A DNA stretch of 64,000 bases, taken from NCBI RefSeq assembly GCF_964204645.1, contig NC_134031.1, positions 17,161,807-17,225,806 on the forward strand, written 5' to 3'. The position numbers were made by a program, and so were the translations under genes. This DNA is from Tubulanus polymorphus (lineage: Eukaryota > Animalia > Nemertea). Every line of letters starts with the position of its first letter. The stretch's first letter is position 1. The notes beneath the pieces were generated by a model that made no database searches, had not been told where the DNA came from, and saw only the letters and a program-made list of their open reading frames with translations. Shown piece by piece: positions 1-64,000 of the stretch.

Positions 1-983
1 TTTCGTGTTGTTAATGTTCCTACAATAACACGAATTATCAAGGTTAAAAACTCAACGACGTAAAAAGCGACTATAAACCCAGCTGAGTTACCCCCTTTGA
101 CCTATCTGAAGATAATGTAATGACGTTGTAAACATTGAGTAAAGGCACAGCGGGCAAGATACAAATCAAGATTCAGTGTAATTGTATCATTAAATGATTT
201 GTATAAAACCATTAGTGAAAAATAGCTTTTTCAGTGGAGCGTTAAATAAGTAATTTGCTTTAGAAATATTCTCGAACATCGAAAAGAATATTTTGAAATG
301 ACGATTTGCAAAAAAAAATCAATTGGTGCATCAAATAGTAGAATTGTCATTTTTGGTCATTTGATGAATTTGCGATTTCTCAGAATATGCAAAAAAGAAT
401 ATATGTTTTGTAACAGAATGGTTGTTTTCATCGAAATTCCCCGGAATTACTGAAACGTTTCGAGTACGGTAGTTCACGGCAGGCGGCGGCGGGTGGCACG
501 CGTTTCTGAAGCGTTAAAACGAGCATGATTCGATTCTATAAAACTATTAATCTTTGTCAAATATTCATTCGACGATAAACTAATAAACAATGTAATATAT
601 TACATTAGAATATGGATGCCAATATGGCGGGTTCATAATTCACTACTACGTATATGTACATATAGACTCAACTGAGTTCATAAACCTGTTTGCAATTATA
701 AGGGATTGGTTTTTAGTATAGTAGTTGGTATAAACAACACGATCGAAATTGTTTGAAAAAATTGGTAGAATATATTCATTCAATTGATATCGTAGTTTAA
801 TTTATGTACAGGCTAGGTTGGTGTAAGGCTATGTACAGTTATCACAGATTTGCTAGTTTCTAATCCGGTTAAGTGACAATAAAAATAATAATGTAGTAGT
901 CTATTTCTAATGCACAAACAAATACTTTTCAATCATTGAAATATGAAATTGATCCAGGAATGATTAAGACAAAATCAATTGTG

Positions 984-3900
984 TCAATCGTGAGGGGGCG
1001 AAGACGAATAGATTCCGTTTGAAACAGGTGGATGTTGACCTTTGATGGGACCTTTTTGTACGCTGTTACGTCGTTTAAAACGCAACAGTTTACGAAACTC
1101 GGAGAAGACCGTGTCCTGGTGATGTATCGTTTTGAAAACGTCCAAACACTTCTGACGAAGTCCCTCGTCGTCGGACTGATAATCCTCCTCCTCGAACAGT
1201 CGTGACATCATTTGCTCGAATTCGACAGGTTCGTCGACTGTGCGGGCAGTATCTTCGCCGTCGGTGGTGTCGTAACGAGGTTTACTGGTAGAACCGGCGG
1301 CGTTGTAGCGAGGAGTTGTACCGTCCGATAGATACCCGCCCTCCTCAGTCGCAGTGTCTTCTAAATCGCCGAAATGATCGCTAGATCGAAACACGTCGCT
1401 ATACGTCGAGTTTAATCGATCGGGTCGTATAGATCCGTTGAAACCGGAATCGAAACTGCTCGTACTTTCCAACTGACCGCTTTTCATCATTCTAGGTGAT
1501 AAAAACTCGGATTCACTGAATGTCCTATCATTAGCAGTAGGCTGAGATAATGAGGCGCGAAGCTTCGGCGCAGTTGAGCTCTGGTAAGGCTGGAACGAAG
1601 CCGCGGAACGCGGAGTCAAAGGCGGAACTCGTTTCACTGCTGTAGGTGCAACTGACGTCAGCGTCAACGGTGATGGCAGTTTCTCCGGCTTATCATCGGG
1701 CGTATCAAACTCCAACGGAGATCTATAACTTCGGAACGGAGATGGAGGCTTAGTGTCTGATAACTTAGCTTCTGCTCTGCCGGCAGGCGAAGGCCTTCGT
1801 TCGGATTTCGACGATGGAGGCGTCATCCTGGAAATAAATTGTGCATCGTCAGTTCTCCCTGTATCGATATTTACGTCCGTGCTAGATGATAACCAAAGCG
1901 GTGGTATTAAAAGCGGTGAAGATCGGTTCGATGACGTTTTACGATTACCAGGTTCGTTTGATATCCGCGATTGCGGCGAAGTTTCCGGATTTCGTTGTCG
2001 CTGCTGCTGTTGATGTTGCTGTCTCTCGCGGGCGTCTTTCTCGTCGCGTGATACGTACGATTTGAAGACCGCAGCCGTCGCGGCTGGTGCGGATGATTTT
2101 CTACTAACGCTACTATTATTTCTTCTATCAACTGTCGGTGACGCAGAAGAAGTTTTAAGCGAGTGTTCAGGTGCTGATATACGTCTATAAGGTGCTACAT
2201 AATAATCTACATCTACTGACAGCCCACCGGAGGATGATGGTGCTACTGAGTTACCATCCTCCTCCAGTGGGCCTTGCAAGTTTTTTGAATGTGTTTCGTT
2301 TGATACTTGCGTTTTTAATGGCGACGACTGTTCCGCCGTCGCCATTTCCTGCACTTGATGTTTCGTTTTTAAAATCCAATCTTCCCCGGTGAATTTTGCA
2401 ATACGTTTTTTCGACTTCGACTCGGCGATGTCTAACTGGTCGATATCGTCTGCTAGAGTATCGAACGCATTTTCGAATCCCTCGTGTTTAACGGGCAAAC
2501 TTGTTTTCGCGCTAGGTGATGGACTTAGCACTTTCGATCCGTACGTAGATGCACCGACGTCAGGCCGGTATTCGTCGGCCGATGATCTTTTAGCTCTGTT
2601 CTCCGTTTCACCGCGGCTATTTCTCTGATCACGAGCGTTCACCGGACCCGAAGTTGGATGCGCCTCTTGTCTGTGGTTTCTCAGTTTGGACACGTCTGGT
2701 TGTTGATTGGGTGTCATTTTGCGGAGACCGCGGAATACAGGCGGAGACGCCCTCGCTTCGGGAGATTGTAGTTGAGCGACCTCCCTCAGTTCCAAAGAGG
2801 ATCGATTACTACTACCGCCATCCCCAGAACCGCTGCTTGTCTTTCTACCTGTAACCGAACGAATGAATTCACTATCGTCGAATTCACTATAGTCCGGTTG
2901 AGGTGGACGTGAATGCATTCCATTGCGCCGCGTTCTCATTTGCGGCGACGACGTCATCACATCGGAGCTGGCATCGCTGATCGAAGACTCGTTGCTCCTC
3001 GGTTTAGATTTAGACATGTTCGTGTCCGGAAACACGAACACCCTTGACTCGTCGGACGTGGCCGATAGTGATTCGTCGTGGCTGTCCAAACTCTGATTAC
3101 TACCGCGTATAAATCCCGCGTGTCCTCTGTGCATACATCCCAGACCTTCGATAGACTCGCCGCGTAATGCCTTCTGAAACTGTAACCCGTCTAGTTGATC
3201 TATCACGTTACTGTGAGACCTTTCAATCGGCGTGCACGTTTCTACATCAGGCGGCGGTGCTAGTTGTCTTTTCGTTTTGCCGTAAAACTGTTTGTAAAAA
3301 TCGACGGTACTCGTTTTGCGGGTTGTTCTCGGCGATCTCGGTGGCCCTTCGGCGACGGATATCGCCCTCCTGGCAGGCGACATGGGAACATCATCCGGAG
3401 ATTTCGGGTACTCACCTCCGCTGATTTTACGCATGATGTGGAACGATTTCGCTCGTATTTTCGGAGAATTTGGCAAACTTCTCGTCATTAATGGCGACGA
3501 CGATACCATATAACCGGCGTTCTGTGAAAACTCGTTAATCTCCTTATCGATAAGCGCTTCATTTTCATCCGTATACGGTAAAATCCCGATCGGTTGGAAT
3601 ACCTGACTGGAGGTACTAGCGGATCGGCCGTTTGCATCTTCAGCATCGACTACTATCACTTCCATATATTTCAGCTGTTCGCCATCTTTAAGGTCTATAC
3701 CGATCGCATGCGGGTCGATGTTAGCCAAATCTTCCGGTTCGCTGAAAATGATTTCCGCTTTGCTCTTGCCACGTGGGTCGACGTCGACAGTTTCGTGGTG
3801 TAGTTTCTCAGCTCTGCCGTCGAAATTGCTCATTTTCGTCTTAATCGTCGGAGTTGGCCTCTCTTCGTTAACGAAAACATCGTCGTCACCGCCGCATTGC

Positions 3901-5402
3901 GCAGACGACGAACCGACGAAGTTTCCGCCACCGCTGTGGATCATATCCCCAACTGTTTCCATAACTGACGGATTTCTCAATTTCTGAACGTTTGGTTCAT
4001 CGTTGTGCTTAATAAAATGTTCTAACGTCTCCCGAAACGAAGGCGATCTACCACGACTTTCCAGTTCGCCTTCTTGTGACCGTTGTGTTTGACTAGGTTT
4101 CAGTAATCCGCCCGTTAAATTTGAATTACCGTCGTACGGCGGTACGTCATTCTTTGATTTATCAAGTGGATCACGATTCGAAGTACTGGACTGTGTAATC
4201 GTTGACCCGTCCGGTAAGTTAATCGGACCTCCATTTTGTGAATGAACCACGTTAACAACAGCTGAACGTATTAAACCTGTATCATCCCCGTCTGAGAATA
4301 CGCTATCAGTGGCGACGTCTTCACTATCATGTCGCTGTGGTAACGACCTGCGACGACCGGGCGACGGTAAATTCTGCTTGAGAAACGATTTCAACTTGTA
4401 CAACATGATGAACGTATCGAGGTGTTCTCTTTTTGTTTCGTCATCTATGCTATCTTCTGACTCGCTGCTTGCTCCGTGCATCAGTATTGATGTATGCGTA
4501 TTCGTGAATGACGGCCTTCGAGATAAACTAGTTGAACTATGATAATGTTGCCCATCGGAAATAGACGCGCGGCGCCTGTCTTTGTGGTGTCTGCTTTCTC
4601 CAGAGTCTTCTCTCTCTAATGCCTGTTTTAGTTTTTGCGCTCGGTTTTTCCTGATCTGTGACTGTGACCTTTGCACTTTCGTTTTCCGTTCACTCGAGTG
4701 TTGCGAGTCTTCCAAGTTTGGCGTTTGGCAACCGTCGCTTTCTTCGACTAACGTATCTGAATGTCCGCGGTCAGTATGGCTTTCGTGAATACCGGAGTCG
4801 TAACCACTCAAACAATCGAAACGTTTTTTGTGATAGTCATTTTGAGAATTTTCTGCTTCCGATCTAACTGACAAGTCTGATATTTGCCCAAGGTCGTCGT
4901 CGTAATGCCCACCAGACGATCGCGACTGGTGTACACCTCCAACAGCACCAGCTGATGTGGCACCACTGTCACGCGAAGCTTGGCCATGGAACGTTTCATC
5001 ATTTTCTTCAACTTCAGTATCCTCATCATCATGGCCACCCTCGTCATCATCATCATCATTCCGATGAGTTTTAGCCGGAGTTACGGTTGTTTTCTGTTTA
5101 CCATTCTTCACGTTAATCGTGAATTTCAGATCAATGGTGACTTTCTCATCGTCGCTCTTCTTCGCTTTCTTTTTCGTGTCGTCTCGCGGCTGATTGTTCA
5201 CTTTCGGTACTGTTTTGTTGCCGTTGACCTTGACGTTGATGTCCATTTTCATTTTGCCTTTCTGGTTACCGGATGCAGCGTTCACTTCTGCCGAGTAATT
5301 CCCAGTCGACCGATCTAGGTTGACTTTGCTCGGAGTGACACGCTGGTACTCATCCTTGTTCATACCAGCAGATGCGTTTCTATTGTGGCCACCTTCCGCC
5401 AT
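984..5402 (-). CDS. Uncharacterised 1472-aa, largely disordered Ser/Pro/Arg/Asp-rich protein; single coding exon
   Basis: Uninterrupted 4.4-kb ORF, GC-richer than its flanks, with a good start context (AAAATGG). A splice acceptor (ttttAG) lies 30 nt upstream, with the exon starting at 5432, and an in-frame TGA precedes the ATG, so 5402 is the start. No recognisable globular domain. Confidence 0.85.
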   Translation of the reverse strand: MAEGGHNRNASAGMNKDEYQRVTPSKVNLDRSTGNYSAEVNAASGNQKGKMKMDINVKVNGNKTVPKVNNQPRDDTKKKAKKSDDEKVTIDLKFTINVKNGKQKTTVTPAKTHRNDDDDDEGGHDDEDTEVEENDETFHGQASRDSGATSAGAVGGVHQSRSSGGHYDDDLGQISDLSVRSEAENSQNDYHKKRFDCLSGYDSGIHESHTDRGHSDTLVEESDGCQTPNLEDSQHSSERKTKVQRSQSQIRKNRAQKLKQALEREDSGESRHHKDRRRASISDGQHYHSSTSLSRRPSFTNTHTSILMHGASSESEDSIDDETKREHLDTFIMLYKLKSFLKQNLPSPGRRRSLPQRHDSEDVATDSVFSDGDDTGLIRSAVVNVVHSQNGGPINLPDGSTITQSSTSNRDPLDKSKNDVPPYDGNSNLTGGLLKPSQTQRSQEGELESRGRSPSFRETLEHFIKHNDEPNVQKLRNPSVMETVGDMIHSGGGNFVGSSSAQCGGDDDVFVNEERPTPTIKTKMSNFDGRAEKLHHETVDVDPRGKSKAEIIFSEPEDLANIDPHAIGIDLKDGEQLKYMEVIVVDAEDANGRSASTSSQVFQPIGILPYTDENEALIDKEINEFSQNAGYMVSSSPLMTRSLPNSPKIRAKSFHIMRKISGGEYPKSPDDVPMSPARRAISVAEGPPRSPRTTRKTSTVDFYKQFYGKTKRQLAPPPDVETCTPIERSHSNVIDQLDGLQFQKALRGESIEGLGCMHRGHAGFIRGSNQSLDSHDESLSATSDESRVFVFPDTNMSKSKPRSNESSISDASSDVMTSSPQMRTRRNGMHSRPPQPDYSEFDDSEFIRSVTGRKTSSGSGDGGSSNRSSLELREVAQLQSPEARASPPVFRGLRKMTPNQQPDVSKLRNHRQEAHPTSGPVNARDQRNSRGETENRAKRSSADEYRPDVGASTYGSKVLSPSPSAKTSLPVKHEGFENAFDTLADDIDQLDIAESKSKKRIAKFTGEDWILKTKHQVQEMATAEQSSPLKTQVSNETHSKNLQGPLEEDGNSVAPSSSGGLSVDVDYYVAPYRRISAPEHSLKTSSASPTVDRRNNSSVSRKSSAPAATAAVFKSYVSRDEKDARERQQHQQQQRQRNPETSPQSRISNEPGNRKTSSNRSSPLLIPPLWLSSSTDVNIDTGRTDDAQFISRMTPPSSKSERRPSPAGRAEAKLSDTKPPSPFRSYRSPLEFDTPDDKPEKLPSPLTLTSVAPTAVKRVPPLTPRSAASFQPYQSSTAPKLRASLSQPTANDRTFSESEFLSPRMMKSGQLESTSSFDSGFNGSIRPDRLNSTYSDVFRSSDHFGDLEDTATEEGGYLSDGTTPRYNAAGSTSKPRYDTTDGEDTARTVDEPVEFEQMMSRLFEEEDYQSDDEGLRQKCLDVFKTIHHQDTVFSEFRKLLRFKRRNSVQKGPIKGQHPPVSNGIYSSSPPHD

Positions 5403-6323
5403 TTTGTACCAGTTTATGGATGATCACCACATCTAAAACGACCAAAAAAAACAAACATTCACTGGTGACCAGAATTCGGTGAGATTGATTTGGATATTAT
5501 CAACTTGACCTCGATTCCCAAAATGTTGATGGCCTAATGAACCATTGGCTGAATAGTTTTTTTTTATTTTGAAGTCGCGCATAATTTCGTTCTTGGGAAA
5601 TTAATCGTTTTAGATCGTATGTCTGCATATTTCCCAGTACACACAGCGGGTATTGTATGTCTGTGCGAAATGAACTACAAAGCCTTTCTTTCTGTGCAAT
5701 AAAAAACCGCTGTTAAATATCGCACTGAAATAGATACGTTAAACTGTAAACTATATGGAAAGGACCGGTCTTGCTTTTGTTAACTATTTGACAAAAACAC
5801 TGTCGCTTGATACTTAATGTTTATAGGAATGGCATATATTTCCCATTGTATAATTTTGGTAATTGAAAAGACGGCATTATCTTCAGCATAAATCCAAAAA
5901 TGTTTGAAGGCTGATCATAATTCGAATTATTTATATTTACGTCACTGAAAAGAATAATTTTACCTACGCGAAGTCAAACGTATCGTGAGCATAACAAACG
6001 CAATCGAGTCGCCGAATAATCTATCAAAGTCACAATCTCACTACAGCCATTGGAGAGACCGAATCGTGACATACCGACGCAAAAAAACTACTTTGCCATT
6101 ATTTACTGCGCTATAAAGTATCTTAATGTGCAGGTTTTATATTCGATTCTCACAAGAAGGAATTTATTTTCCGGTAGTTACAATATGCGAATAATTCGGA
6201 AAAAATATAACATTAACGCGCACGACTTTTTTAACCCCATTTATTTTAGTCGTTAAAAGTAGATTTACTTTTTGTCTGCTTCGATCTGGCGTTGATTTCT
6301 TTATTGTAACGATTAGCCTTTTT

Positions 6324-6710
6324 AATTATTTCAAATGTTTAGGTTTCTGATTTTTATCAAATTTGAATTCATCCTCACTGTGTTGATTTAACTCTAATAT
6401 AATTACATACCTTTCTCCAGACTCGAAGGATAATTTGATAGGCAAACATGTGACCCATTTTCGTATAGTTTCCCTTGGGAGAATAATCAAAATCAAATTA
6501 CTTAAATGATTGACCTTTCAAATTATTTCAAATTTTTAGGCGTGGGAATATCATCAAATTTGAATGCATCCTCACTTCTTTTTCACTGTCTTAATTTAAC
6601 TCTAATCGGTTTATTTTCATACCTTTCAATAGACTAGAAGGATAATTTGATCGACAAAAAATGTGACCTATTTGTTTATAGATTCACCTGAGTGAATAAT
6701 TAATTCGACT
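6324..6710. repeat. Diverged tandem duplication (2 x ~197 bp) in the 5' intron/UTR of the 1472-aa gene
   Basis: 6324-6520 aligns with 6521-6710 (atcaaatttgaat..catcctcact; catacctttc; agact.gaaggataatttgat; atgtgacc). Confidence 0.8.
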
Positions 6711-7084
6711 CTGAGAAAACATGTGGTTTTTAACCTATGAATATAACCGTTGGGTATACGCGAAATTACAACTCAACCGCAAACGTAGTAATAAGTATAA
6801 CCACAACAGTTACTTAACAGTTTTATATGACCACAAAATGGACTCACAGCGAGGGAAATAAAGTCTTGAACACGTATTGAGTGTTAATCAAGTAGGTTAT
6901 TATCCGGACGCCCGTTAATGATGTCATATCATGTTATTACGTAAGTCAAATATATATGGGAAACAATTTAACGACAATTTGGAAGCCCATAGTCACAGTA
7001 CTTAACTATTACGATCATAATACCTTATTCAGCCTGAAATCCATAGAAAATATGATCATCGGCTTCACGCGAAAACGGAGAAAA

Positions 7085-7200
7085 CTAAAACAGTTTAACA
7101 AATAGGTTTTGGGATTAGATTTGAAAATATCAATCGATGGACAAGCTTTCATGAGTACGGTATTCCAGAGTACAGGGGAGTATAGAAGGCTTTATTTGTG
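7085..7200 (-). mobile_element. Degenerate L2/CR1-type LINE 3' end
   Basis: The minus strand translates to LYSPVLWNTVLMKACPSIDIFKSNPKTYLL, resembling the 'PxLWNxLP...FKxxLKTYLF' C-terminus of L2/CR1-group ORF2. Confidence 0.55.
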
Positions 7201-9654
7201 GCTGAGACGGCTGAGGGGGATGGCTGCAAGAAAGACACGGGACAGTTGAAATGAAATTGTTTAAAGAACGAAAATAATGTTGTTTACAAACAAACGTTGA
7301 CGTCTTTCAAACATTTGTCACCATAAGCCTCTGACAATGAAGAATTTAAATGAATGATTTTACAGCTTTACTGTCGCGACTCTTATTGCACGTAACTTAC
7401 AAGATTTATGTCTTACAAAAATATAAAATCTAGAAACTTAAAAACGACCGTATATTAAGAATTTAATGACACGAGAAACGTTCAGTACTCACTGTAACCG
7501 ATGGTTTAGCCGGGTAAAGGAATCATGATTCCAACGAGCAGGTTGACAACCGTTACACCAACTGCAGCGAGTGTATTTAATTCACAGATAGAGACGAAAA
7601 TTAGGTTTTTCTATTCAACGCTGAATTTTCTCCTGAAAGCGTCTTTCAGTTTAACAAACGTCAAATACCTCGCGTCAGAAACTTGATTATTGCTTTGTTG
7701 CACTATTGAAACTCGTTAATAAACTATATCGTCGCTGAATGGGCGGCCTGAAAAGCTCATAGTTTTCAGCCTGGTCTATCAACAATCAAAGCCCAGTAAT
7801 CTTGGCACCATGTTTAATGCAGATTATTCGGTGTGCATTGTTTAGAGATAATTAATCGCAATCTAAAGGGTTTCTAGACGTAGCGTTAAGCGATCCAGCT
7901 TGGTTTCGGATCATAGATGATACATGTATACATATTCAATCGGCACGAAATTAACTTTTTAACCACTAAGAAATATAGAATAATGCACTACAAACAATGC
8001 CCGAAGCCAAAAAATATAACAATGACATGTTTTGATGGAAATGGCCTTTATCACTGCTACTGATAATTGACATTTTATTGAGTAAATTAGAAGTATCAGT
8101 GAACGGGCAACGATAAATCTATCTATAGAAAACCTGGGAAAACTGAAATATATATATTTTCTATAGGAACATCGGCTTTACATTTCGAAAGTTCATCAGT
8201 TTTCTGTCTAACTCGTCCTGTGAAAATGACCCCCCCCCCCCCCAGTTCTACACACCGTTCTTGGTAATCAAAGTGACGTTTCTCTGAGGAACTGCGACCA
8301 CATTAAACGCCAAAAAAACCTGACGGCGGCCATTTCTAATACTATAGGCCTTACACGCTTCATATTTAAGTTAACACTCTACCGATCAACCCAGGAAAAA
8401 AATCCATTTAAATACCAATTAACTGTTGATTCTTGACGAAAAACCGTAGGATATAATTTAGCGCAAGACTACTCATTTGTAACTAAAGCCACCTACCTAT
8501 TTTTATTCAAAAACGGTGTTGTTTTGGGTATCGCGGATATGAAGCTAAACGCAGGTGACGCATGCAGGTTATAAGAAGTCTCCGGTCTCCTATATAGTAT
8601 CTTTTGATTTTGGGTCGGTCATTAGATTTTCGAATTGGCACGAACCAACTCTAATAGATTGTATTTCGTTATTAGCATAAGTTCGACGTTTGTGTGTTCT
8701 TCTTCCAACATTTTCAGCAGTGTTTGTCAAATATTGGCTTAAGGCCAGGCCCTTTTATTTTACAGTATGTCCCTATAATATGTTGACTATCCAAGCTGAA
8801 AATCGTTTGAGAAGACAGTACAAGCCATTCTTTCATGTAATTTACTACCAAGTGGAATATTTAGAATGGCATTTTTTCGTGTCGTATCTAAAGATGCGTT
8901 TTGCGTTTAATGTTCACCGAAAATATTCACCCAGGTCGGAATATTATCGCTGTCACGAATATTCAGAATACGAAACGACAGACCAGACTCACGAAGGCGT
9001 ACCGGACAAAACAAACCAAAACAATGAATTTATAGAAAATAATTGAAACGAAGGACGTTATTTATGATAACATTAGAATATACATTTGATTCAGTTCTTT
9101 AATGAATTACACACCAACAAGTCAACACAGTGGTTCATATCTAAATCCCATTTGCTGTAGTGCCAATGCCAAATCATTCGCCTCGCTCAATTTACATACG
9201 TTTCCTACATCAACGATATTTTCAACGCGCCCGTTCGAATTACAATATACATGAAAAAAACTCATCTTAACCGAAATATATGAAAGTTATAGAAGACGAA
9301 TGCGGACATATCACGGGAATTTACAACAACAAAAAATCATTGAACAAAAGAGATTAAATCATGATCGATTCTTACACCGTCGGACAAAGTACGTACGAAA
9401 ATGTATGCACTGAATTCTGCGACATTTCAATCCAAAAGCGAATACCACGAACATCAATAAGAGATTCCATCACACAATTTCAAACACATTCCACTCACAC
9501 AAGGTTCTCTCACAATATATAAAAAAGCGTTCAATTTCATAACCTGTTAACCTCGCCTCCTGACAATGATATCTTCCCGCAACATATTCCAAACGTTCGT
9601 TCGTCCTGGTATATGTTTGTTGGTGACCCCGGTCTTTGTACGCGGTTAAACATA

Positions 9655-10880
9655 GATCCACATTCACACATTCGACCCTGAGCTGGGCAGCGCCCAGAAT
9701 CCAAATACACTCACTGGACCGCGCCCAGGAACCACATACATACACCCTGACCCACATTCACATATTTGGATCCTGAGCTGGGCAGTGCCCAGGATCCACA
9801 TACCGAACTGAATCCTGAGCTGGGCAGCGCCCAGGATTAACATTCTTACACTGGATCCTGAGCTGGGCAGTGCCCAGAATCCACATTCACAAAATCCACA
9901 TACAAAAATCCACATACAGAACTGAATCCTGAGCTAGGCAGTGCCCAAGATTCACATTCATACGCTGAATCCTGGGCTGGACAGTGCCCAGGATTAATAT
10001 TCATACACTGGATCCTGAGCTTGGCAGTGCCTAGAATCCACATTCACAAAATCCACATACAAAAATCCACATACAGAACTGAATCCTGAGCTGGGCAGTG
10101 CCAAGGATTAACATTCATACACTGGATCCTGAGCTGGGCAGTGCCCAGAATCCACATTCACAAAATCCACATACAGAACTGAATCCTGAGCTGGGCAGTG
10201 CCCAGGACTCACATTCATTCGTTGGATCCTGAGCTGAGCAGTGCCCAGGATTCACATTCATACACCGAATCCTGAGCTGGGCAGTGCCCAGAATCCACAT
10301 TCACAAAATCCACATACCGAACTGAATCCTGAGCTGGGCAGTGCCCAGGATTCAGATTCATACACCGAATCCTGAGCTAGGCAGTGCCCAAGATTCACAT
10401 TCATACGCTGAATCCTGAGCTGGGCAGTGCCCAGGATTAGCATTCATACACTGGATCCTGAGCTGGGCAGTGCCCAGAATCCACATTCACAAAATCCATA
10501 TACAAAAATCCAAATACAGAACTGAATCCTGAGCTAGGCAGTGCCCAGGACCCACATTCATACGCTGAATCCTAAGCTGGGCAGTGCCCAGGATTAACAT
10601 TCATACACTGGATCCTGAGCTGGGCAGTGCCCAGAATCCACATTCACAAAATCCACATACAAAAATCCAAATACAGAACTAAATCCTGAGCTGGGCAGTG
10701 CCCAGGATTCACATTTATACATCCTGAGCTGGGTAGTGCCAAAGATCCACATACCGAACTGAATTCTGAGCTGGGCCCAGAATCCACATTCACACACTGG
10801 TTCCTGAGCTGCAGTACCCAGAATCCACATTCATTCACTCGACCCTGAGCTGGGCAATGCCCAGAATCCACATCCACACA
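9655..10880. repeat. Palindromic-core minisatellite, ~24 units, period 43 bp with 57- and 71-bp variants
   Basis: The core ATCCTGAGCTGGGCAGTGCCCAG(G/A)AT recurs at about 9677, 9771, 9813, 9856, 9927, 9970, 10013, 10084 and onward to 10844. Spacings are 43/57/71 bp because of 0-2 extra copies of a 14-bp subunit (AAAATCCACATACA-like). Confidence 0.95.
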
Positions 10881-11653
10881 CTAGATTTTGAATTAAAGTG
10901 TTTGTCGTTGTTTTTACACATTCTAACAGTTAATTTGTCCAGACATGGCGAACAGACCGGGGCCACTACGAACAGAACATTCACGTCATCAAAAATCCTA
11001 AAACAGACTGACATGTAAGATATACCATTCCTCAGTTTCATCAGTAGAAAATCGAATTGAGGCCCCAATTCGACTCTACAGAAACTGGTTACATTCTAAA
11101 CTTGTTTCCCTCCGCTCTAATAACGAGTCCAAAGAGAGAATTCACATCCATTTAACAGGTTGACATTTCCGTTCGCTTTCACGCTCATCTCCGCCGCTCT
11201 TTCTGTCGCGCAACTCGACGGCTCAACTCACTCGTAGTCATACTGCACAAAATCATCCAGCAATCATTACAATCCTATTGCTCAACTCACGCAGGCCCTC
11301 GTGGGTTTGGAGTCCAGATTTGTAAATCAAGCTGGAAATATCTTTCACCGTTCGCGGTTTACCGTTTACTGTTCGCTGTTCACTTTTCACCGTTCTTCTC
11401 GTACGTAATACTAAAAGGTCTCACTATTTCGGCAAATCTCAGGTTGGAGATTCGATTGAATTAAAGTGTAGAATTCTGTAAAGATCTGATTGGACGTTCA
11501 TTTGATGAGTAGATAATGATTGAATGATGATAAAATGAAGGATTGTGACTTGTTGGTGTGATCGTTGATTGAAAATAGAATGGGAAATTTTGATTAGTTT
11601 TGCGCTTAATCTATTTTCTAAGATCTAACAAGTCTCGAAACTTACATAGCGAT

Positions 11654-13178
11654 TTAGGTGACTCCGCGCTTGGCCTTCGATTTCTTGCGGCGGCCATTCT
11701 TCTTTTCCTTTTCCTTCTTCGCTTTTTCTTTCATAGCCTCGGTGTAGCTCTTATCGAAGATCAGCGGAATCAAAGCGGCAGGTTTAGCGACTGGTTTTGG
11801 TGGAGTGATTGGTCGCGCAATTATTTCGTCGTCGTCATAAATTGGTGAGACGTTCACACGAGATTTTCTACCCCAGATCAAGTCATTGTCCGATTGCTTT
11901 TTCTTCATTCGTGCATCAATTTGCGGCAGTCTAATGTCTCCAGTGCAATCTGTAATATTAATATGTCATACAGTCGTTGCGTCATCTATTTCACGTGAGC
12001 TGATATTGTCTGAAATTTGATACATACCAGTTGGCGAAATAGTCGTGAGGCTTCTGCGCTTGCCGTTACCGATATCTGGGAAAAGTTTTGGCTGCTTCCA
12101 GGCGGGATCTTTGAAAATACCGTTTTTGCATCGCATCGCGTAAAGAGATTCATGTTTTAATTTCGAAGCCATTGCGAACGAATTGCAGTCAATATTTTCG
12201 TTGCTCCTATTTTTCTCTACAATCAATGAGAAATGATAGAAAAAAATTTATGAAGATCAAACACAGGATGTTTTAAACCCTATATTTCATTAAACCTATA
12301 CGATCTACGTAATTGATACATTTTATTACTGTTCAAATGATTGACATCATTATTACTTATGATTATTTAGTTATCTATTTTCCTTTTATCAGCATAATCG
12401 TGAAGCGTGTTTATTCAATTTTCTATCAATATCACCATTTGTTACTTAAAGATATAAAGCATTGCTCTCTGTGGAGACCCACTTAGATCCGTGTTCAACT
12501 ATGAATAAGGAATTCGCATTCTGAATCTACGTAAATGCGAAATCCGATTGCATCGCCTAAAAATTAAATCATTTGAAAATAGAAAAAAATGTGATTGTGA
12601 AAATCTAGAAATAAAGAGTGAAAAATTTTAAATGATACTTCAAACAAAGAAGTGCATTCTTAGAATGTTCATATGTTCAGAGTAGTGCTGAATATTTTTT
12701 TGTAACTTCCACTGGACTAATCACCAACTCAGAATTCCTCGAATCCCTCACACTAATGCATGAAGGCGCTTCGAAAGTTAACAAGGCCCTAAATTTAACC
12801 AAATTTTTTTTTGGCGGTGGAGGTGAAACCTCTTATTACTGAGTAAAAACTGGTGAGGATGTATAACATTTTGGCATTGTAGAGATAAATGCGGCAAGCC
12901 TCATCATTTCAGAGGGATTTAGAGGTTGATTATGAAAAATCTAGTTGAGACTGACGCCGCCTACGCCGTCGCTGATGATACACTGCCATCAAAATTTATC
13001 AGTTACGTTTTAAAACATAATGATAAGTTTTTCATTACGTATTAGAATCATCGTTATCATTGAGTTTTGAGGTCAAAATCTCGGTTCAGAATCATCGCCA
13101 ATACTCACTCGCAATACTCGGTAGTTGACGACTCGGAGGTCGGTCACCGTTGGGGTTCTGTCCCCAGTTCCAATCCAT
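11654..13178 (-). CDS. Uncharacterised 184-aa basic protein, 3 exons (13178-13109, 12216-12028, 11949-11654)
   Basis: GTGAGT and GTATGT donors and tAG/cAG acceptors join in frame: MDWNWGQNPNGDRPPSRQLPSIAK..MASKLKHESLYAMRCKNGIFKDPAW..TDCTGDIRLPQIDARMKKK..KKSKAKRGVT*. The 555 nt give 185 codons including the stop. Confidence 0.7.
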
Positions 13179-13293
13179 GATGAATTTATCAAATTATAAC
13201 GTCAGATTCGATTGCTTCTTCGTCTATTTCGTGGAAATAAATCTGCGAAGTTTGAGACTGAAGACTAGGGTCTTTAGTCGGTGGATGGAAGAT

Positions 13294-13423
13294 GTTGCTA
13301 GGACACGTATCTATGGAACTTGCATGTGACGTAGGCAGACGGCGGGACCGCCACGGGTTACCACGAGTCAGCACTCAATCTGAGGACCTTAGCGCTGCTT
13401 GCGCGCGATGTTTCCATTGATAC
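13294..13423. promoter_or_regulatory. Cluster of RFX X-box-like motifs upstream of the 184-aa gene
   Basis: GTTGCTAGGACAC (13294), GTATCTATGGAAC (13307) and GTTTCCATTGATAC (13410) resemble the X-box GTNRCC(N0-3)RGYAAC and lie 120-250 bp upstream of the ATG. Confidence 0.4.
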
Positions 13424-15057
13424 CGGCGCATGGTATTCCCAATTTGCCAAGAATATTCATCTTTTGATAGCAAAAATTGTTCTGAAAAGTTTTGTTCACG
13501 GTCTATCACATACAATCCATTTCCACAAGTAGAAACAGCTTTGTATCAACCTCTTCTCCCTTACGACTGGTCTTATGGTATCAAGCCTAGAAGCCAATTG
13601 CTCGTCGAATTAGGCCTTTTTTGATTACTTGGAGTTCGGATTTTTTCAAGAAAAATGGGAGGGCGAAGGAAAAAACAAAAAGTAAGAAAACAAACCTTTC
13701 TATAATAGGCGTTTCAAAATGGAAGGGGACAGGAAAAATTTTTTCACTATTTTCTACATAAATCCTCGAAAAGGACTGTTGAAATAAAAAGGAGCGAAAA
13801 TTGCGATGCATTTGATTCAAATGACGGGAGAAATGAAAAAAAGAAACTGTCTTGCAAATCATGAGATTAAAAGTTAAGGTGAGCAAAACTTTTGAAAGTT
13901 ACTAGATTGAAAATCAAGACGGGGTTAACATTTTTGTTTTTGAAAAATTGTGATGAACTAAAAATCCAGACTAAAAAATATCTATTTCTTTAATTTGATG
14001 ATTTTGCAGAATTCTGGGAGGCGGATCCGTACTCCAAGTAATTTAAAATAGCCTTAAGAGATAGCGATGGTGTCTTTGCCGTGTTGTGGCTCGTTAGTTT
14101 GGAGTCTGATCTATGTGGGTACTGGGGCTATGTCCATCGAACTGCTTCAAGCCGATGTTGGGGGTTGACTACACTTGCAGCTGTGTACAGCTTCAAAGCT
14201 AGCTTGGTGTCCCATATTGTAAATCAACTATTCAATATATTTTGTTCAATTAGAAAAATGTGGAGAAAATAAATCATGTCATATTATCACAGATGCAGCC
14301 AAATCTTTCAGATGAATCAAACAAAATGATGAAACAACACCTTAATCGTTATATATAAGATAATAAATGATTTTATTTGTATCTTTGCACAGATGAGAGA
14401 CCAGTATGATAAAGAACAAGAAAGCTATTGCATTATTACCCTGGTATGCTCTTACGATGAGATTCGATGATTTTCAACGAAAAAGCACAGCAAATTACAA
14501 ATAGATTACTCGTAACTTGATAAATTTTGGGAATGGCTTTGATCGAATACAGTGTTGTAGAAGATTTGGAATGCTCAGCATTTTCCTAGAAGAAACATCA
14601 ATTCTAATTGAGACAATCAGCTCACAATCGACTAGTAATCAGTTATGGAACACAGGTGAATTCTGCGTTGGAAGAAGATTATAGGAATATCGAGATACCG
14701 AAATGCAACAGCTAATTCTAAATACAAACAAGTTATTACGCAATAACGTTACACATACTAGGTATAAACTATAGAAAACAACAACATCGATTCACGCACA
14801 AAAATAAACAACCGATCACTGGCAGCGCGCGCGCCTAAATCTATAAAATCACACAAACGCATATAATTCTATAAGTCATCATTCATTTATATGGAATGTA
14901 AACATTTCCATCTTAAATTTTGGAATTAAAATCATGATCTCTGTACATGATTTCGAATTGTTTTTGTGCATTATATGAATATTGTTTAACTGTACACACG
15001 GGCCGCTTTAATACGAACTATCATGTTGTGGTATAAAATGATTGTTTTTCATGGTTA

Positions 15058-15502
15058 AGCTAAAAAAAAATTGATACCTTTTCCAGGGCTGCCAACCTCT
15101 AAAAAGTGCTATCAGTAACAAATTGAATTTTTTTCAGTAATATTTCATTGAGATATGAAAAAAAATGTTCAAATTAATCGGTAATCAAAAGTCTGACCCT
15201 CTCAGTAACATCTTTCATATTTCTGTACGCATCAAACAAATCAAATCAGTATTTCTCATTATAAAATAGTAGCAAATACTGAAAATCAGGAAAAGTTGGC
15301 AGCTCTGCTTTTCTTGTTTCTGCTGAGCTAAAAAATTGACCTGTCCGGCCGCCTATCTACTCTGTACAATACTCTTTTTTCTAAATCACGATCAAGCTTA
15401 CCATAACTGACCTGGCAGTTTGAACTGATTACAAATTTTATTGCACTTTACAAAATGACCCGACCAATTACGAGAAATAAGGTATCGTTAGTTTTGTTAG
15501 CC
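15058..15502. mobile_element. MITE (GGCTAAAAAAATTGATACCTTG family) interrupted by a nested hAT-like MITE
   Basis: Matches the uninterrupted copy at 38808-39026 on both sides of an insertion at 15084-15307. Confidence 0.75.
15084..15307. mobile_element. hAT-like MITE
   Basis: TIRs CAGGGCTGCCAAC / GTTGGCAGCTCTG with an apparent CTTTTC flanking duplication. Confidence 0.7.
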
Positions 15503-15577
15503 TAGTATATTTTAACAAGTATATGATACATGCAATGCCTCGTATAAAATCGTTCGTTGGTCACATTTCATATCTCA

Positions 15578-18084
15578 CTAAGTACCGAAACTTAAACGTT
15601 GCGAACACACGTGTAAAATCAAAGTCACGAAACTCAACACGACTACAACGGTGCTCGCGTGCAGCGCGGCGCTTCTTCCGAACGGCGTCGGATCGAAGTT
15701 AAAACAACCGTGTTTTCCTTCGACGACGATGAAATCTTGCGCGTCGCAGAATTCTTCGCCGCTCGCGTATATTTTAGCTGAAAGGAGGGAGATAGAACAT
15801 TGATTAATATAAAACATCGATTAATATAGAACATTGATGATTATAAAACATGGATTTATATTTTATATCTTTTTTTAATCTTTTAGCTGAAAGGAATGAT
15901 AGAACTTTTACAAATTTTTAGAAATATTGATGATTAATATGTCCGTAATATTTGCCGCTAATGTCAATTTCAATCTATTTCATTGATTTTCCCTACTCGA
16001 GGAAGATTACTTGCTATGTACTCAGCCTGCGCAGATCTACTTCTCCTGTTCTGGGGTCAATCGCAGCCACTTTATATCAGGGTAATCCACATCGCGTGGC
16101 CTAGCTCAGCAGTAATACATACCTGATGTAGGTCTTAATAGGACCAGAATTCACTGGCAGTTGATCGAAAACATCGATTTTTAATCCATTCAACACAGTA
16201 TAGAAGGATAACCAAAAACTCCCGGCAAAAACTCCCCTTTAAATGGTGTTGTCTCTGAGAGAAGAGGCACCATTTTCATAAATAAATCAAGTTTAACAAT
16301 ATGTTCTATCCCTACCAACTGAAGATTTTTTCAAATCGTCAAAAATCATGGTAGGTAGGCATGGAAACATATTGTTGAAAATTCAATTCAAATTACGGAG
16401 TCACTTTTCTTTATTCAACCCCATTCAATGACAACTTTGTGGTGATTCTTCAATACAGCATAAGATGGATTAAGAATCGTTGTTTCAGACCAACTGCCCA
16501 CTCATGTTGGTTCTATTAAGACCTATATCAGGCATTTGAAAACTGACTCGAGCTAGGTCAACAGATGTCCTCTCATTTTTTTCAATTTACCTATTTCAAT
16601 CTTTTTATATTCAGCTCCGCGACAGTCTTCGTATAAAGATCGACAGAATTCGGCACAAACATGAGCTTTTCTAGAAAATTATACAAGGTAGAGAAATATG
16701 AAAAATCGAAATGACTTCAAATCTAAAATATAGACCGAATCCTGGACCCACATTTCAGGGTCCAATTTCATAAAAAATTGTTAGTAAAATTTCAACTTTA
16801 GTTGTGTGGTTGGCTACTTCATGTCATGTTGTCAGTGAGGATAACAATTCAAAGTTTTAAGCTTTTTTGTGAAACAGGACCCAGTTTCACAGTTGTGAGT
16901 TAGAGTTAACTCTGAGTTAAAGTTAGTTCATTTTCAACGAGTTAACTCAGAGTCAAATCTTAACTCGGAACTGTGGAACTGGACCCAGGACCTTGGATTG
17001 AATTTGAATCAAAACTCAAATAGTTAACTGTAACTGGAAATCAAGTCCTGGTCATCGATGAATCATTTTAGCATTTAGAGATTGAGAAAATGAAAATGAA
17101 GATCTTTAGGAATACCTAGGAAACTTACTTTCTGTACCAGAGATGCTGTTCCGGGCTGCAGAAGTAGCACATCATGTAGTTAAGTTTGTTGGCGCACGAT
17201 TTCGAAGCTTTGTGCAACGGGTACATTCCGGAAAATACGGACGTCACCTCCGTACGTTTACAGCACGAGTTCGATGCGTACCACGAACAGTTTATCAGAC
17301 TACTTTCAGGAGAAGAGAAACGACCGGGTCCTGAATTGAAACAATCATTTCGAAAAAAGGGTTCATTGAAGCCTAGTTAGTTACCTAATCGTTGGTGGTA
17401 AGCTTTTTATAATCGGATGGGGGTAAGATTCAAGAATAGGGGACTAGTGGTTAGGTTTAGGGTTAGGTTTAGTTCCCTAATCTTCATTAATTACTATATA
17501 TATTACTATCATTATATGTCATCATTATCAATTACTATTATTATTACTTATTTGATTACTTTCACTCCATATATATTGCTATAGTCCCCTATTCTTGAAT
17601 CGCACCCGGATGGGCTTACACCAACGTTATGTGGTTTGTGAAAATATTCAATCGTGAAACTAAACCACCAGACAGGGAACTGATTAATTGAAGCCCAGCC
17701 CTAAGGGGAAAATTTCCATGCAATATGTCGTGTTGATATTTCAGTATCAATAGTCTGTCCTAAACAATAATTCCTTACATACCGTATACAGAAACCGTAT
17801 TAATTTAGCAAAGAAATTAAAAATATCTAAACCTCAATGAACATAATTGTCAAATTGAATAATTGGATATTGAATTGATTCGCTCATCCACTCTATATAT
17901 GGAAGATCTCATTTTAAGTCGGATTTACGCAAAACTAATTTCGATAGGCGGAATATTTTAACGTACCGAAGAAAGTACAACTTTTTTGGGTATTATCAAC
18001 ACCGTTCGTCGATCCCCTGATGTCTGTAAACGATAGAAAAATAAGAAAAATCGCCAAAAATCCGTAACAAGTAAACGAAGCCAT
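15578..18084 (-). CDS. Folate-receptor/riboflavin-binding-protein family (FOLR/Juno-like) secreted, probably GPI-anchored, ~200 aa; exons 18084-17967, 17330-17129, 16670-16591, 15777-15578
   Basis: In-frame splicing gives a signal peptide (MASFTCYGFLAIFLIFLSFTDIRG), then NCSWYASNSCC, CANKLNYMMCYFCSPEQHLW, VCAEFCRSLYEDC, SGEEFC, GCF and a hydrophobic C-terminal tail. The Cys pattern is typical of the Folate_rec fold. Confidence 0.8.
16095..16565. mobile_element. Long imperfect foldback (inverted-repeat) element in the last intron of the FOLR-like gene
   Basis: The left arm (cctagctc..cctgatgtaggtcttaatagga..ggcagttg..ttaatccat..aacaatatgtt) is the reverse complement of the right arm (aacatattgtt..atggattaa..caactgcc..ctattaagacctatatcagg..gagctagg); centre ~16335. 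Confidence 0.7.
16758..16986. mobile_element. Two abutting Harbinger-like palindromic MITEs
   Basis: 16758-16882 (gggtccaatttcat..gtgaaacaggaccc) has a related inverted copy at 55135-55244. 16877-16986 (ggacccagtttcacagttgtgagtt..aactgtggaactggaccc) has a related copy at 63308-63399. Confidence 0.7.
17373..17690. mobile_element. Short dispersed element (TAGTTAGTTACCTAATCGTTGG family) carrying a nested insertion
   Basis: Uninterrupted copies at ~50418-50505, ~50781-50888 and (inverted) ~55060-55120. Confidence 0.75.
17422..17606. mobile_element. MITE with 25-bp TIRs and 8-bp TSD (Merlin/hAT-like)
   Basis: TIRs GGTAAGATTCAAGAATAGGGGACTA / TAGTCCCCTATTCTTGAATCGCACC. TSD CGGATGGG at 17414-17421 and 17607-17614. 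Internal GGTTAG(G) repeats. Confidence 0.85.
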
Positions 18085-18535
18085 ATTGGAGCATTAAAGT
18101 CAAATTCATGTCGGGCTTTATTTCAAAAGAAATCGAATTTGATTTAGACATTAAATCATATTCAATTTCCAGTGATGATTATCAAAGATAGTCTTTTTTC
18201 CTTTTAAATCGCCCGTTTTAGGAACTATGCTCAATCTGGAAAGATCTATGAACCTGTATTCGTCTTGTCCCACCCCAAACGGGCTATGCCGTCTACGATC
18301 TAGTTCCAACCATAGATTTATTGGATTACTTCCTGCTTTCTGTCAAAAAAAGAAAATCGAATTCGAACCAGGATCGGGTTTGTGGATAATCTTTGCTAGA
18401 TTAAGGTGATTAAGTAAAGTAAGTGAAAGTGTCTTAAAATGTAATTTTAATTTCGATTGCGTTTAGAATTTATATATCAGAAAATGTGACTCTCTGCTTC
18501 TTCTTCCGCAGTTTCAGGGACAGGGTTGTAGAAAA

Positions 18536-21500
18536 ATGAATCTCTCGTGCGAATTCGACAAAGAGAAGTTATCGAATTCACTCATCGAAGCCGTCATCAG
18601 GTTTTGCCACGATAACGTATCGTTCAAAAACTACTTGAAAGTGTCCGGTAAAGTGACGCTCGACATCGACAGCGTCACCTGGTCGACGAATATCAACGAA
18701 GTTTTCTCGTCGACCAGCGATACGATTACCTTGCCGGACTTTTCTTTGGACCCGATCGCGTCCGCTAACGTCGATGACGCCGACAAAAGCGATCTGGAGC
18801 CGCCCGTTTGCGCGGTGGAGGCGACCGCGAAGTTTCCCGATATCGAGTCGATTCGCAATATGCCCGATTTGTATCCGCGAATCGAACAGATTCACTGCGA
18901 AGAGAAAGACAATATGGCCGCCGTCGCGCGGCACCGTCACATGTCCGACGGAATCGCGAATCTCCTGCACAGAAATTCGATATTTCAACCGTTCTCCCAG
19001 TTCCACCCGACGACGAGCGAATCTCACCTCGTAAACTACTCGCCGAATAAACGAAAACGTTGGAAAAGCGGTCTTCCCGAATCGGACAACTTCACGCACC
19101 ACGACTTCGAAGAGAAAGAAAAGTCGGTTTACGAAATTCTCGGACTCGATACATTCTTCGCCAATCAAAACGAACCATCCGGCGACGGCGCGGCGTACTC
19201 GGGCGGCGGACGTCATAAAACGATCAGCATGTCTTCGGATAAAATGAGTTTAAGCGACATCAAAGAATTTCTGCTGACGCCGCGACTGGACAAACAGATC
19301 GGCGCGAACGAACCGCCGCGCGATAAAGAAGATGACGCAGGCCCGGCCGATGTCGAATCTTTCCTCGTGAAATGCGGCGACGAGAATCGAATGGTCGCGT
19401 CCGAAAGCGCCGGGTTGAGCGAAGAGCACTGCTGCGCCGGTATCGACGAAGATTTGACGCAGATGTTGCAGGTTTTGTCGTCGGACGGCGACGAATGTAT
19501 GGTAGAGCGGCCGAACGGCGAGATTCTGCCGTCGTCGGTAAAAAATGAACTACCGGTAGCTGCTGCTGCTGCTGCGACGAGTGAGGAACTCATCGCTCAG
19601 CCGACGTTCATCGCGTGTATGAACGACGGCGAGAACATCGTCACGATACGAGAGTCGGATTGTTGCGGTCTTCAATCGGCGGTCGGCGTCGTCGAAAAAT
19701 CACCCGATTCCAATTTTCAGAAGCCGTGTTTGAAGAAGAAAAGGAAAGCGCGGAAAAGCAAACCGAAAAAACAGCGGAATTCGAATCCAACCGTCGCTGA
19801 AATACTGATGCAAGAAAGTCATGTTAATGTTTTATGGGACGGACCTCATCAGAAGAAGTTATGCAGGTACATCTTTTTAAATCCAAGACTTTTCTCATCT
19901 AAATGCTCAATGAATAAGTATCAATAAGTATTCAAGGGAAGACCAAGGGCTCTAGTCCTGCCCTGAATTATTATTATCATCATAATTATTACAAAACATT
20001 TTTTGAAATTCATGCCGATTCGGTCTCATGATTCATGATCAAAATCTCCTTTCCAATGCCTAGAAAGGGCCTCAAATTTTCCTAGACCCTCCTTCTTGGC
20101 TTTTGGGTGACCCTAATGGCAGGAAAAAGGTGCCATAGAAATGTCGGTCGACCTAAAAATAACCCTAGATTCGCCCATGATTATCATGATTATTATTATT
20201 GTTAATAGGTATTGTCTGAAGGAGTACGACGAGAAAGAAGGACTCGAAGAGGAGCGTCAGCAGCCGCATGTCTGCGAGGAGATGATCTGCACGTTCTGCG
20301 GGGAACATTTCGCGACGGAAACGGAATACGCGAAACACGTATCGAAAGAACATTTTTCGTGTTATGTTTGCGACGAAATATTCACCGACGAAGTGACGAC
20401 GATTAATCATAAATATATCGAACATCAACACTTGATTTGTAGGCTTTGCGATCGGTTGTTCAGATCGGAATCGCGTCTGAAAGAGCACGGCAAGACGCAT
20501 TTAAACACGCAGGGAATTACTGTCAGTAAAATTCAAGATTCGCACGCCGATGCCTTAATACCTGTAAGTATAAACTCTAAAGCTCATTCCTCGTCCTTCT
20601 CATACGAGTAGAGAACGTTGCGCTTTCAAATAAGATATTGCTGATAATTTTGGGCATTCACATCCTTCAATTTATGTTGTGCCAAGGTTATTTTCGATTG
20701 ACATCTATCGATTTCGACCACGGAATACGCTTTTTACCCTATTCCAGAATACTCTGTAAACCTGTTATTAGAGAATGACCTGTTAAAGAGTTGGTAATCT
20801 GGAATTGGTATGCCTAAATCGGAATACTACCCAAGTTTGCTAAATAGATACCGGGATTAAAGCTCGGCAAAAACACTGGCTGACGATTTCTGTCAAATGA
20901 TAATTGCTTTACCAAATTTGATCATTTCCTAGTATCAAATCAGTCAATAATGAGAATTTGTAGTCGTTTAGTGAAAATGATGATTTAATTTTGTAGACAA
21001 CAAGCTCCATCAGTAAATGTAACTATTGTGAAATATGCAGTAAAGTGTTTCTAAATGATACAAAGTACCAGCAACATATGGAGCAACATTCAGGTAATAT
21101 TGATAGTTGTCAGTCGTCTGATTTGAGTCTTGAGTAAAAATCTGCTTATTTCTCGAAAATCTTCTAGATTCAAATTTTTTGGATTACATAGGTTGCTATT
21201 CATTACTTTATGTTTTCAATTGTCAGCTTGGCTCTGGAGTACATTAACATACCGATTCATATATCTGTTTTCTTTGTTGCAGTTACGAAACCGTTTCAAT
21301 GTGAAATCTGCGGTAAATCGTTCCGACTGAAAAGACTTCTTCGTCAGCACATATTGACGCATAACAAAGAGAAAGAGTGGATCTGCCAGATTTGTAACAA
21401 GGGTTTTAAAGTAAGATGGGAGATATTTCATTATCTAAAAACTGGAAACTCCTTGTAAGCGCCAATTGTAAATATAGAATTCCACACTCTTAAAGAAAAA

Positions 21501-23035
21501 ACTCTTGGTTTCCTTTAGTTAATGGTATAATGGTTTATTGTCAATGTTTTGACGGCCATATATCTCGATGATCGTATTCGGGAATACTTAATAAATTATA
21601 TTTTACAATATGTAACAATACGGGGTTCATCAATATTAATCCGTCTGTTGTTCACGTGTTTCAGACTCGTACGAATATGAACAATCACATGAGAATACAC
21701 AACATAGATAAACCGCACGTGTGCCTCGAGTGTAAAAAAGGATTCCGTCAAGTTGAAACTCTTATCAGTCACAGAAAACGTCATAACAACGGAAAGAAGT
21801 TCGTTTGTGAGGTTTGTATGTTTAACAGGGTTTAGTAGCAGTTGCCCTACCCCCCAGTATTTTTGGAAAAATTCCCTTTCGTTACTTTTTGGGTGACAGT
21901 GACCCCCCTCTTAAGTCAAATGCTAGGTACAGCCCTGTTTAGTCACGTTACTGATCAGTTGTGAAGTACTGTCTCCCTCTGATAAGTTGCTACATCACTT
22001 CTCTTCTCTATTTTTTAAGTCCTGATTTGTATTTCTAATTCAGTTAACTAAGATTATACCATCATGACATTTGTATCAGCTATGGCAACTTCGACTAGTA
22101 TTTCGAATGTCAATTCTGCAATTATTTTGTAAACAAGAAAATTGAAAATTGCTCTCATTCATCGACGCGTTTTCAATCTATAAGATTCTTGCGCAGTTGA
22201 AAATTTGATTCGTCTAATCCTGTCTGAATTATAGATTTGTTTGAAAGTCTTGTCGAATGAGGTGACGTTACGCGAGCATCTCTGCATGACTCACTCCGAT
22301 ATCGAGTACAAGTGTCCGAAATGCGATCTTTACTTCAAACAAAAGTACGTTTTTAAATCATTTTTACGGTTGTCATTTTAATGATTTCGGCATAATTTTC
22401 GGAGATCTTATTTTTCGTTTTATTCTGCCAGACGCGCTATTCGTCGGCACTTACAGGTGAAACACAACGAGGGAGATAAGAAATGGGCTTGTTATCTGTG
22501 TCAGCAGAAGTTCCCGGCTAAAGATTATCTCAGTGTAAGCAATTTTGGTTCTCGGGCTTCCACGAGACCCTTATTCTCATACTGTCTGTCTATCTGGGTC
22601 TGTGTGTCTGTCATCCAGCTACTTAGCTTCGTTAATAGCGGGCCGATCCTGGTGAAACTGTTTCACAGTGACATGACCTTTAAGACATGACATCATAATC
22701 GGGGAACAGGGCTGAAATTCAAAAAGTTATCCTGACAAAATTTAGCTCTTGGCTCTAGATGCAATATATCCGAAACGCAATGGGAACTAATGCATGGGAA
22801 TTTCTGAGTTCGAGTCTGAGCCCAAGAACCATTGTCGCCTATGGCTTGTTGATGATTTTACAATCTTCGCTGGGCTCAAATTCGGATGAGGCGTTTCGCG
22901 AAAATCTCAGTTTTGTTATTTTTACGTATATTTCAGTATCACATGAAGACAAAACATACAAATGAAAGTAACAGTTTACAGTTGTTATCGGTAGCGGCGG
23001 AAATGGTGATCAATTCGAAACCGGAAACTAATTAG
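18536..23035 (+). CDS. Multi-C2H2 zinc-finger protein; exons 18536-19866, 20209-20563, 20997-21093, 21283-21410, 21665-21811, 22235-22344, 22432-22534, 22937-23035
   Basis: About 10 C2H2 fingers (CTFC..H..H, CYVC, CRLC, CEIC, FQCEICGKSF..HILTH, CQIC, CLEC, CEIC, CPKC, CYLC) are spliced in frame through canonical GT-AG sites. They follow a long acidic N-terminal region with a KKKRKARK NLS-like stretch. Confidence 0.9.
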
Positions 23036-23549
23036 ATGCAGTTATCGGTGTTAATCCTCGTAAAGATTCGTTTATCGAAAAGTTATTTTCGACAAAATTT
23101 GGTAAACTATAATGTCCTTAGTTTAATAATAGCGCACCTTAATCCTCTTGAATCAATGATTTGATCTTTTCTTACTTTCAGATGGTCGTAAAGTGAGTCG
23201 ATATTCGTCTCTGTCAAACAATGTATCTCATCTAGTCATAAGTCGGAGTACTATTGAACTTTATTTTTATAATATTTTACTAAATATACCATAAATAGAT
23301 AATGGTCTTTTTTCCTGGTTGAAATATACATGTTTATATTAATATAACCAATAAGCAGTGTCAATTTTGATGTTTTGTGGGATGTCTTCCAAGGGTTTAT
23401 GGTAAGGATATCTGCAACTGAAGTGAGAGGACAACTGCTAGTGACTCGAAAGAGAAATTAACCTCATTGTACCATCAAGTTCAGTAAAGTCATCATGTGA
23501 TAAGTCATTTCATACACTGAAATTGTCTATTTTTGAGACCGACTTTCTA

Positions 23550-23717
23550 CAGTGGAACCTAGTTTTAACGACCTCGGATATAACAATTTATATAGAATTT
23601 CGTCCCAAATACGACGATATCTTTTAATTACTTTCATACTGGATATATTAAACTATCGGTTATAACGAACAGATTTTCTGATTTGCGGCCGAAGTTCGTT
23701 GCAATGAGGTTCCACTG
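23550..23717. mobile_element. Tc1/mariner (pogo/Tigger-like) MITE
   Basis: TA|CAGTGGAACCT...AGGTTCCACTG|TA; family copy at 48297-48473. Confidence 0.8.
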
Positions 23718-24191
23718 TATTTCTGTTTGAATTTATGGTACTAAGTGTACGTCGCCAACATTATGATAGACCCAATTATGAGGAGTTTCACAGTATGTCT
23801 GTATGACCTAGAGAACAACGAACAATCAATTGAGACCTACAAAACCGTTTTTAATAGAAATTAAATATTTCATCAGCACAGAAATACAAGAACTAGTGAA
23901 TGGGTGCAATGCACAAAAGTTTTACTCCGTTAAACTGAGCAGTTTTCAGTGTATTCAACCATCACTGTCTCAGACTAGCACCTCGGTTTTACTGTTTGTA
24001 CGAAACTAACAATGTTATTAAGCTTAAGCAGAACGTTTAATCGAAATAAACCTCTATAACAATCGCGCACTACATCCGTGTGTCATCGACAACATATTTC
24101 ATCTCTTAACGAAATATTTGAGGTCATTCGTCTGAAAAAGTTCATCGCAGCAGCTTCGGTGTTTATCGCTAACTACGGTATAAGTGATCTA

Positions 24192-24374
24192 CAGTAGACT
24201 ACCCCCCCCCCCCCAGTCAGATCTGTTCAACTCGGATTTTCTTTTAATTATTTCTTGTGACACTATATATGAAATACATAACATCTGACAGGGTATCACT
24301 CTCAAATCGGACTTGCATAGAAGTCGGAAGTATTTTAAGGGTCCCAAATGATCCGATTTGAGCGAAGTCTACTG
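24192..24374. mobile_element. Tigger-like MITE
   Basis: TA|CAGTAGACT...AGTCTACTG termini with an internal ctcaaatcgga/tccgatttgag inverted repeat. Confidence 0.55.
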
Positions 24375-24604
24375 TCGTTTCAGATATCACTAGCTAAAGT
24401 GTAAATGCACATTTACGAACACTACAGCGACACTGATCAAAAAGTTGGCACGGTGGTTTCATATATTGCTGTACTGTATTAATCACTCGGCAGGTTGTAT
24501 ATCACCTATGAGTCAATAATAAGGTTAAACCTTAGAGTTAAGAGTCGATACTATTCAATAAAACTGGACCATTTTGATTACTGACTGATTTATCATTCAT
24601 TTAT

Positions 24605-27600
24605 TTAATCGTCTGCCAATAAAGCGAACGGGTTGCTCGTCGTAGCCGTATTGTTTTCGTCCGACGCCGACGATTCGCTGCTCGCGTTGTCCGCTTCTTC
24701 GCCGAAATCAGAACCTTCCGTCGTTGAACCTTCCGAGATGATGTCGTCCGATTTATTACCGATGATCGCTCGCTGCCATTCGAGGACTTGCGCCGCTTCG
24801 GGATGTTCGTGCCATTCATCTGGAATAAGTCGAAATTGTGATTTTAGGCACACCAGATAAAAAATCTTAACGGGGTCCCTACAGATCAATCATTCCTGGA
24901 TGTAATCTCAGAATGATGTCATCAATATCGACGCGCAACCGCGAGTGTCCTGTTGCTAGGGGCGTTGCTACGGGCTTTTCTCGGGATTGGATAATGATAT
25001 TTAATTTTTTTTCCACAAAACTACTATAGACGCATATGGTAATCATTTTATACAAAAAAAATTAGATTCAAAATTTTTTCCTAAACCTCTTCATGACTCC
25101 TTTAAGGAGGAAATCTCATGGAATCGTTTGCATAATTTCATATCCCAATCACTGAAGACTTCTCGGTGAACCGTTAATTCAGTGGTTTTAATGAACATGT
25201 AGTAATATATCGATTAACAACTTTTGACTGTCCAAACAAACTGGCACATAGGCACGGGTCAAATGTTCGGTACCAGAAGAAATGTCTTCATTGAAGAGAG
25301 ATTCTCTTACTTGAAAATGACTATCTTATTTGGGTCCCAAGTAAAACGCATTAGTAAAGGGAGGTTTTAATTGTGTAGAGGCGTTCACTGTGGGATGTTG
25401 TACTATACTAAAAATATAGAAATTACCTATTTTTTCCGAGTATCCCGGAGGACGCATACACAAACATAGTCGACCATCTAACGCCATACGTAGAATATTA
25501 TTAGCAGCTCGATATGTATCGTTTCTTGCAGCCTTCGCCGTGAGGAAGCCCCGCTTTTCCGCCCAAGCTAGAAAATAATGAAAAACACCTCATAGAACTG
25601 ATAGAGAAATTCATATTTTATGTCATACAGAAATTATTTCATCCCTCAAACAACCTGCTGAGTGCTTATCATCTTAGCAGGCTTAAAGTTCTATTTTTCT
25701 AGTGTAAAAAATATCGATCAAGGGACCACTGCAACGATTTGAAAGCGCGTAACACCTAGCTTAAAGCACTTGAACACTGCCTGCTCTAAACCAGAAGAAT
25801 CCTACGTATGAATAACATAAGGCTTATGCCTGGATTTGAAAATGTCTTAATTTGACACACTTACCATCGCAAATATCAAACGAAGACCACTGAATATTTG
25901 CTCCTTTCTGTTCTGAAGCTTCGGGATGCGTGAGTTGTAACAGTTTGATGACAGGTATTCGCTCCGCTAAAAACTGTACGGCCGAATATGGCTCGCGAAC
26001 TTGCGCTACGGGATAAATTCCAGCCAATATCTGAAATATGGCAAAATCACTATTGAAACAAATGAAAGATGCTGCCGAATGCCTATAAAATACTTCACCA
26101 AGTAAACTTTGCCCAAGTCAGATAAAATAAGTGCTATCCTAGTTATATGTACATCTACAATACAGGTTCAGAAGTATCCTAACTTGAACAGTTATCCAAG
26201 TTGGTCAGATCGGACTTAAGGTCTAGAGTTATGTTTTTGTATACTTCAGTTAATCCAATTTTAAAACTACTCAATTTAGCTACTCTTTTAACGGCAAATA
26301 ACTCTGATATTTTTAGGAAAACTACCGAAGCAAAATATCGACAGAAATATGGAGCCATAGCTGTACCTGAAGTGGTTTTGCTACGAGTGATGGGAAGACT
26401 AGACCAGGACAATCGCACATTTTCACTTTCGGCGTGAGGAAAATCGTTTGAAAATGCTTCGTATGACCCGGCGTTCGCGATACGCTGACAACCTGAAATA
26501 ACGATCAGAAAATACATTTTAAACTCGACGACAAGTAAAAACAACGCAACAATCCGAGTAGCTTGAATTTACCTTTTTACCGACCAATCCATTTATTAAC
26601 GTTGACTTGCCTACATTTGGATAACCTGAAGAGATGTATGAAATTAGAAACGATTCGAGTAGATTTGTAAAAAGTTGAGTCTATTTCCAGTCTTGATGAA
26701 TATCATTAAGAGAAACCCACGATATCGATGTAAATGACTGTTATTGATTATTTCTTTGAAAATTTCAAATAAACTCTGAATATGGGTGGAAGGATTCAAA
26801 AAACAATAACAGTTGTTTAAATTGATATTGTGGGATTCTTCTCTCAATGAGATTCAGTAGAAATTTGAAATGAAATGAACGCGAGGTGATTTGTTATCGG
26901 ATAAAATTCCTTACCTACACAACCGATCGTTAGTATTCCGTCTTTATAGCGTTCTTTCTGTAAATAATCGCCGTCGTCTTCTTCTTGAACGACCTCCGAC
27001 TCGGCGACGTTTTCGCCGGCGATTTCCAGTTCGATTTTATCCTGCCAAGAGCTGAGGTCCACTGCGAAATCGGCGAGAAAATTGTCGAGTTAACATCAAC
27101 GAATTCCCAGTGGAAAATAGTAGAATAAACGGGGCGGGTTTCGATCGGACGTATTGAACGCGATTCCAGAATATGGTTGATTGAAATTTGGACAACAAAA
27201 TCTCAAACGGCTTTGTATCAGGTCTATGATATTTTGGAATAAGTATTGTATTCTGGTTGAAACAAACGCGCCGATAAAGTAGCCGAGAATCGAATGAAAA
27301 CCTGTTTTAGTAAAGCCTACTTAATCCTGATCAAGTTTGTAAATTATCTAAGCCTGCTTAATCTGCTACTGAAAATATAGCTGCTTCGAATGTCTTTCGA
27401 GGGCGCTTTGGACAGATATTCTGGACAGACTTAGTTAACCGTAAATGATTAATTAATAGATCAAAATCAAAAGGAAGCCGGTTAGCCTGTATTATTTTAC
27501 CTTGGTCCTTTACAATGTTATCACAGGCTTGCCACAGTTGTCGAGGTCCTATCGCTACGTAATGGCCCCGCCTTCGTTTTTTGTGTAATACTGCAACCAA

Positions 27601-29981
27601 ATCCAAAAAAAAAAAATGAAATATTGAAAATGTTGGGAAGGAATAACCACCGATTGAGGTGAATCCATGTAAAGCGATATCCGCACGTCAGTAGAATAAC
27701 TGTAAACATGATGATTAAATGATAGCAAATATTATAACTGACCTTTGCCGGGGTCTTTTTCTTCTTTTTCGGAATTCTTGAAATCTTGCGGATACGACGT
27801 GAAACAGATGATGTGTATTTCGGGATAGCACTTTCGGAAATAATGTTTCCACGCGATGACGAGTCCGGGTGGAGCCAGATCTATTTTATTCAATACGAGC
27901 ACGATGTGTTTACCAAGGTCTCTCGTCACGTGGTTGTAAAGAGCGGGCGAAAAATGTAGAGCCTAAAACAACAGAAAATTCTAGATTGAGGTCGATGCCA
28001 CTAATCTAGTCACCCAGAGGACCAGATCCACTGTTGTCTGTCCAAAAAAATCCTGGTTCTAACTGAATTGATTTAAGCATAGTTTACAATACAACTACAA
28101 ATATTTCTTATTGCATATTTCTAAAAATTGTTTGGAGTTTTGGGCATTTTGCTCAAATTAAAAGGCTGCAAAGCTTCAAGTGCCTTCAAAGGCTTTTAAA
28201 AGCATTTTCTGTTTAGAAGCAATTTTTATCCAAGGAATCAAGAATTGTAGGGACCCTGTATAACCATTACTGAAAAACAATGTTCGTGTTGTAAAGATAA
28301 TTCTATTTACCGGATGTCTGATATCCGTGATCAGCAGTACTATATCGGACATTTCCAGGACTCTCCATAATTGTCGCCAAGTTTCCAAATTCACTTCGAA
28401 ATAACTGAGTTCTTCTGGACTATGCTTGTCGAAAATTCCATCTAGATATTCCTTTAAAAAAAAATACAAGACAATTTCCATGTGTACAGGGTATTTTACC
28501 AATTTTTTCAATACAATCTAGTAATGGAATATATCTATGAAATATTAGCTCGATTTCGCGAAAAAGATTTCCATACCTTGAAATATTTTTCTTCCCTGTC
28601 ATCCAATTTTTCTTTCGATAAATTGAAATTCCACGTGGGACGTTTAGGCATATCTAGAACAGTTCCGGGTTGGTATATTGTATCGACGTCTAACTCTAAA
28701 GCTGTCTGAAAATAGGAAGTTTATGAAGATGTTTTTGATGTTTTTGATCCGTTATGCCTGACGATGGCTAATAGCCTTTAGCCGAAATGTTGCTCAAATA
28801 TATAGGCCTGAACCTTTTATGCAAGAACTTTAAACCTAGGGCTGAATTATTATCGTGGGGTTTCACTCGTAGATTCTTTTCTGAATAGTGGGTTTAGTTT
28901 TTTCGATCTAATATTCATTCGAGTCTTACGTCTGATAGAACGGAGAACGGTTCATACGCTCGTCGTTTTCGTTTTTCCAATTCTTCTTTCGTTTCGTGTA
29001 GAAAATGTAATCGATATCTGAAATTGTCAAAAACGCGAAGATAATGAAAACTGTTTACATAAATGCACATTTTACACATCATGTTCCAACAAGGGAACTT
29101 CCTTTGAGTCACGTTACCACGCGTCTAGTCAAACCTGTCACCCAAAGGTCATTTGGCAGTAGAGCTTTTTAAGTCCACTGCCCCAGCTTTACTATCTTTT
29201 TTACTAGCTTTACTATGTTTTACTATCTAGTATTCGGGAATCCCATCTGTCAACGCTTTTAAACGAAACCTCAAGACTTATCTTTTTAGGAAGGCTTTTA
29301 TCATCATATGATGTCTCTTACAACTTGTTATCATATTCTTGTATTCCAATAGTGTTTTAATTATTTTATGGTTTCCTATATTATTATTCATTGTAAAGCG
29401 CTAAATTATTATAATCATTACTATCATGAATTTTAGCCTGACGGATAATGATTCAAACATTAGTCTGGCATTTTCAAAAAAAGAAAAAACAGAACGCGCA
29501 ATGATCATTATGATACCAGTTCACCGAGAACCTCAATGTCAGAGGGTGGGTGGTTCATGGGAGTTCTTAGTACACGCAGTATATATGGAGCGCCACAAAC
29601 CAGCCGCTCTCAGGACTGGGTGAAAATACCAGGATGATCATCAGACAGGATGAAATAGCGATATCGGTACCTGTTTGGGTCGTATCTTTTGTCCGATTTC
29701 GTTTGCGGTTGAAGGTTGACTTTCTTCACATCGATAGAATTATCGGAATCGTTATCTTCGGAATCGGTAAGCCCGCGGTACATATGCTTTTTTATCGGTC
29801 CTTTGTGCCCTTTACGTTAAAAATGGAATAAAACCCGACTATATTTTAACTATTGTGAAGCAGTTAAAAAAAAAAAATCTGCGATTTAATCAATACCGTC
29901 ATCTCTCTTGCTAGCTCGCTTCTCCTTTAGCTGTTTCTTCTTAAGCTTCGAACTGAAGGGTTTTTTACGATGTGGTGGCAT
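24605..29981 (-). CDS. GNL1: Guanine nucleotide-binding protein-like 1 (circularly permuted YlqF/YawG GTPase); 13 exons: 29981-29897, 29809-29671, 29017-28930, 28705-28577, 28451-28311, 27962-27743, 27590-27501, 27061-26915, 26625-26573, 26492-26367, 26030-25865, 25567-25427, 24819-24605
   Basis: MPPHRKKPFSSKLKKKQL N-terminus, YDPNRYRLHF, SYFEVNLETWRQLWRVLEMSD, G4 NKID preceding G1 GYPNVGKS, SRTPGHTKHFQT, G3 DCPG, and C-terminal NPFALL. Confidence 0.95.
29232..29425 (+). mobile_element. L2-type LINE 3' end in a GNL1 intron
   Basis: Translates to IPSVNAFKRNLKTYLFRKAF, followed by a gtaaagcgct and (att)n-like tail typical of L2-group elements. Confidence 0.65.
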
Positions 29982-30366
29982 AGTCACTAAGTCAGTCAGT
30001 TATTCTTTGATTAACAAATTAACTATGGCCAGCTCTGTACAGCCAATAGTCGAATCAACAAGAAGTTTGCGACGATGAATATAAAATAGAATTCCCCTTA
30101 TCGTTATTATACCACCTAGAAAATATCAGAAGAAAAGGTAATTATACATTTATGACAGATCGAAATAAAGTACATTGAGTTGAATTGATTTGAAATGAAC
30201 CAGTGTTTAAACGTATGTCGCCGACGCAAAAAGACGTTGTCAATTAATATTCTCTATTATGGAATCTAATATGGCAATACCTGAATATCTATCTTTATCT
30301 CAACACTCGTAATTTGGTCACATTTCTAAGAAATGCATCATTTCCATCACTTTAGCTTTAAGCGAA

Positions 30367-30619
30367 TTTTTATTTCCGGATTAGTGTTCGCCGTAAGTAC
30401 GTGGCGGCAGCACCTCCATTGAGTAAAATGATAGTTTTTGTAGATTGGCCGCTTGAAATAGATTTAAAGAATAGCAATTAAAATCACGTTCAACATTAAC
30501 ACAAATATATCTCCCTTTTTAAAGCATTCGGAGATGAGAAATAAGTTTAGGATATCTCTCCGGTGCCGGAAAGTGCTGCGACCTGGTGGCGGAGTACGAC
30601 ACCAACCCGGAAATAAAAA
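30367..30619. promoter_or_regulatory. Inverted repeat in the GNL1/ATAT1 bidirectional promoter region, with a CTCF-like motif
   Basis: TTTTTATTTCCGGATTAGTGT..GCAGCAC (30367-30413) mirrors GTGCTGC..ACACCAACCCGGAAATAAAAA (30573-30619). The right arm reads CCACCAGGTCGCAGCAC on the minus strand. Confidence 0.45.
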
Positions 30620-30893
30620 TTTGACAGCCCAAAAACAAAACTACCGATGAAAATAGCAACAGCATGAGTTCGAGGAATTTTAGACTGTGCGACTCTTGAT
30701 GTTTGCACCGTGGTGTTAATTTGGCTTAAGTTGACAGTGAATCTACGACCGCCATCATTAGAAAAGATCTGTAATTTTTGGCCTTTTTGCTCCTTATCGA
30801 TTCGAATCGAAGCAAGTTGAGTTTTGGACTTGGAGGAGAGAGAATATCGATATTTACTTTTGGAAAAGAAAGATCTGAATACTCAAGCCCAAA

Positions 30894-33800
30894 ATGGAAT
30901 TTGCGTTTGATGTGAACTGCTTGTTCGAAGGCGATGTGTGTATTCTTGACAATCGATTGCTTCCCGTTAAAAATGATACGATTAACAGTACCATCAAAAT
31001 GACGTCTAGGTAAGAACAATTCTAATTCATTGGCCTGTGCTACAGTACGGCACAACAAGGGCAGGTCACATATAGCTAGTGAAGTATCTATCACTAAAGA
31101 GATGAGAGTTTGTACCGTGAGCCCTATGAGAGGAACCAATGCTAGGCACCAAATTTTCCACACCAAATTTCCAAAAAGAGTGGGATGTTTTCATACATGT
31201 GCCTGTAGGGTTCATCCAGCCCTGTTAATGCGATAGTGTGTTCGTCATTTCGTAGAATTTCGTAGGCCTACTGTATTCGGTCCAATTTGTAATTTCAGGT
31301 CACAAACGCACAAGGCACAGTTTATGGAAATCCTAGATAAAATGGGAGAAGCATCTGCTAAGGTATGATATCATCGAGCTACTCGGTACTGGTTTAATCT
31401 GCAAACATTCCGGGATGACCAATCCTTTGTTGGTTCACTACCTGGTGCCGCAGTTTCATAAATTTGTACGGTACATCTTGGTGTTCAGTCGATCCAGCTT
31501 TAAAAGGATAAAAGCAGAGGAGTGTTCATTGTTCCTTTTCAGAAATTGTCTCAAGTGATTAATCTCTACTACAAGAGAAATCGGGATGTAAAGTACACCT
31601 GGTGATGGCTAATTTAAATAGTGTTTAGTCGAAACGTTGTTCAATTATATATAAACACTTCTATTCAAGAACTTTACATTTTGGCTGAATCTAATGTGGG
31701 TTTCTCTTGTATATTCATGGATACTGTATATCTCGTCGGCTTATCTCTATGACGGTTTATTCATCTATTTAGGCTCAAAATCTGCACGGTCCGATAACAA
31801 GTGGTAGAAAATTAGAAATATCCGATCATAAACTCTACCTGATAAAAGATCCTAATGCTAAGTAAGTACCGGTACATTTTTGATGCTATAATGAGTGCAC
31901 CGAACCTCCCTTGTTTTCAGGGTACGTAGCTAGTTCGAAAAAATCTGAAAAATGCTTATATTTAGGAAAAATTTAGGCTTGGCCCTGATGATTGCTTAAT
32001 CTTGACCGTGCTAAGAAGTACTTACTTATGGACTCGATCTCATCACAGGACAAATCGAAATTGCAACATGCGACTGAACAGCTGAATTTTATGATGCAAT
32101 CAGTTTAGGACCTGTTTTGGGTATATAAGAGGGATGACCTGTCTCTGGTATTTGGGAATTAATGTTCAACGATTTATTTGCAGCGCGATCGTCGGAATTC
32201 TGAAGGTCGGTCGTAAGCGACTGTTCGTTTACGACCACGAGGGCAAACAACACGAAGTGAAACCGCTGTGCGTTTTAGATTTCTACGTGCACGAATCACG
32301 GCAAAGGACCGGCTGCGGAAAACAACTGTTCGAATTTATGTTGAGGGTAAAATTTGTGTTTCTTGTCATTCACTGTTTTTCAGCTTATCAGCTCATTTTC
32401 TAAACTGCAATATATATGTAATCAGTTCATTTTCGATTACCTTCACCATGATTTTTAGAAAAAGTTATGTACAGGGTAGATAGGCAGCTGGCCGGGTCAA
32501 CTTTTAATCCAAGCAGAAATGAGAAACAAGGTATAAATTTTTTAACCCAATAGCCAAATTCTGCCGTTTTCAAATTTGCAGAGCGAAGGTGTCAAGGTTG
32601 CGCATTTAGCGATCGATCGTCCATCGCACATGTTCTCGTCGTTCTTGAAGAAACATTATAACCTGAAAGCGACCATCAATCAAGTGAATAATTTCGTCAT
32701 ATTTCAAGGATTCTTCAGAGATAGACCGTCAGGTAGGACACTAACTCTGACTCTACCGGTGGCTTTTCTAGTTATCCGGTATAAATGTTCTGCTCCCTTC
32801 GGTACATATTGTTAGAAAATTCATCAACCTTCGCTGGGAATCGGAATTGATGGTATCTATCACCAATCGCCGATGTACCGCTCCCTGATAAAGCACCACC
32901 CATGCCTAACATTAGGTTTTTTTTTAAACGAAATGTCACTATTTTTTCTGGGAACTAGTCAAACTTGCATCGTACTCTCTGGATCGCCAAAGTTCTATAT
33001 CACTGATGTCGGCGGCGGTATATCCATTGTTGATTACCCGGGTAGTATGAACCCCTGCCATAGTATACTGGGTGCAGCTATTGCGAATATTCTGCTCTAA
33101 AGTGTTGAACCGTGAGGAGATGAATCACTGTAGGTTAATCAATATGCTTGGTTAATGATGATATCATAATTTGCTATGCGAATATCTGTGCACCTGGATT
33201 ACTGTGGTAGGGATTCATTGGAGGGTCATCAGGTTTGAATCGGTATTCGGTTCATTTGTACATATTATCGATAATACTTAACTTCGGTTTAAGTTACAAC
33301 ATTTCTTTGTTTATGCGGGGACTTGACATTTATCGTTATCATGTTTCACTATTCATCAATGTGACAGATGTTCTAGTTTAGTGTTACATACGTTTAGAAA
33401 TAAATGTGTATTTCATCTTTTACGTCAAACTCTGTATTCTATTTCCTCTGTGGCCGGTTCCATAGGTGAGACTTAAGTCCTTAAGTCATCTTAGATCTTA
33501 GTACTGGTCTTAACCTGTTAGATGAGGTTAAGAACTAAGATGGTGTTAGACTGGTCTTGAGTCTATGACTATGGAACTGACTATGACTATGGAACTCCCC
33601 TCAGAATCCTATGCGTATTATTATCGGCTGTCTTCTTTATCTAGATTATGTTCTGTTATGCTTGTCTCTCAAGTCTTTATATTCGTTTCTATTTGTTGTT
33701 TTCGCATGTGTTCCGTAGAATCAAGGCGATCCAAACCTCCCCTACACCCTTATAGAAAACGAGGTGAGTGAACGATCGGGTTCTTGAGTCGTATTACGGT

Positions 33801-35789
33801 ATTTTTTTTTTTTGTCGCCAGTTCCACTATGCTGGGTATAGATTTATTCTCTGTAGTCTGTCAAGATGAACATCTAGAAATCGATGTTACATTAACTCTC
33901 AGATCAGATTGATGTGAAAAATCATGAGAATGGGTTGAATTTTGATCCCATTATTATGCCATATACCTTGGCAAATTCATTTTCAAATATTCTAGACTTA
34001 CTAGAATCAAGTATACCTGTATGAATTAACCCATAACTGTGGAACTGGAAACTGTTTTTCAAGGCTCTTACTCCTCTGTGGTTCTAGGAAATTAAAAAGA
34101 TTGAACCTCTAATTAAATGTTTCTGAATGATTTATCTTTTTACATTTTAGCTGAATGTGTGGGTAGCCGGTTGTCACTGAGATCTCAACAAAAACAACAA
34201 CAAAATCAAATCCAAGAGGTACATTCATTAGAACTTTAGAAAACTACTACCGGTAAACACTGTGTAAAATACACGGTATAGAGCTTTTGAATTGTGATGA
34301 ATTTTATCATTTATTCCATTTCAGAAAGAAGCTTTACAGGAAATACCCGCGCGACCAGTGTCTTGTCATGAGCTCAATCCGACTAGAAGCGATTCTCGAT
34401 CTTCGAACCCGGATATTGCGTAAGTTCTTTCATGATTCCAGGTGAAAATTACGCAGACATATTTGCCTAGCGGTATTAATATAAGATTTTTCGTTTAAGA
34501 AATCAACTCGGTGGACTGACGTTGACGAATCAACGCGATTACGGAGGTGCTAAATCGAGAAACTACAGTCGACACGATATCTCCTCGCCAGTGCCGTCTT
34601 TACCTAGCGTGGAAAACAACACTTCTACCTCGGCTCCTAGTAAAAAATTACAGTCTGCTAAACAAGGTTCGTAAAATGCTGAAAATCTTGATGAAAACAC
34701 TCTGTCCATGCTGTTATGATAATATACAATCCCGCAATAACAAAGCAAAAATATTTCCGTGCCCTTAAGTTTCGACTTTATCCTAATAGCTATCTTCAGC
34801 AGGGGTGGTCTCCAGGATACGCACCCCTGCCTTCTGATAAAGTTACAGAAGTTGCATGTATTCGGATGTATTTCTTCATAAATATCTTACACTGAGGTCG
34901 GGTCTCGCTGGATGTGCTATATAATATGGGGAAAGTCTTTTCCTTTCTTCTGGACCCTTGCCTCCCAATTTTCCGAAGGAAGATTTTTGCTTAAGGAATA
35001 CTACAAAAAAACTGCGTTATCTCATAATTTTGTTGTAACTTACGAAAGTATTCCTGAGGATAATATCGTAAATGCCATGCCAGTACTTACAGTACATGAA
35101 ATTAGGAGGTCGGGATTGAATTGTTGTCTATTCGTTGTATTTTCCAGTTATCGTCGACCCACCGTTATTACAAAGAGATGGACCACCGAAAGAGTACAAA
35201 ATACTCACGAATACACCAGAACCGAGGCTAATTCAACCCTCAGGTCATACGACTTTACTATACGAAAAACCAAGTAGTGTAAATGATAGGAAAATAATGC
35301 CGAGGTTTGTATTATTTCTTGATACTATGGTAAAATAAGTGAAATCTGCTGCCATAGTTCAGTCTTTGATTCTCCATTCCTTTCCCATGGAACGAAAATA
35401 TCCAAATTTTCATAGCTACTCAATTAGGAAAAGCACAAACCCTGCAGCTATGGTACAGATCAATTGAGTGCATTGTATACCTCTTTTGCTAAAAGGTTTT
35501 TGGTAACAATTTGATTCATAAACTGCATGATTTGTCCTGAATGATTTGCAAATTTCATGTATTTTTATCGAATTTTAGTTGAATATGAATGTTATATCTC
35601 TTTTCTTTTTCATATAGTATCAATAATAAACCATCCAGTGCGACATACGGAATGATCCCCGATGGAATTACGAGAGACTTTTACACGGCGCATAGCGCAA
35701 AACCGCAAAATATCGAAACGTCGTGGACTGTGTTCGGCGTGCCTCCGAACTATCGCGGACGGACCTGGCACCATACGAAACTATGGTGA
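30894..35789 (+). CDS. ATAT1: Alpha-tubulin N-acetyltransferase 1 (MEC-17); exons 30894-31009, 31299-31362, 31773-31861, 32184-32346, 32582-32732, 33719-33763, 34151-34218, 34325-34419, 34500-34666, 35148-35304, 35618-35789
   Basis: MEFAFDVN start, [56 protein letters not shown] and [12 protein letters not shown]. The low-complexity tail exons are less certain but splice in frame to HHTKLW*. Confidence 0.93.
33451..33580. mobile_element. Palindromic Harbinger-like MITE
   Basis: ggccggttccatag...ctatggaactgac termini; related copy at ~41425-41565. Confidence 0.55.
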
Positions 35790-38624
35790 AATTATCGTAT
35801 GCGAAATACGCGCTTTACCTTCGTACTTAAATTACGGCAGCAGTATTCGAATCGCAGAGGAATCGGCGGACTTCTGGAATCGGTGGTCTAAATGAATCAA
35901 CAGAGGAATCATTGGTCTTTGTGAATCGCAGAAGTTTATAATGCTGATATTTCATACAGACGTGTTCTTTCTATCATATAACACCCCTGTCTCGCAGATA
36001 CTTGTAAAAACTTATAGGATAATAAAACTAGGGTATTGGTGTATGTATAAACTGAATCGGTGAGTCTAGGTAATTAAGAGGTAGAACATTTTGTTTTCGA
36101 TAAACTTGGTAGTGGTAGTGTTTAGAAGTCTAGGGCGTAAAGCTTTGAAGTCAAATTTGAAATTATATCTGTGAAACTTATATCTGAAGATTTGTTAAAA
36201 TATATCATATATTACTGTTACATTCGTTATAAGGAGCAAATCCTGTATGCATTCATGAATCCTACAAAACTCGTAGTCATATCACATTTGATACTTTTTC
36301 TTGTTATCTATTATTGGCCATGGGTAAACTATACTATATGTACTAATGTTATGATTCTCCTGGTGTGATTAAAGGGGTTTTACTGTTAGGTTTTAAGGAA
36401 GAGATGTATTTGTAGCGTATTCGAATGCTACGTACTGTTAATCGTGTCTTATATAGATATTTATAACGTCTTTTCATTCATAGAGAGACTTTCTTCTTGT
36501 TGATGTTTTTATTTTTGAGTCTATAATAAAAATCGAAGAAGCAATAAAATACTGTCGGCAATAACCTGGTTTTCAGATTTATTGAATCATCGAATCAAGT
36601 GAAGATTTTTTGTTTGAATGTCTTGAAGGGTGACAAGTTTTGTAGACTGGTTCAGACTCTCTAGATGTCTTACTGGATATTCTTGGATATTACCACAATG
36701 AAGCAGCATTTCTGCGAGGAATTGGATTGATATGTGATTCATAAAATAACTGAGAAATTGAGGAATTTTTCATGAAATGGTTAGACTTTATTTAACATTT
36801 ACACATGCTAATCTTCGTATGATCTGTCTTATTATTGAGCGCTAACATATTATCACATCTACCAGTAAACATCAAATATAGTTCGAAAATATTGACTGAT
36901 TTTACGTCCTACTACGGTACTGTTATGCAAAAATGGGGCAAAGAAACACGCTAGGTCATCAGACTGCAGTTCCACATAGGAAACAAATTTACTAGCAGCT
37001 GTGGAACTGTTAATTCTCCAGATCTAATCTAATGTTAATGAATTAGGATTACTAAAATTCAACAAAAGGGGTAGAATATTTGGCACGCACATCTCCTTAT
37101 TTGTCTTTTCGCCTCTACACGTATTTCTGGTTAGAAAACAAGAGTAAGGAAGATGGCCGTTAACATTACAATCAGTAATTAGTAAAAAGTGATTATTTTC
37201 TTGCATTTTTGGTATATCGAGATATAATCTACTGCAATCTAATACATACATGGTTATACTTGTGCAGGCTGGAAAACGTTTCACTAGATTCAGCTATCGG
37301 TGATTATTAAGCTAAAAATGTCGAATACTGCTTTATTAATCATGATTTTATGGCTGACTTAAAACAAAACAACCAGTGATGATTAAGTACACTTCAATGA
37401 TTAGGCATTCTTAGGCCAACAACATTCACGCAGGGACGTGAAATTATTGTTGAAGGGTCAATTTAGTTTGCTATTAGCGATAGAATTTATATCCATTTAT
37501 GTTCATCAAGTTTGCCATTATATCTGCTTGTTTATAATTTCCACACATAAAGTAAAAATAACTATATACAGCAATATTCCTGTGGTTAGTCTATATAAAC
37601 ATATTCTACAACTGGCGGCCCAAATATTTGTATATTATATTGAACAATCTCCATTTTGAGCCACACGTAGTCTCTGGAACCAGCGTTTCTCCTTAATGAA
37701 TTGACTGGTATCGAATTATGAACATTTTTCGCTGCACTTTCAGTCCAAGTTGATTTTCGTTACATCTGCCTATTCATTGTAACTGTTACGCTGCTTGTCG
37801 GAAGAGTAGGGAAGTTCTGACCATTTACTGAAACACGAGTCCAATATTTTTGTTTCATTAAAAATGCTGAATGATCTTTGTCATTTTCTTGATGAACTAC
37901 ATGTGAAATTATCATAATTGTGCATCTTGTATTTTGTAATCCCGTAGATTTGCAATTGATGTAGTTGAATAATTCCAATCTCTACAATGTACTACATTTA
38001 CACGCACATACAATGAGCCATAAATCTGAATCTATCAGTACTAACCTTGTATTGGATCAGGTGGCTAACAATTAGGATTTTTCAGCCATTTTCAAATCAA
38101 TCCAAAATAGTTTCATTTCTAGTGCATATAGCAATGGTAAATGCATGGGTCTAATGGTATTCAATCATCATAAATTCCAGGGGAATGATTTAGGGAAATT
38201 CCTGCATCTTTCATCTCGGTGCAGATGTAAAATCCTCAGTGACTCGAAATCTATTGGCACATCCAAGGCCTATAGTGAAGGTCGTACTCTAAGGCGACAC
38301 TTACCAGTGATTAAAGCCCAAAACTTACTAGAATTGTGATTTCCTCATTCGGGAGTTAGAGTTTGAAAATGTATATCCACTTTTAGATTTAGGAATAGAT
38401 AATAGTCAAGATATTCCTGCATAAAGTGGCATGTATATACCCTCACTATAGACTAACAACTAAACAACAAAGAAAGAAAACTCCATAACAGAAAAGCAAC
38501 AAAACAACATCAAACACATGAAACCAAAATAATGCAGTAAATAATCCATATATTTGATAAATATATCTATTTTCTTAACAATAAAATGTGACTAGATATA
38601 CAGTTACTGTGTACACAACAATAG

Positions 38625-41600
38625 TTACGATAATGTACCTAAATCGACGCGGTTACCACCTTCATTTTCAACGAGAGTCACTTTCATATCGGGATCTGCT
38701 TGTTCTTTACTGGCTTTCATACGTAATTCCTGTTGGTAACCTCTGAAAATTGCCACGGGAAATTTTAGACAACAGAACAAGAAAATATGAGTATCAGAGT
38801 ACTGTAAGGCTAAAAAAATTGATACCTTGTTTCTCCGCTCTGCTGAGCTTAAATGTTGACCCGGCCGGCCGCCTATCTACCCTATACATTACTTTTTTTA
38901 AAATCGTGATCAATTTCACCATAACAGACCCGGCCGCTATAGAAATGAACTGTTTACAAATTTTATCAAATTTTACAAAAATGACCCGGCCGCTGCGGAG
39001 AAACAAGGTATCATTTTTGTTTAGCCTAAACTGTGCCCATCCAATGAATGGCTCAAGCCACGATGTACCCTTCTAGAAATGCTTGATATACATGTACCAG
39101 TATTGTAAACATTGCTTAACTTAGGCTGAACAGAGATCTTAACTTTTAAGCTGTTAAACGAATTATCCTTATAATCAAAGACTTGACACACGCTAAATTT
39201 CATGGACCTTATATTAGTCAAAGAGAAGCAAGTTCGATACAAAGGTCGATTACTCAGTAATAAATATAGAATTACAACTTGTAAAGAGATAGAATAGATT
39301 TAATCTTTCGTACACATATACAAAATATACAATATCTATTTGTTTGTTTTTTTCTTAGACCCATAAACCCTCAAGTTACTCTACGTATATCTCATTTCTG
39401 ACAACTGGCAATACAAGTTTATTCGAGATAATTATTTTACCGAATTACTTATATAGGGAGCTGAAACCTACAAGTTGAGCTAGTATTTATAGTATTGAGA
39501 CATTACCACATTACCAATAAAGTAAAGAGAATGGCAAAACGGGCTAACATATACAGAAATAGGGCCTATTTTAAACTTGAAACAAAACAATCTCAAAAAG
39601 AAATGCACAACGAAGTGAATGACTAAAATAATTGCACAATCAGCCGACTGAAGATTTGAATGTAGAACAAGCTAATTTCGTCGAGTCATAAAGAGCCCAA
39701 TAGGGCATTCATAAACTGGAATGGAGAAGAAAACTAAAGGCAATGCACATGCATCCTCTCTTCACAAAATCTCAGGAGATGGCATAGATCTCCAGATCAT
39801 AAATACTGAATGAACGCATATAACAGAAAATACATTGATAAGGTAGTAAGTTGAGTGCAGCACATGTAAGAATGCACTTGACAATTTTAACTTACAACTA
39901 ACACACTCGAGGAAACTACAATTATCGAATATCTATGAGCCAACATAAAACAGTATCAAATTGATAGACGTATCAAGTAGTTCAATAACTGAGATAGCTA
40001 GGTTTAGACTTTGTAATAAAGCGTACCGGTATATAAAACTTTTGTTGTTTAATAGATATTAATCTTATTTGATGTTTTATTCATTTATTTGTTATTATCG
40101 AATGTAAGATGTTTTTCTCGTAAAATGGAATGCGGGACGAACTATCATCATCGTGTTAATCGCTTCGAATGAATATCAGATCATTGATTGACCATCGGCG
40201 AATAGCCTTCCGAAGTGGTCCGACTTTGCATTAATTGAGAATTTTCTATATCGCCCGAACGCGATTTCGAAGCCGTCATTTTCATTTCGTCGACGTCGGC
40301 TCTGAAACAGAATGTCGTTCGTTAAAAACAAAAAACACAGCACGCGACGGGAATAAGCAACCGAACTAAGCCATTGCATAAATATAATGTGAGATACAAG
40401 CAACCGGGCTGATGAAATGTGAACACAGCAAACATTTTTTTCGTGCGGCGAGCAAATGAAAACATCACAACTCCATAAATCGTGTCTATTCAACTTAATA
40501 CGAGAAAAATAATTCTACAAAACATGGCTAGGGACAAACGAAATACTTACTTCGTTCGAAATTGTATCTCGCAAAATACAGTTTCGGGTAGATTTTTATA
40601 TGTACCAGTTTTACAGCGATGGATTTAACAGAATTCACAGCGTAAATCCTCAACTGAGTACACTGGGGTGTGAGGGCTTAATTCTAAACTCGTTAAAATA
40701 TCGAAAAACACTCGGAAAGCATTAACACAGACGAACGATATAAGCTTACTTTTTTCCTAAAGACATAATACCATATACAACTCCGGTGCCGATAATCAAA
40801 GCACCACCAAGACCAGTGGCGACACCAATACATGTCGCTGGTGGAATGACGCCAAGTCTGAAACATTAGAAATCAAGCGCAAATGTAAGTCACAGCTTTG
40901 AGATCCAGATTGCCTAAAGATACCTATCTTATGTAACTTTTTTTCATACTATTTTGATAACATTCTTTGCCCCTCCCACAAAGGAGACCATGAAAGATTT
41001 TCCTGACTTCAGAGTGGCATTTGAATTTTAAATGCGCCATTGGAGTTTTTCAGCCCTATTAAAAGGGAGAAAGGAGGCCAGTGAATAAGCCATGAAACAC
41101 AGGGTTGGCTGCCACCAGAATTCGAACCTGGAGCTCTTAGATTGACGAGACTGATGCCTTAAAACCACTCAGCTCCTGCAACTCCTACGAAACAAATCTT
41201 ATTCTAGATTTTATGCTGCGAAACTTACAGGACATAAACAATAGCTTTCTGCCAGTAAGCTCTATTATCGACAAATTTTGTTACGCTGTCCACGAAGTCA
41301 AGAAATGGACAACAGCAAGGCGACTCGCAGAGGATCAATGCAAATCCAAATAACCTGAAATATATAATTTGTAAAACGTTATTCTACATATTGGCAAGTA
41401 GGCCTATACCATTAGACTTCAGGTGGGCTGGTTCCATAGTCCATAGTCAATTCTAATAAAAGTGGTCTTAGATTTTAAGACTGGTCATAAGTTGTTAGAT
41501 TGGTTTATAGAGCCAATATGGTCTGAGACTGGTCTCAAAATCTGAGCCATGCATGCAACTGGACCGTGGGCCCATTTTCACACAAATCTTTGTTGTACCG

Positions 41601-42003
41601 GGTAATTGCTATTGGTTATTTCATGTTTTCAATGAGGACAACAATTCAGACTCAAATGATTTAAGCTTAAACTTTTCAAGCGAAACTGGACCCAGGTAGC
41701 ATCCCGATAACTTACATTTGTAATATTCCAGCTATCAAACATCGTGGTGTTACTGTAACGCATGCCCAGACACCCGTACACAAAGCAACTGAAAGACATT
41801 AGCATTTTGTAGTGGCATACAGGTAGTACAAATTCAAACACAGGGTGCAATAAGGAAAGTATCGACGCATGGTTCTACTAATTCTTACTGACTCCTCCAA
41901 TAGTGCCGAGACCTCGAGCCAATGTCCTCATCCACCAGCTGACCTGAGGATTTGACGGATGCCCGGCACCTTCAGCGCTCGGACGTTGAAATGACTGACC
42001 CAT
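38625..42003 (-). CDS. CACFD1: Calcium channel Flower homolog; common exons 42003-41889, 41788-41716, 41354-41229, 40857-40750, then distal terminal exon 38742-38625
   Basis: VSWWMRTLARGLGTIGGV, CLIAGILQM, LILCESPCCCPFLDF, YWQKAIVY and GTGVVYGIMSLGKK are hallmark Flower/CACFD1 motifs. The distal exon adds GYQQELRMKASKEQADPDMKVTLVENEGGNRVDLGTLS*. Confidence 0.9.
38808..39026. mobile_element. PIF/Harbinger-like MITE, intact copy
   Basis: TAA|GGCTAAAAAAATTGATACCTTGTTTCTCCGC...GCGGAGAAACAAGGTATCATTTTTGTTTAGCC|TAA. Other copies at 15058-15502 and (partial, inverted) ~32440-32550. Confidence 0.85.
40181..40301 (-). CDS. CACFD1: Alternative proximal terminal exon of CACFD1/Flower
   Basis: Acceptor tctgtttcAG at 40303-40302 in the same phase as the donor at 40749. 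Encodes (K)ADVDEMKMTASKSRSGDIENSQLMQSRTTSEGYSPMVNQ*, with AATAAA hexamers ~40089 and ~40082 downstream. Confidence 0.8.
40950..41185 (-). mobile_element. tRNA-derived SINE-like element in a CACFD1 intron
   Basis: Minus strand GGAGTTGCAGGAGCTGAGTGG..GGTTCGAATTC gives A-box/B-box spacing of a tRNA head but no intact acceptor stem. A second B-box (GGTTCGAATCC) fragment lies at ~42350-42395. Confidence 0.5.
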
Positions 42004-42670
42004 TTTAAAAACACCTCACTCCAAACGCATACACCACAGTTACAGGATGAATAACTCTTTAAGGAGTTATGACTCACTCCCTCGCTCCTGGGCTGGCCTT
42101 CCTGACCTACTAGAACTGTCCTACCTAGATTTAAGCCCTAAATTACCGATCTTTTCATCCAAAATTTAATGTTAGGATTTAAGTAAATATGTAAACAGCA
42201 CGGTAAAAGATTGGTTTTCTTCTTGTCGCGTTTAAAACAATTATTTAGAGAATTATTTATCGATGTGTCAAAATATATAAATTTGTCACCGTAAAATGGA
42301 CCATGTCGAAATACAATCTTTATTACTCGCATGCCACAGTAGGAATACATCCTCCCTCAGCAGGGATTCGAACCTGATGGTATCACTACACTCTCATTCG
42401 TACTGTGTATATCAAACCTTTTTAACACATTTGTTGTAATTCTATATTCTGTTCAGTTCAGACCCAATCATTTGTATTTGTATTTGTATTTTATATGATT
42501 AACTACTGATTAAATTTTGAATTGAATTGAATTGAATTGTATACTGACATAACTCTGAATATCTCCGCGATTTCCGTCCAAGGTCGTTGAGCCATCCCGT
42601 TTTTTTAGATCATAGATTGGCGTTTGAGAGTGGAAATTAGGGCCAAAACGAGAGAGAATCACCGGCTATT

Positions 42671-45428
42671 ATGATCATCGAAGCGAAGGACAGTTTGACC
42701 AGCTTTTTAACTGGATCTTGTATCATTTTGATCGCAATTCTAGCAAACATCGGTGGACCATTCGCCTTTGTATTTAATAACTTTTTCTATATCGCTATCG
42801 CGCTTTACGTGGTCGTGTTCGGTATCTGGTTATCGGTTAATTTCAAAGGACCACGTTTTCAGGTAATCACAATGATTTTGATTGACATTTTAGCGTTGTA
42901 TGTCGCTCCTTAACCTACTGTCTTCTAACATTGTTTTCCGTAATAATTGTTGCGATGCCATTTCGTTGTTAATCGGTTGATCTACAGTTATTTATTATGC
43001 ATCAGTGTCTCTCGGTAAACTACAGCTGGTAATGATAACAAAAAAACAAAAAGTTGTTGTGTATTCATAGTTTATTTCCTTACTGAACAAACTGATGCAT
43101 AATTAAGTCTAATACCCAGCCGTTGTCAGGGAACCGTAACAACGACTGGTATTCAGACAAATGTATAATGTATGCAGATTATTGATGAAATTAAGGAACA
43201 AAACGTCACAGGGATAGCATGTGCTGCAAACAGTAGATGTATGGTATGGTAATCCACTAACATAAGGCCATATATAAAAGAAGTTACTTCATTCTCATCA
43301 AAAGTTATGAAAAAAATCAGGGGGAGGTTAATGTTTTATATAGAATATTCCACTAGCTCTTACGATATATAGCCTATATGAAGGCTAGCAACACCTCTAT
43401 CTTGTCGCTGAAAGAAAATCGGTCAATGTGTGTCAATAATCTATAAACTTTGTGAACTCGTACTACATATCTGTATGTCTATATCGATTGTTTAGACTAT
43501 CATGTTTCACTTTTGTGTAGATCAACATAAAATATTGTTAGTCTGATTTTTTTATCGGAGGCAGTAATTTATGTTTTTTATTTCAAAATATAAAAATAAC
43601 TCCAGGCGGAGCGGGTAATATGGCCTAACCCCTTTCTCCCATTAATTGCCTGCGCTCCAACGATACTTTTTTCGATTGTTTCAGAATGCTATCCGAGGTG
43701 GATTTCTAGGTCTTGTGTTTGGTATCGGACTGATGTTGAGTGTGTCGGGATGGGTCGTAATGCCGCTCGGTTGGTACATCGCGATGCTCGCGTTCTTTCA
43801 TTGGTCCGAATACTTCGTTACGGCGCTTACGAATCCATCGCACATCGTATTAGATTCGTATTTACTGAATCACAGTACGGCGTATCAAGTGGCAGCAGTA
43901 GCGAGCTGGATCGAATATACGATAGAACTGCTCGTGTTTCCAGGTAAAATGCTTCAAACGCGAACCACTATAGTACGTATAGGATGACAGGGTTCTTATC
44001 GTTTTGTAAGGAATATGAAATAGATCTCCGCTTGAAAATGATTGTAAGCGAATTTGAAAAATCCGTGAAGAATCGTGAAAATTGTAAGAAGTCCGTCGTA
44101 ATATTTTGATCCCCCTTTTTGCCATGAACAGTGGAGCTCCGATTTTATGCAGTGTTGAAGCTATGAAAAATTTTACGCGAATTCTGTTCAGATTGTGATC
44201 ATCCTTTGTACCTTGACGTAAAAAATGTGAAAAATCTTGGTATCGTAAAAAAATGGGAATTGAATGCCAATTGTAAGTGGTGTGAAAAGTGTGAATTTTT
44301 CCAATCTAACCCCTAGGATGAGAATGTTAGATATGTAATATTTACTTGATGTTTCTCTTGCATTTTAAAAAAACTTTTCATGGTTTGAGTGAAATTTATA
44401 TTTTCAGAGATGAAGAAAGTACTTTGGTTGAGCGCGATTGGATTGTTAATCGTAATGTTCGGCGAGGCGTTGCGTAAAATAGCGATGTGCACGGCGCGGT
44501 CGAATTTCAATCACTACGTTCAACACGTCAAAGAAGAAGGACACATTCTCGTTACGCACGGTGTTTACAGGTTTTTCCGTCATCCGGCTTACGTCGGCTG
44601 GTTCTGGTGGAGCGTCGGAACGCAGGTTCGTTTCGTATCTCATTCAGACGCTCCCTATTTGTTTCTTCGGCTATCGATCTACTCCCTGTACCCACGAGGC
44701 CACATAGGCCTATAAAAAGAAGTGGTTCCTTTGATTTTGGACCCACAGTTATTGCAGTGTGACCATTGACCTGGAGAACTCAGGGGATCAGAGAAATCAG
44801 GAAATTTGGCAAATTTTACCAAAACCAGGAAAACTCAGGGGTTTTATATATCCTATTGACCACGCTTTTCTTTATCAATACGTAATCTTCATGAAAAAAG
44901 TGAATAAATGGTTAGTAACATTTTAAACCAAGAAGTTCCTCGGATTTACCCCTGGGCCCGGTTTCATTGAGTATCAAAGTTATCCCTAGGGGTAAATCAT
45001 GAATCTGGGTGATAACCACCATAGTTACAATGAGAAACCATGGTTATAACCGACAAATTTCAAAATATTCCCAGGGATTACTTTTCTTCCACATCCATGA
45101 AACCTAGCCCTGGAATTTTGTAACATCGAAAAAATCAGTGAAATCTTAGGGAATTTGTAAATAAGTGGAAAGTGACCATGCTGTATTGTCACAAACCCCT
45201 GTGGTATGTCTCTACGGTTGTATAGGTTATATATTTCTCTTTCAGATCATTCTAGTGAATCCTATATGTTTCATCGCGTACACGGCCGCTTCGTGGAAAT
45301 TCTTTCAAGGTCGCGTCGTAGCCGAGGAGATCACGTTGCTGAATTTTTTCGGCGAGCAATATCTGGACTATCAGAAACGCGTCGGAACCGGTCTACCGTT
45401 CATCAAAGGTTACCGCGGTGAGTTATGA
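42671..45428 (+). CDS. ICMT: Protein-S-isoprenylcysteine O-methyltransferase; exons 42671-42862, 43685-43943, 44408-44625, 45246-45428
   Basis: FFHWSEYFVTA, SYLLNHS, GEALRKIAMCTARSNFNH, HILVTHGVYRFFRHPAYVGWFWWSVGTQ and EEITLLNFFGEQYLDYQKRVGTGLPFI. Confidence 0.96.
44755..45183. mobile_element. hAT-like element (CAGGGTGGCCAC family) with a nested Harbinger-like MITE at ~44953-45110
   Basis: cagtgtgaccattgacctggagaactcagggg head with tcagggaa repeats, as in copies at ~52345 and ~57437. The internal element has gggcccggtttcat..atgaaacctagccc termini. Confidence 0.5.
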
Positions 45429-47269
45429 TATGATGAACCGAGGAGGAACTACGCATGAAAATCGATCTGAATCTTTTTTTTAGAAAAAACGATAATTGAC
45501 AACTATCGATGACTGAGTGAATGGAGGCAGCCATTTACTTATTTTTCTACGAAGTTTAGGCATTTTAAAAATTGAAAATAGGGATAAATTTGTTAACAGA
45601 ATAATAATGATAATTTCATTCCATTTATTTGAATATATATATATATATAATATCGATCAGAGATAGATATTTGAAATATTTTCATCTTGATTATTTATAA
45701 CTAATACGTTTGATATAGGCATATTATTCTAAAGAGGATTTTGATTTGAAATTAAGGACGGTAAAAGATTTATCATAACTTTATGCTCTTGATGTTGATT
45801 CCTCCTCTTAATGTGTTATATTCGATTGGGTAGTGGTGTGTGTAAATTAGGAACCTTCTATGAGCCGTATGTGGGATCCAGCTTCACAGTTCTACTGGGT
45901 TAAGGTTTGACTTACAAAAAATTGGAAATGGGCAAATTTTCCTTCAATAGTGGCAACTGTGAAACTGCGTGTCCTGATCAAGTAATGCCGGTAAATATGG
46001 AGTAAATCGCTCATAAAATGTTGTTTATGGTCGAAGTCAAATTTCTGAGCGGGTACTGCAGTGGAACTTAACGTCAAGCGATCAATCAGGGTCAATAGAT
46101 TATTGAATGGACTATAGTAATTATAGTAAATAGATTTAAAGAGTTACACTTGTAGATACCGGTATATTTCACATATTGTGTGCACCTTATTTTCTAAATG
46201 CTTTAAGTACGACTACTAATTAGACAATTATTACAAATGATTATTTTTTGCCAGTTTGAAGGTAGTGAATGTACTCGTTGTTTGTTATTGATTGTATATA
46301 TATAAGATGATACTTACTGAGGATAATAAATTAATGTTTTATATATGTAAAAGTTGGACTAGTTTTCGGGTCACCTAAATAGTCGCGGATCAGTTTATTT
46401 TAACCTGGATTTTGATCTGTATATGATTAACAGTGATGTAGGCGCTTCCTTGGAATTATCTCCTTTAAAACTCCCTATATCCAGGAATGACTCATCTGTA
46501 GGGACCCTGTGTATTCAATTGTGGTTTTATCAGAAGTAGTTGCTGGATAAGTGTTTGCAACCAAATTAATCTTGCCCCCATTCATTGTCTCATTCAAAGC
46601 AGTTTGGAGGACAAGTTTCTGGGACCCATGGTCGTTGTTTTAACTGTAGGGCCTTCTATGAATGTAAACCCTGTTGCAATGCCATAAGCCATCTCGATCG
46701 TCAGATCTGGGAGACAAGTTTGGGCAGACTGAAGACTCCTTAATACGAGATACAATCAGATTTGCGATATTCTGCAAGGGAGTTTGTTTCCTCGCCATTT
46801 ATAGAAATCACAAACAAGTTCTGGATTTTTCAGTGAATATACAAATCATCATTTTATTACATATACCCATGCATCATATAGCGAGTAGTGACTATACAAA
46901 TTTGCTAAGTATATTATCTTTATTTACAATATCACAGCAGGTTTCGAATAGGAATACATCGTCACCATAAAATAAGCATTGAAATCACCTCAAATTTATT
47001 CATAGTTCGGTGAAAATATTCAGTAAGTCAGGGCGGAAAATTCTGAGTATCGTACGAAAAGATTTTCGACGTAACGAATGAAACTATGATTTTTCAAAGA
47101 AAAAAATGAGCTATTATTCCACGATGAACTGAGTACATTATTTAATATATATATATATATCTTAAAATGTTCATATGACAAACATATATGCACCAAAAGG
47201 AAATAAAACAATACATCCATAAAGAATTCATTCAATGAAATAATATACGCGTAATTATGATGAATATGA

Positions 47270-49500
47270 TTAACTCTTAGCAGATTCGTAGATTCCATGA
47301 CCGAAGACTCCTTTACGCGAGATACAATCCGATTTATGATGTTCGAACGCTTGATCGCGTGCTCTTCCGCTTCTGAACGTCTGTAGGTGAGGTTTAGCCT
47401 ATAAATGATTCATAAATGAATTGAATTATTAAATAATATTAGTAGAAGTATGGAATATCAACTGCTTTAACTGTCTGCTTTTAGCAGTTTGATACAGATA
47501 AACCACATTTTATACACTATAAAATGAATTTTGCAATTATATGTACTTCGATTGAGGCAAACATTATAGTCTATGTTTAGTCTATGTTCCTAAAACACAC
47601 CTTTTCGTTGAATTTTTGCATTTTCCACAATGGCCCCGGATCGACTGGGTTTTGGTAAGTGCGCAACAACGACGCTCTGGTTTCGTAAACTTTTCCGACC
47701 GTGTGCTTCTACAATGCGAGGAAAATATTATATTAGAATGATTCTCTTCAGGGTGAAACGGCCTCGTTTCACAAGCTTATTTTGTTCGCGAACACAAACC
47801 TTCGTTTCATCTTTTTCTCTCTTTGCTAGTTCAGATTGTTTACGTTCGTCGAGCCAACGGTCTTGATATTTATTTTCCAAAAGGTCGAAGATCGGAGTGG
47901 AAGGTCTGAAAGCGGAGACAATGAGGACGAAAACTTCTTATTAAGTCTTTACAAATTCTGATTTGATTTTAAAATCAAGTGAATTTACGATTTTGCAGTT
48001 ACGAAGAATTCACTCAATTCAGATCATTAGGAATCAATGAATTCAATCCTGTTTATAAGAACTATGGATTACAAGTCTGTGGAAATTCAGAATTTTCAGG
48101 TCTGGACTAACCAGGGCCCCGTTTCATACACATAGAATTAGTAGATCGACTATCTATAGAATAAGTATTCCTGTATCAAACCACAAATCCCAAGGATCAA
48201 ATTCAAAATTTATGTTTCATAGTGGATGTTTTTGTACCATAACATAAGTTCTCTATCCCTAGGAGAAAATTTGACCCAAAATAACCCATATTGCTACAGC
48301 GGAACCTCGTTACAATGAACTGAAATAAAACGATTCATCATATCTAACAAATAGGCCTATAGAAATTCTTCCCGAGTAGAACAATCCAATTAATTTCATA
48401 CCGGATATAGAAAATCAGTTATAACCAACAAATTTTCTGATGACGTGAAGTACATCGCAATGAGGTTCCAATGTAATGAAAAACATTAGTATCAAATTAT
48501 TCAATATCTTTGAATTTGGGTTTTACAGTTAGAGCTATGAATATAATAAGCCTACCTTGTTGCGATGCCATAAACCATCTGAGGCGGCAGTCGTCTGGTT
48601 CGTGTTTTATTTTTCTCCTCGTCCGACTGTCTCCTTCGAATATCGTGCGTAGCTCGGAAATGGTATTGTTCATTCGGTTGCGTGAGACCGGCCTGTACCG
48701 CCGCGCGATTTAAACTCTTGAAATCCCTCTCCGCTTTCTTTTCCTTCCTCCTGATCGGTAAAATGATCGAATCATCGGCGGATTTCTGTTTCCTCTCTTC
48801 TCCCGTATTCCAGCATCCCATTGCTGAAAATATTTTAACCATTTTTGAAAACAGACAAGTTCATCAAAGTGAAATGGAACTTATCATGTAGGCCTACTTA
48901 CCCTCACGTGCTCCTCCATCGTGGCCTTTGTTCGGCGTTCCAAATGTAAAATCTTCACCTCCTGGGAAATGATAACCACGACGCATTGGTTTACCAAGTC
49001 TTGGCTGAAACAAAACATGGACAGAAATTAGATCTAAATTACTAAATGATCTTACTTGCGCATCTTGACCTTCCCATTAGTAGGTATTAGGTATAGTCCT
49101 AGGGCCGGTTTTATTGACTGGTAGGCCTAATGGTATCTATTTCAACACTAGGGTTAACACAATTCATTTCCAATTAATTGAGTTAACCCTCGGGTTTAAG
49201 TTAATACCAGTCTATAAAACCGGGCACTGGACTAAAAGTAGTAATTCAAAAGTAAAGCGCAGTCGTTCAATGGTGTAATGATTGAGTCGAGATAAGAAGA
49301 GGAGGGGAGTTTGTACAAAAATTCAATTCTAATAGAATGAATCGGTTTGTAAAAATATCCAATTTCTATAGATTGGAATCAATCAATCTTGGAATGAAGT
49401 GAATACTTACAAGTAACAGTAATTGATTTTGGAGCATCGTCTCACGGTGACAACCGAGGACACCGGCTTTAGTATAACTGTAATCTAACGCTGAAGCCAT
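47270..49500 (-). CDS. CFAP77: Cilia- and flagella-associated protein 77; exons 49500-49411, 49004-48902, 48823-48556, 47905-47800, 47708-47601, 47398-47270
   Basis: LGCHRETMLQNQLL, LGKPMRRGYHFPG..FTFG..DGG, RDFKSLNRAAVQAGL..EQYHFRATHDIR, YGIATRPSTPIFDLLENKYQDRW, ETRASLLR, LWKMQKF and PHLQTF match CFAP77/C9orf171 motifs. Confidence 0.9.
48297..48473. mobile_element. Tc1/mariner (Tigger-like) MITE, second copy
   Basis: TA|CAGCGGAACCTC...GAGGTTCCAATG|TA, internally similar to 23550-23717. Confidence 0.75.
49102..49226. mobile_element. Palindromic Harbinger-like MITE
   Basis: gccggttttattgactggta...taccagtctataaaaccgg inverted termini with an internal gggttaac/gttaaccc palindrome. Confidence 0.65.
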
Positions 49501-49579
49501 GATTACCCGCTCCTGGTGCGTTTGAGATGAAAGTTCTCAGTTCACTAGGACAGCAGTTTACAGATGTTGTTTATGTGTC

Positions 49580-49593
49580 ATCACCACGGCGAC
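49580..49593 (-). promoter_or_regulatory. X-box-like (RFX) motif upstream of CFAP77
   Basis: GTCGCCGTGGTGAT lies 80 bp upstream of the ATG of a ciliary gene. Confidence 0.35.
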
Positions 49594-50047
49594 GACTAAG
49601 AATCGCGCGGCATACGCTACGGACCTCTGATCCTCAGTCCGTGCCTACGTCCGTTTCGTGAAGAAGTGGCGGATGTTGAGATGGCTCCACAATCAATGAA
49701 AGTATATTGAATATTCATTCGTTCGCGCAAACTAACTTAAATAGGGCTCTCTTTCAGCTGGTAAGTATTCAATAATACTATTTCGATGTAAAATTGATTA
49801 TAATTCTTCTTATGTATTTTACTTCCTTACTGAGGTTAGAATCTATTATACATAATTTCTTCTCTAAATTTAGGCCTATTATGGTTTAAAACTTGTTTCG
49901 TGGAATGTCAATATTGACAATAAGTCAACAACAAGAGGTCACAAATTCAATGTCGAATGAAGGATATTTTTGCTGAGTGATCAATTGAATTTTTGATCGT
50001 GAGTTTTTTTCAGATCATCTCGATCAGTGAAAGTCTTCAAGATCGAA

Positions 50048-53000
50048 ATGTCGTTGCCGACAACAGTGTTGGGTACAATTTTGCGAAAAAGATGCCCTCG
50101 ACTACTTTCCACTGGCGTTGGCGGCACATCCCACTACCTGCGGTCAACGGATTCCGGACAATACAGAAGACCAATCAGATCATTTTCCAAAACATCCGAT
50201 TCGAAAAAGTCTAGCGCTTCGTTAAGCAAACAAGTAGAACTACCGAAAACCGAAATATTCGGTGATTTTAAGGGTTTAGTGACTGACTTTCCCTGCATGT
50301 TGAACAAGTAAGTATCGTGTGAAATATACTACAGTCAATTCCTTATATAGTTACAGCAAGCTGCTTAGAATTATTCTTCCCTGAATTTTGCTCCAAAGTC
50401 TACTGAGGCTCAGGCAATAGTTAGTTACCTAATCGTTGGTTGTAAGCTTTAATTATCAGATGAGCTTATACCAAAGAGGTGGTTTTTGACAGGTTATTGA
50501 CTAGGCCTACTCGGTCCTTTTATTAGTAAATCTAATTTCTGATGTTTTCTCTCATTTCAGTCCGTCCACGGGACCGGAGCCAGTCTACGATGAAATCGTA
50601 TCTGGTTATCAAGTATACCGCAATTCGGAGCCGTTCCACATGCATTTCAGTAACGGATTATTACCGGCTACGAAAATAGCTTACGAAACGTGGGGTGAAT
50701 TGAACGCAGCTAAAGATAACGCTGTCTTAATCTTTACTGGTCTTTCGGGTAGCTCTCATGCCAGGAGTCACGAGGTAGGCCTAGTTAGTTACCTAATCGT
50801 TGGTGGTAATCTTTTTATAATCGAATGGGCTTATGTGGTTTGAAAATATCCGATTGTGAAACTAAACCACAGACAGGTTACTGACTAGAGGTAGGCCTAG
50901 GAATTGTTTAATTCAATTTGAATTGACTATAGACTCGTGAGCTGAAGTCTGATGCTGACCTATTCTGATAGCCATAAATTCCGGTTTTAAATATTTTCAA
51001 AAATTTTTGGGGGTTCTAAGACTTACTGTTGTACTGGTAGACCCTCTGTTTTCATTAGGAGTTAGCATTATCGTTTAGGCCTAATTTATTTTCTAGGGTA
51101 GTCCTGCTCCTGGTTGGTGGGAGAAGTTCATCGGGCCCGGCTGCGCTGTTGATACTAACAAATTCTTCGTGATTTGCGCTAATCACCTCGGAGGATGCTA
51201 TGGAAGCAGGTAATTGAAAAACAAAATCTGAAATACATCTGCTTCTTCACTTAGCAAGTCTACAAAACAAATACTACTTATCTATTCCAGTGGGCCATCT
51301 TCTAGAAATCCAGTTACTGGAAAGGTTTGTGTTCAATTTGTTTTCTTTATGAAAAATATATTTCGTCTAATAAGTGTGTGTTGCCCATTCAGGAAAAAAT
51401 GAGGCTGTTACATCAGTAAATATGAGCAAAAACAAATTAATTTTAGTATTATTTGGTAAATTAGATATCTATTGATGTACATTATTTAGGACAGAAATTA
51501 TATGATACCTGTTTTGATGATTAATTTGAGCCAGTTCCACAGTGGAGCGGGTTTTAATTTGACCATCATTTAAAATCAACACCACTATCAAACTCTACTT
51601 TACCGGTACAATATTGTGTGTTCTGACTTTTTCAGTTCTCTATTGTAGCCTTACGCGACATCCTTCCCTGTAACATCGGTCATTGATATGGTGAAGTTTC
51701 AATTTCAACTTCTCGATCATTTGGGAATCGATAAATTATACGCAGCCGTTGGCTCGTCACTGGGTGGAATGTGTTCGCTTGCCGCTGGTTGCCTTTATCC
51801 TGAAAGAGTTAATTGGTAGGTTTCAATCTCTTTTACACAACGTCATTAGGTCGTCTGCATTCGCACAGATTTAGAAAGCATTTATAAAAAAGCCCCACAA
51901 TATTAAAGATTGACTGTAGAACTTGCTTTAAACATTCATTACTAAAAAGAGTTTCATGATTCATTTTTGAATACCGGTGAATCTTTGAATTGATTTTCGA
52001 ATAAATCTCTGAAATGACAGAAGCATTCTACCCAGAACATCAGTCTAACTGATCTTTGTTTCTAGTTTCTAATGATTTTTATGTCTTTTTATTTACATTA
52101 CGTAGTAGTACACTATGACTAGCCTAAATTTCACTTTATTCACTCGTATTATTTTCTCATTGTATTAGTATAGTGTCGATATCAGGAGCTGCTAGATCTC
52201 ACCCGACTAGTATAGCATTGCGGTATCTACAGCGTCGAACTATCATGTCCGATCCCAATTGGAAGAAAGGCTATTATTACGGAGATAAATACCCTCGTAT
52301 GGGTATGAAGATCGCGCGGTGAGTTTTTGTCAGTTGATACTATTTGGGCGGCCACTTACCTGGAAATCCGAGAAAGGTGAAGGAATTTTCTTTTCTTTAA
52401 AAAAGTCAGAGAATAGGGAATTTTGTAGAAAAAAGAGCTAGAAATCAGGGAATCCTGACTGTAATTGTGACTAGGCAAGAAATCAATGAGGTTTGTCTTG
52501 CAAGGGAATTCAGTCCATGCAATGCTGTTTATTTAAGCTACGAACAACAGAATGTTTGCTGAAAGGGAATCGAGTATATGAATGATTCGTATGATTCCAT
52601 ATTTTTCAGTGAAATTGCCACGATCAGTTATCGCAGTGGGCCGGAATGGAACCAACGTTTCGCGCGCAAGAAAATCAATCCCGATACCGATCCGAGTCTC
52701 TGTCCTACGTTTCTGATTGAAAGCTACATCGATTACCAAGGAGAATCGTTCTGCATGAAATACGATCCGAATTCCCTCCTGTACATCTCTAAGGTATAGC
52801 AAAGCCTCGTGCTTAAACTATACTAACTATGCGGTAGTCTGATGTTTTTGGACTGGAAGATTTTCTTTGACTTTGACTACTTTGAGAAAGTCGAATTTTC
52901 AAGCTTTTGAATGAAAACTGTAACTTGAAAAAGAATAATCTTTCATATGTTCGCTTAGCCTATAATCACTAGGGAGAGGGTGAGGTTTACACGTATTTTG

Positions 53001-54087
53001 ACTTGCAGCTATGTTTTGATTCACCTTCAATCATTTGGACCATAAGAATGTTATAGCGAGTTTTTCAAATTTAAAAATCTGACTTTGGGAGAGAAATGCA
53101 TTTGAAACCAAGGAGAAAAAAACAACCCAACATTTTCCTCTGTTTTGAGCATTTGTCCAAGTTTTGCACAGTTTATTGTATAAACCTTCTACTAAATACA
53201 AAATCTCTTTTATCATATACGGTATTCCTTTCAGGCAATGGATCTGTTTGATTTGTCGGATGGATATTCGTCTTTAGCCGAAGGTATGTCGGTTATTCGT
53301 TGTCCGGTTTTGGTCATCGGTGTTCAGAGTGATATTCTGTTTCCTATTCATCAACAACGCGAGATTGCTTCAACGCTGAAAAATGCCGGTTAGTGCTGTA
53401 AACATTTACACGTTCTATTCTACAATTGACTCTTATCAATTTTCTACTGACCGAATCGATGAACAGCTTGTGTTGGTTGAAAAACATCAGTTCTCTGTGA
53501 CAAATCTTTACTCAATACTCGGATGCAGATTTCGGAGGCGGTCCGGATCCCTGCCTTTCCACTGAGGTTACCCTTTTCGTCAAGCCAGATATAGTTAAAA
53601 CCTGCAAATGTGACACTCGTCCTCTCGGAATTTACATCTTTTAGAATGTATTTCTTCGAGAAGATATATACACTGATGTCTGGTCGCCGTTGACAGACAT
53701 TGGCTGCTTTATCCTAAAAAAATGCCTTTTCTTTTCTTCTATACCCCAGCCTTCCAATTTTCCTAGATCTGCACACATGATACCATCCAAACTGTAGAAA
53801 ATATATTATCTTTTGAATGCGTTTCTATTGTTAATTCAAGGTAACAAATCGGTCACTTATTTCGAGCTGGATTCGATCTATGGTCACGATACGTTTCTGC
53901 TGGATTTGAATGGTGTCGGAGCTGGGGTCAAGGTACGATTGTCGATCGAACTGAACTTTCACTCATTGAACCTACTCTAAGTTGAATATAATGTTCGTTA
54001 TTCATTTATCTATATTTTCAGGGATTTTTGGAGACGGACTTGTCCGAGGTGCACAAACCTGTCAAGCCACGTAATCAGTCTTCATGA
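50048..54087 (+). CDS. MetX-family serine O-succinyl/acetyltransferase (fungal Cys2-like), predicted mitochondrial; exons 50048-50307, 50561-50774, 51097-51209, 51291-51324, 51649-51815, 52169-52318, 52610-52793, 53235-53388, 53841-53932, 54022-54087
   Basis: [60 protein letters not shown], nucleophile [22 protein letters not shown], catalytic Asp in SDILFP and His in YGHDTFL. The N-terminus is Arg/Ser-rich and presequence-like. Confidence 0.92.
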
Positions 54088-54760
54088 TAACAGGATTATA
54101 GACATACCTGTATTTATTTTCTATACACTATATTGGTGCTCTCTTTGTCTACAGTGAAATAAATCGGAACTTTTATGTGAACTTGCAGTTGTTGATATCA
54201 TGACATATTGCTAATTGATATTGCCGCTGTCTGTATTGATTATCAGGATGAACCCGATCATATTGTATTAAATAAGACATATTATATTATACATGTGCTA
54301 GAAATAATATACTCGTATTCATTATTTTGATACATGAAATACTAAGATTTATCTTTCTTTCCTTTTTTGATGGATAGCTGTGGATGTTTAGTTCACTTAA
54401 TCAAAATCTCTGTGGAAATTGGGCCAAATTGTCTGCGTGCACCAGCATATGCACTATGCAGCGTGCACTATGCTCCGACATTGAGCCATTCGAGCACTAA
54501 GTCAGGTAACCCTCCAGATGTTTTGAATACACCGAAGGCTTAGTGCCCGGCCCTTTGTGAGGCAGCCGGTGAGAAATAGTTAGCGAACTAAATACCTATT
54601 ACCTATTACGAATAACTACATGGACGAATAGACACCGGTACTAATAAGCGTCCGTTGCCGTTGCCGTGATGTAAAACAGGGCCGTAGATAGTCCACAGGC
54701 GTGTTTTATGGATTCCTCAAAATTAGTACAGCGAATTGTCAACGAAATAACGCAAAAATC

Positions 54761-57700
54761 ATGGCCGCATCATCAACGTACATGAAAATAATTTCGGAGT
54801 TTTTCCCAACGATTGACGGTGAAATATACCAATACGTTAACGGTAAAGTATATTTGACGATTGTGCACCAATTCTTTTTATACCGTATCCACTTATTTGT
54901 TGTAAAATGAAAATATGCAGTGGACAAGTGGTAAAAATCCGATTCGATCATCATCATCATCATCGTTCGTTTCGGACCAGCACCTATATAGTACGCACTA
55001 ATCTCATCTGCTGTACCCTCGGCTTCAGTAACTGTCTGTGCTGTGGTTGAGTTTCACGATTGGATATTTTCACAAACCACAGGTTATAGAAGTTTACCAC
55101 CAACGATTAGGTGACCAACTATTCTAAACCCTGCTGGGCTCGGTTTCATGAAAAAGGTTAAGTTTGAATTGTTGTCCTCATTGAAGGCATGAAGTAACCA
55201 ATAGCAATTACACCAAAAATTTGACTTAAAGTGAAACTGGGCCCAGGCCTAACCCAATCGAAACCCTAGCCCTATACCATGTTGTTGTGTGATCGCGGCT
55301 TTACATTGTAGATAGATAGGCCTAATAAGTTATCAACATTTTGATTGACATGACTCCTAGAATTTGTTACTTTTCTCCTGGAAAACTGGCAAACATCTGG
55401 AATTCCAGTTGCCCTGAAGTGTACGAACCCTGGAATGAAATAATTGTTTTGTTGTCTTAATCAGTATATCTTCTAATATATGGCCTAAAGATTTTGGTAA
55501 AATAGCGTTTACTAAAGTAATGCTGTGTTGGCAAAATATCCACTTCCTTAAAGTGTTGATTTATGCCTACGTACCCATGTTAGCCAACTAATTTTATTTT
55601 TTTATAAATTTCATCGCAGGAGTCTTAGACACAAGCGCTGAGCATTTTGACACATCAGATGATGTTTATGATGCTATCGGGGACGTACTCAAAGAGGTCG
55701 ATGAAGACAAAACTGATGAAGAAATCATGAAACTATGTGACAGGATGATCAACATCATGAAGGGGTAAGGGATTAACCAGTTATGCTGTAGTCGGCTATT
55801 TGAAAGTCAGTCGTTTCTGATTATTGGCAAATTTGAGAAAATATCAAACAGTGTTCAAGAAGGATTAGCCTAGGCTTTTAGATTATACTATTGGCAAATT
55901 TGGCAAATCCTTGAGGAAAAGATATTTTGTAGTTGCCTTCAATTGTTTTGACAATCATTATGAAATGTTTATGTAAGATTTTCAGATCCAGATTAAACTA
56001 AGCCAAATAAAGCTACCGGTACAGGTCTGGATGTAAAACAACTGATAGAATGTATATTTAATTCTTTCATACCTTGTAATTGAAGGGGTGATTTAAATAG
56101 CGGCGCTGCTCACAAGGCATTGGATGCCCCCATTCACCTGGGACAGTTAGCTGAAAATATGGCCAATCGTAGTGAAGAAACTGCGAGTATATGGCTAGTC
56201 AACAAAGATCGGGAAACTGTAAGTGACAATATATATTGTTTAAGAAGAAAATTCAATATCTTGAATGTTCTCTTCAAGAGGTTTTAAAGGTGGCACCTGT
56301 CAAAAATCTGCCGTATATGAATCACTGTTCTATCACCACTGATTATTGTTTTGTCCTGTAGTAAGCTAATCCTTTCAGTGCTAGAGATGATTTGAAAATT
56401 CTTAAGTATTCCACTACAGTGTGTTGTGTAATGGGCATATCACTATAGTGCATCTAAACCGTGGCGCAGTGTATTGTCAGTTACAAATATTTCATTATGT
56501 TTGACATCTTTAGATAGAGATAAAAACTACTAACAACTAATGACATCAATACTCCAGCAAAATCCATCACCGATTTATACACTGCACTGAAGTGTAGACG
56601 CACTGAAAGAAGTAACTTGGCAGATACCAACAGATTGCACCAAAAATGATATAATTTCTGATAAAGAATGAATGCATTCCCTCTAAAGAAAATACCAGCA
56701 TTTGAAGAAAGCAAGCCGGCATGTTTCAAAAGCATTTGAAGTTGATTTGTTTGATGTATACTGTTCTTTCTTTCATCAGCAAGTTGATCAGAAGAAGTTA
56801 GAAAAAGCGGAAGCGAAACTGCGGCAAAAACAACAGAAAGTTGATGTTCCTGTGATTAAACCTGTCTCAAATGGGTAAGAGTTTAAATAGAGATGGAATA
56901 TATCACGAGCCAAAGACGTTTGTTTGGCCAAAGACGGCATTTAGAATCGCGTTTAATCGATTTTCAGTGATATGGCGAGTGCTAGTCAGATGTCTGATCG
57001 TAAAGTCGACAGAATGGAAACATCCGGCAGCAATAAAACTTACGATATACGCATTGAAAATTTCGACATTTCATACGGAGACAAGTAAGTTACACGCATA
57101 CGATAGGAATAATCCTATTTGAAATAGGTTTTTAATACGGTAGATGTCTTGTATCGCTACATTTGAGATGAGTGTATGAAAAAAACCTGTGCTATTCTTA
57201 TTTTTAGAAAACTTTTAATCGGCGCGGATATGAATTTAAACTTCGGACGTAGATACGGTTTGATCGGCAGAAATGGAAAGGGAAAAACTACACTTTTGCG
57301 AATGTTGTCAAAGTACGTAAGTCTAGTGCCTCATTTGTCATGCTTAGATTATATGACTACTTACTATATGACTGTCAGTCAGTTTTATCCTAGTCAAAAT
57401 TGTTTCATAATTGAATTGTATTCATAGAGGTATTTTCAGGGTGGCCACTTAACTGGAAATCAGGGAAAAGTCAGGGAAATTTCTTTTCTCTAAAAAAGTC
57501 AGGGAATAGTCGGGGAATTTTGTTTAAAATAGAAAAGGCTTAAAATCAGGGAAAAGTCTGGGAAGTTTGTTGCGATTACTAGATCATGCGTAAAATCCAA
57601 CAGTTTCCGTCTATGCAGATCAAGTTAGGGAAAACAACGTGCATTTCAGGGAATAGTCATGGAAAAAAGTCAAATAAAAATGGCCAACCTGATTTAGATG

Positions 57701-60700
57701 TCTAAATACCCCGGTAATCAAATGAATGGTATTTGAGATATTTATGTCCTCTTTTAGTGGCAGTTTAAGAATTCCGTCGCACATCACCGCTTTACACGTT
57801 GAGCAAGAGGTGGTCGGAGATGACACGATTGCGTTGGAAAGCGTTCTAGAAAGCGACGAGAAACGACATCGTCTGTTAACCGAGGAACGAAGCATCAATA
57901 ACCAATTGAATGAAGAAAAGTTAGTAACATTTCGTGAAATTGGATTTTTCGCCATCTATGTGGATGTTTGTATGATTTGGGAACAAACTGGAATTTAGCT
58001 AGAACACATTTTAGTAGAAGATGTTATTTTTACATATATTCATCAGGGGCCAGTTGCTCAAAGGTTGGTTAAAGATAACCGGTCGTTAAAATACCATAGT
58101 AACAATGAAATTTCAATTGTCACCATATCAACTATCCACTGGTTAACTCTAACCAACTTTTGAGCAACCGGCCCCAGACGGATGAAAGATATACTGTAAG
58201 TTTTCATGTCTCACAATATGAGGTTTTTATTTTCAGTCGATCTAACAGTAAACTCAGTAGTCGTTTGGCTGAGATTTATCACGAATTGGAGGCGATGGAA
58301 GCGGATAAGGCTCCGGCGAAAGCAGCTGTTATATTGTCGGGTCTGAGTTTTACACCTGACATGCAGAAACAATGCACAAAGTAAGAGCGATGTTGATACT
58401 AGAAAAGCTTATGTCATCGATGGGGTGAAGTATGTTGCAATGTATTAAAGGGTGGTTGAACTGGACAATTGGGCAGTGCTTGTTGCGCCATTCCTAAATC
58501 CGCTCTTTCTTTCACACAGTTATTTGTATTTTTCAGAGAATTTTCCGGTGGTTGGAGAATGAGACTCGCCTTGGCACGGGCTCTTTTTTCAAAGTAAGAT
58601 GATTTTACGATGACCAAATTTTTTTCAAAATGATCAAAAATGAATAGTTCCGAGATTTATATACGAATGTAATATTGTTTTTCAGACCAGACCTGCTTTT
58701 ACTTGACGGTATGTATATGCTGAACATTTTACCTGTGTCAAATAGTTAAAACCCTAGAGCCTGATTACTGATTAACATGGCTAACATTACTACATCTGTG
58801 GAATGGTATAAAATGTGTAGAGCCTGATTAATGGTTTACATATAATGAAAATGTTTATTCGCCGTGCAGTATGAATAATATGTAATGACAAACAAGGCAA
58901 AACATACATATAGTTACATACATGACTGAATGCTCGGAAAGCCAATAGTGCCCTATAGGGATCCAAGCACCCAGAAAAAAACCAACTACACTTAACGCAA
59001 ATGAAATAGATATAAAAGAGATATGGGAGGGTAGTCTGTCTGAAGGATTTTAGTTTATATGACATGAAACCAGAATTGAATTTGGATTCAGTAATAACCA
59101 GTGTAGCCTAGCTTACTGGCTAAATCAGGTTTCGAGGTGTATATGAGACATGATTGAAATGAAATTGGTAATTAATGCGTAACGCATGCGTTTGATTTCA
59201 GAACCGACGAACATGTTGGATATGAAAGCCATTATATGGCTAGAGAACTATCTGCAGACGTGGCCGACGACGATCCTAGTCGTGTCTCACGATCGTACGT
59301 TCCTGAACTCGGTGACGACGGACATTTTACACTTGCACTCGCAGCGATTAGACGCTTACCGCGGCGATTACGAGGTGTTCGTCAAAACGCGGACGGAGAA
59401 GTTGAAAAATCAACAGCGTGAATACGAAGCGCAAAAAGTGTACAGAGACAGTATACAAGTAAGTTCTGCCCGATCGACTTAAAACTCTTAGACTCAAAGT
59501 TGAATGAATTTAATGCGAAAACCGTTGATAAAACCTAACTCAGTGGACGATCAATGTTGAAATGATATCGTAGGTTCAGATTAATCTTCTATCTTCATTC
59601 AGTAGCATTCTTCTATTTATGTTCAGAGATTCGTTCGAGATTATTATTTTCACTTATAATAAGAAATAATTTCAAATAAATACCTGAAGATAAGTTGAAG
59701 GATTCTATCTGAATGATTAATTTTTGTTCATTATCGATCTTAGACATTGTGGACACAGACAAAAAAATGCTTATTATAACTGATAGGGTGTGTAGTGGTT
59801 GAAATTCATCAAATTTTTGATTTTTCAGGTATTCATCGATAGATTTAGGTACAATGCAAATAGAGCGTCACAAGTACAGAGTAAAATAAAACTATTAGAA
59901 AAATTGTAAGTCGAACAAGCGTAAGAACGCAATGTTGATTCTTTTCCCACAACTGTTTTATGTTTCGTAAAAATCATGGCATGTTTTCTTGTAGACCCGA
60001 GTTAAAACCATTAGAAAAGGACCAAGAAGTAATTCTCAGGTCAGTGGCAGTCATTCGAAGTTGTTGATCATTGTTCAATTCACATTTCTTCGTTTATTCT
60101 CGATTTTATTGCCATTTTTTTTCGCAGATTTCCTGAAACTGATAAACTATCTCCACCAGTGCTGCAATTAGATGAAGCTAGTTTCTACTATTCCCAAGAC
60201 AAAGTGATATTCAAAGACGTATGCATTTCAGCCTGCAGTGAATCGCGAATATGCATCGTAAGTGAACTATCATACAGTAGTATCAATGATTGTTTGGATA
60301 GACGATCCTAATTCTGAACTCAGTGAAATTATGGTCCTATCGTTATACAGACAGAGTCCAATTGAATAGACCTATAGGCTCTTTCATTTCTTCTGGTATT
60401 TGTCGCAATAAACTGGAGTTCATGGCGTTTTTAAAAGTCCTTAATTGAGGGAATTGTCTTATAAGGGCCCTTAAAAGTGCTTGATTTTGTCTCTCTTGTC
60501 TTGAAGTAGAATTCATCAACAAAGCAAATAATCTTTGTGTACTCATTTGATGGTAGATTTATTAACCCCCGTTATCATTAGGTGGGAGAAAATGGAGCTG
60601 GTAAAACAACGCTGTTAAAGATATTATTAGGCGAACTGGATCCGGTGTCTGGAATACGGCACGGTCATCGCAACCTACGAATTGGTTATTTCAGTCAACA

Positions 60701-61607
60701 CCATGTAGACCAACTCGATATGAACGTAACGTCAATTGAACTGTTAGCTTCGCGGTTTCCAGGTACTGAACTGTGACATTTTCAAGAAAAGCATTCCGGG
60801 TTGAATTATTGTAATATGTAATAGTGCGTTGATGTATGTTTATATAGGGCTGAATTCGGAAGCCTATCGTCATCAGCTCGGTAGTTTCGGTGTATCGGGT
60901 GAACTGGCTACGAGATCTGTAGCAAGTCTGTCTGGAGGTCAGAAAAGTAGAGTTGCATTCAGTGCTATGTGCATGAGCAAGTAAGTTTATGCACCCAGTT
61001 TCTGCTGGTACACATTATATTCCATTGCTGTTTGGCAATTATCTCGAACAATTCCGGATTCTCGAGTAGATGAATATTTCTGTCATCTGCCTCTTGCCTA
61101 AAACTCTTCTTCATCATAATTTTAGTCCGAACTTCTTTATTCTGGACGAACCTACGAATCATTTGGATGTGGAAACCATTGAAGCTTTAGGGAAAGCACT
61201 CAATAAATTTCAGGTAAGGACACTTAACGTGCGAACAAGGCCTCGAATTTTGAGAGGTGCATACAAATTAGAAAATGGAATATTTCGATGGGACAGTTGG
61301 GACCAGGGCAATAAGTACCGATTTAGGAGTCTACAGCAATTGAGATAAGAAAGTTTTTCAGGCGCTTCCTCGAAATTTGAAACTTTCTACTTTGAATTTC
61401 GTTGTATCCAGGATCTGATTGATAAAAATGGAATATTTCGATGAATCTTTTCAGGGCGGTGTCATACTAGTTTCTCACGACGAACGACTCATCAGAAACG
61501 TGTGTAAAGAATTGTGGGTTTGTAAAGACCGATGCGTTCGTTCGATCGAGGGCGGCTTCGACGAATACAAGAAATTAGTCGAAGAAGAACTCGCCGCGTT
61601 GAAGTGA
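54761..61607 (+). CDS. ABCF3: ATP-binding cassette subfamily F member 3; 18 exons: 54761-54842, 55620-55764, 56086-56218, 56780-56874, 56968-57084, 57208-57312, 57758-57919, 58237-58380, 58537-58593, 58686-58708, 59202-59458, 59829-59905, 59995-60039, 60128-60257, 60582-60762, 60848-60980, 61126-61213, 61455-61607
   Basis: ABCF3-type N-terminus ([29 protein letters not shown]), two ABC domains ([27 protein letters not shown]; [29 protein letters not shown]) and no TM segments. Confidence 0.96.
58047..58174. mobile_element. PIF/Harbinger-like MITE
   Basis: CAG|GGGCCAGTTGCTCAAAGGTTGGTTA...TAACCAACTTTTGAGCAACCGGCCC|CAG (25-bp TIR, 3-bp CAG TSD). Confidence 0.85.
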
Positions 61608-61659
61608 AAAGTTCGCGCGTTGTACTTAAAAGGTGCCATCGACTGTTCTTTTATTATTA

Positions 61660-61971
61660 GGGGCTGTCCATAAAAGACGTCCGTAAATGCATAATTTTGA
61701 CCCCCTCCCCCATGTCCACAGAATGTCCTCATTGCATCATCAGACAAAAAGACGTTGTAAATCCAGTCATGCAAAATAATGTTTTTTCATTCACTCAATC
61801 ATTTATTATGCACTGTAGATACAGTTATTCCATAACATATTTTGAACTATTTCTCCAAGCTTACAGGAATTAAGATATCCACATCCGCAAAACCCCCCTC
61901 CCTTGTCCACGAAAGTCCAAAGTTCACAAACCCCCCTCCCCTCGACTTGGATATCTTTTATGGACAGCCCC
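61660..61971. mobile_element. PIF/Harbinger-like MITE in the ABCF3 3' UTR
   Basis: TTA|GGGGCTGTCCATAAAAGA...TCTTTTATGGACAGCCCC|TTA. Confidence 0.88.
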
Positions 61972-63307
61972 TTATTATTGTTTTCGCTTTAATTTTATTA
62001 TGTTTCTTGTTGTCGCCGATTTCGTAATCGAGTCTGAATAATGTTACATCAAAAAAACGACCGCTATCGAGGGTTAACGGATTTGGATCAAAAATAGCAG
62101 TTAGAATCTATTACTTTCTTGCATAGAAACTAGTCTTCTAATCGATGAAGTTGTATTCATTGGCGATATGTTGAAATCGATCAATAGATGCAGATCCGAA
62201 AGGATACTCGACGATAGAGAAATTTTCTTTACTTTGTAGAACGATTCATTACGAAATTAAAGAATCTGTGATACGCTTAGTAATTGTAATATTAAACTGT
62301 AATATGTGGGTAAAATCTTAATTGAAAATTCATGCCTGTGTCTACTTTGTGTAAAGTGGAAATTGTATAAATTGAATAAAATATCAGTATATATCTAATC
62401 TTACCAAATTATTGCTTTATTTCTGATTTAATTAGTTGTTTTCTAGTACAATAGACTCCATTTGACGATGAAAATATGTCCTACTTTAGTGATATCCTAG
62501 ATGGTATTTACAATTGATGGATATGGTTTAGAAAACCTTTCAACAAACGTCTGCTTATTCGAGTTGATCGACAGTCTACTGAATTGTGGAGAAAATACGA
62601 GGTATTTTCCTAGAAACGCTATTTGATCTGGTTGGGACCAGACCTTGACGGAAAGGAGAAAATGAGGACGTGTCATACAATCCTCTGCTGCTATGATAGT
62701 GACCTCGGGTGTAGATCCAGGGTTAAACCATTTGCGAAGACGTTATTTGACATTAAGACATTACTGGACGACAATTCAAGGCACGTCTGTAAAATAAGGG
62801 CATTTCCTGTATCCATAAAAAGACAAGCGCCACAGGCATGAAGCCAATTTGAAGTCTGTGTATTCTGCCCCAGAAAGTCTTACACACTTATGCAGCGACA
62901 ACCAAATGAGGTTCTCTGTATGAACAAGGCATAAGAATCATTTACGGGAGGATACAAAATATCTTTTTATTTCACAAAAAAATCTGTCACAACAATCATA
63001 ATATTTTACGATATAAACAGTACAAAAAACAAGCACCTGCTGGACAATCTATTGAAGACAACTGATTATCAATATAAACCGAAAAAAATCATGATATGCT
63101 TGTATATGATAAAAATAATGCAACTTGGTCAATATTCTACTAGATGTATGATATAATGCAGCAAGCTTTCAAACAAACGCTTTCTTAAATGCGGGAGCAA
63201 TATCAGCAAGTGACTAGAAATAGGATTTTTCTTTTTCAGGATTTCGTTTTTGATTAAGGTTTGACTTAGTAGTAGAAAATGCCTTCGAGAAACAAGCGAT
63301 GTAACCA

Positions 63308-63399
63308 GGCCCTAGTTCCACAGTTGTGAGTTGAAATCAGTTCATTTTCGATGAGTTAACTCGAGTCGAATCTTAACTCAGAACTGTGGACCTGGGTCC
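63308..63399. mobile_element. Internally deleted copy of the 16877-16986 MITE
   Basis: ctagttccacagttgtgagtt..gttcattttc..gagttaactc..tcttaactcagaactgtggacctggg. Confidence 0.7.
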
Positions 63400-64000
63400 A
63401 GCATTTTAAGAGTAAAAGAACAATATTAGACCAGGATTGAAAGCAATAGTATCACACGTTCTATGTACACGTTAAGACCTGTGTCATATGTCTAGTTATA
63501 ACCTACGGCAGATATGATATAGCTAAGTCCCTTTCCTAAGTTATTCCAAGCAGATAATTACAATTTTTGTTTTGCCAATTTGCGTCCGAAGATCTCTTTT
63601 TCGAGACCCCCGACGATGAAAAATATTAGAACAAACTCTACTACAAATAATTGCACCTTAATATACGATACGAGTGAAATGAACCGAATAAAATGTGATG
63701 ATACAACGAAACGCTACGCAATAAAGCGCGGCAAAACTTGATTAATTACAGAAAATCAGAAATAATTCATAGGATAATTGAGTTGCTAGATTAAAAATTA
63801 AAATCTCTTGAGATTGACGTCACTAGAAGTCGTAAAGGGACCAAAGGAGCACCAGAAGCTAATCGAATTCTTAAAGAGCTGAATGATCGTAAATGCTATG
63901 CGTACTATGTCGTTTATTAAAAGCAGATAAATTTTGATTATCGAAGTACATAGTTATTGAAAGAGAAGCTTTCCGTTAGCAGTTTTCATAAGTAGATGTT

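Follow-up and report, generated by a model that had tools for sequence, protein, structure and literature searches.

Two tail exons in the Flower gene of Tubulanus polymorphus: a probable lineage-specific tandem duplication and a candidate alternative C-terminus

In this study, the Flower gene (CACFD1) of the nemertean Tubulanus polymorphus was found to carry, behind four shared exons, two adjacent tail exons (5a, proximal, and 5b, distal), which are very probably tandem duplicates of the canonical Flower tail exon that arose within this animal's own lineage. Only 5b is used in the RefSeq protein; it is plausible that 5a serves today as an alternative terminal exon, and its sequence tips the balance slightly in favour of such use. 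The gene lies on the minus strand of the window, by which we mean the whole analysed stretch of 64,000 nucleotides, part of a chromosome-scale contig (Table 1).

Alternative C-terminal Flower exons are already known in flies and predicted across arthropods, and the Tubulanus pair would be an independently arisen case. It is disputed whether the alternative C-termini of Flower represent a general fitness-labelling system or a peculiarity of flies, and the mammalian isoforms arise differently. If selection has maintained both copies of a tail exon that was duplicated independently in a spiralian, tail diversity would seem to have been repeatedly favoured in Flower.

The Flower gene and its tail exons

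The sequence identifies the minus-strand gene as Flower/CACFD1, present in a single copy, in agreement with the initial annotation, which had read it as Flower. Exon 3 alone matched the Pfam family PF10233 (Cg6151-P; 35.8 bits, cut-off 29.2), the same family is precomputed on the RefSeq protein XP_074655707.1 ("calcium channel flower homolog [Tubulanus polymorphus]", 197 aa), and a whole-genome search with the exon 3 sequence returned a single match across the 268-Mb assembly. A search of exon 3 against 1.84 billion representatives retrieved 89 Flower homologues, to which word searches added named ones; among those retrieved, identity to the Tubulanus core was at most ~57% over the aligned stretch. 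The exons tile the whole length of a mollusc-type homologue in the alignment, which, together with the single genomic match, marks the gene as a Flower orthologue and not a paralogue or fragment. The shared exons 1-4 encode residues 1-141 with all four membrane helices, and GTAAG donors and TTTCAG acceptors are common to all four of them. The family-conserved glutamate of the second helix, within the motif E-[AS]-P-x-C-C, is present (Tubulanus reads ..LILCESPCCCPF..), as is the GKK that ends TM4 (..GIMSLGKK); the two align column for column with the mollusc-type homologue.

Table 1. Positions of the Flower exons and neighbouring features in the window
Feature	Position	Strand	Remarks
Flower exon 1, coding part	41889..42003	-	ATG at 42003; phase-1 donor GTAAGA; identical to the XP_074655707.1 N-terminus
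Flower exon 2	41716..41788	-	End of TM1 to start of TM2, ...AGILQ; tiles on mollusc-type homologue, matches XP_074655707.1
Flower exon 3, conserved core with CESPCCCPFLDF motif	41229..41354	-	PF10233, 35.8 bits
Flower exon 4, TM4	40750..40857	-	Ends ...SLGK + AA; phase-2 donor AAAAAA/GTAAGC; matches XP_074655707.1
Exon 5a, proximal tail-exon copy, unannotated	40181..40301	-	39 codons + stop, 121 nt coding
Two AATAAA hexamers, candidate proximal poly(A) signals	40076..40089 (40089-40084, 40081-40076)	-	92-105 nt past the 5a stop
MITE-like insertion	38812..39021	.	27-nt terminal inverted repeats, 93% complementary; internal direct repeat
Exon 5b, distal tail-exon copy	38625..38742	-	118 nt coding; used in RefSeq XP_074655707.1
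Exon 6 of the RefSeq model	37760..37827	-	22 further residues + stop; reached via internal donor in 5b

It had been proposed that one phase-2 donor after ...SLGK can join either of two acceptors in frame, and this holds when the sequence is read on the minus strand: the donor at 40750 joins in frame both to the acceptor of 5a (ctgtttcag/A at 40301) and to that of 5b (aattttcag/A at 38742), the split codon being AAA (K) in both cases. Exon 5a encodes a 39-residue tail beginning ADVDEMKMTASK, in which the canonical start (ADVDEM..AS) is followed, close to the end, by the YxxPhi-type motif YSPM; its stop codon lies at 40183-40181. Exon 5b, when read through to the stop codon at 38627-38625, encodes a 38-residue tail that begins GYQQELRMKASK and ends GTLS. 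The initial annotation had also stated that the list of open reading frames contains neither tail in the correct frame, which was mistaken, as the ORFs 40181..40285 and 38625..38780 show both.

The RefSeq protein consists of exons 1-4, 5b and a further exon 6; it is the single Flower product in RefSeq, carries no isoform label and uses 5b only. The RefSeq model leaves 5b at an internal donor (exon end 38639, TTTAG/GTACAT) and, after an 811-nt intron, enters exon 6, so that 5b may not be terminal. Of the earlier proposal of two terminal exons, two in-phase tail exons therefore stand, but 5b is non-terminal in the only annotated protein; likewise, the uninterrupted distal UTR of ~2 kb that had been assumed is at odds with the model, which places the intron and a coding exon there. 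Exon 6 is itself open to doubt, because the donor leading to it lacks the GTAAG of all the gene's other donors, its peptide has neither a Pfam match nor a counterpart in the tails of the retrieved homologues, and the read-through tail of 5b already has canonical length. In practical terms, the analysis points to a coding exon that the RefSeq model of this gene leaves out, and it casts doubt on the exon with which the model ends.

Each candidate terminal exon has its own stop and an AATAAA consensus downstream of the shared exons. The AATAAA pair near 5a and the distal AATAAA of the initial annotation are both present, the former at 40089 and 40081 and the latter at 36583 (36583-36578), with further consensus hexamers at 37337 and 36792. 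On the gene strand AATAAA occurs 67 times per 64 kb, about once per kilobase, and the pair behind 5a thus lends only mild support. A MITE-like insertion lies ~70 nt upstream of the 5b acceptor.

Homology and age of the two tails

In the animal homologues retrieved, the Flower tail after GKK carries two motifs. The one at the tail start, next to the membrane, reads A-[DS]-R-x-[ED]-M-x-x-x-A; the other, further along, is acidic and reads ..[DE]-V-E-[ML]-x-x-T-L-x-[ED]-N-E.., with VDLHVP after it in molluscs. Comparison of each exon with these family tails carries the main weight of the argument.

First, exon 5a is identified by its start as a genuine copy of the family tail exon. An 11-position log-odds matrix (the tail-start PSSM), built from 67 non-Tubulanus animal homologues, was scored on every stop-free 11-mer in the six frames of the window (n = 68,389). 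The first 11 residues of exon 5a obtained 22.3 bits and rank 1 of 68,389, with the runner-up at 11.5 bits, and this start sits exactly behind an in-phase AG. Rank 1 was also obtained with a PSSM from lophotrochozoans only (15.7 bits) and with one from arthropod A-type tails only (20.2 bits). The log-odds background bounds the probability of a score of at least 22.3 bits to 2^-22.3 per position, or ~0.01 across the window, and the chance probability is far smaller if only the few in-phase AG sites of the right intron are considered. A profile HMM of 21 lophotrochozoan tails, searched against 3,864 fragments of the window, gave exon 5a only 2.5 bits in HMMER local mode (rank 23 of 3,864), and the homology of 5a is therefore confined to its first ~11-19 residues, about its first half. 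The second half has no recognisable family motif, the acidic TL.ENE motif having been lost, a pattern that would also fit partial decay.

Second, exon 5b is likewise identified by its sequence as a genuine copy of the family tail exon. It is the top match of the lophotrochozoan tail HMM in the window (16.6 bits, E 0.0012), it is matched by the tail of the nemertean Lineus in tblastn (E 0.003), and it keeps the acidic motif almost intact (DMKVTLVENE..VDL). Its start is much diverged, with 5.2 bits and rank 33 in the window on the tail-start PSSM. The two copies have thus diverged in complementary ways, 5a retaining the start AD..EM...AS and 5b the acidic motif, and conserved tail motifs divided between two exons in this manner provide a natural dissection of them. 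Pfam searches with the individual tails 5a and 5b returned no match; exon duplication, as put forward in the initial annotation, is borne out by the family tail profiles, the PSSM for 5a and the HMM for 5b.

Third, direct comparison of the two tails revealed similarity that would be weak if taken alone. The initial annotation had aligned the two peptides, and the six identities listed there are real: at offset 0 the tails share E5, M8, A10, S11, K12 and D17, against one or two identities at other offsets. The alignment as such is weak, as BLASTP of 5a against 5b gave no alignment and a Smith-Waterman comparison scored 28 with a shuffle p of ~0.05. At the nucleotide level, 17 of the first 36 positions are identical in register (null 9.0 +/- 2.7, p ~0.005); by codon position, identity amounts to 13/24 at positions 1-2 and 4/12, the random level, at position 3, all of these being small counts. 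A repeat search found no DNA repeat shared by the 5a and 5b regions. Since the third codon positions and the flanking DNA share no similarity, the duplication is taken to be old, and the codon-position pattern, within its small counts, is as expected if both members of an old duplicate pair have been constrained at the protein level.

In addition, the two exons lie adjacent on the same strand, have the same splice phase and a similar length (121 and 118 nt), and each starts with the A that completes AAA. Despite its age, exon 5a still has an open frame of 39 codons, a TTTCAG acceptor, exon-like GC and two AATAAA hexamers.

Possible present-day use and origin of the pair

The reading that we slightly prefer is that of alternative last exons, in which the shared exons are followed by two anciently duplicated tail exons, both served by the one donor at 40750. 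The step we infer is a choice of last exon, with both tails entered from this phase-2 donor. If the 5a acceptor were used, cleavage near 40050, at the AATAAA pair ~100 nt past the stop, would yield a short mRNA encoding tail A; if 5a were skipped, splicing to 38742 would produce tail B, ending GTLS and a stop codon or, after a further splice, continuing into the RefSeq exon 6. Two proteins would result, with a common channel/trafficking core and a difference only in the C-terminal tail, of which tail A would carry YSPM near its end and lack the acidic motif, and tail B would carry the acidic motif and lack YxxPhi. The most economical guess is that the choice of tail would probably alter sorting or partner-binding motifs. 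Mutually exclusive use of 5a and 5b is suggested by the anatomy of the gene.

A relic origin of 5a is the strongest competitor, although clearly the less probable of the two. On this account the duplication is old, 5b took over, and 5a is now unspliced or spliced only as noise, its features having survived by chance or because the loss is recent. The annotated protein contains 5b only, the conserved acidic second motif is gone from 5a, and proteins or fragments containing 5a are absent from the databases: a collection of 5.8 billion clusters held none with a 5a tail, either full length or as a fragment, and a word search with an alignment of exons 4, 5a and 5b for short transcript-derived fragments gave 71 candidates, of which 0 scored. 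However, synonymous sites and flanks are saturated, so that after neutral evolution for so long neither the 22-bit match nor the 39-codon frame nor the acceptor of exon 5a should survive; the last is equal to the constitutive ones, with 11/20 pyrimidines and TTTCAG. The GC of 5a (0.46) also exceeds that of every 121-nt window of the flanking introns. Nor would the missing 5a isoform say much if transcript data played no part in building the RefSeq model. A repeat or transposon origin of 5a was considered as well and rejected, the DNA of 5a being unique in the genome.

As regards the origin of the pair, we examined the Flower genes of another nemertean, Lineus longissimus, and of Pecten maximus, Liolophura sinensis and Owenia fusiformis, each together with 10 kb on either side. 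Each of the four has one tail exon, at 25.8-31.4 bits on the tail-start PSSM, and no second tail exon was found on the gene strand within these loci, all other sites scoring at most 10.4 bits; the Lineus locus was scanned on both strands as well. These single-tail Flower genes (Lineus XP_064648737.1 and those of Pecten, Liolophura and Owenia) resemble that of Tubulanus in carrying the motifs AD(R)..M...A and ..TL.(E/D)NE.., and differ from it in having one tail exon where Tubulanus has two. The intron before the tail exon has the same position and phase in all five species. Duplication of the tail exon is thus not a general spiralian feature, and its date can be narrowed only to the time since the Tubulanus and Lineus lineages parted.

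The pair could alternatively represent ancient A-type and G-type tail exons of protostomes, lost in molluscs, annelids and Lineus, a reading that we regard as very improbable. RefSeq isoform pairs with A-type and G-type tails occur across Pancrustacea (Thrips, Cydia, Pieris, Phlebotomus, Odynerus, Palaemon), Tubulanus likewise has one tail starting with A and one starting with G, and the shared intron position and phase at the five loci read would agree with such a common inheritance. Against this, the starts of the Tubulanus tails do not look G-type, scoring -0.1 and -1.2 bits (ranks 342 and 533) on a PSSM of arthropod G-type tails, and both score better on the A-type profile; 5b has the mollusc-type end ..TL.ENE..VDL; the exon order is reversed relative to Phlebotomus papatasi, whose two tandem tail exons are G-type proximally and A-type distally; and four lophotrochozoans with a single exon would require several independent losses. 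The idea that 5b is an orthologue of the arthropod G-type exon was rejected accordingly, as its start shows no G-type resemblance. The absence of G-type resemblance and the reversed order make the Tubulanus pair look independent of the arthropod pair, and together with the four single-tail lophotrochozoans the former indicates a lineage-specific duplication; the initial annotation, which had proposed that this lineage built its own C-terminal isoform switch by tandem exon duplication, is upheld on both grounds as far as the duplication goes. It is scarcely credible that both the open frame of 5a and the AG in front of it arose by chance, with only a coincidental likeness to Flower tails. Such a reading could appeal to the weak direct similarity between the two tails and to the frequency of AATAAA in this AT-rich DNA; yet 5a ranks first of 68,389 by a margin of ~11 bits, has exon-like composition, and agrees in strand, intron and phase with what a tail exon requires.

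Comparison with Flower genes of arthropods and mammals

In Drosophila fwe, four common exons are followed by a fifth that varies and brings its own 3' UTR (PMC13470650). In D. melanogaster (RA/ubi, RB/LoseA, RC/LoseB), as in Tubulanus, four exons encode the whole Cg6151-P core (residues 1-147 in the fly and 1-141 in Tubulanus), and in both the tail exons follow one another in tandem behind the exon for TM4. Isoform-specific in situ hybridisation has confirmed the fly isoforms, and roles in cell competition have been reported for them, whereas the Tubulanus pair is known from sequence alone. The win/lose reading of a "Flower code", when carried over to Tubulanus, is speculative and draws no support from the sequence. 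It is improbable, on our estimate, that a palaeonemertean two-tail switch, independent of that of arthropods, is used differentially as a label of cell state or fitness, convergent with the fly "Flower code"; neurons versus regenerating or stressed tissue would be an example of such differential deployment.

The A-type and G-type tails that RefSeq predicts in Pancrustacea start directly after the conserved GKK/GRK and constitute two alternative tails, as is proposed for Tubulanus. The order of the exons differs, with the G-type exon proximal in Phlebotomus and the A-start exon proximal in Tubulanus. Moreover, the arthropod tails form a pair that is conserved throughout the group and bears the distinct signatures ..LV.NAQP..FTG.. 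and ..TLMEDPDVWRP, whereas both Tubulanus tails appear to derive from the canonical spiralian tail, its two motifs being split between the copies.

In mammals, work on the topology of human and mouse Flower places its C-terminus in the cytosol and shows that it carries sorting information, and the canonical tail contains the YxxPhi motif YARI (PMC13470650); the homologue sequences show that this tail also carries an acidic ..TLE.E.. motif. The mammalian CACFD1 isoforms (hFWE1-4, mFwe1-5) arise by internal exon skipping and frameshift, by which parts of the core are removed (PMC13470650). Human and mouse CACFD1 therefore belong to the same family as the Tubulanus gene, but their variants do not use alternative duplicated last exons, unlike the pair proposed here, in which the core would be kept and the tail exchanged.

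Composition and splice sites of the duplicated tail exons

The proximal copy of the Flower (CACFD1) tail exon, the unannotated exon 5a, showed an unusually high CpG density of 11.6 per 100 nt, as against 3-6 in the other exons and 1-2.6 in most introns; the intron upstream of it was likewise CpG-rich (5.4 per 100 nt). The acceptor of the distal copy, exon 5b, is a tandem site; splicing at its second AG would cause a 2-nt frameshift, with a stop reached about 10 residues later. This acceptor lies approximately 70 nt downstream of a MITE-like element, whose terminal inverted repeats are 93% complementary and which contains a 42-nt direct repeat with the end GACCCGGCCGCT.

In the RefSeq model, exon 5b is left through a non-GTAAG donor at 38639, and the exon 6 that follows codes for 22 residues without homologues. 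The splice from exon 5b to exon 6 yields a possible third C-terminal end for Flower, unless it is an artefact of the annotation.

Features at the Flower locus and in a comparison species (window positions unless stated)
Feature	Position	Strand	Remark
ICMT-like multi-exon gene	43646-45428	plus	head to head with Flower
Hydrophobic 80-aa ORF	42671-42913	plus	between Flower and ICMT-like gene
CpG-rich exon 5a and upstream intron	40181-40749		CpG density
MITE-like element	38812-39021		27-nt terminal inverted repeats
Exon 5b acceptor	38741-38744	minus	tandem CAGAG
Exon 5b internal donor to exon 6	37760-38639	minus	RefSeq model XP_074655707.1
Phlebotomus papatasi Flower tail exons	19048-24291 of the Phlebotomus locus		

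Flower tails in other animals

RefSeq isoform pairs from insects and one shrimp revealed two conserved alternative Flower tails, the A-type (..LV.NAQP..FTG..) and the G-type (..TLMEDPDVWRP). In Phlebotomus, the TM4 exon is followed 375 nt on by the G-type exon, and the A-type exon lies about 4.9 kb past the TM4 exon. In addition, a 140-aa mollusc-like Flower product lacked the whole TM4 exon, the end of exon 3 (..ALYCG) being joined straight to a canonical tail; it reflects either exon skipping in a true isoform or an erroneous gene prediction.

Genes upstream of Flower

ICMT is isoprenylcysteine carboxyl methyltransferase, and the last ORF of the ICMT-like gene gave a sub-threshold match to PF04140 (19.3 bits). 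The 80-aa ORF had no match in Pfam. On its upstream side, the Flower gene of both Lineus and Owenia has an Abhydrolase_1 gene on the opposite strand; no such neighbour was seen within the Tubulanus window, where the ICMT-like gene takes this place.
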